This document shows positions 1 to 64,000 of a stretch of DNA of 64,000 bases, piece after piece. The notes beneath the pieces are model-generated. The model had not been told where the DNA came from, ran no database searches, and saw only the letters and a program-made list of their open reading frames with translations. The number at the start of each line of letters is the position of its first letter. The stretch's first letter is position 1. A program made the position numbers and the translations under genes. The DNA comes from Candidatus Nomurabacteria bacterium (lineage in GTDB: Bacteria; Patescibacteriota; Minisyncoccia; Phycocordibacterales; UBA9973): NCBI GenBank assembly GCA_023267215.1, contig JAHFNS010000002.1, positions 256,892 to 320,891 on the forward strand, read 5' to 3'.

Positions 1-233
1 GGGATGTGGGCTTGGCCGTAGACGCTATAAAGCTAGCACCAAAGCTCGATGCTGTCGTTCTCGTCGCTGGTGATGGAGATTATGTACCAATGGTTGAATA
101 TATACAGAGTTTTGGTACGCAAGTAGAAGCTATTTCATTTGGTAAATCAACTTCAGGCAAACTTCGTGATGCCGTGGATGATTTTATAGATCTTTCCTTG
201 AATCCGAGGAAATATTTAATAGGAATGAAATAA
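1..233 (+). CDS. NYN/LabA-like (DUF88) protein, C-terminal fragment; the 5' end lies outside the window
   Basis: Carries the LVAGDGDY motif typical of the NYN/LabA family, and the ORF is open to the window edge. Confidence 0.5.
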   Translation, partial: DVGLAVDAIKLAPKLDAVVLVAGDGDYVPMVEYIQSFGTQVEAISFGKSTSGKLRDAVDDFIDLSLNPRKYLIGMK

Positions 234-325
234 TTTATAAGTTAATCAGGTTCGTCTTTAGATAGAGATAGTGTCTCACGATATCGTGGACAATACTTTA
301 TTCTGAAGAAGAACCTCGCCCGCCT

Positions 326-2494
326 TTGGTGGGTAATAAAAATATGAATAAGAAAGAATTCAGTGTAGAAATTGGTGGTAAAACATTGACCGCTATTTTC
401 TCAGATTTAGCAGAACAAGCACATGGATCAGTCATGCTTAAATATGGTGACACTATAGTGCTAGCGACAGCTTGTATGTCCAAAGACAAGCAAGCAGGTT
501 TGGGATTTTTTAATCTGACAGTAGACTATGTAGAGAGATTTTATGCTGCTGGAAAGATTTTAGGTTCACGTTTTATGCACAGAGAAGGAAAGCCATCAGA
601 AGATGCTGTCCTTGCTAGTCGTGTTATAGACAGAACCTTGCGTCCACTTTTCGATCAATCTATTCGCCATGCTGTGCAAGTCATCACCACTGTCATATCT
701 ATGGGTGAGGATGACTCTACAATACTTGCAGTAAATGCTGCATCTTTGGCCCTCGCAGTATCAGACATACCATGGGCAGGGCCTATCGGCTGTGTGCGCA
801 TTGGGAAATACGATGACGATAATTTAAAAATAAATCCTGCGCAAATTTTAAGACAAGATGATTCTAAATATAAATACGATCTTACTATCTGTGGTAAAAA
901 TGGAAATATAAATATGATAGAAGCATCAGCTCATCAGACTAGTGAAGATGAACTCGAAGAAGCATTCAAAAAGGCAAGTGAAGAAATAACAAAACTTGAA
1001 GACTTCCAAAAGAAGATAGTTGCTGAGATAGGTGTCGCTAAGAAGGTAATAGAAAAAGAAAAAGTTAGCGATGGATCAGTAAAATTATTTAATGAAAACA
1101 TTTTACCAAAGATGGAAAGTGCACTATTCGCTGGTGCTGGCAAAAAACCCATAGATGAACTTCACAGTGTTTGGAATAAATTGGTGAAAGACACTTACCC
1201 TGACAGGACCGACTTTGCCCCCGAAGATGCTCTCTTTGACGATACAGAAAATGATATGTTGCACGAGAAAGCTATTCACGAAAACAAACGTGCAGACGGT
1301 AGGGCGATGGATGGACTTCGTGCTCTCTATGCACAAGCTGGAGGACTTTCTACAATATTGCATGGTTCTGGAATTTTCTATCGTGGAGGAACTCATGTCC
1401 TATCTGTTCTTACTCTAGGTGGACCAGAAGAGAAACTTTTAGTAGACGGAATGCAATCAAAAATTGAAAAAAGATTTATGCATCATTACAACTTTCCACC
1501 TTACTCAGGTGGAGAAGTAGGCCGTATGGGAAATACAAATCGCAGAGAAGTCGGACACGGAGCACTAGCTGAAAAAGCTTTAGCTATGATATTGCCAAGT
1601 GTCGAAGAATTCCCTTACACTATGCGTATAGTTTCTGAATCAATGGCATCAAATGGTTCTACTTCTCAAGCTTCTATCTGTGCTTCAAGTCTTGCCCTTA
1701 TGGACGGAGGTGTGCCTATAAAAGCACCAGTCGCTGGTATTGCTATGGGTCTCATGATGGAGATGACCTCACCCCAGCCCTCTCCTTATAAAGGAGAGGG
1801 GGAAATTCCAAAATATAAAATTTTGACTGATATCCAAGGACCCGAAGATCATCATGGAGATATGGATTTCAAGGTGGCAGGCACGAGAGATGGCGTCACA
1901 GCTATTCAGCTTGATGTGAAAGTGGAAGGAGTACCAATAAAAATATTAGGTGAAGCCATGAGACAATCCAAAGCCGCTAGACTTTCTATCTTAGATACTA
2001 TAGAAAAAGAAATTCCAAAATCTCGTTCCGAAATTTCTCCAAACGCTCCAAAGATATTGATTATGAAAATCAAACCAGACCAGATAGGTATGGTGATAGG
2101 CGGTGGTGGAAAAACCATTAAGGATATAAAAGAACGTTCAGGTGCAGAAATAACTATTGAAGATGATGGTACAGTATATTTGACAGGGAAAGATGATAAA
2201 GCAGAAAAAGCTAAAAAAATAATAGAAGAAATGACCCATGAGTACAAAGTTGGGGAAGTTTTGAAAGGAGAAGTCGTGAGAATTGCAGACTTTGGAGCTT
2301 TCGTCGCCTTAAATCCTTTTACTGATGGTATGGTGCACATTTCTGAGATGGCCCCATTTCGTGTAGAGCGAGTCATTGATATAATAAAGGATGGCATGAT
2401 AGTGCCAGTGAAGATAATAAAAGTGGACAGAGAACAAGGTAAAATCAGTTTGTCTATCAAAGAAGCCGATCCAAATTTCTTTAAGAAACCTTAG
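326..2494 (+). CDS. pnp: Polyribonucleotide nucleotidyltransferase (PNPase)
   Basis: 722 aa with two RNase PH-like cores (GDMDFKVAGT motif) and C-terminal KH plus S1 domains (GEVLKGEVVRIADFGAFV). An alternative start is at 344. Confidence 0.9.
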   Translation: MVGNKNMNKKEFSVEIGGKTLTAIFSDLAEQAHGSVMLKYGDTIVLATACMSKDKQAGLGFFNLTVDYVERFYAAGKILGSRFMHREGKPSEDAVLASRVIDRTLRPLFDQSIRHAVQVITTVISMGEDDSTILAVNAASLALAVSDIPWAGPIGCVRIGKYDDDNLKINPAQILRQDDSKYKYDLTICGKNGNINMIEASAHQTSEDELEEAFKKASEEITKLEDFQKKIVAEIGVAKKVIEKEKVSDGSVKLFNENILPKMESALFAGAGKKPIDELHSVWNKLVKDTYPDRTDFAPEDALFDDTENDMLHEKAIHENKRADGRAMDGLRALYAQAGGLSTILHGSGIFYRGGTHVLSVLTLGGPEEKLLVDGMQSKIEKRFMHHYNFPPYSGGEVGRMGNTNRREVGHGALAEKALAMILPSVEEFPYTMRIVSESMASNGSTSQASICASSLALMDGGVPIKAPVAGIAMGLMMEMTSPQPSPYKGEGEIPKYKILTDIQGPEDHHGDMDFKVAGTRDGVTAIQLDVKVEGVPIKILGEAMRQSKAARLSILDTIEKEIPKSRSEISPNAPKILIMKIKPDQIGMVIGGGGKTIKDIKERSGAEITIEDDGTVYLTGKDDKAEKAKKIIEEMTHEYKVGEVLKGEVVRIADFGAFVALNPFTDGMVHISEMAPFRVERVIDIIKDGMIVPVKIIKVDREQGKISLSIKEADPNFFKKP
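1767..1806 (+). repeat. Copy of the GC-rich REP-like element (CCTCACCCC..CCCTCTCCTTATAAAGGAGAGGG) embedded in-frame in pnp
   Basis: Near-identical to the intergenic copies at 13473-13546, 14893-14981 and 61691-61786. It encodes the extra TSPQPSPYKGEGEIPK segment just before the conserved LTDIxGxEDHxGDMDFK motif, at the position where E. coli PNPase has only KEGDNYVV. Confidence 0.6.
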
Positions 2495-2499
2495 CTGAT

Positions 2500-2545
2500 T
2501 TCTTAAGCTGGGCTTCTGTCTCCCTAAACCCAGCTTAGGGGAAAG
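2500..2545. repeat. Palindromic intergenic element, CCCAGCTTAGGGG family (CTTAAGCTGGG..CCCAGCTTAGG hairpin)
   Basis: Inverted repeat immediately after the pnp stop. Related copies lie at 4283-4325 and 61425-61468. Confidence 0.55.
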
Positions 2546-2564
2546 TTTTGAGGAGCCAAAATTT

Positions 2565-4280
2565 ATGCAAATCGAAACTAAACAATGCCAGAATTGCAAA
2601 AAAGACTTCATAATAGAAGGAGAAGATTTTAAATTTTATGAAAAGATAAAAGTTCCTCCACCGACTTTTTGTCCGGAATGCAGAATGCAAAGACGTCTGT
2701 CATATAGAAATACTCATTCATTTTATAAAAAGAAAGATAGTTTTTCTGGTAAAGACATTATCTCGGCTTATTCTCCAGATAAAAATCTAGTTGTTATTGA
2801 TAGGAAAACATGGTGGAGCGATGATTGGGATCCGCTTGATTATTGTGCTGATTATGATTTTTCTGAACCATTTTTTTCTCAATGGGCGAAGTTGCGTGAT
2901 AAATTTCCTTTACAAAATCTTATGCAGACGAAGTCTGTAGATAGTGACTATTGTAATGTAGCAGAAGAAAGTAAAGATTGTTATTTAATATCTGCTTCTT
3001 GGAAAAATGAGAGAGTTTTTTATTCTGATGCTATTACAGAAGTAAAAGATTCAATGGATTTGCATGTTGTCCACAGAACACAATTTTCCTATGATGATTT
3101 AGTTTGTGCAGATTCCTATCAGCTTTTCTACAGTCAAGATTCTCATAACTGTGTAAATTCGTATTTTCTTTATGATTGCCGAAATTGCACAGACTGTTTT
3201 ATGTGTTCAAATTTGAGGAGTAAGAGTTATTGTTTTTATAACAAACAGCTAACCAAAGAAGAATATCAGAAAAAAATAAAACAAATGGATTTAGGTAGCC
3301 ATTCTTTTATTCAAGAAAAGAAAAAAGAATTTGAGAATTTAAAACTAAAAGCTATTCATAAGTATGCTCATATTGTAAATTCAAGTAATATATCTGGTGA
3401 TAATATTGTGAATGCAAAGAATTGCCACAATTGTTTTGACTTGATGAGCGAACTCCAAGACTGTAGTTATGCTTTTTGGGGTGTACAGGGTAAGGATATA
3501 TTTGATTGTGGCCCAGGATTTGGAGTTGTCGAATTAATGTATGAAACTTTTGATGCTGGCCCAGGCGGAAAAAATATTTTATTTAGTCATAGTATTCATT
3601 CTTCAGAAAGCGTGGAATACAGTTTTTACTGTCACGACTCTTCCAATCTTTTTGCTTGTTTTGGTCTCCGCTCTAAACAGTATTGCATTTTAAATAAACA
3701 ATACAAGAAAGAAGAATATTTTAAATTGAGAGAAGAAATCATTAAACACATGAATGAAATGCCTTATATTGATAAAAAGGTGAATGCGTATAAATATGGG
3801 GAGTTTTTTCCAGCAGAGCTTGCACCTTTTGCTTATAACGAAACAGTAGCACAAGATTATTTTCCAATGGAGAAAGAAAAAGTTCTTGAAATGGGCTTGT
3901 CTTGGAAAGATTCTGAAACACGTAATTATAAACCGACTCTTTTATCTAAAGATATTCCAGATAATATAAAAAATGTGCCAGACAGCATAAAAAATGAAAT
4001 TATAGAATGTGAACATCAAGGTAAATGTAAAGACCATTGCACTACTGCTTTTAAAATTATTCCAAATGAATTAATCTTTTATCGAAGGTTTAATATTCCA
4101 ATACCGCATCTTTGCTATGGTTGTAGGCATTACGGGAGATTAAAAGAAAGAAATCCGATGAGGCTTTGGCACAGAAAGTGTATGAAAGATGGCTGCACTA
4201 ATGAATTTGAGACTAGCTACTCCCCAGACCGCCCTGAGATTATTTATTGTGAGAGGTGTTATAATCAGGAGGTATATTAA
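2565..4280 (+). CDS. Cysteine-rich (~31 Cys) putative zinc-ribbon protein, hypothetical
   Basis: N- and C-terminal CxxC..CPEC / CYGC..CERC ribbons that resemble each other (F.I..E.FY..I.P.P..C..CR). An internal duplicated motif C..C..LRSK.YC..NKQ..KEEY. Confidence 0.6.
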   Translation: MQIETKQCQNCKKDFIIEGEDFKFYEKIKVPPPTFCPECRMQRRLSYRNTHSFYKKKDSFSGKDIISAYSPDKNLVVIDRKTWWSDDWDPLDYCADYDFSEPFFSQWAKLRDKFPLQNLMQTKSVDSDYCNVAEESKDCYLISASWKNERVFYSDAITEVKDSMDLHVVHRTQFSYDDLVCADSYQLFYSQDSHNCVNSYFLYDCRNCTDCFMCSNLRSKSYCFYNKQLTKEEYQKKIKQMDLGSHSFIQEKKKEFENLKLKAIHKYAHIVNSSNISGDNIVNAKNCHNCFDLMSELQDCSYAFWGVQGKDIFDCGPGFGVVELMYETFDAGPGGKNILFSHSIHSSESVEYSFYCHDSSNLFACFGLRSKQYCILNKQYKKEEYFKLREEIIKHMNEMPYIDKKVNAYKYGEFFPAELAPFAYNETVAQDYFPMEKEKVLEMGLSWKDSETRNYKPTLLSKDIPDNIKNVPDSIKNEIIECEHQGKCKDHCTTAFKIIPNELIFYRRFNIPIPHLCYGCRHYGRLKERNPMRLWHRKCMKDGCTNEFETSYSPDRPEIIYCERCYNQEVY

Positions 4281-4282
4281 TT

Positions 4283-4325
4283 TCCCCTAAGCTCAGCTTA
4301 GGAGACGAAAGCCCAGCTTAGGGGA
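4283..4325. repeat. Palindromic intergenic element, CCCAGCTTAGGGG family
   Basis: CCCCTAAGCTCAGCTTAGG..GCCCAGCTTAGGGG. It contains a perfect 17-bp palindrome, CCTAAGCTCAGCTTAGG. Confidence 0.55.
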
Positions 4326-4333
4326 AGAAAAAT

Positions 4334-5203
4334 ATGGAAGAAAATAAATTAAAAAGTAAAATTGTGGAGACTTACACTGGAGATATGGTGAAGGTTCTTG
4401 AAAGTAATAAAGGAAGTTTAATAAAAAAAATAATTCACGAAGAAGAAGCACACGAAGCAGAAAGTAAAAATTTATCTCCGAAATCAAAGAAAAATAAATT
4501 TTTTATGTTAATTAGTATTACACTTATAATTTTAGCTTTGACCGTATTGCTTTTCTTGGCTTTTTCAAAAGAAAAAATAAATACTGTCTCTATCGAACAG
4601 CAATTTACTTCAATTATTTTTATTGATCAGACAGATTTTAAAGTAATCGATGGATTTAATAAAGAAAAAATAGCTGAAACTGTTTTTAATCAAACCAATG
4701 ATACAAAAGTAAAAATAGGTGGAATTGATGGCATTTATCTAACAGAAAATAATAAAGTAGTGGGTTTTAAAAGATTTAATGAACTTATAAAAAGTAATCT
4801 CGATCTAGAAAAAGTTAACTTATTTGGAGACAATTTTTTATTTGGTGCATTTAAAAATGGATTAAGTTCAATATCACCTAATATCGGAACTCCTTTTATT
4901 TTACTGAAGGTTAAATCTTTTACAGATGTATTTCCAGTAATGAAGATTTGGGAAAATAAAATGTTATATGATTTAGCACAATTTTTTAGAGTAAAGATAA
5001 CCCCAGAAACTAATTATTTATTCACAAAGAATTTTGAAGATGGTGTTGTAGCGAACAAAAATGCAAGGATGCTAAAAGATAAAGATGGAAATATTGTTTT
5101 GATGTATGTGTATGCAGATGATAGTTCTGTTGTTATAACTAACTCTGAAAATGCGGTTAATGAAATAGTTCTACGTTTAAACTCTAGTAAGATAAAGAAA
5201 TAA
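4334..5203 (+). CDS. Hypothetical membrane-anchored protein (single N-terminal TM helix)
   Basis: Hydrophobic segment FFMLISITLIILALTVLLFLAF. No recognisable catalytic motif. Confidence 0.45.
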   Translation: MEENKLKSKIVETYTGDMVKVLESNKGSLIKKIIHEEEAHEAESKNLSPKSKKNKFFMLISITLIILALTVLLFLAFSKEKINTVSIEQQFTSIIFIDQTDFKVIDGFNKEKIAETVFNQTNDTKVKIGGIDGIYLTENNKVVGFKRFNELIKSNLDLEKVNLFGDNFLFGAFKNGLSSISPNIGTPFILLKVKSFTDVFPVMKIWENKMLYDLAQFFRVKITPETNYLFTKNFEDGVVANKNARMLKDKDGNIVLMYVYADDSSVVITNSENAVNEIVLRLNSSKIKK

Positions 5204-5221
5204 AAAACCGTTAGGAGAGGT

Positions 5222-5692
5222 TTAGTGATTTTTATAAATATTTATCAATATTTTATTCAAATCATATAATCCTTTTATTAGGATAATTTTTTTGTGTTTT
5301 AAAATATGATCTTGTTTTAGTATTTTATGTGTTTTTTTATTGTTAGTTATCACGAAATCTATACTTCCTTTTATCATCCAGTCTTTGAGCCAAAGTAATT
5401 GATCGTCCACAAAGATAACAGCTGGTTTATTTGAATTTGCATAATAGCCACATTCCCACGAACAATCTTTTCCAAAATTTGGTAGAACTAATCCGATATC
5501 TGAATTTTTAATTGCCTCTACATCAACGTCAACAACTTTTTGGGAAAAACTTTCATGTTTTTTGTCCCAAGGGTTATGTTCGTGTGGTTTGAATACTTCA
5601 AATATATTTTTATCAAAACTTGAGGCCACTTTATTGTTCCATGGTTGTGCATACTTTGCTATCCTAGCTATTAAATATATTTTTATTTTCAT
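5222..5692 (-). CDS. Nucleoside 2-deoxyribosyltransferase-like (NDT/LOG-fold) protein
   Basis: The motif DCSWECGYYANSNKPAVIFV parallels the NDT catalytic region (GLGMELGYAL..GK.V) and the N-terminal KIYLIA parallels KTIYFGAGWF. The call is low-specificity. Confidence 0.45.
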   Translation of the reverse strand: MKIKIYLIARIAKYAQPWNNKVASSFDKNIFEVFKPHEHNPWDKKHESFSQKVVDVDVEAIKNSDIGLVLPNFGKDCSWECGYYANSNKPAVIFVDDQLLWLKDWMIKGSIDFVITNNKKTHKILKQDHILKHKKIILIKGLYDLNKILINIYKNH

Positions 5693-5812
5693 AACATAAA
5701 AGAATATAACAGTTTATAGTATATTTGTCAATAAATATCCACTATTTATTCAATATTTAACACATAATTTCATTATAAATATATAAAATATAGATAAATT
5801 TGTGGAAAAAGA

Positions 5813-5841
5813 TTGACACAAATTAAGAAAGGCTATATAAT
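5813..5841 (+). promoter_or_regulatory. Consensus sigma70-type promoter TTGACA-N17-TATAAT, 30 nt upstream of the trmB-like gene
   Basis: TTGACA at 5813-5818, a 17-nt spacer, and TATAAT at 5836-5841. Confidence 0.5.
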
Positions 5842-5870
5842 AGAAACGTTACTCATTAATTTTTAATGAA

Positions 5871-6635
5871 ATGATAAAAAAAGAGCAACTTATTGACTTG
5901 GGGTTTGGAGACAAAGAAGCGAGTGTTTATTTGGCTTTACTTGAGCTTGGCCCTTCCACTACCACAGAAATATCAAGACGAGCAGGCATAAATCGCACGA
6001 CTGGATATGATATTTTGGAATCTTTAGCAAGTGATGGATTGATTAATCCAATTAGGGATACAAAAATTCAGAAATACTCAGCAGAAAACCCAGAGAAAGT
6101 CATTTCTTTTTTAGAAAATAAAATAAAACAGACTGAAGAAAAATTAAAACAGGCACATTTGTTGTTGCCAGAGCTTCTTTCTGTCTTTAATGTGAAAGAA
6201 AAACCAAAAGTTAAATTTTTTGAAGGAATTGAGAGAGTGAAAGAAGCATTTGAAGATACCTTAAATACAAAAAGAGAAATATTAGCTTATGCTGTCGGTG
6301 CTGACATGTTTGAAACTGTCGGGCGCGAATATTTTAAAGAATATACCAGAAAAAAGGTAGAAAAAAATATTCATGTTAAAGTAATTGCTCCAGATGATGA
6401 GGAAAGTAGGGAGGTTGTCTCTAGGGATGCTCTGGAATTAAGGGAATCTGTGCTTATACCAAAAGAAAAATTTTACTTTACAACAGAAATCAACATCTAC
6501 AACAATAAAATGATTATTATTTCTTGGAAAGAAAAATTTGCTGTGATTGTAGAAAGTGAAGAAATTGCCAACGCACAAAGAAGAGTTTTTGATCTCGCGT
6601 GGCTAGGGGCAAAACAGTTGTCAAATAGGAGTTAA
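5871..6635 (+). CDS. TrmB-family (winged-HTH) transcriptional regulator
   Basis: N-terminal HTH ASVYLALLELGPSTTTEISRRAGINRTTGYDILESL, typical of TrmB. Confidence 0.6.
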   Translation: MIKKEQLIDLGFGDKEASVYLALLELGPSTTTEISRRAGINRTTGYDILESLASDGLINPIRDTKIQKYSAENPEKVISFLENKIKQTEEKLKQAHLLLPELLSVFNVKEKPKVKFFEGIERVKEAFEDTLNTKREILAYAVGADMFETVGREYFKEYTRKKVEKNIHVKVIAPDDEESREVVSRDALELRESVLIPKEKFYFTTEINIYNNKMIIISWKEKFAVIVESEEIANAQRRVFDLAWLGAKQLSNRS

Positions 6636-6671
6636 TATTTTGGATTTTAGAAATTGTAGTATAATAAATTT

Positions 6672-7514
6672 ATGAAAACTGAAATAATAAAATCACTTGT
6701 AAATAATTTTGAATCCTATGCTCACAAAACTAATGAAGGGATAGAGTTTTGGTTAGCTAGAGATTTACAGCAACTTTTGGGTTATAGGAAATGGGATAAC
6801 TTTTTAACTGTTATTACTAAAGCAAAAACAGCTTGTGAAATAACGGGGCATAAAGTTACCGATCATTTTGCCGACGTCGGGAAAACGATCCAAATGCCCA
6901 AAGGGGCACAAAAAGAGATTCAAGATTTAATGCTTACTAGGTATGCTTGTTATCTTATTGCTCAGAATGGAGATTCTAGAAAAGAAGAAATTGCTTTTGC
7001 CCAAAATTATTTTGCTATTCAAGCTAGAAAGTTTGAAGTAATTGAGAAAAGAATACAAGAATTTGAAAGAGTTAGGGCTAGACATAAATTAATTGAAACA
7101 GAAAAAGAATTATCTAGTGTTATTTATCAACAAACAAAAAATGATAAAAATTTTGGATTAATTCGTAGTAAAGGAGATAAAGCCTTATTTGGATATACAA
7201 CTCAAGAAATGAAAAGTCGGCTAAAAGTTCCTAGCAGTCGTGCTCTAGCAGATTTTCAACCGACTATATTATTAAAAGCCAAAGACTTTGCTACAGAAAT
7301 AACCATTTTTAATACAAAAAATAAAGGATTAAAAACTGAACAGGCAATTTCAGAAGAGCATATTATAAACAACAGAAGTGTTCGGAAAACTTTAATTAGT
7401 CGTGGTATTCGTCCAGAAATTTTACCTGCCGAAGAAGATATAAAAAAAGTTGAAAGGAAAATTGAATCTGAAAATAAAAAAAGTTTAAAAAAACCAGACA
7501 AATTGAAAACCTAG
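6672..7514 (+). CDS. dinD: DNA-damage-inducible protein D-like (Bro-N domain)
   Basis: The N-terminal half aligns with E. coli DinD: FWLARDL..LGYRKWDNF..AKTACE.TGH...DHF...GAQKE..D..LTRYACYLIAQNGD...IAFAQNYFAIQ. Confidence 0.7.
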   Translation: MKTEIIKSLVNNFESYAHKTNEGIEFWLARDLQQLLGYRKWDNFLTVITKAKTACEITGHKVTDHFADVGKTIQMPKGAQKEIQDLMLTRYACYLIAQNGDSRKEEIAFAQNYFAIQARKFEVIEKRIQEFERVRARHKLIETEKELSSVIYQQTKNDKNFGLIRSKGDKALFGYTTQEMKSRLKVPSSRALADFQPTILLKAKDFATEITIFNTKNKGLKTEQAISEEHIINNRSVRKTLISRGIRPEILPAEEDIKKVERKIESENKKSLKKPDKLKT

Positions 7515-7558
7515 CAATTTTTAGTTGCTTTTTGGAATTAAAGTGCTAGGCTTTAAGG

Positions 7559-7915
7559 ATGTTAGACAAAAAGAAAATTAAAGAAAATTTAGAAAAAGAA
7601 CGAGATATGCTTCTTGAGCAAATTCGTGATATTGGTAAATTAAATGAAGAGACGAACGAATGGGAAGCTGTCCCTGAAGAAAGAGAATCTAGAGAATCAG
7701 ACCAAAATGATATGGCTGATAGATTTGAAGATTTTGAAGCGCGAAGTATCATGATAAAAACTTTGGAGTCAAGATTAAATAATATTTTAAGTTCATTAAA
7801 AGGGTTGAATAAAGAATCTTTCGGCAAATGTGAAGTTTGTAAAAAAGATATTGAGATGGATCGAATGAAAGTGAATCCAGCAGCTAAAACGTGCAAGAAG
7901 CACTTGAATGGGTAG
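7559..7915 (+). CDS. DksA/TraR-family C4 zinc-finger protein
   Basis: C-terminal CEVCKKDIEMDRMKVNPAAKTCKKH four-Cys finger and a coiled-coil N-terminus. Confidence 0.6.
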   Translation: MLDKKKIKENLEKERDMLLEQIRDIGKLNEETNEWEAVPEERESRESDQNDMADRFEDFEARSIMIKTLESRLNNILSSLKGLNKESFGKCEVCKKDIEMDRMKVNPAAKTCKKHLNG

Positions 7916-8033
7916 TTAAATAAGTAAAAAAATCACAGAAATCAAAAATTTTTGAGCCTTCGCCCTCGGGGACATAAGGACAGGGGACCAACACGACTCT
8001 TAAAATTTTTATTTCTGTAATTTTTGTAAAATT

Positions 8034-9608
8034 ATGAGTTTCGCAAGAGTTTATTCGGCACAAGTAAACCTCCTTTCTGGAACTATCGTTACAATCGAAG
8101 TTGATTTGTCGCGTGGGTTGCACACTTTTAATGTTGTTGGTTTGCCAGACTCTGCTGTAAATGAATCCAAAGATAGAGTGAGTTCAGCTATAAAAAATTC
8201 TGGTTTTAAATCTCCTAAAGCTAAAAATCAAAAAATAATAGTTTCTCTTTCACCGGCCGATCTTAAAAAAGAAGGGCCGTTTTTTGATCTAGCTATCGCA
8301 CTCTCATATCTACTGGCAGCAGATGATTTGGAATTTGATTCAGAAAAAAAGATTTTTTTAGGTGAACTTGGGTTAGATGGAACCTTGAGACGCATAAGAG
8401 GAGCCTTGCCTCTTGTCATGGAAGCGAAAAGGGCAGGATATGAAGAAGTTTACCTGCCGAAAGAGAATGCAGTGGAGGCCGCGCTTATTGATGGCATAAA
8501 AATTTTTGGCGCAGAAACATTGAAAGAAGTTGTGGAGCATATTGATAGTGAAAAAAGACCGTCTTTAAAGAATTCCCAAAAGACGGTCTTTGGGGAAAGA
8601 AGGTTAATTAAGGTGCAACCAAAAACGGAAATAATTTATAAAAAAGAAAAAAGAAATTCTGACTTTTCTGATATTAAAGGTCAAGAAGGAGCAAAAAGAG
8701 GGCTCGAGATAGCTGCAGCTGGAGGACACAATATAGCAATGTATGGCCCACCAGGTACAGGTAAGACGATGCTCGCTAGGGCTTTCTCTCAATTGCTTCC
8801 AGATTTGAGTTTGGACGATGTGTTGGAAATCACAGGAATACATTCCGTGTCTGGGGCGACACAAGGTGAACTTATTTCGACTCCACCTTTCCGCTGCCCA
8901 CATCATACTTCTTCTTATGTTTCTATTATCGGGGGAGGAACATATCCGAAACCGGGGGAGGTGACTCTCTCACACAAAGGAGTGCTTTTTCTAGACGAAT
9001 TTCCAGAGTTTGAAAAAAGAGTTATAGAATCTTTACGTCAACCACTAGAAGATAATATTGTTTCTATTTCTCGATCAAAAGGGACTGCTACTTTTCCTTC
9101 GAATTTTATTTTAGTTGCAGCTATGAACCCTTGTCCATGTGGAAATACAGGGAATAAACAGAAAGTTTGTATTTGTCGGCCGTCGGATTTAGATAGATAT
9201 AAAAGAAAATTGTCTGGGCCAATAATGGACCGCATTGATCTCTGGGTGTCTGTCGGCAATGTTGATTACAAAAAGTTAGGCGAAATAGGGGATGGAGAGA
9301 AAAGCGAAAATATAAAAAAGAGAGTGGAGAATGCACGTAAGATTCAATCTGAAAGATTTCAAAAATTTAAGAGAAATATAACGACCAATAGTGAGATGAA
9401 TGTGAAAGATTTAGCCAGTATGGTGAAGCTTGATGAAAAAGTGAGGAATCTTTTAGATGATAGTGCGGAACGTCTTGCCCTATCTGCTCGTGCATATCAT
9501 CGTGTAATAAAAATAGCCCGCACTATAGCCGACCTCGAAAATTCTCCAGATGTAAATTCAAATCATATCCTCGAAGCGATACAATATAGGCCGAAGGTGA
9601 ATAATTAA
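8034..9608 (+). CDS. comM: YifB/ComM-family Mg-chelatase-like AAA+ ATPase
   Basis: N-terminal Lon-protease-like domain, Walker A GPPGTGKT, and a C-terminal Mg-chelatase domain. Confidence 0.85.
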   Translation: MSFARVYSAQVNLLSGTIVTIEVDLSRGLHTFNVVGLPDSAVNESKDRVSSAIKNSGFKSPKAKNQKIIVSLSPADLKKEGPFFDLAIALSYLLAADDLEFDSEKKIFLGELGLDGTLRRIRGALPLVMEAKRAGYEEVYLPKENAVEAALIDGIKIFGAETLKEVVEHIDSEKRPSLKNSQKTVFGERRLIKVQPKTEIIYKKEKRNSDFSDIKGQEGAKRGLEIAAAGGHNIAMYGPPGTGKTMLARAFSQLLPDLSLDDVLEITGIHSVSGATQGELISTPPFRCPHHTSSYVSIIGGGTYPKPGEVTLSHKGVLFLDEFPEFEKRVIESLRQPLEDNIVSISRSKGTATFPSNFILVAAMNPCPCGNTGNKQKVCICRPSDLDRYKRKLSGPIMDRIDLWVSVGNVDYKKLGEIGDGEKSENIKKRVENARKIQSERFQKFKRNITTNSEMNVKDLASMVKLDEKVRNLLDDSAERLALSARAYHRVIKIARTIADLENSPDVNSNHILEAIQYRPKVNN

Positions 9609-9647
9609 AGAAGGCCTTGCCTTCTCCAGTTATCCACAGGTAGATGA

Positions 9648-9676
9648 TTGACAGTGAACGCTCGTTCACTTATACT
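9648..9676 (+). promoter_or_regulatory. SOS promoter TTGACA-N17-TATACT with a Cheo-type LexA box (GAACGCTCGTTC, 9656-9667) in the spacer
   Basis: TTGACA at 9648-9653, TATACT at 9671-9676, and the palindrome GTGAACGCTCGTTCAC overlapping the spacer. It lies upstream of the small ORF and lexA. Confidence 0.6.
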
Positions 9677-9754
9677 TATTTACATAAGTAGAAGGTCAAT
9701 TAGTAACAATTTAATAATCCTGCTTCGCATAAAGCTACGCAGGACAAGGAATAT

Positions 9755-9964
9755 ATGTCACAAAAACAATATTTAAAAACAGTTGAAAGAGAGATCCAGA
9801 GAATTAATAGAATAATTGATTTCAAAATCCTTCGTGGAGAGGAATATACAAAAGAGGCGAGAGATCACAAACTTCTCTTAAAGAAAGTTCGTTATCATAA
9901 CAGACAGGGTTTCTTTAAAAGAATTTTTTCTTCACCTAGCTTTCGGATCGCTTCCTTTTTTTAA
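9755..9964 (+). CDS. Small hypothetical protein (69 aa), co-transcribed upstream of lexA
   Basis: AAGGA RBS 7 nt upstream. It sits between the SOS promoter and lexA. Confidence 0.4.
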   Translation: MSQKQYLKTVEREIQRINRIIDFKILRGEEYTKEARDHKLLLKKVRYHNRQGFFKRIFSSPSFRIASFF

Positions 9965-9984
9965 ACGACATTTCGTTTCCTTAA

Positions 9985-10551
9985 ATGAAAAACTCACATC
10001 AAAAAAAAATAGAATCTTTCTACGGAAAAAATAAAAGAATGCCAACGTATTCTGAGATGATGGATCTTTTTGGTTTCAAATCTAAGAATGCTGTATTTAA
10101 AATTGTAAATAAATTGATCGAAGGTGGGCTCGTATCGAAAGATCATCTAGGGAGATTAGTGCCGACAGAATCATTCGGAGAAATCCCAATGCTTGGCTTC
10201 GTGACAGCTGGGCTTCCTGCATCTGTCGAAGAAGAAATGACAGACACAGTAAATCTAGATGACTTTTTGATTAAAAACAAACCACTGACTTATATGCTGG
10301 AAGTTGATGGGGACTCCATGATAGATGCACATATAGAAAAAGGGGATATGATTCTCGTCGAGAAGGCGAATACCGCCAGGGACATGCAGATAGTTATAGC
10401 GGAAGTAGATGGAGAGTTTACGATGAAATATTTTAGAAAGGTTGGGAACAAGTCTTGGCTCGAACCTGCTAATAAAAATTATAAACCCATTTACCCGACC
10501 CAAAGCTTGAATGTGGTAGCTATCCTCAAAGCTGTGGTTAGGAAATACTAA
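9985..10551 (+). CDS. lexA: LexA repressor (S24 peptidase)
   Basis: Winged-HTH N-terminus, an AG cleavage site (VTAGLPA), catalytic Ser (DGDSM) and Lys (KYFRK). Confidence 0.85.
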   Translation: MKNSHQKKIESFYGKNKRMPTYSEMMDLFGFKSKNAVFKIVNKLIEGGLVSKDHLGRLVPTESFGEIPMLGFVTAGLPASVEEEMTDTVNLDDFLIKNKPLTYMLEVDGDSMIDAHIEKGDMILVEKANTARDMQIVIAEVDGEFTMKYFRKVGNKSWLEPANKNYKPIYPTQSLNVVAILKAVVRKY

Positions 10552-10568
10552 TTAATTTATATAAATCA

Positions 10569-10595
10569 AAAAATCCCCTAGAAGGGGATTTTTTG
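10569..10595. terminator. Bidirectional intrinsic terminator (AAATCCCC-TAGAA-GGGGATTT plus T-tract) between lexA and hup
   Basis: Perfect 8-bp GC-containing stem flanked by A and T runs on both sides. Confidence 0.6.
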
Positions 10596-10624
10596 TGAGT
10601 CAATTCTTTTCGCGCGAAAAGAAT

Positions 10625-10897
10625 TTATGCAACTGCGTCTTTTAAAGCCTTTGCAGCTCTAAATTTTGGAACTTTCTTTGCAGCTACTTTGACTTGTTCT
10701 CCAGTTTTTGGATTACGAGCCATTCTTGCAGCACGTCCTTTTACTGAAAAGATTCCGAAACCAGCTATTGATACTTCGCCACCTTTTTTCATAGTGGAAA
10801 CGATCGCATCAAACAATCCATCAACGATTTCCTCAGCTTGTACTTTTGTACCACCAAGTTTACCGTGTACCAATTCAGCTAATGCTTGTTTATTCAT
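10625..10897 (-). CDS. hup: HU-family DNA-binding protein
   Basis: 90 aa; the GFGIFSVKGRAARMARNPKTGE arm motif. Confidence 0.9.
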   Translation of the reverse strand: MNKQALAELVHGKLGGTKVQAEEIVDGLFDAIVSTMKKGGEVSIAGFGIFSVKGRAARMARNPKTGEQVKVAAKKVPKFRAAKALKDAVA

Positions 10898-11111
10898 ATC
10901 TTTTTTAGGTTATTTTTATAATGCTTTCGACCATTTATCTATATAATTACTACCTATACATTATATATCAAGGGTTTTTTAAGGCAAGCTTGTAATAGTC
11001 TTCGCAGAATATAACTTTTTAAGGGGTAAGGCCTCCGACGGCGAGCCAATTTCAGGATTTTTTAAGCTTCAAAAAATCTGTACCGACAAAAAGTTTATAT
11101 TCTGTGAAGAC

Positions 11112-12641
11112 TTATCTTGCGTATTCTATAATTCTTGTCTCTCTTATCATGGTTACTTTAATTTCTCCTGGATATTTTAATTCTTGTTCTATTTTTACAG
11201 CAATATCATGTGCCATTATCTTTGCTTCAGCATCTGAAACTTTTTCTGGGGTGACGAAGATACGAATTTCACGTCCAGCCTGTAGAGCGTATGATTTATC
11301 TACTCCTTCAAAGGTGTTTACCAAAGCTTCAAGTTCTTGTAATCGCTTTAAATAATTTTCTACTGAATCACGGCGTGCTCCTGGTCTACCTCCAGAGATA
11401 GCATCGGCTGTCTGAACGATCACTGCTTCTATTGTTTCGTAAGGATGATCTTCATGGTGAGATTTCATAGCAACAATAATGCGTTCATCTGCTCCAAATT
11501 TTTGCAAAATTCTAATTCCTATTTCTATGTGTGTACCTTGTACTTCGTGGTCGAGAGCTTTTCCTATATCGTGTACGAGCGCGCCTGCTTTTGCTATGGC
11601 GACATCTGCACCCAATTCTTCTGCTATCATTCCAGCGATATGAGCCATTTCAATTGAATGTTGGAGAACATTTTGTCCATAACTTGTACGGAAGTAAAGT
11701 CTCCCTAAAATGGCGATAATGCGTGGATCAAAATTAAATATCCCACATTCATATACGGCTTGTTCACCTTTTTCTTTAATAATTTTATTTATATCTTCTT
11801 TAGCTTTTTCTACTAGTTCTTCAATTTTGGCTGGTTGAATGCGTCCATCTAGAATTAAATTCTCAAGTGCAAGTCTAGCGACTTGGCGTCTGATAGGATC
11901 AAATGAGGAAATGATGATTGAACCTGGAGTGTCATCCACAATGAGTTCAACTCCAGCTGCTCGCTCAAAAGCCCTTATATTTCGGCCTTCTTTTCCGATA
12001 ACTTTACCTTTTATTTCATTATTTGGAATACTGACTATCGTCGTCATGAGTTCTGATGCGGTACTAGAAGCGAGGCGTTGAATAGAAGTTGCTAATATTT
12101 CTTTTGCTCTTCTGTCCAATTTTTCTTCATTATTGTTTTCAAGTTTTTGAATTCTAATTAAAAGATCTTCTTCGTATTTTTTCTCAATATCTCGCATTAA
12201 TTCTTCCTTGGCCTCTTCTGTGGTGAGCTTAGATACTCTTTCGAGTTCAACTCTTTTTTCTGTTTCTATCCCCAAAACCCTTTCTTGGATTTTTTTAATT
12301 TCTTCAACTTTAGCTTTAATATTTTCTGTTTCTTTATTTATTTCAACTTGTCGAGCGTCTAAAAACTCATCTTTTTTGATAAGTCTTTTTTCTGTCTCTT
12401 TAAAATCTTGTTCGTGTTTTTTATCCTCCTCCTTTAACTCTTTTAAGGTCTTTTCGACTTTTTCTTTTGCCTCATCGGTGATCTTTTGTGCTTCTTCTTT
12501 TGCACCGACCATCATTTGTTTGATGTCTATCTCTATAGATTTTCTCTTTCCTAATGCGACGATAACTCGGAGATAATATCCGATACCAATTCCCAAAAGG
12601 AGTACGGAGACTCCAATCAAGATTACTATTAATGTACTCAT
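11112..12641 (-). CDS. rny: Ribonuclease Y
   Basis: N-terminal TM helix, coiled coil, KH domain and an HD domain (HSIEMAHIAG..LVHDIGK). Confidence 0.9.
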   Translation of the reverse strand: MSTLIVILIGVSVLLLGIGIGYYLRVIVALGKRKSIEIDIKQMMVGAKEEAQKITDEAKEKVEKTLKELKEEDKKHEQDFKETEKRLIKKDEFLDARQVEINKETENIKAKVEEIKKIQERVLGIETEKRVELERVSKLTTEEAKEELMRDIEKKYEEDLLIRIQKLENNNEEKLDRRAKEILATSIQRLASSTASELMTTIVSIPNNEIKGKVIGKEGRNIRAFERAAGVELIVDDTPGSIIISSFDPIRRQVARLALENLILDGRIQPAKIEELVEKAKEDINKIIKEKGEQAVYECGIFNFDPRIIAILGRLYFRTSYGQNVLQHSIEMAHIAGMIAEELGADVAIAKAGALVHDIGKALDHEVQGTHIEIGIRILQKFGADERIIVAMKSHHEDHPYETIEAVIVQTADAISGGRPGARRDSVENYLKRLQELEALVNTFEGVDKSYALQAGREIRIFVTPEKVSDAEAKIMAHDIAVKIEQELKYPGEIKVTMIRETRIIEYAR

Positions 12642-12834
12642 AAGCCTTTAAGTCGGCTTATAAAAACAAACCACTATATTCGTGAGCTTTTTTCTTCAAG
12701 AAAGATATTATAATTTTTCTTTAATAACAACATAAAATATATGGGATATTCCTATAAACCAATCGAAAATAAATTTTTAAAATCTGACTTATTAAATATA
12801 ACAAATTGAAAGTGTTTTGTCCACTTTCAAAAGT

Positions 12835-13437
12835 CTAAGTTTTAATAGCAACAGAGGCTTTGGATTTCGTGACTATTTCGTCGATAATGCCATATTTTTT
12901 GGCTTCTTCTGCATCCATAAAGAAATCTCTTTCCACATCCTTTTCTATCTGTGCGAATAGCTTGCCTGTATTTTTAGCTAGAATTTTATTTAAATTGTCT
13001 CTTGTTTTTAGAATATGTTTTGCTGTGATGGCTATGTCTGTGGCTTGACCTTCTACTCCACCCAATGGTTGATGGATCATTATTTCAGCATTTGGCAAAA
13101 TGAATCTTTTACCTTTTTTACCAGCAGATAAGATAATGGCTGCGCCAGATGCTGCTATGCCGACACAAAAAGTGGAAATGTCTGGACGGACATGGTTCAT
13201 AGTGTCTACTATGGCGAGAGTGGAAGTGACAGAACCGCCAGGGGAATTTATGTAAAGCGAAATATCTTTCTTTGAATCTTCGGATTCTAGGAATAAAAGC
13301 TGTGCGATGACGATGTTTGCCACGTTGTCATCGATAGGTCCGGCTAAGAATACTATTCTTTCTCTTAAAAGACGGGAATATATATCATAAGCTCTTTCGC
13401 CGAACTGACTTTTTTCTATAACGGTTGGGATTAACAT
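12835..13437 (-). CDS. clpP: ATP-dependent Clp protease proteolytic subunit
   Basis: [11 protein letters not shown] and IMIHQPLGG Ser-His-Asp triad motifs. Confidence 0.9.
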
Positions 13438-13472
13438 GATTGTATTATATGTTAAATTTATAATTTTTTCAA

Positions 13473-13546
13473 ACCCCCTAAATCCCCCTTGTCAGGGGGC
13501 ATACCTCACCCCCTGACCCCCTCTCCTTATTAAGGAGAGGGGGAAT
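13473..13546. repeat. GC-rich multi-hairpin REP-like element (CCCCCTTGTCAGGGGG / CCTCACCCC / CCCCTCTCCTTATTAAGGAGAGGGGG)
   Basis: Three consecutive GC-rich palindromes in an otherwise AT-rich intergenic region. Same family as 1767-1806, 14893-14981 and 61691-61786. Confidence 0.65.
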
Positions 13547-13570
13547 ATGATATGATGAATTGTAAGATTT

Positions 13571-13789
13571 ATGAAAAATTTGAGCATTGTTCACAAAATA
13601 ATAGGAATAAGTTTCATAGTGGTGGGGTTAATCTCTTATGTCTTTCCAGTTCCGGGGAGTACTGTCCTCGTTGTATTGGGTTTTGTCTGGTTAATAGGCA
13701 AAGATAGGTCTTTGTATTTCTTGAAAGAAATTTTAGGTAAGAAAATATTCAAATTATTAAAAATAAAAAAGGTAGTAAAAGAAATATAA
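13571..13789 (+). CDS. Small hypothetical membrane protein
   Basis: ORF with one or two predicted TM helices; no motif. Confidence 0.3.
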   Translation: MKNLSIVHKIIGISFIVVGLISYVFPVPGSTVLVVLGFVWLIGKDRSLYFLKEILGKKIFKLLKIKKVVKEI

Positions 13790-13792
13790 AAT

Positions 13793-14173
13793 ATGTTTTT
13801 AAATATTATTTTAAATTTTTTTATTGGTTTGATTGTCGGTCTTGTTTTGGAATATATCTATAGATCTCACGAAAACAAAAGATTAGTAAAACCAAAATTA
13901 ATAGATGCACAAATGTATGCCCTGATAGGAGCATTTTTAGCTCTTCTTAGTTTTTTTGAAATGCCATTAGTCTATAAAGTAGTACTGATTTTTATAGTTC
14001 CGACATTAGTGGAATTTTTGACTGGTTATTTAGATTTGAAAATAAAGAAAGTCAGGTTGTGGAATTATTCTAAAGAGAAATTTAACTTTATGGGCTTGAT
14101 TTGCCTACGTTTTTCCTTATATTGGTTTCTGATTTCCTTAATTTACTACTACTATTTGATGCCTAGGTTTTGA
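13793..14173 (+). CDS. Small hypothetical membrane protein
   Basis: ORF with multiple hydrophobic helices; no motif. Confidence 0.3.
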   Translation: MFLNIILNFFIGLIVGLVLEYIYRSHENKRLVKPKLIDAQMYALIGAFLALLSFFEMPLVYKVVLIFIVPTLVEFLTGYLDLKIKKVRLWNYSKEKFNFMGLICLRFSLYWFLISLIYYYYLMPRF

Positions 14174-14841
14174 TCATCTTCCCGAGGGTTATCCTCGGGA
14201 AATTCACTAAAATCATCCACAATAGTGCTGTAATCAATAATGTTTGTTTCCTCAACCGGGAATAGTTTAGGATTTATGATTTTATAATCTGAAGAGAGAT
14301 ATTCTTGCAAGCTCGAATATGGATATTCAGAAATAAATTTTTTAAGTTGGTTTAAAAAACTTTTTGATTGAGTTTTCCAATTTGAATTTTTTAGTTTTGC
14401 TGGATTTAAATGGATATATGCATAAATATACCTTAAATATATATCATCATCTATATATTCTGATTTAAAAGTTCCTTGGAAAAGAGCACCTACTCTATCA
14501 TTTTTTTTATTAAAATACATAGAATAGCCAGTTTGAAGTTTAAGCATAAATTTTGAAACTCCTCCATCCACAAGGGGAGTAAGTAATAAATGAAAATGAT
14601 TTGGCATTAAACAATATGCTCCAATGGCCACGAGTTGTTCCCCTCGGTCCTGTTTGAAAATTTCTTCTATTGAGATAGAACCAAAATCTTTTATATGTAG
14701 AGGTTGGTCGTTGTTTGCGATATAAAGTAATATTAAAAATCTTTTATATTCAGAAGAATTTTGAAATATTTTTCGTTTCTCTACGCCACGATTGTAAATA
14801 TGGTAGAATTCTTCTACCTCAAGTTTTGTTTTTCGTTCCAT
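14152..14841 (-). CDS. IS200-like / REP-associated (RAYT) Y1 HUH transposase
   Basis: HUH motif (NHFHLLL) and catalytic Tyr motif (YIHLNPAK). The probable ATG is at 14841; the ORF track extends to a TTG at 14859. The C-terminal codons overlap the 14179-14201 palindrome. Confidence 0.7.
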   Translation of the reverse strand: MERKTKLEVEEFYHIYNRGVEKRKIFQNSSEYKRFLILLYIANNDQPLHIKDFGSISIEEIFKQDRGEQLVAIGAYCLMPNHFHLLLTPLVDGGVSKFMLKLQTGYSMYFNKKNDRVGALFQGTFKSEYIDDDIYLRYIYAYIHLNPAKLKNSNWKTQSKSFLNQLKKFISEYPYSSLQEYLSSDYKIINPKLFPVEETNIIDYSTIVDDFSEFPEDNPREDDQNLGIK

Positions 14842-14884
14842 ATAATAATTATAGCACAAAATTTCCCGAGGGTTATCCTCGGGG
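14179..14884 (-). mobile_element. RAYT/IS200-like unit bounded by two copies of the palindrome CCCGAGGGTTATCCTCGGG (14179-14201 and 14864-14884)
   Basis: Identical 19-bp palindromes sit at both ends of the transposase gene, which lies between the normally adjacent tig and clpP. Confidence 0.5.
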
Positions 14885-14892
14885 AGTTTAAT

Positions 14893-14981
14893 TGTCAGGG
14901 GGGGGATACCTCACCCCTAACCCCTCTCCTTAATAAGGAGAGGGGGAAAGTTTCTCTACTGAGAAACTGGGGTGAGGTGGA
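14893..14981. repeat. GC-rich multi-hairpin REP-like element
   Basis: TTGTCAGGGGGGGG..CCTCACCCC..CCCCTCTCCTTAATAAGGAGAGGGGG..GGGGTGAGG. Same family and orientation as 13473-13546. Confidence 0.65.
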
Positions 14982-16091
14982 TTAATTTTGATTTTCTAGA
15001 AATTGGAAAACAGCTTCATTTGTAAGCACATTTTCGGCATGCATTTGAGCTCTTTCAAGGTCTGCATCTTTATAATGTTCGAGTATAGCTGCAACTTCTT
15101 TGGCTACTTGTTCAGGATCTGCTGCTATTTTTTCATCTGCAGCTATTTTGTTTAAGACTAGCGCGAACTTGGCTTTTTTTTCTGCATCATTTCTAAATTC
15201 TTTTCTCAAATCTTCCACAGTTTTACTCAAATGTTTTAGATAATCTTCAAATTTTAAACCCATCTGAGTGATGTCGGATTCCATACGATATAAAATTTTA
15301 TCGAGTTCTACTTCAATTAAAATTTCTGGGAGCTCAACTTTCAAATCATCGATTATTTTTTCAACGATTTTCAATCTAGTTTTTTCTTTTAGTTGGTTTC
15401 CTTTTTCTAATTTTATATTTTCTTTTAGTTTTGTCTTGAAATCCTCTACGTTTTTGAAGGGCCCTAGAGCTTGGACGAATTCATCATTAAACTCTGGTAA
15501 TTCGGCTTCTTTTGGTTCTTCGTGCTTGTGTTCCTCACCTTCTTTATGTACGTGTTCAGCCTCGTCTCCACCCTTCGCTAAAGCTTCGGAGGACGTAGCT
15601 GCCATGTGAATTTTTGGAGCGCGGGATTTTCTAATGTCCATGATTGTGTCTTCAACTTCTTTTTCTGTCACTTCAGTATTTTTTTCTTTATCTGTTATTC
15701 CAGAAATTATTTTTTTAGCAATATTTTTATAATCCGGCAATGTCATTTCTGGAAGGGTGGCGGTTTTTATTTTAAATCCTAACGGATTCTTGCGGGCAAG
15801 TTTGGTGATAGAAATTTCTGGGCGACTGATTGCGTCAATTTTATTTTCTTCTAAAATCTTTGGATAATGTTCGGAAAGAGCCATTTCTGCCATCTCTCCT
15901 AATATTTGTGCTTCTGGAATTTTAGAAAGTAAAACACTCTCAGGGACTTTTCCCTTACGAAAACCATCTATTTCTAAATTCTCACCGATTCGTTTTAAAG
16001 CCTTGTTAAAATAGGTCTCAAAAACCTCTGCGTCAATTTCTCCTTCAATCTCCACCTCACTTTTTGGTAATTTGTTGATTTTTATTTGCAT
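14982..16091 (-). CDS. tig: Trigger factor (compact, 369 aa)
   Basis: The N-terminal ribosome-binding domain (GFRKGKVP) and overall profile resemble trigger factor, and it is the neighbour of clpP. Confidence 0.8.
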   Translation of the reverse strand: MQIKINKLPKSEVEIEGEIDAEVFETYFNKALKRIGENLEIDGFRKGKVPESVLLSKIPEAQILGEMAEMALSEHYPKILEENKIDAISRPEISITKLARKNPLGFKIKTATLPEMTLPDYKNIAKKIISGITDKEKNTEVTEKEVEDTIMDIRKSRAPKIHMAATSSEALAKGGDEAEHVHKEGEEHKHEEPKEAELPEFNDEFVQALGPFKNVEDFKTKLKENIKLEKGNQLKEKTRLKIVEKIIDDLKVELPEILIEVELDKILYRMESDITQMGLKFEDYLKHLSKTVEDLRKEFRNDAEKKAKFALVLNKIAADEKIAADPEQVAKEVAAILEHYKDADLERAQMHAENVLTNEAVFQFLENQN

Positions 16092-16130
16092 TTCTCTACT
16101 TTATACTAAAAGCCAATTTTTTTCAAATTA

Positions 16131-16162
16131 AAAACATCTACGCGACTAGCGTAGATGTTTTT
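16131..16162 (-). terminator. Intrinsic terminator hairpin CATCTACGC-GACTA-GCGTAGATG plus T-tract
   Basis: 9-bp perfect stem followed by TTTTT. It lies downstream of the 16175..16486 gene. Confidence 0.5.
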
Positions 16163-16174
16163 GGGAGATAATTT

Positions 16175-16486
16175 TTAAGCTGCTTCTTTCTTTTCTAATT
16201 CTTTTCTAATTTTTATTGTTTCCAGTAATACTATCAGTCTATCTAAATCATAATAAGAATATGGAGTTTTTTCACCTGAGGGTTTATCTTGAGGAGAGAT
16301 ATCTTCTTCTATAAGTAATTTCCATACTTCATTTTTTTTATCAAATTCGTTTTGACAGCTTCTGTCTAGAAAGTCTTTGATTTTGTCTTCATTTGCCCCC
16401 GTATTATCTTTTAAGAACTTAGCAAGCCCTGATTCAGAATACGAATTTTTTAGTTTAGATTCCTGATTGAAATTTTCTTTAAACAT
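16175..16486 (-). CDS. Hypothetical protein
   Basis: ORF only. Confidence 0.35.
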   Translation of the reverse strand: MFKENFNQESKLKNSYSESGLAKFLKDNTGANEDKIKDFLDRSCQNEFDKKNEVWKLLIEEDISPQDKPSGEKTPYSYYDLDRLIVLLETIKIRKELEKKEAA

Positions 16487-16544
16487 AAGTTTATACTACA
16501 TTTATTTTTTTAATAAAGCAAAATGAGCATCGGAAGTTTTATTT

Positions 16545-16710
16545 TTTATTTAGCTATTTGGTTTACAGCAGCTGCGCTTTGGTTGGCTTTCTGATTATTT
16601 TTTATTTCTTGTATTTTGGAATAAAAAATATAGATTCCGCCGATTATAAGAATAATAACAATAACTATCGAACCAAAGAGCGCTCCATCTGATTTTTTTT
16701 CTGTTTCCAT
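16545..16710 (-). CDS. Small (~55 aa) hypothetical membrane protein, below the ORF-track cutoff
   Basis: ATG at 16708-16710. It encodes METEKKSDGALFGSIVIVIILIIGGIYIFYSK.., a single TM helix. Confidence 0.3.
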
Positions 16711-16926
16711 GGTTTTAATTAGTTATCTTATAATAAATTAATTATATCACCTTATACGGTTAAAAGGTATTTTTGGTGCTATTTTATTCCTTTGACTTTA
16801 AATAAGCGTTCGGGTATAGTTATTTTGAGTCATTTGGATTATAGAAAGTCGAAGATCTATAGTCTTTTTTTATTAGCCTGCCCTGAGTTTTATCGAAGGG
16901 TTTATTATTAATCATTTTATAATTTT

Positions 16927-18957
16927 ATGTTATTAACTTCTTTTGTTATATCAATCTTTGCATTACTTTTCGCTGGTTATCTAGTTTTTTGGATAAAAAA
17001 ACAAGATATGGGCACAGCAAAAATGCAAGAAATTTATGAAGCCATCAAAAAAGGTGCAAATGCATTTTTGAAAAGACAATACAAAACGATAGGCATAATG
17101 GCCGTCGTCTTAGCACTCGTACTCTATGGAGCCTATGCTTTGAATGGTAAACCTGAGGCAGGTCTCCAAGTCGGAATCGCATTCCTACTCGGTGCATTTC
17201 TTTCTGGTTTGTCTGGACTCGTCGGTATGTGGATTTCTGTTCGGTCAAATATCAGAACAGCTTCTGCTGCTCAGACAAGTTTGAGTAAAGCTCTCACCAT
17301 AGCGCTTCGCGCTGGGGCAGTATCTGGTATCACCATCGTTGCTATGAGCTTGGTGGGTATTACTGGACTCTACTATATATATGGTGCACTAGGATATACA
17401 GCTGCAGAAATACCAGCATTGCTCGTCGGTTTCGGATTCGGAGCTAGTCTCGTCGCCTTGTTTGCTCAATTGGGTGGAGGGATCTACACAAAGGCAGCAG
17501 ATGTCGGAGCAGACCTCGTCGGTAAAGTTGAAGCAGGAATTCCAGAAGATGATGCTAGAAATCCAGCAGTCGTCGCAGACTTAGTCGGAGACAATGTCGG
17601 AGATTGTGCAGGACGTGGAGCAGATCTTTTCGAATCAACAGCAGCAGAAAATATCGGAGCTATGATATTGGGTGTTGCTCTTTTCCCTCACTTTGGAATC
17701 AACGGTATTATTTTCCCATTAGTTATTCGTGGCTTCGGATTACTCGCAGCGATGATAGGTGTCATGTCTGCAAAAGCAAAAGAAGATGAAGAGCCATTAA
17801 AGGCTTTAAATAGAGGATATTTTGTCACTTGTGCTTTAGCTACAGTCGCTTTCTACTTTATAACTATGGACATGCTTGGTAATGTACTATTCTTTTTCGC
17901 AGGCTTGGTTGGAATAGTCGCAAGTATCGCTTTCGTATTTATCACTCAATACTATACAGAACATAAATACAGACCAGTTCAGGAAATTGCAAATGCATCA
18001 AAGACCGGTCATGCTACAAACATAATCGCAGGACTTTCTGTCGGTTTTGAATGTACTGCTGCCACAGTCGTCACTATTTCATTTGCTTTACTTGCTTCCT
18101 TTGAATTAGGAAAGATGTCTGGTTTTGAATCAGGTGGACTTTATGGAACAGCTGTCGCTACTATGGGAATGCTCGCAACAGCCGCTTACGTTTTGGCTAT
18201 GGATACATTCGGACCAATTACAGATAACGCTGGAGGAATAGTTGAGATGTCTGGTGCTTCAGAAGAAGTCAGAAAGAGAACAGACCAACTCGACTCAGCA
18301 GGAAATACTACAAAGGCTTTGACGAAAGGATATGCCATGGGTAGTGCTGCTCTCGCTGCATTCTTGCTTTTCTCTGCATACTTACAAGAAGCCAAAATAA
18401 CAATTGTTGACTTGGCAAAAGTGGAGGTTTTCGTTGCAGCTTTGATCGGAGCAATGTTGGTTTTCTTTTTCTCAGGACTCACGATGCGAGCTGTCGGAAA
18501 GGCAGCTGGTAAAATTGTTGAAGAAGTTCGAAGACAATTTAAAGCTGATCCAGGACTTATGGCAGGAACAAGTAAGCCAGATTATGCAGCTTGTGTTGAT
18601 ATCACCACAAAGGCAGCTTTAAGAGAAATGATCGCCCCAGGATTACTAGCAGTACTCGTACCTATCTTGGTCGGAGTATTTATGAAAGCAGAGGCAGAAG
18701 CAGGACTCATCATGGTGGGAACTATTGCTGGTATTCTTCTAGCTACATTTATGAACAACGCTGGTGGCGCTTGGGATAATGCTAAGAAATATATTGAAAT
18801 GGGTAATCTAGGTGGTAAAGGTAGCGATGCTCACAAGGCAGCTGTCACAGGAGACACAGTCGGTGATCCATTTAAAGATACAGCAGGTCCATCACTACAC
18901 GTGTTGGTAAAATTACTTGGTACATTGTCGCTAGCATTAGTGGCTTTGTTTATGTAA
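16927..18957 (+). CDS. hppA: Membrane-bound H+(or Na+)-translocating pyrophosphatase
   Basis: GDNVGDCAGRGADLFES and DTVGDPFKDTAGPSL signature motifs, with about 15 TM helices. Confidence 0.9.
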   Translation: MLLTSFVISIFALLFAGYLVFWIKKQDMGTAKMQEIYEAIKKGANAFLKRQYKTIGIMAVVLALVLYGAYALNGKPEAGLQVGIAFLLGAFLSGLSGLVGMWISVRSNIRTASAAQTSLSKALTIALRAGAVSGITIVAMSLVGITGLYYIYGALGYTAAEIPALLVGFGFGASLVALFAQLGGGIYTKAADVGADLVGKVEAGIPEDDARNPAVVADLVGDNVGDCAGRGADLFESTAAENIGAMILGVALFPHFGINGIIFPLVIRGFGLLAAMIGVMSAKAKEDEEPLKALNRGYFVTCALATVAFYFITMDMLGNVLFFFAGLVGIVASIAFVFITQYYTEHKYRPVQEIANASKTGHATNIIAGLSVGFECTAATVVTISFALLASFELGKMSGFESGGLYGTAVATMGMLATAAYVLAMDTFGPITDNAGGIVEMSGASEEVRKRTDQLDSAGNTTKALTKGYAMGSAALAAFLLFSAYLQEAKITIVDLAKVEVFVAALIGAMLVFFFSGLTMRAVGKAAGKIVEEVRRQFKADPGLMAGTSKPDYAACVDITTKAALREMIAPGLLAVLVPILVGVFMKAEAEAGLIMVGTIAGILLATFMNNAGGAWDNAKKYIEMGNLGGKGSDAHKAAVTGDTVGDPFKDTAGPSLHVLVKLLGTLSLALVALFM

Positions 18958-18983
18958 AAAATTAAATATAAATAAGCAAATTA

Positions 18984-19010
18984 AAAAATCCCCGAAATTC
19001 GGGGATTTTT
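18984..19010. terminator. Bidirectional intrinsic terminator (AAAAATCCCCGAA..TTCGGGGATTTTTT) shared by hppA and nusA
   Basis: GC stem flanked by A and T runs. Confidence 0.6.
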
Positions 19011-19025
19011 TAATTAAATATTTTT

Positions 19026-20222
19026 TTATTCTTTCACTTCCACATCTTCTCCATCAGTGGAAGCGACTTCTTTGCCCTGGTCGCCTTCGGCGCCGCCAGA
19101 GGCGGGTAAACCGTCACCTTTTATATCTATTCTCCATCCAGTGAGCTTGGCAGCGAGACGGACATTTTGTCCGCCCTTACCTATAGCTAGGGAGAGTTGA
19201 TCGTTGGCGACTTCGATGACAGCTTTATGTTCTTGTTCATTTACTTCAATGGACAAGACTTTTGCTGGAGAAAGGGAATTGGAAATAAATTGTTTTGGAT
19301 CTGTTGACCACGGAATAATATCGATTTTTTCTCCTAGAAGTTCTTGAGTAATTGTATTCACTCTGGTACCTTTTTGCCCGACGCAAGATCCTACTGGGTC
19401 TATATGTTCGTCGTTTGAAAAGACAGCTATCTTTGAACGAGCCCCTGCTTCACGAGCAATGGATTTTATTTCTACTGTGCCATTTTCTATTTCTGGAGCT
19501 TCTATCTCGAAAAGTTTTTGAATAAATTTAGGATGAGTGCGAGAAAGGCGGAGGTTGATTCCTCTTTGGGTATCTTCAACAGAGTATAGATAAGCTCGAA
19601 TACGTTGTCCTCTTTGTAAAAATTCTCCTGGGATTTGTTCTTCAACTGGCAATATTCCTGTAGCTCGATTGAAATCAACATAGACATTTCCTCTTTCTAT
19701 TTTTTGTACGATTCCCGTAACAATTTCTCCTTCTTTAGTGCCATATTCATCTATAATAGAAGTTCTTTCTGCTTCTCGGATTTTTTGAATAATGACTTGT
19801 TTGGCTGTTTGAGCAGCGATTCTTCCATAATCATCTTTAGGTTCAAGAGGGAAGACGACTTCATCATTGAGCTCTACATCTTTTTTTATTTTTTTTGCAT
19901 CTTCGAGCATGATGTGATGTTCAGAATTAAAACGTACACGTTCGTCATTTTCATCTTTTATCGAATACTCTCCTTCCTCGTTTTCTCCTTTTTCTTCAAT
20001 CTTAGAGATAGTTTCATCAACGACAATTTTGATTTGAAAAAAATCTGTTTTACCACTTTCCAAATCAAACTTAGCACGGATGATTTGTCCTTTCTTGCCG
20101 TAGTCTTTTTTATAAGCGGCTGCCATGGCTTGCTCGATGGCATCGATTATTTTTTCTTTTGGAATCTTTTTTTCTTCTTCTAATTGCTCGAGCGCACTCC
20201 TGAATGTTTTTATGTCTAACAT
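19026..20222 (-). CDS. nusA: Transcription termination/antitermination factor NusA
   Basis: N-terminal domain, S1 domain and two KH domains (GKGGQNVRLAAKLTGWRIDI). Confidence 0.9.
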   Translation of the reverse strand: MLDIKTFRSALEQLEEEKKIPKEKIIDAIEQAMAAAYKKDYGKKGQIIRAKFDLESGKTDFFQIKIVVDETISKIEEKGENEEGEYSIKDENDERVRFNSEHHIMLEDAKKIKKDVELNDEVVFPLEPKDDYGRIAAQTAKQVIIQKIREAERTSIIDEYGTKEGEIVTGIVQKIERGNVYVDFNRATGILPVEEQIPGEFLQRGQRIRAYLYSVEDTQRGINLRLSRTHPKFIQKLFEIEAPEIENGTVEIKSIAREAGARSKIAVFSNDEHIDPVGSCVGQKGTRVNTITQELLGEKIDIIPWSTDPKQFISNSLSPAKVLSIEVNEQEHKAVIEVANDQLSLAIGKGGQNVRLAAKLTGWRIDIKGDGLPASGGAEGDQGKEVASTDGEDVEVKE

Positions 20223-20353
20223 AAATTAGGTTTTAGGTTCTAGTTGTTAGGTTTTGATTAACAATAAGGCCTATTTATTAAGTTTTTCTAAAAAATAAAA
20301 GCCCTGTTTCGACAGGACTTGTACATATATAAAGATAGCACAATTCCCCAGAA

Positions 20354-20881
20354 ATGCAACTTTTTGATATACTTAAACGGCATATGAAAATCACTGAGAA
20401 AAATACAATGTATGAGGGGAATGAATATATTTGTGAATACGAAGACGTAGATTCTTTTGATAATCTGGATTACTCTTTTTGCAAACAAACTTATGCAGTT
20501 TGTTTATGTGACGGAAAGATGGTGATAGCATATAGAGGAAAAAAGAAAAAATGGGGGCTTATAGGAGGACATATTGAAAAAGGAGAAACTTTTGAACAAA
20601 CATTAAAGAGAGAAATAAAAGAAGAATCAAATATGGAAGTTTTAAAATTTCTTCCAGTTGGATATCAGAAAGCCACGGATACGAGGGACAATAGTTTCGT
20701 TTATCAACTACGTTATGTATGCATTGTTCGTCCGTATGGGCCATTTGTTTCTGACCCTGATGGTTCTATTGTTGAAATTAAATTAATTGATCCGAAAGAT
20801 TATAAAAAATATTTTGATTGGGGAAAAATCGCAGACAGAATAATAGAACGAGCTTTGGAACTAAAAGATAAATTAAAATAA
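20354..20881 (+). CDS. NUDIX hydrolase
   Basis: Nudix box GGHIEKGETFEQTLKREIKEESN. Confidence 0.65.
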   Translation: MQLFDILKRHMKITEKNTMYEGNEYICEYEDVDSFDNLDYSFCKQTYAVCLCDGKMVIAYRGKKKKWGLIGGHIEKGETFEQTLKREIKEESNMEVLKFLPVGYQKATDTRDNSFVYQLRYVCIVRPYGPFVSDPDGSIVEIKLIDPKDYKKYFDWGKIADRIIERALELKDKLK

Positions 20882-21053
20882 ATTTATTTGCTATACTAAA
20901 AATATGTCAGCATATTTTATTAAACACGCCGATGATAAAACTGTTTTACCCTCCAAAGAATTATTAAGTGCAGTGTTTTTATTGGCTATCTAATTTACTC
21001 TTTTTACTTTACCTCTTTCGGGAGATTTTTTGTTATACTTAGTTGTATAGATT

Positions 21054-21953
21054 ATGCCAAAGTTTAGACCTAAAATATCACGTTATGCAAATTTGTATTT
21101 TTTCATTCAAAATTTATCTGAATGGCATTTCTCAAATCGTAAAAAACATAATAAAGAATGGCGTAATGAGTTAGCTTTTTCTGAAAAGGTTGAACTTTGT
21201 TTACAAGAATTTAAAGAGATACATAAAAAATATTCATTTGGTGATGAATATCTTGGACGACCATTTTTTCTTTACGATAATCCATGGTCTATGATAAAAA
21301 CAATTGTTGGCGAAGATGATTATGTTAAAATAAAAAATATTTTTTCAACACTTGAGCCATATTTTAATACTCTTTATATAAAGGATGAAATAATTTTAAA
21401 AAAGTGGGCGATACTCATTTCAGAACCAGAATTTTTGGAAAAGGCTTCTTTTATAAATGAAACCCTTGCGAGTTTTTATGGATGTTCTCTATATAATGAA
21501 GATTGTACAATATATCTATTATTATCTACAAAAGAAAAAAATGGTGGAACATCGGGAACTATAAATGATCATTCTGTCACTCTTGAATTGAGCCAGATAT
21601 CTCTGGAATCAAAAGGACAAGTACTCAAAGTATTATGGCATGAATTGATTCATCTATATTTTAGAAATAACACATTTTATCCTCTTTTGGAAAAGTATAC
21701 AGATAACAACTTAGAAGCTATGGGTAAAATTGACGAGCTCATCGCCTCTTCACTTCTTCCGAATGGTTTATTAAAAGAAAATACAATAACCTTGGTTAAT
21801 GAATCAAAAACCCCTGAAACTTTTAACGCTCGCATTATCTCAGATAAGATTATATTCATTCAAAAATTAATTTATCCATATTTGAAAGAAAAAAGGACTG
21901 TTGATGCGAAACTTGTAGAAAAACTTTGTGTGATATATGGTTACAATAAATAA
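21054..21953 (+). CDS. Hypothetical protein with an HExxH motif (possible metallopeptidase)
   Basis: WHELIHLYF; no other recognisable domain. Confidence 0.35.
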   Translation: MPKFRPKISRYANLYFFIQNLSEWHFSNRKKHNKEWRNELAFSEKVELCLQEFKEIHKKYSFGDEYLGRPFFLYDNPWSMIKTIVGEDDYVKIKNIFSTLEPYFNTLYIKDEIILKKWAILISEPEFLEKASFINETLASFYGCSLYNEDCTIYLLLSTKEKNGGTSGTINDHSVTLELSQISLESKGQVLKVLWHELIHLYFRNNTFYPLLEKYTDNNLEAMGKIDELIASSLLPNGLLKENTITLVNESKTPETFNARIISDKIIFIQKLIYPYLKEKRTVDAKLVEKLCVIYGYNK

Positions 21954-21993
21954 AAAGAGATGGTAATAAATTACCATCTCTGGACCAGCATTA

Positions 21994-22143
21994 TTAATCA
22001 CTTGGTCCGTCACTATGTCCATTATCCCAATCGTCCCAATCTCCAAATTTAGCAGAACATTCGGTATTGGAAGAGCTATTACTACACTCGCTCATTCGAG
22101 ATAAAGCACCTGCGATTGCTTCTTGGCCTATGTCTTTTTCCAT
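21994..22143 (-). CDS. Candidate 49-aa Cys-containing precursor peptide (MEKDIGQEAIAGALSRMSECSNSSSNTECSAKFGDWDDWDNGHSDGPSD), not in the ORF track
   Basis: A consensus AGGAGG lies 8-9 nt upstream of the ATG at 22141-22143. It sits 37 nt downstream of the radical-SAM/SPASM gene on the same strand. The two Cys lie in a Ser/Asn-rich core. Confidence 0.4.
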   Translation of the reverse strand: MEKDIGQEAIAGALSRMSECSNSSSNTECSAKFGDWDDWDNGHSDGPSD

Positions 22144-22180
22144 AGGATGTTTCCTCCTGTGTTGTTTTTGATGAGGTTAA

Positions 22181-23275
22181 TTATGGTGTTGCACTATTTA
22201 CATATGATGATAAATAGTCAAACACCTCCTTCCTTGATTTACAGAAAAAATATTTTCCATTTATATCTCCAACTCTCTGAGCAGTACAACCGTTGTTGCA
22301 TGCATTCTTCTGTTCACATGAAATACAGTCATCTGGTAATTCACGGCTTTTACATATAAAATTTTGCCATTTTTTATCGTGGAAAATTTCTTGCAGAGTC
22401 TGTTTTGTTAAAGTTCCAAAACAAAAATTGCTATCTCCCGACAAACGATCACATGGATATATAGAACCATCATAATTAACAGTATAAAATGTATGACATG
22501 AACCATTAAATGAACAAGTACTTGCACGTTTTTCATACAGACCTGCCAGATAATTATCTATCTCTCTAATACGTAAAGAGTTATCGTTTTTTTTAATCCA
22601 CAGATCAATGTATTTTTTAAAAATCTGAGTGAGCATATCATTAGACAAGCTTTGTCCGCTCATGTGCTTGTTAGATTCTAAAATATCAAGATATGGATTA
22701 ATACCAAAACTATTTAGACCCATATCATCAACGAAGAACTTGAAATCTTCTTCTATACGACAGATATTTGTTTGTGTGATAGTCTGTATCACACTTAATT
22801 TTATGCCATACTTACGAAGTATTTTTATGCCACGTAATGTATTATCAAATGTTCCGTTTCCATTGTGAGTTATGCGGAATTGATTATGACTTTTTGCACT
22901 GCCATCTAAACTTATTCCAACCCTAAAATCATTTTCTTTTAAAAAAGCTGCCCATTTATCCGTAATTAATGTTCCATTAGTTTGTATAGAATTACGAATA
23001 GCTCTATTGGGAGCAATTATTAATTTTTGCAGACGGATTACTTCTTGGAAGAAGTCTAGTCCAGCCAAAATAGGTTCTCCTCCGTGCCATATAAAGGACA
23101 GATTACCGTTTACGATTTTTGTGTGTTGTCTTATAAATGATTCAAGTATTTTTAAATTCATCTTTTTTGGAGATGTTTGATTAAGATGATGGTAAAAACA
23201 ATAGCCACAATTATTATTACAATAATCACCCACAACTTTAATAATTGGGGTAAGGTATAGATTATCAGTTTCCAT
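22181..23275 (-). CDS. Radical SAM / SPASM-domain enzyme (anSME/peptide-maturase type)
   Basis: CNNNCGYC (CxxxCxxC) cluster, a GGEP motif, and C-terminal SPASM cysteines (C..C...YDGSIYPCD; CISCEQKNACNNGC). Confidence 0.8.
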   Translation of the reverse strand: METDNLYLTPIIKVVGDYCNNNCGYCFYHHLNQTSPKKMNLKILESFIRQHTKIVNGNLSFIWHGGEPILAGLDFFQEVIRLQKLIIAPNRAIRNSIQTNGTLITDKWAAFLKENDFRVGISLDGSAKSHNQFRITHNGNGTFDNTLRGIKILRKYGIKLSVIQTITQTNICRIEEDFKFFVDDMGLNSFGINPYLDILESNKHMSGQSLSNDMLTQIFKKYIDLWIKKNDNSLRIREIDNYLAGLYEKRASTCSFNGSCHTFYTVNYDGSIYPCDRLSGDSNFCFGTLTKQTLQEIFHDKKWQNFICKSRELPDDCISCEQKNACNNGCTAQRVGDINGKYFFCKSRKEVFDYLSSYVNSATP

Positions 23276-23354
23276 TTTATGCTTCCTTCTTTTTAATTTT
23301 CAAATAATGTTTATTTTAGTATACCAAATATAAGGTTATTTGTCCATAGGAACG

Positions 23355-23400
23355 TAGCTAAAATGCCAAAAAAGCTAGTGTTTACGTGGACTTATCCACA
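23355..23400. repeat. ~46-bp repeat AGCTAAAATGCCAAAAAAGCTAGTGTTTACGTGGACTTATCCACA (second copy at 27270-27316)
   Basis: Near-identical copies upstream of the rSAM gene and upstream of the 1591-aa gene. It ends in the DnaA-box-like 9-mer TTATCCACA. Confidence 0.5.
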
Positions 23401-23524
23401 ATTTTTTATGAGGTAAAAATTATAGAGTATTTGTTCTTGTTTTTTTTGTTTGATTTGATATACTAAAAATACAAATGGACGTAAGTCCTCCGAGAAATCC
23501 CGTCGTAAGACGGGATTTCGCTTT

Positions 23525-23911
23525 TTATGGGAGAAATTCTTTTATTTTAAAAGCTATATCTTTAAATTCATTTTCTGAAATATTTTCTATTTTTCGAAGT
23601 AAGCGTTTTGCACTTATTAATCTTATTTGAGAAAGAATCACAAAACTCCCACTAGTTTTTAGTTTATGATGGTATAAATTATTTTTTATCACAGAAGTTA
23701 GAGGTACTATTACAGCGATATCTCTATTGAATTTTTTTAAAATTAAAACTGGTCTTTCAAAATTCTCATTTTTCCCATCTTGTTCATATCCAATATTTAC
23801 ACCTAAAGAACACCACCAGATTTCTCGTTCGTGAAAATAGAATTTTTTTGGTTTCTCTAAAGAATTTGTATTCTTTTTTATTTCGTTCCACTTATCAAAA
23901 TCTTTTTGCAT
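23525..23911 (-). CDS. PemK/MazF-like toxin-fold protein; no cognate antitoxin ORF seen
   Basis: REIWWCSLGVNIGYEQDGKNENFERPVLIL resembles the MazF/PemK signature (IWWVDLGP..G.EQ.G.RP.LVIS). Confidence 0.5.
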   Translation of the reverse strand: MQKDFDKWNEIKKNTNSLEKPKKFYFHEREIWWCSLGVNIGYEQDGKNENFERPVLILKKFNRDIAVIVPLTSVIKNNLYHHKLKTSGSFVILSQIRLISAKRLLRKIENISENEFKDIAFKIKEFLP

Positions 23912-24104
23912 ATAAAAATTATATCATAATTTAAATAAATTTTTCCCCATAAATTAGTAAGAGCCGTCATATGATAAATCACAGACGGCTCTATTTTACT
24001 ACCTCAGAACTTACACACATTTTTTATTCCAAAAAAAATTTTAAAAAATTATTAACTAAAAAACAAATTTTTTTATCCTAACAAGACATCTTGCTAGTCT
24101 GTTG

Positions 24105-25028
24105 CTATTTAATCAGCAACATTTTTTTGGTTTCTACTACTACAGATCCTGCTTGGAGTCTGTAGAGGTACATTCCACTTGGTAAATTTGAAGCATTAAA
24201 TGCAACTTCATAATTACCAATTGGTTTGAATTCGTTAACTAATGTTGCAATTTCTTTTCCCAACATATCGTACACCTTAAGTGATACGAATTGCGAGTTA
24301 GGAACAGAAAATTGAATCTTTGTTGCAGGGTTGAATGGGTTAGGATAATTCTGTGACAATTCAAATTTGGAAGGGATATTATTTCCTTCAATTTTTGTTA
24401 TCGACATATTATCAATCACAGTTTTTTTGCCCAAAGAGATGATACTTAAATCATCAAAATCGATTGCGTACATTACATACGTACCTGTTTCAAGGGATAT
24501 ACCCCAAACTTCAATGTAAACTTTATTGAAATTTGGCAATCTCTTTTTGGTGTCCGTCATGTCAATTTTAATCTCCTGCCATTCATTACCTACAGCAGGA
24601 TTTTTGATTGTGATTTGACAGTACGGAGATGAAACATAATGATTGTTGTATTGCAAAGCTATTCTGATCGTTAACTCAGATAGCCCACTTGCACCAGATA
24701 TCCTAGAGAGGAAACTAACAAAATCTGGTGTTTCAAGGTATCCTCCATTTAAACTGAATGTGGATGCCTTAGAAAAATCTTTCGGGTAATTATTTTGTAT
24801 GGAACTTTCGTTCCCTTTTAATGTGGTTTTTCCCTCTCCCACAAATGTTACAAAACCACTACCCAAGACAGACTTTGTGATAAATACGGGGTTTCCGTAA
24901 ATATCATACTCATTCGAGAAACTTCCCCAGCCATTCGCATCAGCTGGGTCAACTCTAATGGTTTGCTGAGCTGTTACCAACCCAACAAAAATTAAAACTA
25001 AAAACAGTGTGTTAAGTAACGTTTTCAT
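24105..25028 (-). CDS. Secreted protein with a T9SS-type C-terminal sorting domain (Por_Secre_tail-like)
   Basis: Signal peptide MKTLLNTLFLVLIFVGLVTAQ. The C-terminus LSQNYPNPFNPATKIQFSVP..LKVYDMLGKEIATLVNE..SGMYLYRLQAG matches the TIGR04183-type CTD pattern. Confidence 0.7.
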   Translation of the reverse strand: MKTLLNTLFLVLIFVGLVTAQQTIRVDPADANGWGSFSNEYDIYGNPVFITKSVLGSGFVTFVGEGKTTLKGNESSIQNNYPKDFSKASTFSLNGGYLETPDFVSFLSRISGASGLSELTIRIALQYNNHYVSSPYCQITIKNPAVGNEWQEIKIDMTDTKKRLPNFNKVYIEVWGISLETGTYVMYAIDFDDLSIISLGKKTVIDNMSITKIEGNNIPSKFELSQNYPNPFNPATKIQFSVPNSQFVSLKVYDMLGKEIATLVNEFKPIGNYEVAFNASNLPSGMYLYRLQAGSVVVETKKMLLIK

Positions 25029-25215
25029 AACGCTCCTTTTATTTTTTTTATAAATTAAATTGATTACAAAAAAACGGAATATTTTTTCTGTACTTTTGTA
25101 ACCAATTTAAATGTTTGTCAAAGAAATTCTCTATTAATTAGAGAACATATTTAAACCTATGTAAAGCATAGCATAGTTTGGGGCTTTTGTCAATGTCAAG
25201 GAGGTTAAATTCATT
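24965..25215. repeat. ~250-bp duplicated block (promoter region plus 5' coding region for the signal peptide), paralogous to 27032-27270
   Basis: Near-identical nucleotide sequence in both copies. It includes a candidate minus-strand promoter, TTGACA (25193..25188), 17-nt spacer, TATGCT (25170..25165). Confidence 0.65.
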
Positions 25216-25273
25216 AAAAACCCTTATATTTTGGTGAGTTATCCACAAGATTTTTTTAAATACATTTTTAAAC

Positions 25274-25350
25274 TTGACTTTTTGGATATGACTAGAGTAT
25301 AATATGAGGACTAAACGTGAAGGGCATCCTATATGGGTGCCTTTTTCTTT
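25274..25350 (+). promoter_or_regulatory. Orphan promoter (TTGACT-N18-TATAAT, 25274-25303) followed ~20 nt later by an intrinsic terminator (25322-25347); a possible very short ncRNA
   Basis: Near-consensus hexamers, then the hairpin GGGCATCC-TATAT-GGGTGCC plus TTTTT. There is no downstream plus-strand ORF. Confidence 0.3.
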
Positions 25351-25367
25351 TAGAGATATTGTTTATT

Positions 25368-26000
25368 TTATTTCATTTTTAATAATTCTCTTAAATATTC
25401 AAAATCTCTAAAATTGCTTCCAGCAAATTGTTTTATTTCTTTTGCTGTTCGTTCACTTCTACTTAATATGATTATTTCTTTTTTATTTTCCTTCAAATAT
25501 TTTAATACAGGTAAAAAATCTCCATCCCCAGACAAAATAATAGCTTTATCAAAATTATCTTTTTCTTTCATTAAATGAAATGCCATATCAACATCACAAT
25601 TTGCTTTTCGTTTTGTTGTACCATCTTCCTGCTCATACATTTTTATTGGTTTTAAATATAAAGAGTATCCAAATTTTAGAAGTTTTAGATAAAAACGTAT
25701 TCTTTGTAAATGTTTACCAATAAGAAATATTTGAGCTTCATTTAAATGTTTAGTTTTGTCTTTTATTAAACTTACTAAATAAGTTTCCAATTTATTTATT
25801 GGAACTGTCTCTTCTTTTTGATAATCATATTGGAAATTATATATTTCAACTCCTCCAAAATAAAAAATAGGACCTACATTATATTTATTTTTTAAATAAT
25901 TAAATAATTTTTCATAATCAATTTTCCAACCAAGAGATTTTTCTCCACCATAAAAAAGATTTGAGGCGTCAATAAAAGCAAAATTATTTTTTCTTTCCAT
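25368..26000 (-). CDS. NYN/LabA-like (DUF88) domain protein
   Basis: FIDASNLFYGG N-terminal motif and AIILSGDGDFLP motif. Confidence 0.6.
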   Translation of the reverse strand: MERKNNFAFIDASNLFYGGEKSLGWKIDYEKLFNYLKNKYNVGPIFYFGGVEIYNFQYDYQKEETVPINKLETYLVSLIKDKTKHLNEAQIFLIGKHLQRIRFYLKLLKFGYSLYLKPIKMYEQEDGTTKRKANCDVDMAFHLMKEKDNFDKAIILSGDGDFLPVLKYLKENKKEIIILSRSERTAKEIKQFAGSNFRDFEYLRELLKMK

Positions 26001-26180
26001 TGATATATTTTATCATAATTTAAATAAAATACCCCTTAAATTAAAAAGAACCTGATGATTAAAAAAAATCATCAGGCTCAAATTATTACTTCAGAACTTA
26101 AAACCATTTTAAAACTCCGAGATTACTCAAAATGAACAATTAATTTTTATTCTAATCAGAATCATCTGGCTAGTCTGTTG

Positions 26181-27095
26181 TTATTTTACTAACGACATTT
26201 TTTTTGTTTGCATAAAGTTACCTGCTTGTAACCTATAGAAATAAGTACCGCTTGATAACTTAAGTTTGCCGGCATCGAATGTTGCTTCGTAAATTCCAGC
26301 AGGTTTTTGCTCGTTGTCAACGAGTGTTGCTACTTCTCTACCTTGTAAATCGTAGACCTTTAATGTAACAGGTCCAGACTCAATTGGTACGAAGTATTGA
26401 ATCTTTGTTGCAGGGTTGAATGGGTTAGGATAATTCTGTGACAATTCAAATTTGAAAGGGATATTATTCCCTTCAATTTTGGTGATCTGAAAATTATCAT
26501 AGACAATCTCATTCCCGAGACTATCTACTCCAATTAAATTTCTTATGTCTATACTTGCTCCGACATATGAAATTTCAGAAGACATGACCCAAAATAAGAA
26601 AGTCATGGAATAGAAATTTTTTATTCTATTTGTCACAGCATCTGTTGGAAGCTTTATTTTCTTCCATCCATCTACCACTGGATTTGTTTCATTCACACTT
26701 ACAGTTTTATTGTAAATAGAATACCCGTCACCAGTAATTTCAAGACCAATAGCAATTTCTGATACATTTCCAACTAATCCAGAAACTCGATAATCAAATC
26801 CGACGTATTTTTGGATTTTTTTAGTTTCAGTTGCAGAAAAAAATCTTTTTTTATAATTGGTCATTAGATATACTTGTCCATTTAAATATGTATTACCAAA
26901 TGTATTGAATGTTTGGTAACCACTTTTAATTTGTGAGTATGTTTTTGAAGCATCATACAACAAGTTACCATGGATATCGTAACCTGGTAGACACTCCCAA
27001 CCATTTACAGCAGTTGCATCTGTTACTTTTGTCTGAGCTGTTACCAACCCAACAAAAATTAAAACTAAAAACAGTGTGTTAAGTAACGTTTTCAT
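26181..27095 (-). CDS. Secreted protein with a T9SS-type C-terminal sorting domain; paralogue of 24105..25028
   Basis: Identical signal peptide. C-terminus LSQNYPNPFNPATKIQYFVP..LKVYDLQGREVATLV..SGTYFYRLQAG. Confidence 0.7.
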   Translation of the reverse strand: MKTLLNTLFLVLIFVGLVTAQTKVTDATAVNGWECLPGYDIHGNLLYDASKTYSQIKSGYQTFNTFGNTYLNGQVYLMTNYKKRFFSATETKKIQKYVGFDYRVSGLVGNVSEIAIGLEITGDGYSIYNKTVSVNETNPVVDGWKKIKLPTDAVTNRIKNFYSMTFLFWVMSSEISYVGASIDIRNLIGVDSLGNEIVYDNFQITKIEGNNIPFKFELSQNYPNPFNPATKIQYFVPIESGPVTLKVYDLQGREVATLVDNEQKPAGIYEATFDAGKLKLSSGTYFYRLQAGNFMQTKKMSLVK

Positions 27096-27359
27096 AACGC
27101 TCCTTTTATTTTTTTTATAAATTAAATTGATTACAAAAAAACGGAATATTTTTTCTGTACTTTTGTAACCAATTTAATTGTTTGTCAAAGAAATTCTCTA
27201 TTAATTAGAGAACATATTTAAACCTATGTAAAGCATAGCATAGTTTGGGGCTTTTGTCAATGTCAAGGAAGCTAAAATGCCAAAAAAGCTAGTATTTACG
27301 TGGACTTATCCACAGAATTTTCCCCAATTTGCCTTGTTTAATGTATAATTAAAGAATTA

Positions 27360-30300
27360 TTGGTGTATTTTAAATATAAATTTATATCTATGTATAAAAA
27401 ATTTTTGAATATTGGAGTTGTAGTATTGGTAGTTTTGACAATTGGTATAAGTTTTCTTTTTATATCTAATGTACTAGCCTCAGGTCAAAATCCTCCGACT
27501 TTAACGCTTTCTGCAAATCCATCGACAGTAGAATATGGAGATTCGACTACTATAACTTGGTCAACGACATATGCAGATAATTGTACCGCTTTTGAAAGTT
27601 GGTCAGGATCGAAAGCAGTTTCTGGGTCGCAGAATATTGGCAACATAACATCAAGTGGGGTTTATCGACTTACATGCACTGGGTCTGGAGGTAGTGTCAC
27701 AAAGGATGCTTATATTAATATTGCAGCTTCGCCTAAATGTGGCTGTTATTCTAGTTTAGTAAATAGTGCAAATGCTGTAGGGTTGCCTTATTGCAGTGTG
27801 TATAATGACAATAACTATTGTCGTGCTGAAGTTGCTGGGGGTGGTTGGGGGTATTGTAATTGGCAGCCAATGTATGATGAATACTTTTCGTACTGTCCTA
27901 CATTAGGAGTTAGTGCCACCCCCGTCTCTATTTTTACTAATTCAACAGGAACATCTACTTTGACTATCTCAAGTAGTGATATTTCTGGAAATATAACTTA
28001 TTCTGTAAATAAACCAGATGGTCTTACAAATACATCTGTAAAAAATGGTTTTACAAATAAATCTGCTGAAATTGAAATTATTGCAGGGTCTACTGCCGGA
28101 ACTTACACTGTGACCGTGACAGCAAGTGGAACTGGCACTAATGGGAATTCTATTTCTACGTCAAAAGATATTCTCGTGACCGTGACGGCTGCCCCTACAC
28201 CTACTTTAACCCTTACAGCAACTCCAATTTCACTCCCTATTAATTCAACAAAAACAGGGAATATAATTGGTGTGACTGCGAGTAATATTTCGGGAAATAT
28301 AAATCTTTTTAAAACTCTTCCAAATAATATTTCTGATGTAGCTATACCTGATTCAATTCCTTCTACTTCTCTCTCTACTTCTTACAGCGTTACAGCTGGA
28401 CCTAATGCTACTACTTCAGGAAATCCTGCATTAGTAACAATATCCGCAAGCGCAGTTGGGACAGATGGAAGTACAGTTACTAAATCTATAGATGTCCCTG
28501 TCACTGTGACTGCCGCCGCTGTTCCTGATCCTTCTGGAACTATTTCTGTAGCTCCGACTTCTTGTGTCATAGCAATTGGCGCATCTACTTGTCCTACGTA
28601 TGTAAGTTGGGGAACTTATGATTTAATTGATGGTGTCACCGCAGAAGTGACAAGAAATAATCCACCCAACACTCATGTTTCTTATGCTCCAAATAGAAGT
28701 TCATATTTTCATAATATTAATTATGGAAAAACTATTTTCTTTCTCTACCATAATGGAGTAGAGTTGGCTAAAAGTGAAGAAATCACTGCTTCTTGTGCTA
28801 GTGGTTCCACTTGGAACAATACTATATGTGCAACTAATACAACTGTTCCCACTGTCGTTACTTCTGGAGCTATAAGTGTAACATCAACTTCTGCAACAAT
28901 TGGTGGAAATGTTACTTCAGATGGAGGTTCAGCTATTATTTCTCGAGGAACTATTATTGGTCAACAGCAGCCCACTTCAGATGTCCCCAAAACTGCAGAA
29001 GGTGGTACAACAACTGGTCATTTTAATCAAAATAAAACAAATTTAACTCCAGAAACCTCCTATTATTACAAAGCCTATGCCGTAAATAGTGTTGGTACAG
29101 CTTATGGTGATGATGTATTGTTTACAACTAGTGCTAAACTTTTATCTGACCTTGTTGCTTCAGCACCTACTTCAACCACAGCAGTTGTCGGAGTCGCTCA
29201 AACATTTTCTTCAACCATTCTAAACTCAGGCACTGCTTCAACTGGGGCTAGTTTTTATAATGCATTTCAAATAGCTGATGATGTAAGTGGAGTAGATCCA
29301 AGATCGCCTGAATCTTCATCTTCGATGTCAGCACTTGCTGTAAATGGAACGGGTGTTGCTTCTGCCTCGCATACATTTGATACCGCTAGAACATATTCTG
29401 TTAGATTTTGTGCAGATAGTAACACTAGCTTTGTCGGAACCATCACTGAATCAAATGAAAATAACAACTGTAGTGCTTGGACAGACGTAGTGGTGAGCGA
29501 TGCTCCAACAGCTCCTACTTGTACTTCTCCAACTTCGACTAATATTACTCAGACTTCTGCTGTTATAGGGGGAAACATAACTTCAAGTGGTGGTTCTGCT
29601 ATTAACTCTCGAGGAACTATTCTTAGTTTAGCTGATGCGAATATTCCTAAAACTGCAGAAGGTGGTACAACAACTGGTGTCTTCACTCAAAGTAAAACAA
29701 GTTTAACTCCAGGGACCACTTATCACTACAAAGCTTATGCCACGAATGCTATTGGCACAGGGTATTGTCCTGATTCCACCTTTACGACTTTGCCTCCGGA
29801 TTCCTGCGGTGCTGGCAGTAGTTCTACTCCACAACTTACTGAACCAACAGGAACAAATGCTTGTACAACTGGAATATATGCAAACTCTCCAGCCGACACC
29901 ACAACTGCCGGATCGCAAGCATGGAATTGGTCTTGCGGAACAGTGACGACATGTTCTGCTCCTAAATATGGATGTACAACAGTTACAGATACTAATTACA
30001 ATGCGACTGGTCCAAATAATATTTATAATTGTGCTCTCACTTGTGCGAATGGTGCAACTAATTATCCGACTTGTTCAACACATACGATTACTTTTGATGG
30101 CAATGGTTCCACTGGTGGTTCTACTGCTAGTCAAACAATTCCAGAAGGAAATTCTGTTAATTTAAGAGCCAATGGTTTTACTAAAACTGGTTATTCATTT
30201 GCTGGTTGGGCAACCACTTCAACTGGAGTTGTTTCTTATATTGATCAAGCAAGTTATAGTATGGGAAGTGGAGATGTAACTCTTTATGCAAAATGGAATC

Positions 30301-32135
30301 AAGGAGATTCTTGCGGTACATATTCTGGAATTACTCCAAGACTTACCGAACCAACAACAAATCCAACAGCATGTAATCCAGGAACATATGCAAACTCTCC
30401 AGCCGACACCACAACTGCCGGATCGCAAGCATGGAATTGGTCTTGCGGAACAGTGACGACATGTTCTGCTCCTAAATATGGATGTACAACAGTTACAGAT
30501 ACTAATTACAATGCGACTGGTCCAAATAATATTTATAATTGTGCTCTCACTTGTGCGAATGGTGCAACTAATTATCCGACTTGTTCACTTCTTCCGACTG
30601 TCACCACTTCTTCAATAACAAACATAACTCAAACCACTGCCACAGGTGGAGGAAATGTAACTTCCGATGGAGGAGCGACAGTCTCAGTGAGTGGTCTAGT
30701 CTGGAGTACATCATCAAATCCGACAACAGCTGATAGTAAAACAACTAATGGTTGGGCACTCGGTGGACCATGGACAAGTAATATAACAGGATTAACAGCA
30801 AATACTCTTTATCATGTACGTGCATATGCCACGAATAGTGTCGGTACTTCTTATGGTGCCGATGTGACATTTACGACGACTAGCGTTGCACCAGTTTCGC
30901 CAACAGTTACAACAAGTGCAATTACAAACATAACTCAAACCACTGCCACAGGTGGAGGAAATGTAACTTCCGATGGAGGAGCGACAGTCTCAGTGAGTGG
31001 TCTAGTCTGGAGTACATCATCAAATCCGACAACAGCTGATAGTAAAACAACTAATGGTTGGGCACTCGGTGGACCATGGACAAGTAATATAACAGGATTA
31101 ACAGCAAATACTCTTTATCATGTACGTGCATATGCCACGAATAGTGTCGGTACTTCTTATGGTGCCGATGTGACATTTACGACGACTGACACATCATGTT
31201 CTGCCCCTCTTACTCAAAATGTCACAGTTGCTTGTGATTTACAAAATGGGGTAGCAGCGTCTTCTGGATCAGTAATAAGAAGTCAAACAAAAGTTTATCC
31301 AGATTGTACTTTTGGTACACCGGTGACAGTAAATAATTCTACTTATGTAAGTGACAATTGTGTGTATCCGACAATAGTAAATGGTGCTTGCTCATCTCCG
31401 GTTGCTCATTATAATTGTTTGACCGGTTCTCTAAGTAATTCAAGTGAAGATGCTAACTCTTATACTTGGAATTGTATAGGTTCTAGTAGTGGTTCAACAG
31501 CTTTTTGTTCAGAAAGTAAAAATAATGATGTCATTCTTCCGACAGGTACTATGTCTGCTACTGCTTGTTCAATACTAGAAGATGCTTCATCCTGTAACTC
31601 GACTCTCTCTTGGAGTATAGATAATCCTACAGGCTCTTCTGCAATTACTAGTTCTATCAATGATGCTGGTGCCTCTGCTCCAAATACAGAAGTTGTAACT
31701 GGAATTGCAGTTACAGGTAGTCATTCTGTTGTTGTTCCTTATAATTCCAGAGCTTTTTATCTTTACAATCAGGGCTCACCCAATGCTCTTTCTCAGATAA
31801 TAGTGAACGTAGATTGTGCAACTGGTACTTATTGGAATGATACTAAATGTGTAAAAAATAATATCACTCCTTCTCCGACGGTCACTATCACTGCTACTCC
31901 AAGCTTAATTGCTAAAGGTAAATCTTCAACACTCACTTGGTCTTCCACTCACGCAGATTCATGCAGTGGAGCAAATTTTAGCACAGATGGTGCAACCTTA
32001 GGCACTGTCTCAGTGAGTCCAACAGTTACAACTACTTACGGAATAAATTGTGTTAATGTCAATGCACAAACATCTGATCATACGACTGTCACTGTGACAG
32101 TAGGAGGTAAACAGCCAATTTACAAGGAACAGTAG
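27360..32135 (+). CDS. Giant (1591 aa) Thr/Ser-rich cell-surface protein with Fn3-like repeats and a Listeria-Bacteroides (InlB B-type) repeat
   Basis: N-terminal signal/TM anchor. Four Fn3-like units (..TNLTP.T.YYYKAYA.N..GT.YG..V.FTT). A Flg_new-type repeat (ITFDGNGSTGG..GYSFAGWATT..TLYAKW). Cys-containing modules. Confidence 0.8.
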   Translation: MVYFKYKFISMYKKFLNIGVVVLVVLTIGISFLFISNVLASGQNPPTLTLSANPSTVEYGDSTTITWSTTYADNCTAFESWSGSKAVSGSQNIGNITSSGVYRLTCTGSGGSVTKDAYINIAASPKCGCYSSLVNSANAVGLPYCSVYNDNNYCRAEVAGGGWGYCNWQPMYDEYFSYCPTLGVSATPVSIFTNSTGTSTLTISSSDISGNITYSVNKPDGLTNTSVKNGFTNKSAEIEIIAGSTAGTYTVTVTASGTGTNGNSISTSKDILVTVTAAPTPTLTLTATPISLPINSTKTGNIIGVTASNISGNINLFKTLPNNISDVAIPDSIPSTSLSTSYSVTAGPNATTSGNPALVTISASAVGTDGSTVTKSIDVPVTVTAAAVPDPSGTISVAPTSCVIAIGASTCPTYVSWGTYDLIDGVTAEVTRNNPPNTHVSYAPNRSSYFHNINYGKTIFFLYHNGVELAKSEEITASCASGSTWNNTICATNTTVPTVVTSGAISVTSTSATIGGNVTSDGGSAIISRGTIIGQQQPTSDVPKTAEGGTTTGHFNQNKTNLTPETSYYYKAYAVNSVGTAYGDDVLFTTSAKLLSDLVASAPTSTTAVVGVAQTFSSTILNSGTASTGASFYNAFQIADDVSGVDPRSPESSSSMSALAVNGTGVASASHTFDTARTYSVRFCADSNTSFVGTITESNENNNCSAWTDVVVSDAPTAPTCTSPTSTNITQTSAVIGGNITSSGGSAINSRGTILSLADANIPKTAEGGTTTGVFTQSKTSLTPGTTYHYKAYATNAIGTGYCPDSTFTTLPPDSCGAGSSSTPQLTEPTGTNACTTGIYANSPADTTTAGSQAWNWSCGTVTTCSAPKYGCTTVTDTNYNATGPNNIYNCALTCANGATNYPTCSTHTITFDGNGSTGGSTASQTIPEGNSVNLRANGFTKTGYSFAGWATTSTGVVSYIDQASYSMGSGDVTLYAKWNQGDSCGTYSGITPRLTEPTTNPTACNPGTYANSPADTTTAGSQAWNWSCGTVTTCSAPKYGCTTVTDTNYNATGPNNIYNCALTCANGATNYPTCSLLPTVTTSSITNITQTTATGGGNVTSDGGATVSVSGLVWSTSSNPTTADSKTTNGWALGGPWTSNITGLTANTLYHVRAYATNSVGTSYGADVTFTTTSVAPVSPTVTTSAITNITQTTATGGGNVTSDGGATVSVSGLVWSTSSNPTTADSKTTNGWALGGPWTSNITGLTANTLYHVRAYATNSVGTSYGADVTFTTTDTSCSAPLTQNVTVACDLQNGVAASSGSVIRSQTKVYPDCTFGTPVTVNNSTYVSDNCVYPTIVNGACSSPVAHYNCLTGSLSNSSEDANSYTWNCIGSSSGSTAFCSESKNNDVILPTGTMSATACSILEDASSCNSTLSWSIDNPTGSSAITSSINDAGASAPNTEVVTGIAVTGSHSVVVPYNSRAFYLYNQGSPNALSQIIVNVDCATGTYWNDTKCVKNNITPSPTVTITATPSLIAKGKSSTLTWSSTHADSCSGANFSTDGATLGTVSVSPTVTTTYGINCVNVNAQTSDHTTVTVTVGGKQPIYKEQ
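29877..30076 (+). repeat. 200-bp intragenic repeat, apparently nucleotide-identical to 30387-30587 (the Cys-rich module YANSPADTTTAGSQAWNWSCGTVTTCSAPKYGCTT..)
   Basis: Read directly from the two copies; the flanks are diverged. Confidence 0.7.
30613..31187 (+). repeat. Two tandem ~275-bp apparently identical units (30613-30888 and 30920-31187), each encoding an Fn3-like domain
   Basis: ITNITQTTATGGGNVTSDGGATVSVSGLVWSTSSNPTTADSKTTNGWALGGPWTSNITGLTANTLYHVRAYATNSVGTSYGADVTFTTT is encoded twice, with the same codons. Confidence 0.7.
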
Positions 32136-32161
32136 AATAAAAAATAAGATATAAAATACCA

Positions 32162-32187
32162 AAAATTCCCCAGTAGGGGAATTTTTG
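32162..32187 (+). terminator. Intrinsic terminator AAAAATTCCCC-AGTA-GGGGAATTTTT after the giant gene; it overlaps the extended -10 (TGGTATAAT, 32187-32195) of tpiA
   Basis: Perfect stem plus T-tract. The -10 element lies 6 nt upstream of the tpiA ATG, suggesting a leaderless tpiA mRNA. Confidence 0.5.
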
Positions 32188-32200
32188 GTATAATTGACTT

Positions 32201-33019
32201 ATGTCTAAGAGTATCATTATTGCCAATTGGAAGATGAATCCAGAAAATTTAAAAGAAGCAGAAAGATTATTTTCTGGTATTATTAAATCAATATCTGATA
32301 TTAAAAAAACGGAAATAGTGATTTGTCCGCCTTTTATTTTTTTGCCTTACTTTACCAAAGCTATTAAGAGTGAAGAAAAATTAATAAAAATTTCAAAAAA
32401 AATAAAAATTGGTGCACAGGATCTTTTTTTTGAAGATAGTGGGGCTTATACTGGAGAGATTTCAGCTCCTATGCTTTATGATATAGGTGCCAGATATGCA
32501 ATAATTGGACATTCTGAAAGAAGAAATCCTCCTTTTTCTAGCCTTGGAGGAACTATTGGAGAAACTAATTTAGAAATAAATAAAAAAATAAAAGCTGCTT
32601 TAAGAGCAGGACTTCAACCGATACTTTGTGTGGGAGAAAACCTAAGAGATGAAAATCACGAATATTTAAATTTTATAAAAATACAAATAGAAGAATGTTT
32701 GGATGGAATTTCTAAAAATTCTATTTCAAAAGTCATTGTTGCTTACGAACCAGTCTGGGCTATAGGTAATGGTGCTCGCCCAGCAACCCCGGAAGAATTT
32801 TATGAGATGAAAATATTCATTCGTAAAATCTTAAGTGATAAATTTGGAGTGAAATTTATTTCTGGTGCTAGAATAATCTATGGTGGTTCTGTTGATGATA
32901 AAAATGTTGAAAGTTTTATAAAAGAAGGAAAAGCAGATGGTTTTCTTCCGGGTAGAGCTAGTTTAGACATAAAAAAGTTTTCACAAATTATAAAAATATG
33001 CGAAACATCAAACAATTAA
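32201..33019 (+). CDS. tpiA: Triosephosphate isomerase
   Basis: IIANWKMN, IIGHSERR and AYEPVWAIG motifs. Confidence 0.85.
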   Translation: MSKSIIIANWKMNPENLKEAERLFSGIIKSISDIKKTEIVICPPFIFLPYFTKAIKSEEKLIKISKKIKIGAQDLFFEDSGAYTGEISAPMLYDIGARYAIIGHSERRNPPFSSLGGTIGETNLEINKKIKAALRAGLQPILCVGENLRDENHEYLNFIKIQIEECLDGISKNSISKVIVAYEPVWAIGNGARPATPEEFYEMKIFIRKILSDKFGVKFISGARIIYGGSVDDKNVESFIKEGKADGFLPGRASLDIKKFSQIIKICETSNN

Positions 33020-34038
33020 AAAATATAAAAGGAAAAAGAGCTTTGGTGCGAGTAGATTTTAACGTACCCATCAAAAATGGAAAAGTTTTGGATGATTTCA
33101 GAATTAAACAAGCAATACCCTCTATTAAATACTTAGAAAAAAAGGGAGCGAAAATAATTTTAATCACGCACTTAGGGAAAGACGGCAGTGCAAGTTTGGA
33201 GCCAGTCATTAAACATTTTTTTAAGATTTCAAAATGTTCTAAATTACAAATTAGTTTCTTTGAAAACATAAGGAAATTTTCTGGTGAAGAAAAGAATGAT
33301 TTAAATTTTGCAAAAAACCTTGCGAAACAAGGAGATTTTTATGTGAATGAAGCCTTTTCTGTGTCTCATAGAGCTCATGCATCTGTCGTTTCCTTAGCGA
33401 AACTTCTGCCTTCTTATGCAGGTTTCCAATTTGAAAAAGAAATTAAAAATTTATCTAAAGTTTTCAAAAATCCAAAACACCCTTTTTTGTTTATTTTAGG
33501 TGGTGCAAAATTTTCTACTAAAATGCCACTAATAAAAAAATATTTAAAATTAGCTGACAGTGTTTTTATCGGGGGAGCACTTGCCAATGATTTTTTGAAA
33601 GCTAAAGGATATGAAATAGGGAAATCTTTAGTAGATGAGATTGATTTTGGAATTAAAAATATTATAAAAAATAAAAAAATAATTTTACCAGAAGATGTAT
33701 TTGTAAAAGATGAAATTATCTTAGATATTGGTGAGAAATCAGTAAAAACTTTAGAAAATTTAATCCAAAAATCAAAATTGATTCTTTGGAATGGACCACT
33801 TGGTAAATATGAAGACGAAGAAGCAAAAGCAACCAAGAGAATCATGAATTTTCTTTTAAAACAAAAAAATAAAGAGATAATCCTCGGTGGTGGAGATCTC
33901 GTAAGTTGTATTCCGAAATCTGTTTTAGAATCTAGAAACTATAAACTAGCACCTAATTTATTTATTTCCACTGGTGGAGGAGCTACATTGGATTTTTTAG
34001 CGAACGGTACATTGCCTGGAATTAAAGCATTGAAGTAA
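32998..34038 (+). CDS. pgk: Phosphoglycerate kinase (compact, 346 aa)
   Basis: RVDFNVP N-terminus and the GGGA..D and GGGD C-terminal motifs. It overlaps the tpiA end by 22 nt. Confidence 0.8.
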   Translation: MRNIKQLKNIKGKRALVRVDFNVPIKNGKVLDDFRIKQAIPSIKYLEKKGAKIILITHLGKDGSASLEPVIKHFFKISKCSKLQISFFENIRKFSGEEKNDLNFAKNLAKQGDFYVNEAFSVSHRAHASVVSLAKLLPSYAGFQFEKEIKNLSKVFKNPKHPFLFILGGAKFSTKMPLIKKYLKLADSVFIGGALANDFLKAKGYEIGKSLVDEIDFGIKNIIKNKKIILPEDVFVKDEIILDIGEKSVKTLENLIQKSKLILWNGPLGKYEDEEAKATKRIMNFLLKQKNKEIILGGGDLVSCIPKSVLESRNYKLAPNLFISTGGGATLDFLANGTLPGIKALK

Positions 34039-34414
34039 TTTTTTTTACTACTTCTTCTTTTTCTCCTTCCTCATAATGCTTTTTAGGCCATTCTGAAAGT
34101 CCATCGTCTTTATAACGAGGTATTAGATGCACATGAAAATGTGGTACATCTGTACCACTCACACTTAGGGATACATAATCGCAACCGATTCCTTTTATCA
34201 TTGCTTGCATTAATTTTTTTGCTAACTTGAATATTTCTGAGATAGTTTCATCTTTTACTTCTTGCATCCAGACAACATGTTGTTTGGGAATTATTAAAGT
34301 ATGTCCAAAAGAAACTGGTTCTATGTCTAATAGGGCTAAAAAATACTCATCTTCGTAAACTTTTGTGACAGGCAATTCTCCTTTGGTTATTTTACAAAAA
34401 ATACAACTTTGCAT
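34022..34414 (-). CDS. HIT-family (histidine triad) protein
   Basis: HVHFHVHLIP histidine triad. Confidence 0.8.
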   Translation of the reverse strand: MQSCIFCKITKGELPVTKVYEDEYFLALLDIEPVSFGHTLIIPKQHVVWMQEVKDETISEIFKLAKKLMQAMIKGIGCDYVSLSVSGTDVPHFHVHLIPRYKDDGLSEWPKKHYEEGEKEEVVKKITSML

Positions 34415-34450
34415 AAGGATAATATATCAAATTATGTTAAAATTTACTAC

Positions 34451-36133
34451 ATGCAACAATATTCCGAATTACTTCGGACAATTTTAGAAAAGAGAGGAAT
34501 AAAAACAGAAGCGGAAGCTCTGGTTTTTTTAAATCCTGATTATGAACGTGATCTACAGGATCCATTTTTAATGAGAGATATGGAACGTGCCTGCGTAAAG
34601 CTTTTCGAGACGATAGATAATGGAGAAAAGACTGTTATATATGCTGATTATGACTGTGATGGCATACCGGGTGCTGTTATATTGCAAGATTTATTCAAAA
34701 AAGTAGGGTATACAAATTATGAGATTTATATTCCAGGTAGAAATAATGAAGGTTATGGACTAAACTCTCAAGCCATAGAACAATTTGTAAAAAAAGGAAT
34801 AAAACTTTTAATAACGATTGATCTTGGCATAACAGCTGTTTCCGAAGTGGCTGAAGCAGGGGTGGGAGGCATGAATGTGATTATTACAGACCATCACTTG
34901 CCTATCCGTAGCCTTGGCGAAGGAGGGCTTACCTCTATTGTTTTACCGAAAGCTTATGCAATTTTAAATCCAAAAGTAGATGAATATCCTGAAAAAATGT
35001 TGTGTGGAGCGGGAGTAATGTTTAAGTTTGTCCAAGGTTTCGTAAAAAAATATGGAGAACTCTACAAGGTGAAAGAAGGATGGGAAAAGTGGTGTCTAGA
35101 TATGGCGGGACTCGCCACTCTTTCTGACCTTGTGCCACTTTTAGGTGAGAATAGAGTCATTGCTTACTATGGAATGAAAGTATTAAAAAAATCTCCACGC
35201 CCAGGTTTACAAAAACTTTTATCAAAAATGAATATTGATCAGAAATATTTGAGCGAAGATGATATCGGTTTTATGGTGACTCCTCGGCTCAATGCTGCCT
35301 CGCGTATGGATGATCCGATGAGGGCTTATGAACTTCTTGCCACAGAAGACGAAGTGGAGGCCGGAATACTCGTCGATCATTTGTCTAAAATAAATGATGA
35401 TAGAAAAACAATGGTGACTTCCATTATGCGGGAAGTAAATAAAAAATTTGAAGAAAGAGATTTAAAAGAGGTAATAGTTATAGGCAATCCTAATTGGCGG
35501 GTGGGAGTGCTCGGGCTCGTGGCGGGAAAAATAACAGATGAATACAAAAGACCTGTTTTTGTTTGGGGGAAAGATGAAAATGATTTGATAAAAGGTTCTT
35601 GTCGATCTGATGGCTCGGTTTCTCTCGTTGAATTGATGACAGAGACCAGTGAATTTTTTACGGAATTTGGTGGACACGAGTTTGCTGGCGGTTTCACTGT
35701 AGACAATGAAAAGATTCATTTTCTAGAAGAAGCTCTTTCGACATCTTACCATAAGGTAAAGAGAGATGTGCTAGAAGATGAGATAGCTTATGACATCAAG
35801 TCTGATTTGAGTGCTGTGAATATGAAAAATTGGCGCGAGATAGAAAAACTTTCTCCTTTCGGGTTAGGAAACCCAAAACCAGTTTTTCTTTTTGAAAATG
35901 TTAAAGTAGAAAATATAAAAAAATTCGGCAAAAATGGTTCGGGGGAACATTTAGAAATCACTTTTTCTGACAATAGTAAAAATAAAGTTAAAGCAATTTC
36001 TTTTTTTTCTAACAATGATTCATTTGATGTGCCCTTGTCAGAAGGTATAAAAGTAAATCTTCTTGCTACATTTGATTTATCTAGATTTAGAGGAAGAGAA
36101 GAATTACGTTTACGAATTGAAAATGTCTTGTGA
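34451..36133 (+). CDS. recJ: Single-stranded-DNA-specific exonuclease RecJ (DHH/DHHA1)
   Basis: DHH motifs (YADYDCDGIPG; ITDHH) and a C-terminal DHHA1 GGH motif. The ORF track starts at 34409, but 34451 avoids overlap with the divergent HIT gene start. Confidence 0.75.
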   Translation: MQQYSELLRTILEKRGIKTEAEALVFLNPDYERDLQDPFLMRDMERACVKLFETIDNGEKTVIYADYDCDGIPGAVILQDLFKKVGYTNYEIYIPGRNNEGYGLNSQAIEQFVKKGIKLLITIDLGITAVSEVAEAGVGGMNVIITDHHLPIRSLGEGGLTSIVLPKAYAILNPKVDEYPEKMLCGAGVMFKFVQGFVKKYGELYKVKEGWEKWCLDMAGLATLSDLVPLLGENRVIAYYGMKVLKKSPRPGLQKLLSKMNIDQKYLSEDDIGFMVTPRLNAASRMDDPMRAYELLATEDEVEAGILVDHLSKINDDRKTMVTSIMREVNKKFEERDLKEVIVIGNPNWRVGVLGLVAGKITDEYKRPVFVWGKDENDLIKGSCRSDGSVSLVELMTETSEFFTEFGGHEFAGGFTVDNEKIHFLEEALSTSYHKVKRDVLEDEIAYDIKSDLSAVNMKNWREIEKLSPFGLGNPKPVFLFENVKVENIKKFGKNGSGEHLEITFSDNSKNKVKAISFFSNNDSFDVPLSEGIKVNLLATFDLSRFRGREELRLRIENVL

Positions 36134-36145
36134 TATAATGCTTAA

Positions 36146-36610
36146 ATGTCAAAAGAAAAAATAATTATTTATACAGATGGTGCGGCGAGAGGGAACCCAG
36201 GTCCTGCTGGTTGGGGAGCTATTTTAATTTTTGGAGAAAAGATACATGAAATGGGTGGAAGGAGCGACCATGCCACAAACAATCAGATGGAGCTCTCAGG
36301 TCCGATCGAGGCTTTAAAATATTTACATAAGAAAAAAATAGATATGCCTGTGGAGATTTTTTCTGATTCAAAATATGTGATATTGGGAATCACTGAATGG
36401 ATTTCGAATTGGCAAAAAAACAATTGGCGAAATGCAGCCAAGAAACCAGTTTTAAACAAAGAGCTCTGGGTGGAACTTTATATACTTACAGAACAATTCA
36501 AAATCAAATGGAATTATGTTGCCGGACACAATGGTGATAAATGGAACGAACGTGCTGACGAAATAGCCACAAACTTTGCCGACGATAACGAGATAGAACT
36601 TAAAAAATAA
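36146..36610 (+). CDS. rnhA: Ribonuclease HI
   Basis: IYTDGAARGNPGPAGWGAIL and the DEDD catalytic pattern. Confidence 0.85.
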   Translation: MSKEKIIIYTDGAARGNPGPAGWGAILIFGEKIHEMGGRSDHATNNQMELSGPIEALKYLHKKKIDMPVEIFSDSKYVILGITEWISNWQKNNWRNAAKKPVLNKELWVELYILTEQFKIKWNYVAGHNGDKWNERADEIATNFADDNEIELKK

Positions 36611-36614
36611 AATT

Positions 36615-37220
36615 ATGAATGAAAATATTTTTAAAAATCAACAGGCTAAGCAAGAAAGATTGTTAGTAAAAGTAGAACTTGCAAAACCAGAAAATTGGAA
36701 AGAGTGTAAAGAGTTAAGGTTGCTTGAGCTTACTGATGATACAGCAGAAATGTTTGCGGCTGGACCAAAACATCCAGAGAAGTTGGAAGAGGAACAAAAG
36801 AGAGGAGAAAAAGAATGGCGAGAAGATTTGTCTCCGGAAAATAAAAGTATGTTTTTTGTATTATCATGGCATAATTCTAATGCGGTAGGTTTGGGTCGTG
36901 CAATACAGAAGACAGAAGGAATTTGGCATATGGGTTGGGCTTATACAAAGAAAGAGTTTCGTAAAAAAGGTTTTGGAACAAAAAATTCTGCACGGCGTTT
37001 AAAAGAAATAATAGAACGACAGGGGAAAAAAGTTACAATTGCAGTAAAGGCTACAAATAAAGAATCTATTAGTATTGCTAAAAATTTTGGTTTTGAATCA
37101 GATGACAAAATTCCAACAAAACTTCAAAAAGTGTTCAAATACCGTGGCTATTATATGGAGCTAGATTTAACTAATCCAGAAGTAATTAAGAAAATTAATG
37201 ATGTTCTAAATGCAGGATAG
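36615..37220 (+). CDS. GNAT-family N-acetyltransferase (putative)
   Basis: RKKGFGTKNSARRL resembles the Q/RxxGxG acetyl-CoA motif. Confidence 0.45.
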   Translation: MNENIFKNQQAKQERLLVKVELAKPENWKECKELRLLELTDDTAEMFAAGPKHPEKLEEEQKRGEKEWREDLSPENKSMFFVLSWHNSNAVGLGRAIQKTEGIWHMGWAYTKKEFRKKGFGTKNSARRLKEIIERQGKKVTIAVKATNKESISIAKNFGFESDDKIPTKLQKVFKYRGYYMELDLTNPEVIKKINDVLNAG

Positions 37221-38688
37221 AATTTTTTACACTTCTTGTTTTGGCTTTATATTTGGGGTGCTGTTACGCTCTTTTATTCCTGTAAATTTTTATACTTCGA
37301 TTTTAGTTGGAGTAATTTCTATTGCAATCTTTCTATTTTATACTTTTATTTCAGTTAACAGGTGGGGAATACTCGTAGGGATTTTTATTTTGGCTATGTC
37401 TTTTGGCGTTTTTAGATTTAATAGTGTTGATGTTCCTGCACCTCAAATTTTTGAGTCTTCTGTCGGGCAAAAAGTTGTTTTGTCTGGGGAGATTATAGAT
37501 GAACCGAGTATCGGAGAAAATAATCAGAAATTAACTGTAGAAATTTTGGCTCCCAATAAAAGCAAAACGAAGATTTTGTTATCAACAAATTTTGACCAAG
37601 AATTTAAATATGGTGATGAAATAAGTTTTAAAGGTACTTTGAAAAAACCAGATAATTTTACAACAGATCAAAACAAAGAATTTGATTATGTAAATTATTT
37701 GAGAAAAGATGGGATTTTTTATGTGATGACTTATCCGAAAATTGAAATTGTTTCAGAAGGGAATGGGAATAAAATAAAAAGTGTACTGTTTTATGTTAAA
37801 GATATTTTTTTATCCAAAATGAATTTGGCTATCAGAGAGCCTGAATCATTGCTCATGGGAGGGCTAATTTTAGGAGAGAAATCTTCTTTTGACCAAGCTT
37901 TAAGGCAGAGCTTTGTAGATACCGGCACGATACATATTGTTGCACTTTCTGGTTACAATGTGACGATCGTGGCTAATTGGATTATGAAAATTTTAGGTTC
38001 TTTTCCAAAAAGTATAGCGATTGGAGCTGGAATAATTACTATTTTACTTTTTATTTTAATGACCGGTGGATCTTCGACTGCCATCAGAGCGGGAATAATG
38101 GCGAGTCTTGCTCTCTTTGCTCGTCTGATAGGTAGAAACTATGACGTTGGAAGAGCATTGATTCTTGCAGGTGTTTTGATGGTTTTATTAAATCCATTTA
38201 TTTTAGTTTTTGATGTTTCTTTCCAACTTTCTTTTATTGCCACTATTGCTGTCATTTTTTTAGCGCCTAAACTAGAGAAATATTTTTTATGGATCACAAA
38301 AAGTTTTGAATTAAGAGATATTATTTCTGTTACCTGCGCAGCATATATTTTTGTTTTACCTTTTATTGTTTACAAAATGGGTAATCTTTCACTCGTGGCG
38401 TTACCTGCCAACACTTTGATTTTACCTCTCATTCCATTTACAATGATTTTAGGTTTTTTGACTGGTTTTGTTGGCCTTGTTTCATACACTCTTTCTGTGC
38501 CGCTGGGTTTATTTTCTTATTTTTTTCTTCATTATGAACTTTCCGTTATAAGTTTTTTTTCCAATATTCCTTTTGCCTCATTAACCATCCCAAACTTCCC
38601 ATTGATTTTAACAATAGCAATTTATATATATTTTATTTATAGACTTTTTGGCAGAAGTATCAAAAATTTTATTACTGAGCCTTTTTAA
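37210..38688 (+). CDS. comEC: ComEC/Rec2 competence channel, N-terminal (DUF4131 plus competence) portion
   Basis: Multiple TM helices, the hallmark HIVALSGYNVTIV motif, and an OB-fold-like N-terminal domain. Confidence 0.75.
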   Translation: MQDRIFYTSCFGFIFGVLLRSFIPVNFYTSILVGVISIAIFLFYTFISVNRWGILVGIFILAMSFGVFRFNSVDVPAPQIFESSVGQKVVLSGEIIDEPSIGENNQKLTVEILAPNKSKTKILLSTNFDQEFKYGDEISFKGTLKKPDNFTTDQNKEFDYVNYLRKDGIFYVMTYPKIEIVSEGNGNKIKSVLFYVKDIFLSKMNLAIREPESLLMGGLILGEKSSFDQALRQSFVDTGTIHIVALSGYNVTIVANWIMKILGSFPKSIAIGAGIITILLFILMTGGSSTAIRAGIMASLALFARLIGRNYDVGRALILAGVLMVLLNPFILVFDVSFQLSFIATIAVIFLAPKLEKYFLWITKSFELRDIISVTCAAYIFVLPFIVYKMGNLSLVALPANTLILPLIPFTMILGFLTGFVGLVSYTLSVPLGLFSYFFLHYELSVISFFSNIPFASLTIPNFPLILTIAIYIYFIYRLFGRSIKNFITEPF

Positions 38689-38741
38689 AATTCTCTTCAA
38701 CAACTTCCTCCACCGACGCTAGGGCTTTGGCGGACAGGCAA

Positions 38742-39338
38742 TTAAGATATTGACTCAACAAAGTTTTGTTCTATTTGTTCCCAGTTAATATTATCGAAGT
38801 AAGCTTCAATGTATTTTTTCTTTTCAGAGGTTGGGTAATCATAGATAAAAGCATGTTCCCACATATCAATACCGAGAATCCAATTTAAACCATTGAGTTG
38901 CCCCAAGTGTTGTTCATCCACCCAAGTAGCGACTAATTGTTCTGTCTTTTTATCCCAATACAATACTGCCCAACCTATGCCACGAGTCATAGCCAGAGCT
39001 TTGAAAGCAGTAAGCCAAATATCAAAAGAGGAGACCAGTTTTTCTATTGCTTTTTTGAATTGAGAATCAAATGGCAATGGTTTTGCTCCACCTTCCAAGG
39101 ATTCAAAATAATATTCATGGTTTCTCATTCCGTTGAATTCAAAGCCGAATCTTCTTTGCAATTCTCCTATGACGTAAGCATTTTTTTCAGCATCAGCCAT
39201 ATATTCTCCCATTTTCTCCCAAATTAAATTGGTGTGTTTCACATAGCCTGCATAAAGTTTCAAATGCTCTTCGATTGTTTTAGCCGATATTCCTTTTAAT
39301 TCGCCAATATTAAATTTTTTTTCTTCAAATTTTTGCAT
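38742..39338 (-). CDS. sodA: Fe/Mn superoxide dismutase family protein (somewhat divergent N-terminus)
   Basis: C-terminal GWAVLYWDKKTEQLV..LGIDMWEHAFIYDY..NINWEQIE matches the SOD GWAWL...LGLDVWEHAYY...VNW motif. The N-terminal H..YV..TN partially matches. Confidence 0.7.
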   Translation of the reverse strand: MQKFEEKKFNIGELKGISAKTIEEHLKLYAGYVKHTNLIWEKMGEYMADAEKNAYVIGELQRRFGFEFNGMRNHEYYFESLEGGAKPLPFDSQFKKAIEKLVSSFDIWLTAFKALAMTRGIGWAVLYWDKKTEQLVATWVDEQHLGQLNGLNWILGIDMWEHAFIYDYPTSEKKKYIEAYFDNINWEQIEQNFVESIS

Positions 39339-39418
39339 ATTTTTTTGTGTTACTAATAAAAGAGGAAATTTATTAGATTAAATTATAATAGAGAAGATGA
39401 TCGTGTTAATATTATAGC

Positions 39419-40288
39419 ATGTTTAAGGAATACAAGAAATACTGGCTATTTTTCTTTGCCTGGTTACTTTTAATGGCAAATATTTTATTTTTTTACATTG
39501 ATTGGCAAGATTCACATAAAGGTTTTACTTTTGCAATGTTAGATGTAGGACAGGGTGACTCTCTTTTTATAGAATCTCCAACAGGTACACAAATATTAGT
39601 TGATGGTGGACCACCTAAAAAGATTTTAAATCAACTTTCTCGTGTAATGTCTCCTTTTGATCGCAAACTAGATGCATTTATTATTACTAACCCAGATGCA
39701 GATCATATTAGTGGGTTTTTAGATGTTTTGAAAACTTACAAAGTAGATAAAATATTTGAATCGGGGGCACTGACAGATTCCAAAACATATCAAAATTTAA
39801 AAAGTGAATTAGAAAAAAATAATGTTCAAAGTGTTTTAGCAAAAAGAGGGATGAAGTTGTATTTGGGTGGCGGAGTTGTGATAGATATTTTATTTCCTGA
39901 CCGAGACGTGTCATCTTGGGCAACGAATGACGGATCAATTGTAGCGAGACTTTCTTATGGTAATACTTCTATAATGCTTACAGGAGATGCAACTACCAAA
40001 ACAGAAAAAATAATTTTAGCAGAAAATAAAACAGCACTATTAAATAGTACTATTTTAAAGGTGGGACACCATGGTTCACGCACCTCTTCTTCCTTAGAGT
40101 TTACAAAAGCTATTGCTCCCATATATGCACTTATTTCAGATGGTAAAGATAACAAATATGGTCATCCACATCAAGAAACATTAAATATGCTCACTTCTTT
40201 AGGTGCACAAGTATTTCGAACTGATCTTTTAGGTACAATAGTTATGAAATCTGATGGTATAAATTCGAGGTTTTATTTTCAAAAGTAA
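39419..40288 (+). CDS. MBL-fold metallo-hydrolase corresponding to the ComEC C-terminal lactamase-B domain, encoded as a separate ORF with its own TM helix
   Basis: FAMLDVGQGDSLFIESPTGTQILVDGG, ITNPDADHISG and KVGHHGSRTSSS motifs. Confidence 0.7.
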   Translation: MFKEYKKYWLFFFAWLLLMANILFFYIDWQDSHKGFTFAMLDVGQGDSLFIESPTGTQILVDGGPPKKILNQLSRVMSPFDRKLDAFIITNPDADHISGFLDVLKTYKVDKIFESGALTDSKTYQNLKSELEKNNVQSVLAKRGMKLYLGGGVVIDILFPDRDVSSWATNDGSIVARLSYGNTSIMLTGDATTKTEKIILAENKTALLNSTILKVGHHGSRTSSSLEFTKAIAPIYALISDGKDNKYGHPHQETLNMLTSLGAQVFRTDLLGTIVMKSDGINSRFYFQK

Positions 40289-40375
40289 AAATGATACAAT
40301 GAAAATACTTGTCCCGTTAGAAATTCAATAGACGGGGAAGATGGTCATATTATTAAAGTTAAAATTTCTAATGAG

Positions 40376-41620
40376 ATGAAAGACAAACAAATAGAGAAAT
40401 TAATAAAAGGAGAAGAAAAAAGACAAGCCGAAGGGTTGGAACTTATTCCTTCCGAGAATTATGTCTCAGAAGATGTTTTAAAGGCAAACGGTTCTGTATT
40501 TACTAACAAATATTCAGAAGGTTATCCAGGACGCAGATATTATGGCGGACAAGACTTTACCGATCAAGTAGAACGTTTAGCCATAGAACGTGTCTGTAAA
40601 TTATTTAAATGTAAATTTGCAAATGTACAACCGCATTCAGGAGCACCAGCCAACCTAGCCGTGTATTCTGCTCTTTTGAGCCCTGGTGATGTCGTGCTCG
40701 GTATGGATCTTTCTCATGGGGGACATTTGACTCATGGACATCCGATGACATTGCCTGCGAAGATTTATAAATTTGTCACATACAAAATGAAAAATCCTGA
40801 TACAGGGGAAATAGACTACGAAGATCTTCGTCGTGTTGCAAAAGAATTTAAACCGAAAATAATTTTGGCTGGTTTTTCTGCATATTCTCGCGCTCTTAAT
40901 TATAAAAAGTTTGTAGAGATTGCACACGAAGTCGGAGCCGTCACTATGGCAGACATGGCACACATCGCTGGGCTCATTGCGGCTGGCGTTCTTCGTAACC
41001 CATTTGATGATGGTTTTGATATTATCACTTCAACTACTCATAAAACTTTGAGAGGTCCTCGTGGAGGTATAATTCTCACCAGAGAGAATGAAGAAATTGC
41101 GAAAAAAATTGATAAAGCTATTTTCCCAGGTATACAAGGTGGTCCTCATATGCATACGATAGCCGCGAAGGCAGTCGCTTTCGGTGAAGCAATGACACCT
41201 AAATATAAAAAATATGCCGGACAGATTTTGAAAAATGCAAAAGCAATGGAATCTGTTTTTCATAAAAACAATATACGAATGATAGGAGGTGGTACTGATA
41301 ATCACCTTATTTTGGCTGATGTTTTCGGCTCTTTAGGAGTGACAGGTAAAGAAGCACAAACAGTTCTTGATGAAGTGGGCATTACCTTAAATATGAATGC
41401 TATTGCAGAGGATACAAGAAAGCCCATGGATCCATCTGGTATTCGTTTTGGTACTCCAGCTATCACCACAAGAGGATTTAAAGAAAAAGAATGTAAATAT
41501 GTTGCGGAACTTATGATAAAAGTTTTGAAGAATAAAGATAATAAAAAAATAAAAGAATCTATACATAAAGAAATAAAAAAACTTGCTAAAAAATTCCCAA
41601 TACCAAAGAAGTTTGTATAA
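40376..41620 (+). CDS. glyA: Serine hydroxymethyltransferase
   Basis: PLP-Lys motif TSTTHKTLRGPRGG and the conserved N-terminus. Confidence 0.9.
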   Translation: MKDKQIEKLIKGEEKRQAEGLELIPSENYVSEDVLKANGSVFTNKYSEGYPGRRYYGGQDFTDQVERLAIERVCKLFKCKFANVQPHSGAPANLAVYSALLSPGDVVLGMDLSHGGHLTHGHPMTLPAKIYKFVTYKMKNPDTGEIDYEDLRRVAKEFKPKIILAGFSAYSRALNYKKFVEIAHEVGAVTMADMAHIAGLIAAGVLRNPFDDGFDIITSTTHKTLRGPRGGIILTRENEEIAKKIDKAIFPGIQGGPHMHTIAAKAVAFGEAMTPKYKKYAGQILKNAKAMESVFHKNNIRMIGGGTDNHLILADVFGSLGVTGKEAQTVLDEVGITLNMNAIAEDTRKPMDPSGIRFGTPAITTRGFKEKECKYVAELMIKVLKNKDNKKIKESIHKEIKKLAKKFPIPKKFV

Positions 41621-41632
41621 AAAAATAATAAA

Positions 41633-42040
41633 ATGGAACTACAAGTTGGTGTAAAAATTTTACTAAAAAATAAAGATGATAAATATCTTGTACTTTTTCG
41701 TTCCTTCAAAAGTAATCCCAAACCTCATAGAGAATATTGGGATATGCCTGGGGGGAGGATAAACACTGGCTCCTCTTTGATAGAAAATTTAAAAAGGGAA
41801 GTTATGGAAGAAACAGGGCTTGAGATTGAAGGTGAACCAGAATTAATTACTGCTCAAGATATTATGAAAGAACAACACGTCGTTCGTTTAGTTTATATTG
41901 GTTTTGGAAATGGAGAAGTAAAATTAAGCGAAGAACATTCCGAGTATAAATGGTTATCTTTTGAAGAACTTTCAAAATTAGAACCAATTGATTCTTATTT
42001 AAAGAAAATTTTAATATCCTTTTATAAAATATTAGAATAA
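41633..42040 (+). CDS. NUDIX hydrolase
   Basis: Nudix box GGRINTGSSLIENLKREVMEETGLE. Confidence 0.6.
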   Translation: MELQVGVKILLKNKDDKYLVLFRSFKSNPKPHREYWDMPGGRINTGSSLIENLKREVMEETGLEIEGEPELITAQDIMKEQHVVRLVYIGFGNGEVKLSEEHSEYKWLSFEELSKLEPIDSYLKKILISFYKILE

Positions 42041-42044
42041 TAAT

Positions 42045-42518
42045 ATGCCACACATTCACGAAAAAGTTGATTTTACAGTAGAAGTATTTATTGTCTATAA
42101 AGATAAAGTACTTCTACGCATGCACGATAAATTTAATACATGGCTTTCTATTGGAGGACATATAGAACTCGATGAAAACCCTGTCGAAGCTGCTATTCGT
42201 GAAGTTAGAGAAGAGGTTGGGCTTGAAATAGAACTTATTGGACCTAAGTTACCTACACCAGATGAAACTGATGGTGTAGATTATAGACATATTGTTGGTC
42301 CAAGATATATTGGGGAACATCATGTAAATAATGTTCATAGACATATAATACTTGTATACTTTGCTAAAGCTAAAAATGATATAGTTTCTGAATCAATAAT
42401 GGAACATGAACGAACTGAAACTCGTTGGGTGACAAAGGAGGAATTAAAAAATATGAAATTATTTCCTAATGTTTTGTCTTATGCAGAAGAAGCTCTAGAA
42501 GAATTGGGAGAAAAATAA
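42045..42518 (+). CDS. NUDIX hydrolase
   Basis: Nudix box GGHIELDENPVEAAIREVREEVGLE. Confidence 0.6.
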   Translation: MPHIHEKVDFTVEVFIVYKDKVLLRMHDKFNTWLSIGGHIELDENPVEAAIREVREEVGLEIELIGPKLPTPDETDGVDYRHIVGPRYIGEHHVNNVHRHIILVYFAKAKNDIVSESIMEHERTETRWVTKEELKNMKLFPNVLSYAEEALEELGEK

Positions 42519-42521
42519 TTT

Positions 42522-42860
42522 ATGAATTTAATAAATAAAATAATAAATATTGTTTTGAATATAATCCCAATTCTTATAATGATTTGGTTGATTCCTGTTA
42601 TTAAAGATGATTACTTACTTACTGTTGTGTATGTAGGTATTATTTTATTTTGTTTATTTATTAAAAAAGAAAGAGGAGACGTTTTTATATTTATTTTTGG
42701 ATTTTTTGCGATGATTTTATCTGAAATGATTTTTGTTAGTACTGGTGTTGAGACTTTTGTAAGAAATACCTTATTTGGGTTAATGCCATTATGGCTTCCG
42801 TTCCTTTGGGGCTATGGATTTGTGGTGATTAAAAGGGTATTAAAAATTTTAGAGATTTAG
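42522..42860 (+). CDS. Hypothetical small membrane protein
   Basis: Three predicted TM helices. Confidence 0.35.
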   Translation: MNLINKIINIVLNIIPILIMIWLIPVIKDDYLLTVVYVGIILFCLFIKKERGDVFIFIFGFFAMILSEMIFVSTGVETFVRNTLFGLMPLWLPFLWGYGFVVIKRVLKILEI

Positions 42861-42861
42861 T

Positions 42862-43449
42862 ATGGAAAACAAAATTGCTATTGATATAGTTTTACTTTTA
42901 TCAAATGAGACAAACGATATCATTTGTGATTTCAGCAAAAAAATAGTTACTCCAAAAGATTTAAAGCCATATGTGTTGGATAATATAAATTATATTCCAC
43001 ACATTTCTCTTTTAATGGGGGTTGTGACAAGCGACAAACTAAATTTAGTCAAAGAAAAAATTAAACCAATTTTAAATAAATATTTACCACTCGAAATAAC
43101 TTTTGACGGTTTAATAAAAAACAAATTTCCAGGACTTGAGATTAAAAAGACAAAAGAATTAGTTAATTTACAAAAAGACATAGCAGAAGCTATTCATTTA
43201 GATTATGATGCAACGAGAGATATGTTTTTTGATGCTGATATTTCAGATCAGGGGATAGAATGGATAAATAAATTTAGAGAAAATAATATTAATGACGGGA
43301 AATATAATATTCATATTACTCTTGGGTTAGGAGATATTGGTTCTTTAGACTTTAACTTACCTATTAAAACTACTATTAACACAGCAGCTGTTTGTCATAT
43401 TGGATATGGTTGTTCTTGTAGAAAAATTTTAGCTAAAATAGTTGTTTAA
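42862..43449 (+). CDS. 2H-phosphoesterase / LigT-like (2'-5' RNA ligase family) protein
   Basis: Two H-x-S/T-x motifs (PHISLL and HITLG). Confidence 0.5.
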   Translation: MENKIAIDIVLLLSNETNDIICDFSKKIVTPKDLKPYVLDNINYIPHISLLMGVVTSDKLNLVKEKIKPILNKYLPLEITFDGLIKNKFPGLEIKKTKELVNLQKDIAEAIHLDYDATRDMFFDADISDQGIEWINKFRENNINDGKYNIHITLGLGDIGSLDFNLPIKTTINTAAVCHIGYGCSCRKILAKIVV

Positions 43450-43489
43450 GGAATTTTCAATTTAACTAAATTTCTGCTATATTTTCTAT

Positions 43490-44188
43490 ATGGCAAAAAA
43501 ATACAAAGGGAGACTAATCGTTATAGATGGCACAGACGGGAGTGGGAAGGCAACGCAGGTTGCTCTTTTAGCAAAGAAATTAAAGAAAGAAGGTAAAACG
43601 GTTAAAATTGTTGATTTTCCTGATTATTATTCTAACTTTTTTGGTAAATTTATTGGCCATTGTTTAACCGAGCAATATTATAATTTTGTTAAGGTTCATC
43701 CGAAAATAGCTTCAGTACTTTATGCCGCAGATCGTTTTGAGTCAAAAGAAAAAATAGAAGTTTGGCTTAAAAAAGGTTATATAATCATTGCAAATAGATA
43801 TGTTAGTGCAAACCAGATTCATCAAGGAGGCAAAATTGAAAACGTTAGGAAGCGACAAGTTTTTATAAAATGGTTGGATGAAATGGAATATGGTGTTTTT
43901 AAAATTCCGAGACCAGATGTAGTTTTTTACTTAAATCTTCCTTTGCCTTTCATCCTAAATTTGATAAAAGAACGTAATGAAAATAGTAAACGTTCATATG
44001 TGGGAAAAAAGAAAGATATTGTTGAAGGAGATATTGAATATCTGACGAATTCAAATAAGAGCGGTCTTTGGCTCGCAAAAACCCAGCCAGAGTTTATGAA
44101 AGTAGAATGTGTTTCAAAAAATGTTATACGTTCACGAGAAAATATTCACGAAGAAGTTTATAAAAAGGTAAAAAAAGTTTTAAGATAA
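43490..44188 (+). CDS. tmk: Thymidylate kinase-like P-loop kinase
   Basis: LIVIDGTDGSGKATQ P-loop. Confidence 0.65.
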   Translation: MAKKYKGRLIVIDGTDGSGKATQVALLAKKLKKEGKTVKIVDFPDYYSNFFGKFIGHCLTEQYYNFVKVHPKIASVLYAADRFESKEKIEVWLKKGYIIIANRYVSANQIHQGGKIENVRKRQVFIKWLDEMEYGVFKIPRPDVVFYLNLPLPFILNLIKERNENSKRSYVGKKKDIVEGDIEYLTNSNKSGLWLAKTQPEFMKVECVSKNVIRSRENIHEEVYKKVKKVLR

Positions 44189-44192
44189 AATC

Positions 44193-44618
44193 ATGCAATT
44201 AAAAGCTAAAAAATTAAATAAAGATGCGAAATTACCTACTCATGGTCATCCTGGGGATGCAAGTATTGATTTTTATTCTATAGACAAGGTAGTTTTCCCG
44301 CCTTTTGGCCAGCAAAGAGTTCCGACTGGTGTAGCCGTAGAAATTCCAGAAGGACACGTAGGTCTGATATGGGATAAATCAAGTATTTCTTTTAATTTTG
44401 GATTGAAAGTTATGGGAGGTGTCATAGATGCTGGTTTTAGAGGAGAATTAGTTATGAATCTTTTTAATACTAGAAATGAAGAAGTTGTATTAGAAAAAGG
44501 ACAGAAAGTCGCTCAAATGCTCATACAAAAATTTGAACACTGTGATATTCTTGAAGTAGACGAACTTTCAGAAACTGTAAGAGGAGAAGGCCGCGAAGGT
44601 TCAACTGGACTTTTTTAG
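44193..44618 (+). CDS. dut: dUTP diphosphatase
   Basis: dUTPase motifs (GLIWDKSSIS; GVIDAGFRGEL). Confidence 0.85.
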   Translation: MQLKAKKLNKDAKLPTHGHPGDASIDFYSIDKVVFPPFGQQRVPTGVAVEIPEGHVGLIWDKSSISFNFGLKVMGGVIDAGFRGELVMNLFNTRNEEVVLEKGQKVAQMLIQKFEHCDILEVDELSETVRGEGREGSTGLF

Positions 44619-44625
44619 TATAGAT

Positions 44626-46365
44626 ATGAAAGAAAAAATAGAAAATTTAATAAAAGAAACACTAGAGAAACTGGATATTGAATACGGAAGTATTTCCCTT
44701 GAGCATCCAGCAGATTTGAAAATGGGAGATTATTCGACGAATGTGGCAATGACTCTCGCTAAGAATCTGAAGATGAATCCGAAAGATTTGGCAGATAAGA
44801 TAGTAGATTCTCTAAAGCAGGGCTTTAAAAATTCCCCAAAGCCCAGCTTTTTGGAAAAAATAGAAGCGAAAAATGGTTTTGTTAATTTTTATTTATCTCA
44901 GGAATTTTTTGTTGATTCTGTAAAAGAAATTTTAGAAAATAAAAATTTTGGACATAATAATTTTTTTATAAATAAAAAGGTAATGGTTGAATACACAGAC
45001 CCTAATCCTTTTAAACCTTTTCATATTGGGCATCTAATGACTAATGCAATAGGGGAATCTGTCTCACGAATCGTTGAATTTTCTGGAGCAAAAGCAATTC
45101 GCGCGAATTATCAAGGAGACGTTGGCCCACATGTAGCGAAAGCTATCTATGGCCTTTTGAAATTTAGTATGCCCGATGAAAATAAATCTATTCCCGAGAA
45201 GGCACGATATATAGGTGAGCTTTATGCAAAGGGTAGTGATGCTTATGAGACTGATGAAAATTCAAAAAAGGAAATAGATGATATAAATCAAAAAATTTAT
45301 GATAGAAGTGACGAAAGAATAAATGAGATTTATGATTGGGGAAGGAGAGTGACGCTTGAAGCATTTGAAGAAATTTATAAAATTCTTGGAACAAACTTTA
45401 ATTATTATTTTTTTGAAAGCCTTGTCGCCCCTATCGGAGAAAAAATAGTTAATGAAAACCTAAATAAAATTTTTGAAAAATCAGAAGGAGCAATAGTATT
45501 TAAAGCAGAAAAATATGACCCGAAACTTCACACCAGAGTTTTCATAAATTCCAAAGGACTTCCCACTTATGAGACTAAAGAATTGGGACTTTCCAAAGTG
45601 AAGTTTGAAAAAGAAAATCCTGACATCTCTATAGTGGTTACAGCTAATGAGCAGGGAGAGTATATGAAAGTAGTAGAACAGGCTCTTAAATTAATTAGTC
45701 CTTTATATGCTTCCAAAATGAAACATATTACTCACGGCATGATGCGTCTTGCTTCTGGCAAGATGTCTTCACGAAAAGGAAATGTGATTACTGGAGAATC
45801 TTTGTTGTTAGAATCTTGTGAGCAAATTTTAGAAAAGATAAAAGATAGGAATTTTACAGAAGAAGAAAAGAAACAAGTGAGTGAAGAAGTTGGGGTTGCT
45901 GCTCTCAAATATTCTATTCTAAAGCAAAATATTGGTGGAGATATTATTTATGATGCAGAAAAATCTATTTCTTTTGAAGGAGATTCTGGTCCATACTTAC
46001 AGTACTCATATGCACGAGCAAATTCTATTTTGGAAAAAGCAAAATTAGAAAATATTTTACCTGGATTTTTATTCTCAAAGTCGGGCTTTGAAGATTTAAA
46101 AAAGCCTGACTTTTGGGATATAGAAAAATTATTGTATAGATTCCCAGAAATTGTATATAGGTCGGGAGAAGAATTTGAGCCCCATTACATTGCAAATTAT
46201 TTGATAGAAATCGCTCGTGCATTTAATACCTATTATGGTAATACAAAAATAATAGATAAGAATGATCCAGAGTCTCCATATAAAATAGCTCTCACCTTGG
46301 CTTTCTCTTTGGTTATGAAAAATGGACTTTATCTTCTAGGTATAAAAGTCCCAGAAAGGATGTAG
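44626..46365 (+). CDS. argS: Arginine--tRNA ligase
   Basis: HIGH variant PFHIGHLMTN and an anticodon-binding C-terminus. Confidence 0.85.
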   Translation: MKEKIENLIKETLEKLDIEYGSISLEHPADLKMGDYSTNVAMTLAKNLKMNPKDLADKIVDSLKQGFKNSPKPSFLEKIEAKNGFVNFYLSQEFFVDSVKEILENKNFGHNNFFINKKVMVEYTDPNPFKPFHIGHLMTNAIGESVSRIVEFSGAKAIRANYQGDVGPHVAKAIYGLLKFSMPDENKSIPEKARYIGELYAKGSDAYETDENSKKEIDDINQKIYDRSDERINEIYDWGRRVTLEAFEEIYKILGTNFNYYFFESLVAPIGEKIVNENLNKIFEKSEGAIVFKAEKYDPKLHTRVFINSKGLPTYETKELGLSKVKFEKENPDISIVVTANEQGEYMKVVEQALKLISPLYASKMKHITHGMMRLASGKMSSRKGNVITGESLLLESCEQILEKIKDRNFTEEEKKQVSEEVGVAALKYSILKQNIGGDIIYDAEKSISFEGDSGPYLQYSYARANSILEKAKLENILPGFLFSKSGFEDLKKPDFWDIEKLLYRFPEIVYRSGEEFEPHYIANYLIEIARAFNTYYGNTKIIDKNDPESPYKIALTLAFSLVMKNGLYLLGIKVPERM

Positions 46366-46397
46366 AAAAAAAAGGTTTTTTCTGCTAATATCTTAAT

Positions 46398-49300
46398 ATG
46401 GAAGAAAAAACAAGCAAATCTGAAACAGTGCTTAGAGAAGAGCGGGTTTTGGAATTTTGGAAGAAAAATAATATTTTTCAGAAATCTTTAGAAAAAGAGT
46501 CACCGCTCGGTGAATTTGTTTTTTACGAAGGTCCGCCTACAGCCAATGGCAAGCCGGGTATTCATCATCTAGAAGCTCGAGCATTCAAGGATGCAATTCC
46601 TAGATACAAGACGATGAGAGGGTATCACGTCGGCCGCAAGGGTGGCTGGGATACTCATGGCCTACCAGTAGAACTTCAAGTGGAAAAAAAGTTGGGTCTA
46701 GATTCTAAAATTGCTATCGAAAAATACGGTATTGCGAGATTCAATCAAGAGTGTAAAGAAAGTGTTTGGCAATACACAGACGACTGGAGTAAATTTACTG
46801 AACGCATAGGCTACTTTGTTGATCAAGAAAATGCATATGTCACATATCACAATTCATACATAGAGTCTGTCTGGAATGTTCTGAAGAAAGTTAACGAACA
46901 AAAATTACTCTATAAGGATTATAAGGTTGTTCCATGGTGTCCTAGATGTGGAACAGTTCTTTCTTCTCATGAGCTTGCTCAAGGATATGAGAATATAAAA
47001 GATTTATCAGTTTATGTGAAGTTTAAAATAAAAAATCAAGACAATACTTTTATCCTCGCTTGGACGACGACTCCTTGGACATTGCCGGGCAATGTCGCTC
47101 TGGCTGTCGGGGAAAAGATCGATTATGTAAAGATAGAAAAAGAAAAAGAATTTTTAATATTAGCTAAAGCACGTTTGTCTGTAATTGATGGTGAATATAA
47201 AGTAGTAGAAGAATTTAAAGGGAAAGATTTGCTCGGATTAGAATACGAGCCTCTTTATCCATTTTTACAAGAAACTATTTCGGGAAAAGAAAAAGAAAAA
47301 ATGGATAAAGCATATAAAGTATATGCAGCTGACTTTGTGACCACAGAAGATGGTACTGGGGTGGTGCATACCGCAGTGATGTATGGTCAGGATGACTTCG
47401 TGCTAGGAAACGAGATAGGCTTGCCGAAGCATCATCTTGTAGGCCTCGATGGTAAATTTTTAGAGGGCACCGGATTTTTAGAAGGTAGATTTGTAAGAGA
47501 CGAAGAAGTGGCTGTGGACATTATTAAAGATTTAGCTAATCGTCCTACAGGTCCTCTCTTGTTTAAAAAAGAAAGGTACGAACACTCATACCCGCATTGT
47601 TGGCGTTGTCATACTGCACTCATTTATTACGCTCGAGATTCTTGGTACATAAAAATGTCTGATCCAAAGATCAAAGAAAAAATGATAGAGGAGAATAAAA
47701 GTATAAATTGGGAACCATCCCATATTCGTGATGGACGTTTTGGTGAGTGGTTGAAAGATATTAAAGATTGGGCAATCTCAAGAGAAAGATATTGGGGTAC
47801 GCCTCTTCCTGTCTGGACTTGTGACACTTGTAAAAATATGGAAGTTCTAGGAAGTGTAGAAGATATAAAACAAAGAACTAAAAAATCTGGTAATAAATAT
47901 TTTGTCATGCGACATGGGCAGGCAGAAAATAATATTGAAGATGAAAATAGTATTCATCATAAGGAGCTCAATCATATAGCAAAACTTACAGAAAAAGGGA
48001 AAGTGCAAGTTTTAGAAAATTCTAAAAATTTTAAAGAAAAGATAGATATGGTATTTTGTTCACCATTTCAAAGAGCGAAAGAAACTGCAAAAATAGTTTG
48101 TGAGCAAATTAATTTTCCATTTGATAAAATTGTTTATGATAGTCGAATACAAGAATGGGAATCTAGTTCTCTTTTTGAAGGTAAGAAAAAAGCTGTATTT
48201 AATAAATATTATGATGTAGATTATTTAGATAATCCGACTGAAACATTGCCTGACGGAGAAAGTTTTTCAGAATTAGTGAAAAGAGTTGGTGATTTTATTT
48301 ATGAATTAGAAACAAAATACTCAGGTAAAAATATTTTAATTTTTGGACATGGAAGTGCCACCAATGCTTTGAGTTTTGTAGTTCAAGGATTCTTATTGAA
48401 TTCTTTGTCTAGTAAAAATAATCTATTTAAAGAACTTCAAAATGCAGAAATTAAAAAATTTGATTTTGTTTTACTTCCACACAATGAAAATTATGAATTG
48501 GATTTACATAGACCATATGTTGATGAAATAGAACTTATTTGTAAATGTGGAGGAAAATTGGTACGCACAAAAGAAGTCATGGATGTATGGCTCGATTCTG
48601 GTGCTATGCCTTTTGCTCAGAGTCACTATCCTTTTGAAAATAAAGAATGGGTGGACGGAGTAGGTTACCCAGCAGATTTTATTTCTGAAGCCATAGATCA
48701 GACTCGTGGATGGTTTTACACCTTGCATGCAGTTGGAGTTTTGATGGGACGTGGAAAAGCATTTAAAAATGTTATTTGTTTAGGACATTTACTTGATGCA
48801 AAAGGGAAGAAGATGTCTAAATCTTTAGGTAATGTCGTCGACCCTTGGGTAATGATAGAAAAATATGGAGCGGATACGTTACGACTATGGATGTATTCTG
48901 TAAATCAGCCAGGTGAGTCTAAAAATTTTGATGAAAAGACAGTGCTCGAACTTCATAGACAAATATTCGGCCTACTTTACAATGTTTTGGTTTTCTATGA
49001 TCTCTATCGAGATCCTCAATTAGAAGTTTCTGAGTACAAAAAATCAGATGATGTTTTAGACCAATGGATTTCAGCTAGACTTGATGAATTGATAAAAGTT
49101 TCTACAGAAAATCTAGACAATTACAAACTTCTCGAACCTACGAGAGCTGTTCGTGATTTCATCGGTGATCTTTCTACTTGGTATCTACGTCGATCACGCG
49201 ACAGAATAAAAGATGGAGACAAAGGTGCAAAACAAACCTTATATTATGTCTTGAAAAATATTGCGAAGATCATGGCGCCATTTGCCCCGTTTGCAGCTGA

Positions 49301-49868
49301 AGATATATGGTTGAAATTGAAAAATGAAAAAGATGAAGAAAGTGTACACTTAGCAAGTTGGCCTACGGTAGAAAAAGTTGATGAAAAAATAATAGAAGAT
49401 ATGGAGAAAGTTCGAGAGATAGTTTCTCTTGGGCTCGAAGCTAGACAAAAATCAGGAATAAAAGTTCGTCAGCCGTTAGCTACTTTAAAATTTAAAGTTC
49501 AAGGAAAGCTTTCAGATGAACTGACTTCTCTTATCAAAGATGAAGTGAATGTGAAAGAAGTAGTCTTTGATGAAAAAATAGAAAATGAAGTCTTTCTTGA
49601 TACAAAAATCTCAGAAGAACTAAAAGAAGAGGGAAGCTATCGCGAACTCGTGAGAGGAATCCAAGATATGCGTAAAAAAATGGGGCTTACTCCTAGTGAC
49701 GTTGTCTCTATATCTGTCGACACCAGTGATGAAGGTAAAAAATTGATTCAAAAGTTCGAAAAAGATCTCTCAAAAGTAATCCTTGCTTCAAAAATAGAGT
49801 TTAAACCAAACGAAGGGGAAGAAATAAAAGTAGACGAACTAGTATTTAAAGTAAAAATAGAAAAGTAG
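46398..49868 (+). CDS. ileS: Isoleucine--tRNA ligase carrying an in-frame ~200-aa histidine-phosphatase (PGAM-like) domain insertion (about 47890-48500)
   Basis: Class I HIGH (PPTANGKPGIHHLE), the editing domain, WAISRERYWGTPLP, KMSKS (GKKMSKSLGN) and an anticodon-binding C-terminus. The inserted block has RHGQAENN, LTEKGKVQ, CSPFQRAKETA and ILIFGHGSATNAL, and lies between VLGSVEDI and DLHRPYVD. Confidence 0.85.
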   Translation: MEEKTSKSETVLREERVLEFWKKNNIFQKSLEKESPLGEFVFYEGPPTANGKPGIHHLEARAFKDAIPRYKTMRGYHVGRKGGWDTHGLPVELQVEKKLGLDSKIAIEKYGIARFNQECKESVWQYTDDWSKFTERIGYFVDQENAYVTYHNSYIESVWNVLKKVNEQKLLYKDYKVVPWCPRCGTVLSSHELAQGYENIKDLSVYVKFKIKNQDNTFILAWTTTPWTLPGNVALAVGEKIDYVKIEKEKEFLILAKARLSVIDGEYKVVEEFKGKDLLGLEYEPLYPFLQETISGKEKEKMDKAYKVYAADFVTTEDGTGVVHTAVMYGQDDFVLGNEIGLPKHHLVGLDGKFLEGTGFLEGRFVRDEEVAVDIIKDLANRPTGPLLFKKERYEHSYPHCWRCHTALIYYARDSWYIKMSDPKIKEKMIEENKSINWEPSHIRDGRFGEWLKDIKDWAISRERYWGTPLPVWTCDTCKNMEVLGSVEDIKQRTKKSGNKYFVMRHGQAENNIEDENSIHHKELNHIAKLTEKGKVQVLENSKNFKEKIDMVFCSPFQRAKETAKIVCEQINFPFDKIVYDSRIQEWESSSLFEGKKKAVFNKYYDVDYLDNPTETLPDGESFSELVKRVGDFIYELETKYSGKNILIFGHGSATNALSFVVQGFLLNSLSSKNNLFKELQNAEIKKFDFVLLPHNENYELDLHRPYVDEIELICKCGGKLVRTKEVMDVWLDSGAMPFAQSHYPFENKEWVDGVGYPADFISEAIDQTRGWFYTLHAVGVLMGRGKAFKNVICLGHLLDAKGKKMSKSLGNVVDPWVMIEKYGADTLRLWMYSVNQPGESKNFDEKTVLELHRQIFGLLYNVLVFYDLYRDPQLEVSEYKKSDDVLDQWISARLDELIKVSTENLDNYKLLEPTRAVRDFIGDLSTWYLRRSRDRIKDGDKGAKQTLYYVLKNIAKIMAPFAPFAAEDIWLKLKNEKDEESVHLASWPTVEKVDEKIIEDMEKVREIVSLGLEARQKSGIKVRQPLATLKFKVQGKLSDELTSLIKDEVNVKEVVFDEKIENEVFLDTKISEELKEEGSYRELVRGIQDMRKKMGLTPSDVVSISVDTSDEGKKLIQKFEKDLSKVILASKIEFKPNEGEEIKVDELVFKVKIEK

Positions 49869-49880
49869 TATAATTTAAAT

Positions 49881-50435
49881 ATGGAAGACTTTTTAATAGA
49901 AGCTAGAAAATTAGCATATAGTGAAACGGATAAAAATGATACTCCTCCGGTACCTATACTGAATTTATCCACAAACAAAGGTAAAGAAATTGCTCAAAAA
50001 CTAGGTGCGAATGTAGATATAGTTGAAGCTGGTACTTTACTTATGGATTGTGCTCTAGGTAGAGCCTTAAAAGAAAATCGCAGGGAAGAGCATGTCAAAA
50101 TGTCTTTAGATTTGGCTAACGAATTACTAATAAAATCTACTATAAATGAAGACGAAAAAGAAAATATCCGTCGTTGTATTTTACAACATCATGGAGTAGA
50201 TAAATTTTATTCTTTAGAATCAGAGATTTGTTGTAATGCAGACTGTTATAGATTTATTTCTTTGAAAGGATTTATTATGCAAGCTCGATATGGTAGAGAT
50301 ATGTCTTTTGAGGAAATGGTTGAGTTGTTCAAAGAAAAAGTGGATGAAAAATGGAATGCAATAAGCATCCCGTTTGTTCGAGAAGAACTAAGTCCTCAAC
50401 ACAAAATTATTCTTGAAATGTTAAAGGTTTTGTAA
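49881..50435 (+). CDS. Hypothetical protein
   Basis: ORF; no confident motif. Confidence 0.35.
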   Translation: MEDFLIEARKLAYSETDKNDTPPVPILNLSTNKGKEIAQKLGANVDIVEAGTLLMDCALGRALKENRREEHVKMSLDLANELLIKSTINEDEKENIRRCILQHHGVDKFYSLESEICCNADCYRFISLKGFIMQARYGRDMSFEEMVELFKEKVDEKWNAISIPFVREELSPQHKIILEMLKVL

Positions 50436-50446
50436 AAATAAAGTAG

Positions 50447-51079
50447 ATGAAAATTTTTAAATTTGAACAATCTGGTTTTATTCTAGAAACTGAAAAAGGT
50501 TTTCGTGTGGCTTTTGATATAGGTAATAAAACACCAATTGAAAAACTTGAAAATGTGAAAGTAGATGCGATGTTTGTAACCCATATTCATGGGGACCATT
50601 TTTCTTTAGAGCAAATTAAAAAATTATCTCCAAAAAAATTATATTTAGGAGAACAGTGTAAAGAAGCTCTTGGTAAATATTCACCTCCTTTTGAAACCAT
50701 AGAAGTGAAAGCTGACAATCAAGTTAATATCGAAGATATAAAAATTAAAATTTTTGATGTAGATCATGGTCCTAATGTTACTGCCCCGGTAAAGCAAAAT
50801 TTTGGTTTTTTGATAGTAGTAGATAATAAAAAAATATATTTTGCTGGTGAAATGTTTTATGAATCTGGTATTAGTGTTTCAAATCTAGAAGTTGATTATG
50901 CTTTTTTCCCAATAGGAACTTTTTATACATTTGGCCCTAAAGAGGCATTTGCCTTTGCAAAAAAATTTAAAAAAATTGGAGAAATTATACCAATGCATTA
51001 TGAAAAAACGCCAGAAACAAAAATTGAGTTTTTAAACTTAATAAAAGGTTATTTTAATATAAGCCAATTTACTATATAA
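50447..51079 (+). CDS. MBL-fold metallo-hydrolase
   Basis: VTHIHGDHF motif. Confidence 0.55.
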   Translation: MKIFKFEQSGFILETEKGFRVAFDIGNKTPIEKLENVKVDAMFVTHIHGDHFSLEQIKKLSPKKLYLGEQCKEALGKYSPPFETIEVKADNQVNIEDIKIKIFDVDHGPNVTAPVKQNFGFLIVVDNKKIYFAGEMFYESGISVSNLEVDYAFFPIGTFYTFGPKEAFAFAKKFKKIGEIIPMHYEKTPETKIEFLNLIKGYFNISQFTI

Positions 51080-51086
51080 TTTATCT

Positions 51087-51671
51087 ATGAAAAAAGTATT
51101 TATAATACATGGTTTTGGTGGAATTCCAAATGGAGGCTGGATTCCATGGTTAATGGAGGAGTTGGCTAAAGAAAAAATTTATGCCTGTGCTTTGCCTATG
51201 CCAGAATCAAAAAAACCTATTGTTTCCAAGTGGACAGAAGAGATTGTTCATGCGATAGAGAACTCAACAGAAGATGAAATTTATCTAATAGGGCACAGCT
51301 TAGGTGCTTCCGCTATCTTGAAATTTCTTGAATCTTACGATGGCAATAAAAAAATTTCAGGTGTTGTTTTGATGTCTGGCTTGATTAGTCCATTGGAAGC
51401 TCTAGATCCTGAAAGTAAATATCGTTTAATAGATTCTTTTGTTGTCCCACCAATAAATTTTGAAAATATAAAAAATAAGGCGGATAAATTTACTGTTTTT
51501 CATAGTATTGATGATCCGGCTGTACCATTTTCTCATGCTGAAAAAATATCTAGTGCACTTGATTGCAAACTTACGAAAGTAGAAAAAGGAGGACATTTTT
51601 ATATCCTATCTGAACCTATTTGTTATGAAATACCAGGATTGATCGAAGTCGTGAGAGAAGTTTTAAATTAA
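51087..51671 (+). CDS. Alpha/beta-hydrolase (YdeN/RBBP9-like serine hydrolase)
   Basis: GHSLGAS nucleophile elbow. Confidence 0.55.
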   Translation: MKKVFIIHGFGGIPNGGWIPWLMEELAKEKIYACALPMPESKKPIVSKWTEEIVHAIENSTEDEIYLIGHSLGASAILKFLESYDGNKKISGVVLMSGLISPLEALDPESKYRLIDSFVVPPINFENIKNKADKFTVFHSIDDPAVPFSHAEKISSALDCKLTKVEKGGHFYILSEPICYEIPGLIEVVREVLN

Positions 51672-52249
51672 TGCATCATATATACCATACAGAAGGAATA
51701 ATATTGAGTAGTGGGAACTTCGGCGAAACGGGGAAGTACTATTCTATTTTCACTCGCGACTTAGGGATGATATACGCTAGTGCCCAAGGTGTGCGAAAGA
51801 TATCTTCAAAACTTCGTTTTGTTTTGCAAGATTTCTCATATTTGAAAATTGATTTAGTTAAAGGAAAAGATTTCTGGAGAATCACAAGTGTATCGAAAAC
51901 AAATGAACTTGAAAATTTATCGAGGACTGGAACCTTCGAAGTTTTTGTAAATATTTCAAAATTATTAAAAAGACTTCTGGCTGGCGAGGATAGAAATGAA
52001 GAATTATTTATTGATCTTTTAAAAGGTCTATCCATCTTAAATAAATCTGAGACGAATGAAGAGTTGCGTAGTATCGAGGCCATCATAGTATTGCGTATCT
52101 TAAACAACCTAGGATATATAGGAGGGAATGAAGTTTTGAAAGATTTTATAAAATCTCCTTTCGAGGAAGAATTGATATTCAAAGTGCCCGAAAGTAGAGC
52201 TAAAATATTACATCAAATAAACAAAGCACTCAAAGAAACACATTTATAA
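51671..52249 (+). CDS. recO: DNA repair protein RecO (compact)
   Basis: N-terminal OB-fold signature EGIILSSGNFGETGKYYSIFTRDLGMIYASAQGVRK. Confidence 0.6.
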   Translation: MHHIYHTEGIILSSGNFGETGKYYSIFTRDLGMIYASAQGVRKISSKLRFVLQDFSYLKIDLVKGKDFWRITSVSKTNELENLSRTGTFEVFVNISKLLKRLLAGEDRNEELFIDLLKGLSILNKSETNEELRSIEAIIVLRILNNLGYIGGNEVLKDFIKSPFEEELIFKVPESRAKILHQINKALKETHL

Positions 52250-52299
52250 GTATTTTTTTGAGAGTTTTTAAATCTCATTTTTAATGTTATAATTAAAAG

Positions 52300-54231
52300 A
52301 TGTTATCTCGCGATAGAAATAAATTAAACAGAATAGAAGAATTGAAAAGCAAACTGTTTGATAAAGATTTTAAAGTAAAAATGGAACATCGTGATAACTT
52401 TCCTCATTTTCAACAAAAAGAAGTGATGGATTCTTGGGGAGAAAATGAAAGTGTAGAGACGAATTTTGAAGAAAATTTTTTTATGAAAACATCCATGTTT
52501 AAAAAATTTTTTATATTTTCAGTTGCTTTTTTTGTTCTAGCTGTGGGTTACGCTGCTTATGTGTTTTTTGCTAATAGCAACTCTGTTTCTAATGATAATA
52601 TTGATATCACTGTACAAAGCAATGCTTTTACTAACGGCGGAGAAGATTACCCTCTCTTGCTTGAAATAGCCAATAGAAACAGTTCACCGATTTTGTTGGC
52701 TGACTTAGTAATAGAATATCCAAAAAGTTCACAATCTGATTTATCAAAAGACAATGAACATTTACGTATTTCTTTAGGAACGATTCCAGCGGGGGGAGTA
52801 AAAAATGAAAATGTGAAGTTGGTATTTTTTGGTGAACAAGGGAGTGTCCGTCCAATAAATATTTCTCTTGAATATAGAGTTGAAGGTTCTAACGCTATTT
52901 TTGTCAAAGAAAAACCTTATGAAATTTCTATAAATTCCACACCGATAAATCTTTCTGTCGATGCACCTACTGAGGTGAATACAAATCAAGATATCACCTT
53001 GGGAGTAAAAGCTACTTTGAATTCAACGAAGGCTGTTTCTGGTATGCTTTTAAAAATTGATTACCCGATTGGTTTTCAATTTACTAAAGCAACGCCTTCA
53101 CCTTCAATAGGGAATAATGTTTGGGATTTGGGAGATATTACCCCTGGAACAGAACGAAATATTTCTATTTCTGGAAAAATGGTTGATGTTTTTGACGGAG
53201 AAGAGAAAGTTTTTCGTGTTTGGAGTGGAACTCAATCTTCTTCAGATAAATCATCGATTGATGTTGTTTTCAATTCTCTAGAACATATTGTCGCTATAAA
53301 AAAATCTTCAATTGAGGCAAAGCTTTTAGTCAACGGAGTTTTAAATAGTGAGTATGCAGTAGATACAAAAACCGGGGTTCAAGGGCAAATACAATGGACC
53401 AATAATTTAGAAACGAAAATAAATGATTTAAAAATTATAGCAAAAATTTATGGTAACGCGCTTGATCGCAAATCAATATCGGCCAAAGAAGGTTTTTATG
53501 ACTCTACTCAAGATTCTATTATTTGGGATAAAAATTCACAAAGCAAGTTTGCAGAAATAAATCCTGGTGATTCTGGGGTTGTCTCTTTTTCTCTTTCTCC
53601 ACTTTCACTTTTTGGAGCACAAGGCGGAATGATTTCTTCTCCCACTATAAATATAGATGTATCAATAACAGGGAGACAGTCAGAAGGAGGTGATCTGGCG
53701 ACAAATTTAAGCAGTCAAGAATCTAAAGTTATCAAAATAATTTCGGATATTGGTTTTTCTTCTAAGGCGCTTTATTATTCTGGGCCATTTAAAAATACTG
53801 GACCAATTCCTCCAAAAGTCGGAGAAAAAACTCTCTATACTATTACTTGGTCTCTTTCAAATACAGCTAATAATATTTCTAAAGCGCAGGTCTCTTCTTC
53901 TATTCCTTCTTGGATTCGATTTGTTGGAACAACAACTCCTCTTTCAGAAGATTTGGTTTATAATCCTTCTACCAGAGAAATAATTTGGAACGCTGGGACA
54001 GTATTAAAAGGAACTGGAATTACCGGAGAAAATAAAGAAGTTTCTTTTCAAGTTGAACTCACCCCTTCTCTTTCTCAAGTTAACACAGCACCTATTATTA
54101 TAAATAGTGCAATTTTGACCGGACACGATGATTTTGCTAATGTTGATGTAAAGGTTAGTAAGACATCTTTGGATGCTAGACTTTTAGGAGATTCAAGTTT
54201 TCCGCCTAATGGAGGCAAAGTAGTCGATTAG
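52300..54231 (+). CDS. Hypothetical membrane-anchored surface protein with DUF11/CARDB-like beta-sandwich repeats
   Basis: A single TM helix at about residues 70-90, and repeated V.DLGDI.PG...N..ISG-type segments. Confidence 0.45.
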   Translation: MLSRDRNKLNRIEELKSKLFDKDFKVKMEHRDNFPHFQQKEVMDSWGENESVETNFEENFFMKTSMFKKFFIFSVAFFVLAVGYAAYVFFANSNSVSNDNIDITVQSNAFTNGGEDYPLLLEIANRNSSPILLADLVIEYPKSSQSDLSKDNEHLRISLGTIPAGGVKNENVKLVFFGEQGSVRPINISLEYRVEGSNAIFVKEKPYEISINSTPINLSVDAPTEVNTNQDITLGVKATLNSTKAVSGMLLKIDYPIGFQFTKATPSPSIGNNVWDLGDITPGTERNISISGKMVDVFDGEEKVFRVWSGTQSSSDKSSIDVVFNSLEHIVAIKKSSIEAKLLVNGVLNSEYAVDTKTGVQGQIQWTNNLETKINDLKIIAKIYGNALDRKSISAKEGFYDSTQDSIIWDKNSQSKFAEINPGDSGVVSFSLSPLSLFGAQGGMISSPTINIDVSITGRQSEGGDLATNLSSQESKVIKIISDIGFSSKALYYSGPFKNTGPIPPKVGEKTLYTITWSLSNTANNISKAQVSSSIPSWIRFVGTTTPLSEDLVYNPSTREIIWNAGTVLKGTGITGENKEVSFQVELTPSLSQVNTAPIIINSAILTGHDDFANVDVKVSKTSLDARLLGDSSFPPNGGKVVD

Positions 54232-54266
54232 TCTTTTAAACTTAGCTTAAGATACACAGATAAAAT

Positions 54267-55586
54267 ATGAAAGAAGAAAAAAACAATTTAATGGAAAAAA
54301 TAGTTTCGCTTTGTAAAAGACGAGGTTTTATTTTTCCAGGTTCGGAGATTTATGGAGGACTAGCGGGGACTTATGATTATGGTCCTCTTGGTTCTTTATT
54401 AAAAAAGAATATAGAAGATTCCTGGTTAGATTATTTTATTCGCAGTAGAGAAAATATTTATTTAATAGATACTCCAATTTTAATGCATCCAAGAGTTTGG
54501 GAAGCTTCTGGTCATGTAGAAAATTTTGTCGATCCAGTTTCTAAATGCAAAACTTGTGGAAATAGTTTTCGTTCTGATCAAATAGAAGATAAAGAAAAAT
54601 GTCCAAATTGTGGTGGAAAACTTTCTAATCCAAATAATTTTAATTTAATGCTTGAAACAAAAATGGGAGCTTCAGAAGAAACAGCCATTAAAACTTTTTT
54701 GAGGCCTGAAGAAGCTCAAAGTATGTTTGTTAATTTTAAAAATGTTTTACAATCAATGTCTCCTAAAGTTCCTTTTGGTATTGCACAGATAGGTAAAGCA
54801 TTCAGAAATGAAATAACTCCAAGAGATTTTACTTATAGATTACGTGAATTTGAGATAATGGAATTTGAATATTTTATTCACCCCGATGCTCCATGGGAAG
54901 CTCTCTTTGATAATTTCTTACTAGAACAAAAAGAATGGCTTTCTAGAATTGGAGTTGATGTAACAAAACTTCATCCATTGGAACATCCAGAAAATGGTCG
55001 TGCTCATTATAGTAAAAAAACTGTTGATTTAGAGTTTGAATATCCTTTTGGTATTAAGGAGCTTACAGGTCTTGCTCATAGAGGTGATTATGATTTAAAA
55101 AGACACCAAGAATTTTCTGGAGAAAAAATGGAAGTATTGGATGATGCAACTGGAGAAAAATTTATTCCGCATGTTTTAGAACCTACTGTCAGCGTAGATA
55201 GAGCCATGCTTGCACTTATTTGTTCTACTTATCGAGAAAGTGGAGAAGGAGATAATATGCGAGTTTATCTAAAATTTCCTCCATCAATTGCTCCATATAA
55301 AGCTTGTGTTTCTCCATTATTAAAAAATAAATCAGAACTTGTGTCTTATGCCAAAAATGTTTTTACAGAATTAAAAAAAGAATTTGGTTGGATAGCTTGG
55401 GATGACAATGGCAATATAGGTAAGCGTTATAGAAGACAAGACGAGATAGGTACGCCATTTTGTATAGTTATAGATTTCGATACATTGACCGACAATATGG
55501 TGACTGTTCGCGATAGGGATACGGGTGAACAAGAGAGAATAAAAGTATCTGATTTGAAAAAATATATACAAGATAAAATAAGTTAA
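54267..55586 (+). CDS. glyQS: Glycine--tRNA ligase (alpha2 dimeric type)
   Basis: N-terminus RRGFIFPGSEIYGGLAGTYDYGPLG, class II motifs, and an insertion with the CxxC..CxxC zinc site. Confidence 0.9.
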   Translation: MKEEKNNLMEKIVSLCKRRGFIFPGSEIYGGLAGTYDYGPLGSLLKKNIEDSWLDYFIRSRENIYLIDTPILMHPRVWEASGHVENFVDPVSKCKTCGNSFRSDQIEDKEKCPNCGGKLSNPNNFNLMLETKMGASEETAIKTFLRPEEAQSMFVNFKNVLQSMSPKVPFGIAQIGKAFRNEITPRDFTYRLREFEIMEFEYFIHPDAPWEALFDNFLLEQKEWLSRIGVDVTKLHPLEHPENGRAHYSKKTVDLEFEYPFGIKELTGLAHRGDYDLKRHQEFSGEKMEVLDDATGEKFIPHVLEPTVSVDRAMLALICSTYRESGEGDNMRVYLKFPPSIAPYKACVSPLLKNKSELVSYAKNVFTELKKEFGWIAWDDNGNIGKRYRRQDEIGTPFCIVIDFDTLTDNMVTVRDRDTGEQERIKVSDLKKYIQDKIS

Positions 55587-55599
55587 TCACCACCCCCAA

Positions 55600-56868
55600 A
55601 TGAAATTCAAAAAAACAATTTTAAAAAATGGTTTAAGAATAATAACAGTGCCGATGAAGGACAATCCGACAGCGACTGTTTTGGTATTGGTTGAAGCTGG
55701 TTCTAAATATGAAACAAAAAAAATAAATGGCCTATCGCATTTCTTAGAACATATGTGCTTTAAGGGCACAACTAAAAGGCCAAAAGCGATAGATATTTCT
55801 AAAGAATTAGATGCACTGGGCTCACAATACAATGCTTTCACAGCTCAAGAATACACTGGATATTATGCGAAGTCTGATGCAAAACATTTTAAACAGATTT
55901 TTGATGTGGTTACCGATATCTATTTGAATTCAACTTTTCCAGAAGCTGAAATGCAAAAAGAAAAAGGTGTCATTATCGAAGAAATAAATATGTACGAAGA
56001 TATGCCTAACAGACATGTGCAAGACCTGATGATGGGGCTTCTTTACGGTGATCAACCAGCAGGTTGGAACATTGCTGGAGACAAGAAAAATATTTTAAAT
56101 ATGAAACGTGATGATTTTGTGAAATATAAAAAATCACATTACTTACCAGAAGCCACAGTTATAATAGTTGCGGGCCAGGTGAAGGAGGGTGATGTCTTAA
56201 AAGAAGTTAAAAAAGTTTTTGGTAAAGTCCCAAGTGGAGTGAAAGCCAAAAAGTTGAAAGTCAAAGAAAAACAAACAAAGCCAGAAGTGTTGGTGAGTTA
56301 TAAAAAGACAGATCAGACACATTTTGTATTGGGAGTGCGTAGTCATGATTTATTTAGCAAGAAAAATGCTGTGCTTTCTGTTTTGGGTGGAGTTTTAGGA
56401 GGAGGAATGAGTTCAAGGCTTTTTCAAAAATTGCGTGAAGAAATGGGCGTCGGATATTATGTGCGTGCTTATAACGATTCTTATACTGATCATGGATTTA
56501 TGCAGATTTCTGCTGGAGTAGATAATAAAAGAATAGAAGAAGTTTTGGAGGCTGTACTTTTAGAATGTAAAAAGTTAAAAGAAGAAAAAGTGAGTCTAGA
56601 AGAATTGAATAAAGTAAAAGAATTTCTAATAGGCAATATGAAGCTTTCTTTAGAATCAACAGATGACATCGCAGGTTTCTATGGTTTACAAGAAGTTTTG
56701 AAACGTGAAGTAAAAAAAGCAGAAGAGAAAGCAGAAGAAATTAGGAAAGTAAAAGCAGAGGATATAAAACTTTTAGCTAATACTATTTTCAAAAACGACA
56801 AGCTAAATCTTGCCTTGATTGGACCATTTAAAGATAAAACAAAATTTTCCAAAATACTGAAATTTTAA
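55600..56868 (+). CDS. M16-family (pitrilysin/insulinase) zinc peptidase
   Basis: Inverted zinc motif HFLEHMCFKGT (HxxEH). Confidence 0.8.
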   Translation: MKFKKTILKNGLRIITVPMKDNPTATVLVLVEAGSKYETKKINGLSHFLEHMCFKGTTKRPKAIDISKELDALGSQYNAFTAQEYTGYYAKSDAKHFKQIFDVVTDIYLNSTFPEAEMQKEKGVIIEEINMYEDMPNRHVQDLMMGLLYGDQPAGWNIAGDKKNILNMKRDDFVKYKKSHYLPEATVIIVAGQVKEGDVLKEVKKVFGKVPSGVKAKKLKVKEKQTKPEVLVSYKKTDQTHFVLGVRSHDLFSKKNAVLSVLGGVLGGGMSSRLFQKLREEMGVGYYVRAYNDSYTDHGFMQISAGVDNKRIEEVLEAVLLECKKLKEEKVSLEELNKVKEFLIGNMKLSLESTDDIAGFYGLQEVLKREVKKAEEKAEEIRKVKAEDIKLLANTIFKNDKLNLALIGPFKDKTKFSKILKF

Positions 56869-56873
56869 GTATT

Positions 56874-57974
56874 TTGTGTTATTATACTTTTATGTCAGAA
56901 AAAGGTGATATCAGTTCTATTTCGATAAACACCGGTACTATTATCCGCTTTTTTTTAGTGGCTCTTGGATTTTTTTTGATTTGGTATTTGAGAGATCTAT
57001 TTCTAGTACTCTTGACTGCTATAATGCTCGCTTCTTTTGTGGAAGCGGCTATACCTCATTTCAAAAAAATAAAAATTAACAGAGTCTTTGCGGTTGTAAT
57101 AATTTATATTTCTACTATTTTTGTATTAGCTCTCTTGTTTTATCTTTTTGTGCCACTACTTATAACAGAAATATATAATTTTTCTGTATTTTTATCATCT
57201 TATATTCCAGATTCTTCGATTATAAATTATTTTAAAAACGATGCTTTTTCTGGAGCAAAAGATATTATAAATAATCTTTCTCATAGTCTTTCTTTAACCA
57301 CTCTTATTGCCACTTCTAACGCTTTTATAAGTAGTCTTTCAACCGGATTTTTCCAAGTATTTTCCGTAGCCTTTGGTGGTATTTTCAATTTAGTTCTTAT
57401 TGTTCTTATTTCTTTTTATCTTTCGATTCAAGACAGAGGAATAGAGAAATTTTTAAGAATTATTTTACCATTGCAATATGAAGAATATGCAGTGGATTTG
57501 TGGGAACGTTCACGTAAGAAGATTGCTTTATGGATGAAAGGACAGTTGCTTTTAGGTATCCTTATTACTATTTTGACCTACTTAATGTTATCTATAATGG
57601 GAATTCAGTACGCTCTTCTTTTGTCTATTATTGCAGGATTGATGGAATTAATTCCTTATGGTATTTTAGTGGCCCTTATTCCAGCTGTTTATTTTTCTTT
57701 TCTTTCTGGTGGTATTGGGAGCGCTTTTATGGTTGCTGGAGCCTATATAATTTTACATCAATTTGAAGTTTTTCTTTTTTCTCCTTTAGTTATAAAAAGT
57801 GTAGTAGGGCTTTCTCCATTAGTGGTGATTATTGCAGCTACTATGGGTTTTGAATTAGGAGGATTTTGGGGCTTAGTACTTGCTATTCCAGTAGCAGTTT
57901 TTATAATGGAATTATTGGGTGATTTGGAAAAAAATAAAACTTTTGCTAGATCAAAAAATGATGACAAAAAATAG
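56874..57974 (+). CDS. AI-2E (PerM/YhhT) family transporter
   Basis: Eight TM helices and the LIAGLMELIPYG motif. Confidence 0.6.
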   Translation: MCYYTFMSEKGDISSISINTGTIIRFFLVALGFFLIWYLRDLFLVLLTAIMLASFVEAAIPHFKKIKINRVFAVVIIYISTIFVLALLFYLFVPLLITEIYNFSVFLSSYIPDSSIINYFKNDAFSGAKDIINNLSHSLSLTTLIATSNAFISSLSTGFFQVFSVAFGGIFNLVLIVLISFYLSIQDRGIEKFLRIILPLQYEEYAVDLWERSRKKIALWMKGQLLLGILITILTYLMLSIMGIQYALLLSIIAGLMELIPYGILVALIPAVYFSFLSGGIGSAFMVAGAYIILHQFEVFLFSPLVIKSVVGLSPLVVIIAATMGFELGGFWGLVLAIPVAVFIMELLGDLEKNKTFARSKNDDKK

Positions 57975-59442
57975 TTTTTACATTACGACTACATTGCCTT
58001 ACGTGAATGCTCCTCTACATATGGGACATGCACTTGAGCTTATACGTGCAGATGCGATAGCTCGTTGCAAAAAGTTATATGGTTTTGATGTTTACTTTAA
58101 TACTGGTACAGACGAACATGGTATAAAAATATACGAAAAAGCAAAAGAACAAAATTTAGATGTGCAAGATTTTGTTGATCAAGGATTCGAGACGTTCAAA
58201 AAACAATTAAAAATGTTTGGCATGAGTGATGATGTTCATTTTGTCCGTACTACAGACAAGCACCACATAGAATCAGCACAATATTTTTGGAAACTTGTTG
58301 AGAAAAATGGTTTTATCTACAAAAAAAATTACGAAACTAAATATTGTAAAAGTTGCGAAAGTGAAAAGACAGATTCAGAATTAGAAAATGATGAATGCAA
58401 AGAACATCTTGGGGTAAAAATTTCTGTAATAAATGAAGAAAATTATTTTTTCAAATATTCTTCTTTCCAAGATAAACTTTTAAATTTTTATGAAAAGAAT
58501 CCAAATTTTATAATTCCAGATTTTCGTTTTAATGAAATAAAAACATTTGTGAAAAATGGATTACAAGATTTTTCTATTTCAAGACTTAAAGCTAAAATGC
58601 CTTGGGGGATAGAGGTACCAGGGGATAGTGAACATGTGATGTATGTGTGGTTTGATGCATTGGTTAATTATATTTCTACTTTAGGCTGGCCCGAGAATTC
58701 TCCCCGCCTTGTGGAGGAGGGGGTTGGGGGTGGTGATGAGAATTTATTCGAAAAATTTTGGGTGAATGGCACTCCTACACAATATTGTGGTAAAGATAAT
58801 ACCCGTTTTCAAGGTGCTATGTGGCAAGCTATGCTTTTTGCCGCAGATGTTCCAAATTCCCATCAGATAATAGTAGATGGTTTTATTACAGGGGAAGGTG
58901 GAATAAAAATGTCTAAATCTCTTGGTAATGTTGTTGACCCCAGAGATATCGTAGATGAGTATGGAGTAGAGGCTCTTAGATATTTCTTATTGAAGGAAGT
59001 AAGTAGTTTTGAAGATAGTCCTTTTACCATAGAACGATTCAAAGATTCTTACAATTCAGGTCTTGCAAACGGTTTAGGCAACTTATCCTCAAGAATTTTA
59101 ACTCTTTCAGAAAAATATTTAGAAAAATGTCCAGAGATTCCAGAAGTAACAGATTTTACAGAATATTTTAAAATTTACGAAGAATTTGATTTAAAGAAAG
59201 TAATGGATTATATCTGGGATAAGATACAAAACCTTGATAAAAAAATTCAAGAAACACAGCCTTTTAAAGTTGTGAAGATAGACGAAGAAAAAGGGAGGGA
59301 AATGATAAAAGAATTAATTTTAGAACTTTATACTATTGCACGAATGCTAAATCCTGTAATGCCAGAAACAAATGAAAAACTAAAGAAATTAATTAGAGAA
59401 AACAAAAAACCAGAAGCCCCTCTATTTTTAAGGAAAGAATAA
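57958..59442 (+). CDS. metG: Methionine--tRNA ligase
   Basis: HMGH (PLHMGHALE), KMSKS (KMSKSLGN) and a CxxC zinc knuckle. The start is likely at 57958 (MMTKN) rather than 57919, which would overlap the upstream gene by 56 nt. Confidence 0.85.
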   Translation: MMTKNSFYITTTLPYVNAPLHMGHALELIRADAIARCKKLYGFDVYFNTGTDEHGIKIYEKAKEQNLDVQDFVDQGFETFKKQLKMFGMSDDVHFVRTTDKHHIESAQYFWKLVEKNGFIYKKNYETKYCKSCESEKTDSELENDECKEHLGVKISVINEENYFFKYSSFQDKLLNFYEKNPNFIIPDFRFNEIKTFVKNGLQDFSISRLKAKMPWGIEVPGDSEHVMYVWFDALVNYISTLGWPENSPRLVEEGVGGGDENLFEKFWVNGTPTQYCGKDNTRFQGAMWQAMLFAADVPNSHQIIVDGFITGEGGIKMSKSLGNVVDPRDIVDEYGVEALRYFLLKEVSSFEDSPFTIERFKDSYNSGLANGLGNLSSRILTLSEKYLEKCPEIPEVTDFTEYFKIYEEFDLKKVMDYIWDKIQNLDKKIQETQPFKVVKIDEEKGREMIKELILELYTIARMLNPVMPETNEKLKKLIRENKKPEAPLFLRKE

Positions 59443-59443
59443 T

Positions 59444-60337
59444 ATGATTCCAAAATACATCGATATACACGCACATGTAAATTTTAAAGTCTTTGAAGAA
59501 GATCATGATATTGTCACGCGTAGGGCACTTGATAATGATACTTGGTTTTTCAATGTTGGCACTCAGATAGATACTTCTCGTGAAGCCATGAGGATGGCCC
59601 ACAGGTATGAAGATGGTGTTTTTGCTGTAGTCGGATTGCATCCGATACACACAGATGCTTCTTATCATGATAAACAAGAGCTAGGAGAAGAGGGAATAGA
59701 GTTCACTTCGCGAGGGGAAGCTTTTGATAAAGAAGCTTATAGGGAGCTTTTAAAAGATCCGAAAGTAGTCGCTATCGGTGAATGTGGTCTTGATTATTTT
59801 CACACAGAAGAGAAATCCATTGCCAAACAAAAGAAAACATTTATAGAACAAATAGAGTTGGCCAACGAAGTGGGCAAGCCACTTATGATACATGTCCGAA
59901 ATAATTATGAGGATGAAAGCAGGAATGCCTATGTTGATATTTTGGAAATTTTAAAAAAGCATGCAAAAGTGAAAGGAGTGGTTCATTTTTTTGAAGGTAG
60001 CTTAGAAGACGCAAATAATTTTATAAAAATTGGTTTTATGATTTCTTTCACTGGGGCCATCACGTATCCTTCTAGAAAAAATAAAAGGAATTGTGATTAT
60101 GAAGAGATAATAAGTAATATTCCTCTTGATATGATACTAACAGATACTGATTCTCCTTATCTAGCGCCCGTACCACATCGTGGAAAACGAAACGAGCCCT
60201 TATACGTCAAAGAAATAGTCAAAAGGATTGCTGAAATTAAAAGTTTACCAGAAGTCGAAGTGGCGAAGGCTATCATAGCAAATGCTAAGAAACTTTTTTT
60301 GATCCCATCGCTCTCGAGCGACAGGGTGGACATTTAA
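59444..60337 (+). CDS. tatD: TatD-family metal-dependent hydrolase
   Basis: IDIHAHVNF, GECGLDYF and DTDSPYLAP motifs. Confidence 0.85.
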   Translation: MIPKYIDIHAHVNFKVFEEDHDIVTRRALDNDTWFFNVGTQIDTSREAMRMAHRYEDGVFAVVGLHPIHTDASYHDKQELGEEGIEFTSRGEAFDKEAYRELLKDPKVVAIGECGLDYFHTEEKSIAKQKKTFIEQIELANEVGKPLMIHVRNNYEDESRNAYVDILEILKKHAKVKGVVHFFEGSLEDANNFIKIGFMISFTGAITYPSRKNKRNCDYEEIISNIPLDMILTDTDSPYLAPVPHRGKRNEPLYVKEIVKRIAEIKSLPEVEVAKAIIANAKKLFLIPSLSSDRVDI

Positions 60338-60362
60338 GGCCAAAATTGCTAATATATTTCTA

Positions 60363-60411
60363 TCTCATTTGAACTGGCACTGAATCCAGTTCACAAAGGT
60401 CCATAATGAGA
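60363..60411 (+). promoter_or_regulatory. Structured 5' leader of the rpsF-ssb-rpsR operon (nested hairpins TCTCATT[TGAACTGG..CCAGTTCA]..AATGAGA)
   Basis: Perfect 7-bp outer stem and 8-bp inner stem, 15 nt upstream of the rpsF ATG. Its position is consistent with the S6:S18 autoregulatory rpsF leaders described in other bacteria. Confidence 0.35.
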
Positions 60412-60425
60412 TTTATTAAAAGTAA

Positions 60426-60929
60426 TTGAAATATCTAAAAAATATGGAAGAAACAAATGAGAATGTAGAAGCTAGTTCTCGTATTTATGAAGTTGCGTAT
60501 CTTTTGTCTTCAAATATTTCTGAAGAAGAAATACCCGTTGTTTATGGTAATTTGAAAGATCTTATTATCAACTTGGGTGGAGAAATAATTTCAGACGAAA
60601 TGCCTAAAATGATTCCTCTTTCTTATACGATGACTAAAGTTGTCCAAAATATCCGAAGCAAGTTTACTTCAGCTTTTTTTGGTTGGGTAAAATTTGAAAT
60701 GAAATCGGAAAAAGTTTTAGAATTGAAGAAAAAACTTGATTTAGATCCAAATCTTATCAGATTTTTGATTTTAAAAACGGTCAAAGAAAATACTATTGCC
60801 GCCAAAAGATTTGTTTATAGAGATTCAAAAAGAAAAATGCCGATAATAAAAAAAGAAGATCAAAACGAGACTTCTTTACCTATCGACAAAGAAGAGATTG
60901 ATAAAGAAATAGATGCTATGGTCGCTTAA
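60426..60929 (+). CDS. rpsF: 30S ribosomal protein S6 (with a C-terminal extension)
   Basis: The YEVAYLL...SEEE..L....GGEI.....L.Y pattern and its position before ssb and rpsR. Confidence 0.7.
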   Translation: MKYLKNMEETNENVEASSRIYEVAYLLSSNISEEEIPVVYGNLKDLIINLGGEIISDEMPKMIPLSYTMTKVVQNIRSKFTSAFFGWVKFEMKSEKVLELKKKLDLDPNLIRFLILKTVKENTIAAKRFVYRDSKRKMPIIKKEDQNETSLPIDKEEIDKEIDAMVA

Positions 60930-60954
60930 TTATTAGTATTAATTTAAAAAATAT

Positions 60955-61410
60955 ATGTACTTAAATAAAGCAATTGTAATAGGAAATCTTACTCGTGATC
61001 CAGAGATTCGTTCTCTACCATCGGGTATAAAAGTTTGTTCTTTTTCTTTAGCTACCAATCGTGTCTGGAAAGATAAAAATGGTGCACGTCAAGAATCTAC
61101 AGATTATCATAATGTTGTTGTCTTTGGACGCCAAGCAGAAACAGTCGCTCAATATATGAAAAAAGGAAGTTCAATCCTCGTAGAAGGTAGAATGCAGACT
61201 AGAAGTTGGGATGACAAAACAAGTGGAGAAAAAAAATATCGTACAGAAATAGTAGCAGATCGCACTCAATTTGGTCCAAAGAGTGGGGGAAGTTCTGAAA
61301 CAGTTCAAGATTCAGATTCTTCTAAGGCATCAAGTGTAAAAGAGAAAGAAGGACTTGATACGATAGAATATCCAGAGGAAGATATTAATCCAGAAGATAT
61401 ACCTTTTTAG
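60955..61410 (+). CDS. ssb: Single-stranded DNA-binding protein
   Basis: OB fold (NKAIVIGNLTRDPEIR..YHNVVVFGRQAE) and the acidic tail EEDINPEDIPF. Confidence 0.9.
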   Translation: MYLNKAIVIGNLTRDPEIRSLPSGIKVCSFSLATNRVWKDKNGARQESTDYHNVVVFGRQAETVAQYMKKGSSILVEGRMQTRSWDDKTSGEKKYRTEIVADRTQFGPKSGGSSETVQDSDSSKASSVKEKEGLDTIEYPEEDINPEDIPF

Positions 61411-61424
61411 TAATTAAGTAAAGT

Positions 61425-61468
61425 CCCTAAGCTGGGCATAGGGGATTCCCCTATGCCCAGCTTAGGGG
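61425..61468. repeat. Near-perfect 44-bp palindrome CCCTAAGCTGGGCATAGGGGA|TTCCCCTATGCCCAGCTTAGGG, CCCAGCTTAGGGG family
   Basis: It lies between ssb and rpsR. Same core as the elements at 2500-2545 and 4283-4325. Confidence 0.6.
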
Positions 61469-61480
61469 CACAACAAAACA

Positions 61481-61681
61481 ATGAAACAAGATTATTTTTC
61501 AGCAAACAATATAAAATACATAGACTATAAGGATATTGATATTCTAAAAAGATTTTTAAATCCAAATGGTAAAATTATGAGTCATAAACGTACAGGACTT
61601 ACAGCTAAAAATCAACGAGCTTTAGCTTTGGCTGTTAAAAATGCACGATTTATGGGGTTACTTCCTTTTGTCGCAAGATAA
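61481..61681 (+). CDS. rpsR: 30S ribosomal protein S18
   Basis: YIDYKD..LLKRF....GKI...RTGL.AK.QR.L..A.K.AR...LLP. Confidence 0.9.
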
Positions 61682-61690
61682 AAAACACAA

Positions 61691-61786
61691 AACCCCTCCC
61701 AACCTCCCCTTGTCAGAGGAGGAATTCACCTCTCCCCAGCCCCTCTCCTTCTCAAGGAGAGGGGTAAAGGGGTGAGGTAGGGGGTT
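61691..61786. repeat. GC-rich multi-hairpin REP-like element
   Basis: CCCCTTGTCAGAGGAGG..CACCTCTCCCCAGCCCCTCTCCTTCTCAAGGAGAGGGG..GGGGTGAGG. Same family as 13473-13546. Confidence 0.6.
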
Positions 61787-61809
61787 GTATTAAAATTAAT
61801 TTTTTAAAT

Positions 61810-62382
61810 ATGCTTCAATATAACGAAATAAGAGAGAAAAAAATAATAATTTACAATGATGAACCTTGCGAAGTTGTAGATTCGCATGTTGCACGTACTC
61901 AACAAAGAAAACCTCAGAACCAAGTAAAATTAAAAAGTTTAATTTCTGGTAAAACTATTGCAGCCACTTTTCATGTTTCTGATACAGCCGATGAAGCAGA
62001 TATAGAAAAACGTGAAGTTAAATTTTTATATCACAACAGAGGTGAATATTGGTTTTGTGACATAGATAATCCAAAAAATAGATTTGAACTTGATTCTACG
62101 CTTGTTGGTGATGCAGGGAAATTTTTTAAAGAGAATGGTACTGTCGTGGCTCTCGTTTGGGACAATGATGGTGAAGAAAAAACAATAAAAATAACTCTAC
62201 CCATCAAAATGGAATTCAAAGTAAAAGAAGCACCCCCAGCAGTCAGGGGAGATACTTCTAAAAGTGGAAATAAAATAATTACTCTTGAAAATGGAACGAC
62301 CTTAAATGCTCCAATGTTTATCGAAGAAGGAGATGTCATTCGTCTCAATACTGAGACAGGGGAATACGTGGAAAGAGTTTAG
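61810..62382 (+). CDS. efp: Elongation factor P
   Basis: KOW-like N-terminal domain with the conserved KPQNQVKLKS region (the Lys modification loop) and two OB domains. Confidence 0.9.
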   Translation: MLQYNEIREKKIIIYNDEPCEVVDSHVARTQQRKPQNQVKLKSLISGKTIAATFHVSDTADEADIEKREVKFLYHNRGEYWFCDIDNPKNRFELDSTLVGDAGKFFKENGTVVALVWDNDGEEKTIKITLPIKMEFKVKEAPPAVRGDTSKSGNKIITLENGTTLNAPMFIEEGDVIRLNTETGEYVERV

Positions 62383-62390
62383 ACCAATAA

Positions 62391-62422
62391 AAAAGCATCT
62401 ACGCTATAGCGTAGATGCTTTT
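62391..62422. terminator. Bidirectional intrinsic terminator AAAAGCATCTACGC-TATA-GCGTAGATGCTTTT between efp and recA
   Basis: 14-bp perfect stem with A and T flanks. It shares the CATCTACGC stem with the 16131-16162 terminator. Confidence 0.6.
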
Positions 62423-62433
62423 TTATTTTCTTT

Positions 62434-63474
62434 TTAAATTTCTTCAGAAAACTTTTTGCGGATTTCTTTTAATATTTGTTCTGCTATCTTTTTATTTTCT
62501 TTCAAGAATGTGCGAGTGCTATCGTAGCCTACTCCTAATTTCACTTTTTCCACTTTTTCCCCGACTGGTATATAGAAATATGAATTACCAGTTTTTTCTA
62601 TAATTTTGAATTTCTCTCCCAATGCAATGATTTCTCCTTCTTTAGAGATTCCTTCATTATAAATGATATCAAATTCTGTTTGTTTAAATGGTGCAGCTAC
62701 TTTATTTTTTACTACTTTCACACGCGTACGAGAGCCAACAATATCTTCACCTTTTTTAATTTGAGCAATTTTTCTTATATCCAGACGAACAGAGGTGTAG
62801 AATTTCAAAGCTTTACCTCCAGGAGTGGTTTCAGGATTACCAAACATCACACCTATTTGCATTCTAATTTGATTTATAAATATGACGACAGTTTTTGATC
62901 TTGAGACTATGGCTGTTAGTTTGCGGAGTGCTTGAGACATGAGTCTTGCTTGTTTGCCGACATGATAAGCTCCCATATCTCCCTCTATTTCATCTTTTGG
63001 GGTGAGGGCAGCGACAGAATCAATGACGATAACATCGATCTTGCCTGTGCGGACGAGACTCTCGACAATTTCCAATGCTTGTTCACCAGTATCTGGTTGA
63101 GAAATAAGTAATTGATCAATATTCACTCCAAGTTTTTTTGTATAATCTGGATCCATGGCATGTTCGGCATCTATATATGCACAGACTCCTCCCAATTTTT
63201 GAGCTTCAGCTACGATATGTAAAGAGAGGGTAGTTTTTCCTGAAGATTCTGGTCCGAATATTTCAATAATTCTTCCGCGAGGAATTCCACCGACACCGAG
63301 TGCCATATCTAGCCCGATGGATCCTGTCGGTATTGTATTAATATCTACTTTTGGTGAATCACCGAGCTTCATAATAGAACCTTCACCAAATTTTGCTTGG
63401 ATTGCTTTCACAGTATCATCAAGCAAAGATACTCCCATAGTTTTATCTTCCTTTTTTATTTTTTTCTTTTGCAT
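62434..63474 (-). CDS. recA: Recombinase RecA
   Basis: Walker [10 protein letters not shown], the L1/L2 loops and the conserved core. Confidence 0.95.
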
Positions 63475-63481
63475 ATTTTTT

Positions 63482-63826
63482 CTAATAAATTAACTTATAA
63501 TTTTTTTCATCACTATTTCCAAAATCATCTTTGGCTTTGATAGTTATTATATTATAACCCGAAAGAAGAATAATTGTTTCGTCAAAATTTCCTTCTTGAT
63601 CTATTGAAATAGGACGGTCGTTTAAAGTTAAAATATTGGCATTTTTAGCATTGCCTGTTATTTTTAGAATATTATCAGCAACTTTTGTGCCATCCACTAT
63701 ATTTACATCTTTTATTTTTACACCAAAGATAACATCTTTAGAGCGAAAAAAACTATATATAATTATAAAAAGTAAAAAAACAGAAATTAAAACTATTTTT
63801 AATATTTTTTTCGCATCTGTGTTCAT
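63482..63826 (-). CDS. Hypothetical small membrane-anchored protein
   Basis: N-terminal TM helix. It lies between ftsK and recA on the same strand. Confidence 0.4.
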
Positions 63827-63833
63827 AAATTCC

Positions 63834-64000
63834 CTAGATTACATTTTCTCCATTTTCTGTATGCTCAATTTTCTCTAAAACTTCTCTTGGTTTTGCTCCG
63901 TCACCCGCGCTGATCACTCCGCGTTCTTCTAATTTATCCATAAGTCTAGCGGCTCGAGCATAACCCAATTTTAGTTTTCTTTGCAAATAAGAAGTGGAAG
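63834..64000 (-). CDS. ftsK: FtsK/SpoIIIE DNA translocase, C-terminal gamma (winged-helix) domain fragment; the 5' part lies outside the window
   Basis: The reverse-strand translation ..[54 protein letters not shown] matches the FtsK gamma domain (SYLQRK..IGYNRAAR..ME..GIVS...G...REVL). Confidence 0.8.

Follow-up and report, generated by a model that had tools for sequence, protein, structure and literature searches.

A histidine-phosphatase domain nested within type-2 isoleucyl-tRNA synthetase in Patescibacteria and its free counterpart beside ileS

Analysis of a 64,000-nucleotide stretch of a Candidatus Nomurabacteria genome (hereafter the window) identified a genuine, stably inherited branch-1 histidine-phosphatase (HP) domain nested within a type-2 isoleucyl-tRNA synthetase (IleRS). 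Judged from gene order, the HP subfamily in question is encoded together with ileS in Patescibacteria, and the window genome carries the fused form. The phosphatase and IleRS probably work together, because related bacteria encode the same phosphatase right beside ileS.

A phosphatase domain at the tip of CP3

The host gene, ileS, spans 46398..49868 on the forward strand (which also carries argS and all ileS features given below) and forms the single unbroken 1156-codon open reading frame described in the earlier note, with a product of 1156 aa. This product belongs to the family of the curated ileS model TIGR00392, which it matches with 852 bits against a cutoff of 621, and its closest solved structures are those of P. 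megaterium IleRS2 (8C8W, E 1e-248) and T. thermophilus (1ILE). Pfam matches include Anticodon_1 and DUF5915, and the Thr-rich TTTPWT motif of the editing domain is present. A non-canonical class I signature, GIHH, stands in place of HxGH at aa 54-57 (46557..46568); a G/AxHH motif has been described for IleRS2 (PMC10485003). The KMSKS signature loop (aa 805-809, 48810..48824) is intact in the sequence and invariant in alignment A4. Model score, signature motifs, C-terminal domains and nearest structures agree in assigning the product, by sequence, to type-2 IleRS, and no second ileS is found within the 64-kb window.

Inspection of the structural alignment to 8C8W places the extra segment precisely. 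Query residues 492 and 698 map to chain residues 476 and 483, so that the insertion comprises aa 493-697 (47874..48488), that is, ~205 residues including two conserved linkers in place of ~6. This agrees with the roughly 200 extra residues that the earlier note had located at 47890-48500. The insertion point lies at the tip of CP3, the zinc-knuckle subdomain, where a loop of ~6 residues is replaced, and the linkers (KKSGNKYF... on the N-side, ...LPHNENY on the C-side) are kept in the A1 alignment. The two halves of the zinc knuckle, C475-x2-C478 (47820..47831) and C715-x-C717 (48540..48548), flank the insert on its 5' and 3' sides, respectively, with both Cys of each half invariant in A4. A zinc-binding motif is known from CP3 of T. 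thermophilus IleRS (PMC7191050), and CP3 stems flank the synthetic active site (PMC12077802; PMC7191050).

The Pfam family anticipated from the sequence, His_Phos_1 (PF00300), is matched at 81-85 bits. Within the full protein the match covers aa 502-660 (47901..48377; E 1e-22, 81 bits, cutoff 21.7), and the excised segment alone reaches 85 bits with an E-value of 5e-24. All of the phosphatase motifs quoted in the first reading sit where they had been placed, with RHGQAENN at 505-512, LTEKGKVQ at 530-537, SPFQRAKETA at 555-564, DGESFSE at 619-625 and FGHGS at 649-653. The full set of residues needed for phospho-histidine catalysis is in place, namely R505, H506, N512, R559, E586 and H651. Here R505-H506 of the RHG motif (47910..47915) contribute the predicted phospho-accepting nucleophile, H506, while R559 of SPFQRAKETA (48072..48074) represents the second phosphate-binding Arg and H651 of FGHGS (48348..48350) the second catalytic His. 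The predicted proton donor is E586 of the RIQEWE segment (48153..48155) rather than the Glu of the GES motif. The Arg and His residues are invariant and the catalytic residues as a set are unchanged across 14 inserts that share just 31-42% identity. Among 158 domain matches from the loci, R505-H506 is found in every complete HP domain and the full consensus pattern in 120; variants are nearly all N512 to Gln or E586 to Asp, the latter being the sole variant of E586 and accounting for 7 of the 158 domains.

An AlphaFold model of the isolated domain is confident (pLDDT 86.6, pTM 0.87) and adopts the alpha/beta phosphoglycerate-mutase-like fold expected of this superfamily. With this model as query, Foldseek gave 279 PDB matches at E<=0.001; the best 50 of them are all HP-superfamily enzymes, led by PspA (4IJ5/4IJ6), Rv2419c, HFP (9MMH), PhoE and CobC, each with a probability of 1.0. 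Score, catalytic residue set and predicted fold all identify the insert as a branch-1 member of PF00300. A full-length model built from 21 close relatives is confident only in the HP and C-terminal parts, and its low overall scores (pLDDT 61, pTM 0.40) make it unusable for the geometry between the HP domain and the synthetic site.

Comparison with characterized families indicates a domain of familiar fold and unfamiliar setting. The compact branch-1 phosphatases PspA (4IJ5/4IJ6), PhoE (1H2E), CobC (6E4B), Rv2419c (4PZ9) and HFP (9MMH) share the fold, the ~200-aa size and the R-H...R...E...H set with the insert (Foldseek probability 1.0, TM 0.62-0.76), but identity to them is just 16-25%, and unlike the insert they are neither nested in nor encoded beside a tRNA synthetase. 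The insert also falls below the curated cutoffs for CobC (55.3 vs 162.9 bits), PspA (43.4 vs 350) and SixA (31.6, partial, vs 74.5). It is not a dPGM, scoring 29.5 vs 81.7 bits with TIGR01258 and 55 vs 225 bits with the archaeal dPGM model NF038349, and dPGM structures fit less well (TM by target ~0.6) than do the compact phosphatases. The nearest solved folds belong to metabolic enzymes, including the phosphoserine phosphatase PspA, glucosyl-3-phosphoglycerate phosphatase, the riboflavin-pathway HFP, PhoE and CobC, none of which acts on nucleic acids. NF040702 ('isoleucine--tRNA ligase, N-acetyltransferase domain-containing') is a precedent for an extra catalytic domain on IleRS, with a GNAT rather than an HP; the window protein, at 304 bits against a cutoff of 1999, is not a member. 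PADLOC defence-protein models match neither the insert nor the free HP, and the sole PHROGs match of the HP is a family of unknown function.

Distribution of nested and free forms

The insertion is lineage-wide, as comparison with IleRS orthologues reveals. At least 68 Patescibacteria species genomes share this insertion, and at least 72 GTDB species genomes, including the closed chromosome CP060229.1, encode a relative of the insert. A total of 477 clusters (50% identity) match at E<=1e-30, and PF00300 is found in 120 of the 120 closest full-length relatives. With regard to novelty, a search of the full-text literature, including a recent preprint on IleRS evolution, found no account of an HP within or next to an aminoacyl-tRNA synthetase (aaRS), so that the architecture is apparently unpublished. 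The earlier note's impression that it is undescribed holds for the literature searched but not for the databases, where hundreds of HP-bearing proteins are already deposited and labelled merely as IleRS or 'class I tRNA ligase family protein'.

The phosphatase is not confined to one position or one host. Further HP sites in IleRS lie near window aa 870-887 and near 750-759, and tandem copies occur at CP3; all of these extra copies keep the full catalytic set. One ValRS, on a contig of ~2x coverage, has four HP domains, of which three occupy the CP3 position equivalent to that in IleRS, and one ArgRS-HP fusion is the product of stop-codon loss. Catalytic residues are retained in every complete copy, including those of ValRS and ArgRS. 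Other domains are nested or appended as well: one IleRS (P0178) has an IS200-type Y1 transposase within its CP1 region, another (P0229, a single cluster with weak generic matches, AAA_18 32.8 bits) a P-loop kinase-like domain alongside a nested HP, and a third (P0358) a C-terminal HD domain. Because the same IleRS family tolerates such unrelated nested domains, nesting alone is no proof of a functional link.

The gene also exists in a free form. In some lineages an HP gene of ~190-210 aa is sited between argS and ileS; in the window, argS is the conserved 5' neighbour of ileS (44626..46365), and sister lineages have the free HP gene between the two. Loci were scanned with A3, a closer subset chosen over the initial stand-alone alignment (A2), whose diversity was too great. 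Of 80 metagenome loci found by patterns specific to the HP alone, 77 are informative and three lie on contigs too short to judge; the HP is inside ileS in 37, a separate gene directly 5' of ileS in 40, and elsewhere in none. Across 154 HP-bearing loci, 107 have the inserted form only, 47 the free form only and none has both, which is the free/fused alternation seen in the organization of aaRS accessory factors. HP stop and ileS start are separated by a median of 3 nt, with overlaps of 4-10 nt in 14 of 39 pairs, a spacing that suggests translational coupling of the free form. The closest free HP (P0072) lies in the order argS-HP-ileS beside a 960-aa IleRS with ~12 residues at the insertion point. 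The insert-free IleRS of locus L074 has ~12 residues there, and the order argS-HP-ileS is seen in L074 and in L157/L158, with the same block in a Staskawiczbacteria genome. For two divergent free members (P0264, P0223), neither argS nor ileS is present within 120-230 bp.

The wider neighborhood is less distinctive. argS lies 5' in 60 of the 77 metagenome loci and is present in 111 of 153 loci, and the only recurrent neighbors are argS, recO and a DUF11-like gene. Since argS-ileS-recO is an ordinary conserved housekeeping block, the adjacency of HP and ileS could be historical. The three genes directly 3' of the window ileS rarely recur elsewhere. A 184-aa ORF at 49881-50435 matches no Pfam family at E 0.001 (SHOCT_2, at E 0.066, is at chance level) and shows no relationship to the HD domain of P0358.

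The two forms differ in charge: free HPs are strongly basic, at a median pI of 9.9 and net +19, whereas inserted HPs are neutral. Electrostatic recruitment of the free HP in trans was considered as a reading of this difference and rejected, given that the ArgRS and IleRS encoded at these loci shift likewise, the basic charge being a lineage-wide proteome trait. GC content differs just slightly.

In evolutionary terms, the insert changes faster than its host, with an identity of 55% vs 74% and invariant columns amounting to 12% vs 43-49%, and its catalytic residues stay conserved all the same. Fitch parsimony between the free and inserted states gives 10 changes on a neighbor-joining (NJ) tree of the HP core and six on an NJ tree of the IleRS C-terminal half, both figures coming from star-like trees with internal branches near zero.

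Competing explanations for the nested phosphatase

A chimeric assembly, or a frameshift fusing a separate HP gene to ileS, can be set aside as refuted for practical purposes. The exact window protein is present on three contigs from independent assemblies, including a separate Logan assembly of SRR14366760, and is found in NCBI, ENA and Logan, with the longest carrying contig reaching 325 kb. That is to say, an identical 1156-aa protein has been assembled independently, and the same in-frame architecture is seen in hundreds of divergent relatives, a closed chromosome among them. The gene is one unbroken frame, or is cut by a contig end alone, in all but two divergent Peribacteria loci. Short HP-containing protein fragments on some long contigs would seem to favor a chimera, but they derive from error-prone assemblies; short HP/IleRS proteins read as split genes are frameshift artefacts, and in L156 the breaks also run through EF-Tu and further genes. 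An insertion of mobile or selfish nature, whether intein-like or derived from a transposon, is largely refuted as well, as is a structural spacer without catalytic function, and these readings retain very little probability. Several insertion sites, tandem copies and several hosts give the superficial look of a mobile module, one relative holds a true transposase domain, and the GC content of the insert (0.26-0.29) is below that of its flanks (0.35-0.43). Against this, the low GC is in keeping with weaker constraint where the genome is AT-rich (GC 0.339 across the window), the insert borders lack terminal inverted repeats and target-site duplications and show chance AT-rich repeats alone, all phosphatase catalytic residues are strictly conserved in every copy, and position and linkers are stable across relatives of just 31-42% identity. 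The selfish insertion entertained by the earlier note is disfavored on these grounds and by the existence of a free-gene form beside ileS. Its other alternative, a regulatory or moonlighting phosphatase, stays a candidate; the free/fused alternation, the several insertion sites and copies and the ValRS and ArgRS cases were beyond the reach of that note. The insert does resemble an intein in being large, in-frame and lodged in an essential gene, with an H-N pair (aa 695-696) near its C-terminal junction. It differs in lacking a HINT fold or intein blocks, with no intein/HINT Pfam match, and an N-terminal Cys/Ser, and in being a complete phosphatase; the junctions read ...KKSGNKYF and LPHN-E and hold no Cys/Ser/Thr. 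The earlier note was thus right that no Cys/Ser marks the junction, and its statement that a terminal HN is absent has to be amended, as H695-N696 lies close to the C-terminal junction (LPHNENYE). The conclusion that this is no intein nevertheless holds, because the residue after H-N is Glu rather than Cys/Ser/Thr and the fold is that of a phosphatase. An in-frame nested HP, neither intein nor chimera, is accordingly upheld by the Pfam match, the three identical contig copies, the relatives and the model.

With artefact and mobility set aside, the reading we lean towards is that the nested HP is the fused form of a dedicated IleRS-partner phosphomonoesterase, one half of a two-gene module. Some aaRS modules are known both as free proteins and as inserted domains, as in ProRS INS versus YbaK/ProX and the AlaRS editing domain versus AlaX. 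The likeness to these systems is that a single family is found either as a free gene or as a built-in domain, in mutually exclusive forms, and that the domain is carried by a connective-peptide insertion within the catalytic domain. The likeness is organizational only, for INS and AlaX are aminoacyl-ester hydrolases whereas the HP is a predicted phosphomonoesterase, and fold and chemistry are unrelated; we know of no phosphate-bearing editing substrate for IleRS. By analogy with aaRS accessory and editing factors, free or inserted, the HP would serve as a partner dedicated to the synthetase, a compact phosphomonoesterase with a small cap, positioned beside the synthetic site. Its substrate, as a best guess, might be a nucleotide-type phosphomonoester tied to the aminoacylation cycle, the candidates being a tRNA acceptor end that bears a 2'/3'-phosphate, or a nucleotide that is a product or an inhibitor. 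A more specific proposal, which we consider unlikely, has the domain provide the class Ia synthetases of Patescibacteria with an inbuilt activity for tRNA-end repair or detoxification. A 2'/3'-phosphate or a toxin-added (pyro)phosphate would then be removed from the tRNA(Ile) acceptor end at the charging enzyme, and tRNA(Val) and tRNA(Arg) ends would be treated likewise in the ValRS and ArgRS hosts, with a nested P-loop kinase alongside in one lineage. This proposal is compatible with the data because the domain is, to judge by its residues, catalytically intact, linked to ileS, sited on CP3 and recurrent at several sites and in ValRS/ArgRS. Pairing of kinase and phosphatase in one enzyme is familiar from T4 PNK-type RNA end-healing and from PFK-2/FBPase-2, where FBPase-2 is itself a branch-1 HP. 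The nested HP and kinase-like domain of P0229 resemble such a pairing, and the window protein differs in having no kinase domain.

The most substantial rival to the dedicated-partner reading is possible but doubtful in our estimation, and is one of neutral capture, in which a metabolic housekeeping phosphatase gene long resident between argS and ileS was carried in-frame into permissive surface loops of IleRS by local rearrangements. The HP would keep its own function on an essential, well-expressed host, with no mechanistic coupling to aminoacylation. It gains from the closest folds being small-molecule metabolic phosphatases, from the generic look of the domain, with all specific NCBIfam equivalogs far below cutoff, from host loops that accept Y1 transposase, P-loop kinase-like and HD domains, from the faster evolution of the insert and from the plain housekeeping synteny of the surrounding block. 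There is also a precedent. NF005567, the bifunctional RNase H/acid phosphatase of the Rv2228c type, joins an HP to an unrelated nucleic-acid enzyme; the insert matches its HP half partially (52-55 bits, cutoff 326), and it is an end-to-end fusion with a different partner enzyme whereas the window HP is nested. What weighs against capture without coupling is that the subfamily is never found away from ileS among the 77 informative and 154 HP-bearing loci, with free and fused forms never together, that the spacing and overlap of the free gene with ileS suggest translational coupling, and that at least three sites, tandem copies that are all catalytically conserved, and ValRS/ArgRS hosts are hard to obtain by chance proximity. 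Action on a protein is less probable still. Here the HP would strip an inhibitory phosphate from the synthetase, for example from the KMSKS serine, or from another translation protein. HipA/HipT-type kinase toxins target the KMSKS-loop serine in other class I synthetases, the other HP hosts are also class I synthetases, and the HP superfamily includes SixA, whose model the insert matches in part at 31.6 bits. That score is under the cutoff, however, the structural neighbors are small-molecule enzymes, and neither a cognate kinase in the conserved neighborhood nor a defence-system model match is found.

Implications for the Patescibacteria synthetases

Aminoacyl-tRNA synthetases are among the best-studied enzymes, and extra domains for editing, tRNA binding or signalling have repeatedly revealed new biology. 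To our knowledge, the known aminoacylation cycle contains no phosphomonoester substrate, and hence offers no explanation for an HP. What is new here is an HP subfamily genetically tied to ileS across a large part of Patescibacteria, nested or as an abutting gene. A systematic annotation gap also comes to light in the hundreds of entries that carry only a synthetase label. If the coupling is non-functional, the loci would provide an unusually clear record of how a neighbor gene turns into a domain nested inside an essential enzyme, and would also illustrate the permissiveness of class Ia synthetase CP loops. If the coupling is functional, it would point to an unrecognized step in minimal symbiotic bacteria, be it tRNA-end repair, nucleotide clearance or reversal of phosphorylation; tRNA-end repair, if true, would represent a novel form of quality control tied to aminoacylation.

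A histidine phosphatase in the zinc knuckle of IleRS

The ileS gene of the window is an uninterrupted ORF of 1156 codons (46398..49868, + strand), and its product matches the curated NCBI equivalog for isoleucine--tRNA ligase (TIGR00392) at 852 bits against a cutoff of 621. The earlier note had described this continuous frame with a branch-1 histidine phosphatase (HP) domain inside it, and both observations were borne out. The Pfam scan it proposed places His_Phos_1 (PF00300) at aa 502-660 (E 1e-22), interrupting the tRNA-synt_1 match, and the excised insert by itself reaches 85 bits (cutoff 21.7). The closest solved structure is the Priestia megaterium IleRS2 8C8W (E 1e-248). Because residues 492 and 698 align to its chain residues 476 and 483, the insert spans aa 493-697 (nt 47874-48488, + strand), about 205 residues in place of the roughly six found in other IleRSs. 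The site lies in CP3, the connective-peptide subdomain of the catalytic domain that comprises residues 473-534 of C. albicans IleRS and for which a zinc-binding motif is noted in T. thermophilus (PMC7191050). Since C475-x2-C478 is retained ahead of the insert and C715-x-C717 behind it, the HP domain is placed at the tip of the zinc knuckle, the stems of which, WGTPLP and DVWLDSG, border the synthetic active site (PMC12077802).

Inspection of the host reveals an intact KMSKS motif, a Thr-rich editing motif and a non-canonical class I signature, GIHH in place of HxGH (IleRS aa 54-57, window 46557-46568, + strand). The G/AxHH form has been described for IleRS2 and linked to mupirocin hyper-resistance (PMC10485003). 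On these motifs the host looks fully functional. Within the insert, all HP motifs listed previously were found in place, and R505, H506, N512, S555, R559, E621, R629 and H651 are invariant across 14 inserts 31-42% identical to that of the window, with E586 nearly so. The predicted proton donor is E586, not the glutamate of the GES motif. Across all loci, the consensus pattern is complete in 120 of 158 extracted HP-domain matches; the variants consist almost entirely of N512 to Gln or E586 to Asp, and the rest are truncated domains. Among close relatives the insert evolves faster than its host (55% versus 74% identity; 12% versus 43-49% invariant columns) and its GC is lower, as would be expected of an accessory domain constrained at its active site and little elsewhere. 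An intein had been discounted for want of a junction Cys/Ser and of a terminal HN. No intein fold was found, but H695-N696 does lie near the C-terminal junction, followed by Glu. At the level of sequence, the window IleRS is shown to be a type-2 enzyme with a lineage-wide, predicted catalytically intact branch-1 HP nested in CP3.

A chimeric assembly is a negligible explanation for the insert. Three contigs encode the identical protein, including one from an independent assembly of SRR14366760 by Logan, and it is present in NCBI, ENA and Logan, with the longest contig reaching 325 kb. Insert-derived patterns, run on one genome per GTDB species, recovered at least 72 loci encoding a relative, which answers the earlier question of whether the insertion is lineage-wide. 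Almost all belong to Patescibacteria of the Paceibacteria type, including, among the matches listed, Nomura-, Zambryski-, Yanofsky-, Colwell- and Wolfebacteria and the closed chromosome CP060229.1. In these loci ileS is a continuous frame of ~1,100-1,250 aa or is interrupted solely by a contig end, except in two divergent Peribacteria-labelled loci (L072, L073), where it is split into short ORFs, perhaps through poor assembly or an alternative genetic code. A divergent HP is nonetheless present at the CP3 site of L073, and tblastn implies further insertions of ~150-170 aa at the equivalents of window aa ~213-219 and ~870-887. Short fragments of HP/IleRS seen on long contigs were traced to error-prone assemblies, EF-Tu being broken there as well. 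An exhaustive profile search matched 477 clusters (50% identity) at E<=1e-30; the best 150 are mostly IleRSs with the HP domain near residues 470-720, and all 120 of the closest full-length relatives (65-78% identical) contain PF00300.

Free and inserted forms at the ileS locus

P0072, a 209-aa protein 38% identical to the insert, is its closest stand-alone relative and is encoded between argS and a 960-aa ileS whose product has ~12 residues at the insertion point. In the window argS likewise precedes ileS, but the HP lies inside it. A metagenome scan was performed with patterns from stand-alone HPs only. Among the best 80 loci kept, the HP is inside ileS in 37 and a separate gene immediately upstream in 40, three contigs being too short to judge; none of the 77 informative loci has it elsewhere, and 60 have argS upstream. 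The free HP stop precedes the ileS start by a median of 3 nt, with an overlap of 4-10 nt in 14 of 39 pairs. A Staskawiczbacteria genome reads argS-HP-ileS(946 aa)...recO-DUF11-like, which is the window synteny with the HP outside ileS. Of 154 loci with an HP, 107 contain the inserted form alone and 47 the free form alone; none carries both. The subfamily is shown to alternate, in a mutually exclusive manner, between an ileS-internal domain and a separate gene that abuts ileS. The linkage has a limit in two more divergent free HPs, whose flanks of 120-230 bp contain neither argS nor ileS coding sequence, and the trees are too star-like for insertion events in CP3 to be counted.

Electrostatic recruitment of the very basic free HPs failed its control, as ArgRS and IleRS of the same lineages are basic too. 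In loci L002-L155, median pI values for ArgRS, IleRS and HP are 9.3, 8.7 and 10.0 in free-HP lineages versus 5.8, 7.2 and 7.0 in inserted-HP lineages, while GC barely differs (0.357 versus 0.384). The charge difference is a proteome-wide shift.

Genes around ileS are ordinary housekeeping. recO and the DUF11-like gene recur in ~85 of 153 related loci. Between ileS and recO (window 49881-51671) stand a 184-aa ORF with no significant Pfam match, a metallo-beta-lactamase-fold protein gene and a Ser_hydrolase gene, present in 1, 2 and 6 of the 153 loci, respectively; the trio looks like a lineage-specific three-gene insertion. The window also holds a very long ORF of 1591 aa with a TTG start (27360-32135), and ARAGORN found no tRNA or tmRNA gene in its 64 kb.

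Extra copies and other nested domains

Two or three HP domains are present in some IleRSs, each copy with a complete set of catalytic residues. Copies occur in tandem in CP3, at a second site that follows the KMSKS region and precedes the anticodon-binding domain (near window aa 870-887) and at a third near window aa 750-759. P0121 (L161:366-3851; also L162) is a ValRS (valS models 381-411 bits versus ileS 199) with one HP in its CP2 region and a tandem of three directly following 'WWGHRIPVW', the CP3 equivalent; its contig is 3.9 kb at ~2x coverage and an in-frame TAA stop interrupts the fourth copy, so that this protein is a lead only. On a single metagenome contig (L085:4378-6564), ArgRS and a free-type HP are joined end to end in one 729-aa frame, the argS stop being lost, with a junction reading ...SSPQQM-KRIELNNKYYIMRHG...

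Other domains are nested in HP-bearing IleRSs as well. In P0178 the CP1 region, home of the editing domain, is interrupted in frame by an IS200-type Y1 transposase domain (aa ~314-473; PF01797, 55 bits) at the equivalent of window aa ~287. L157/L158 also have Y1_Tnp as a free gene, two genes upstream from argS. P0229 (1395 aa) combines its CP3 HP with a P-loop kinase-like domain at the third HP site (aa ~726-911, window-equivalent aa 742-757) with Walker A GACGAGKTT and matches to AAA_18 (32.8 bits), AAA_33 (27.7) and Zeta_toxin (25.4); a kinase and a phosphatase share one synthetase in this single cluster only. P0352, P0353 and P0358 (~1330 aa, 67-69% identical to the window IleRS) carry a C-terminal HD phosphohydrolase domain (P0358 aa 1136-1178; PF01966, 32 bits versus a cutoff of 22), unrelated to the ORF downstream of ileS in the window. 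These transposase, kinase-like and HD domains cannot plausibly serve aminoacylation, and they mark HP-bearing IleRSs as clearly permissive hosts.

Candidate roles and significance

The isolated HP domain is modeled confidently (pLDDT 86.6, pTM 0.87). Its nearest solved folds, 16-25% identical, are the metal-independent phosphoserine phosphatase PspA, Rv2419c, a riboflavin-pathway histidine phosphatase, PhoE and CobC, all compact small-molecule phosphomonoesterases of ~200 aa; the dPGM mutases are larger and fit the model more poorly. All specific curated family models fall far below their own cutoffs, so the insert is a generic branch-1 member rather than an orthologue of a characterised enzyme. 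The full-length IleRS model is poor, and the direction of the HP active site is not readable from it.

We lean, by a modest degree, toward the HP being a dedicated partner of the synthetase that the window carries in fused form. In organisation it would then resemble the aaRS accessory factors that exist as free proteins in some cases and as inserted domains in others, and its chemistry would be that of a phosphomonoesterase acting next to the synthetic site by way of phospho-H506. As a best, speculative guess, its substrate would be a nucleotide-type phosphomonoester tied to the charging cycle, perhaps a tRNA acceptor end that has been phosphorylated, or else a nucleotide that is a product or an inhibitor. 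A 195-aa ORF (window 42862-43449) weakly resembles 2'-5' RNA ligase/2H phosphoesterases (PF13563, 23 bits, below the cutoff of 27) and is conserved near ileS in none of 153 loci; it would be relevant only if tRNA-end repair were true.

Permissive hosts, housekeeping neighbors and metabolic enzymes as nearest structures all counsel caution about a dedicated partner. Neutral capture of a long-standing neighbor gene that keeps an unrelated metabolic role is the less probable account, though one to be taken seriously; the exclusive alternation at ileS speaks against it. A protein-phosphatase role is improbable given small-molecule enzymes as the nearest folds, and a selfish insertion is more improbable still: a transposase nested in one relative speaks for it, active-site constraint and a free form abutting ileS against it.

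No account of a tRNA synthetase with a histidine phosphatase inside or next to it was found in full-text literature searches or in a recent broad study of IleRS evolution. The architecture was, as the earlier note supposed, undescribed there, but the proteins themselves have for years been available in public databases, labelled simply as IleRS (for example, a Nomurabacteria GW2011 UniRef entry). Additional catalytic domains in IleRS have a precedent, since NCBIfam includes a model of the enzyme with a GNAT domain. The key new finding is the linkage of the HP to ileS in free or fused form, an association that is both strong and widespread.
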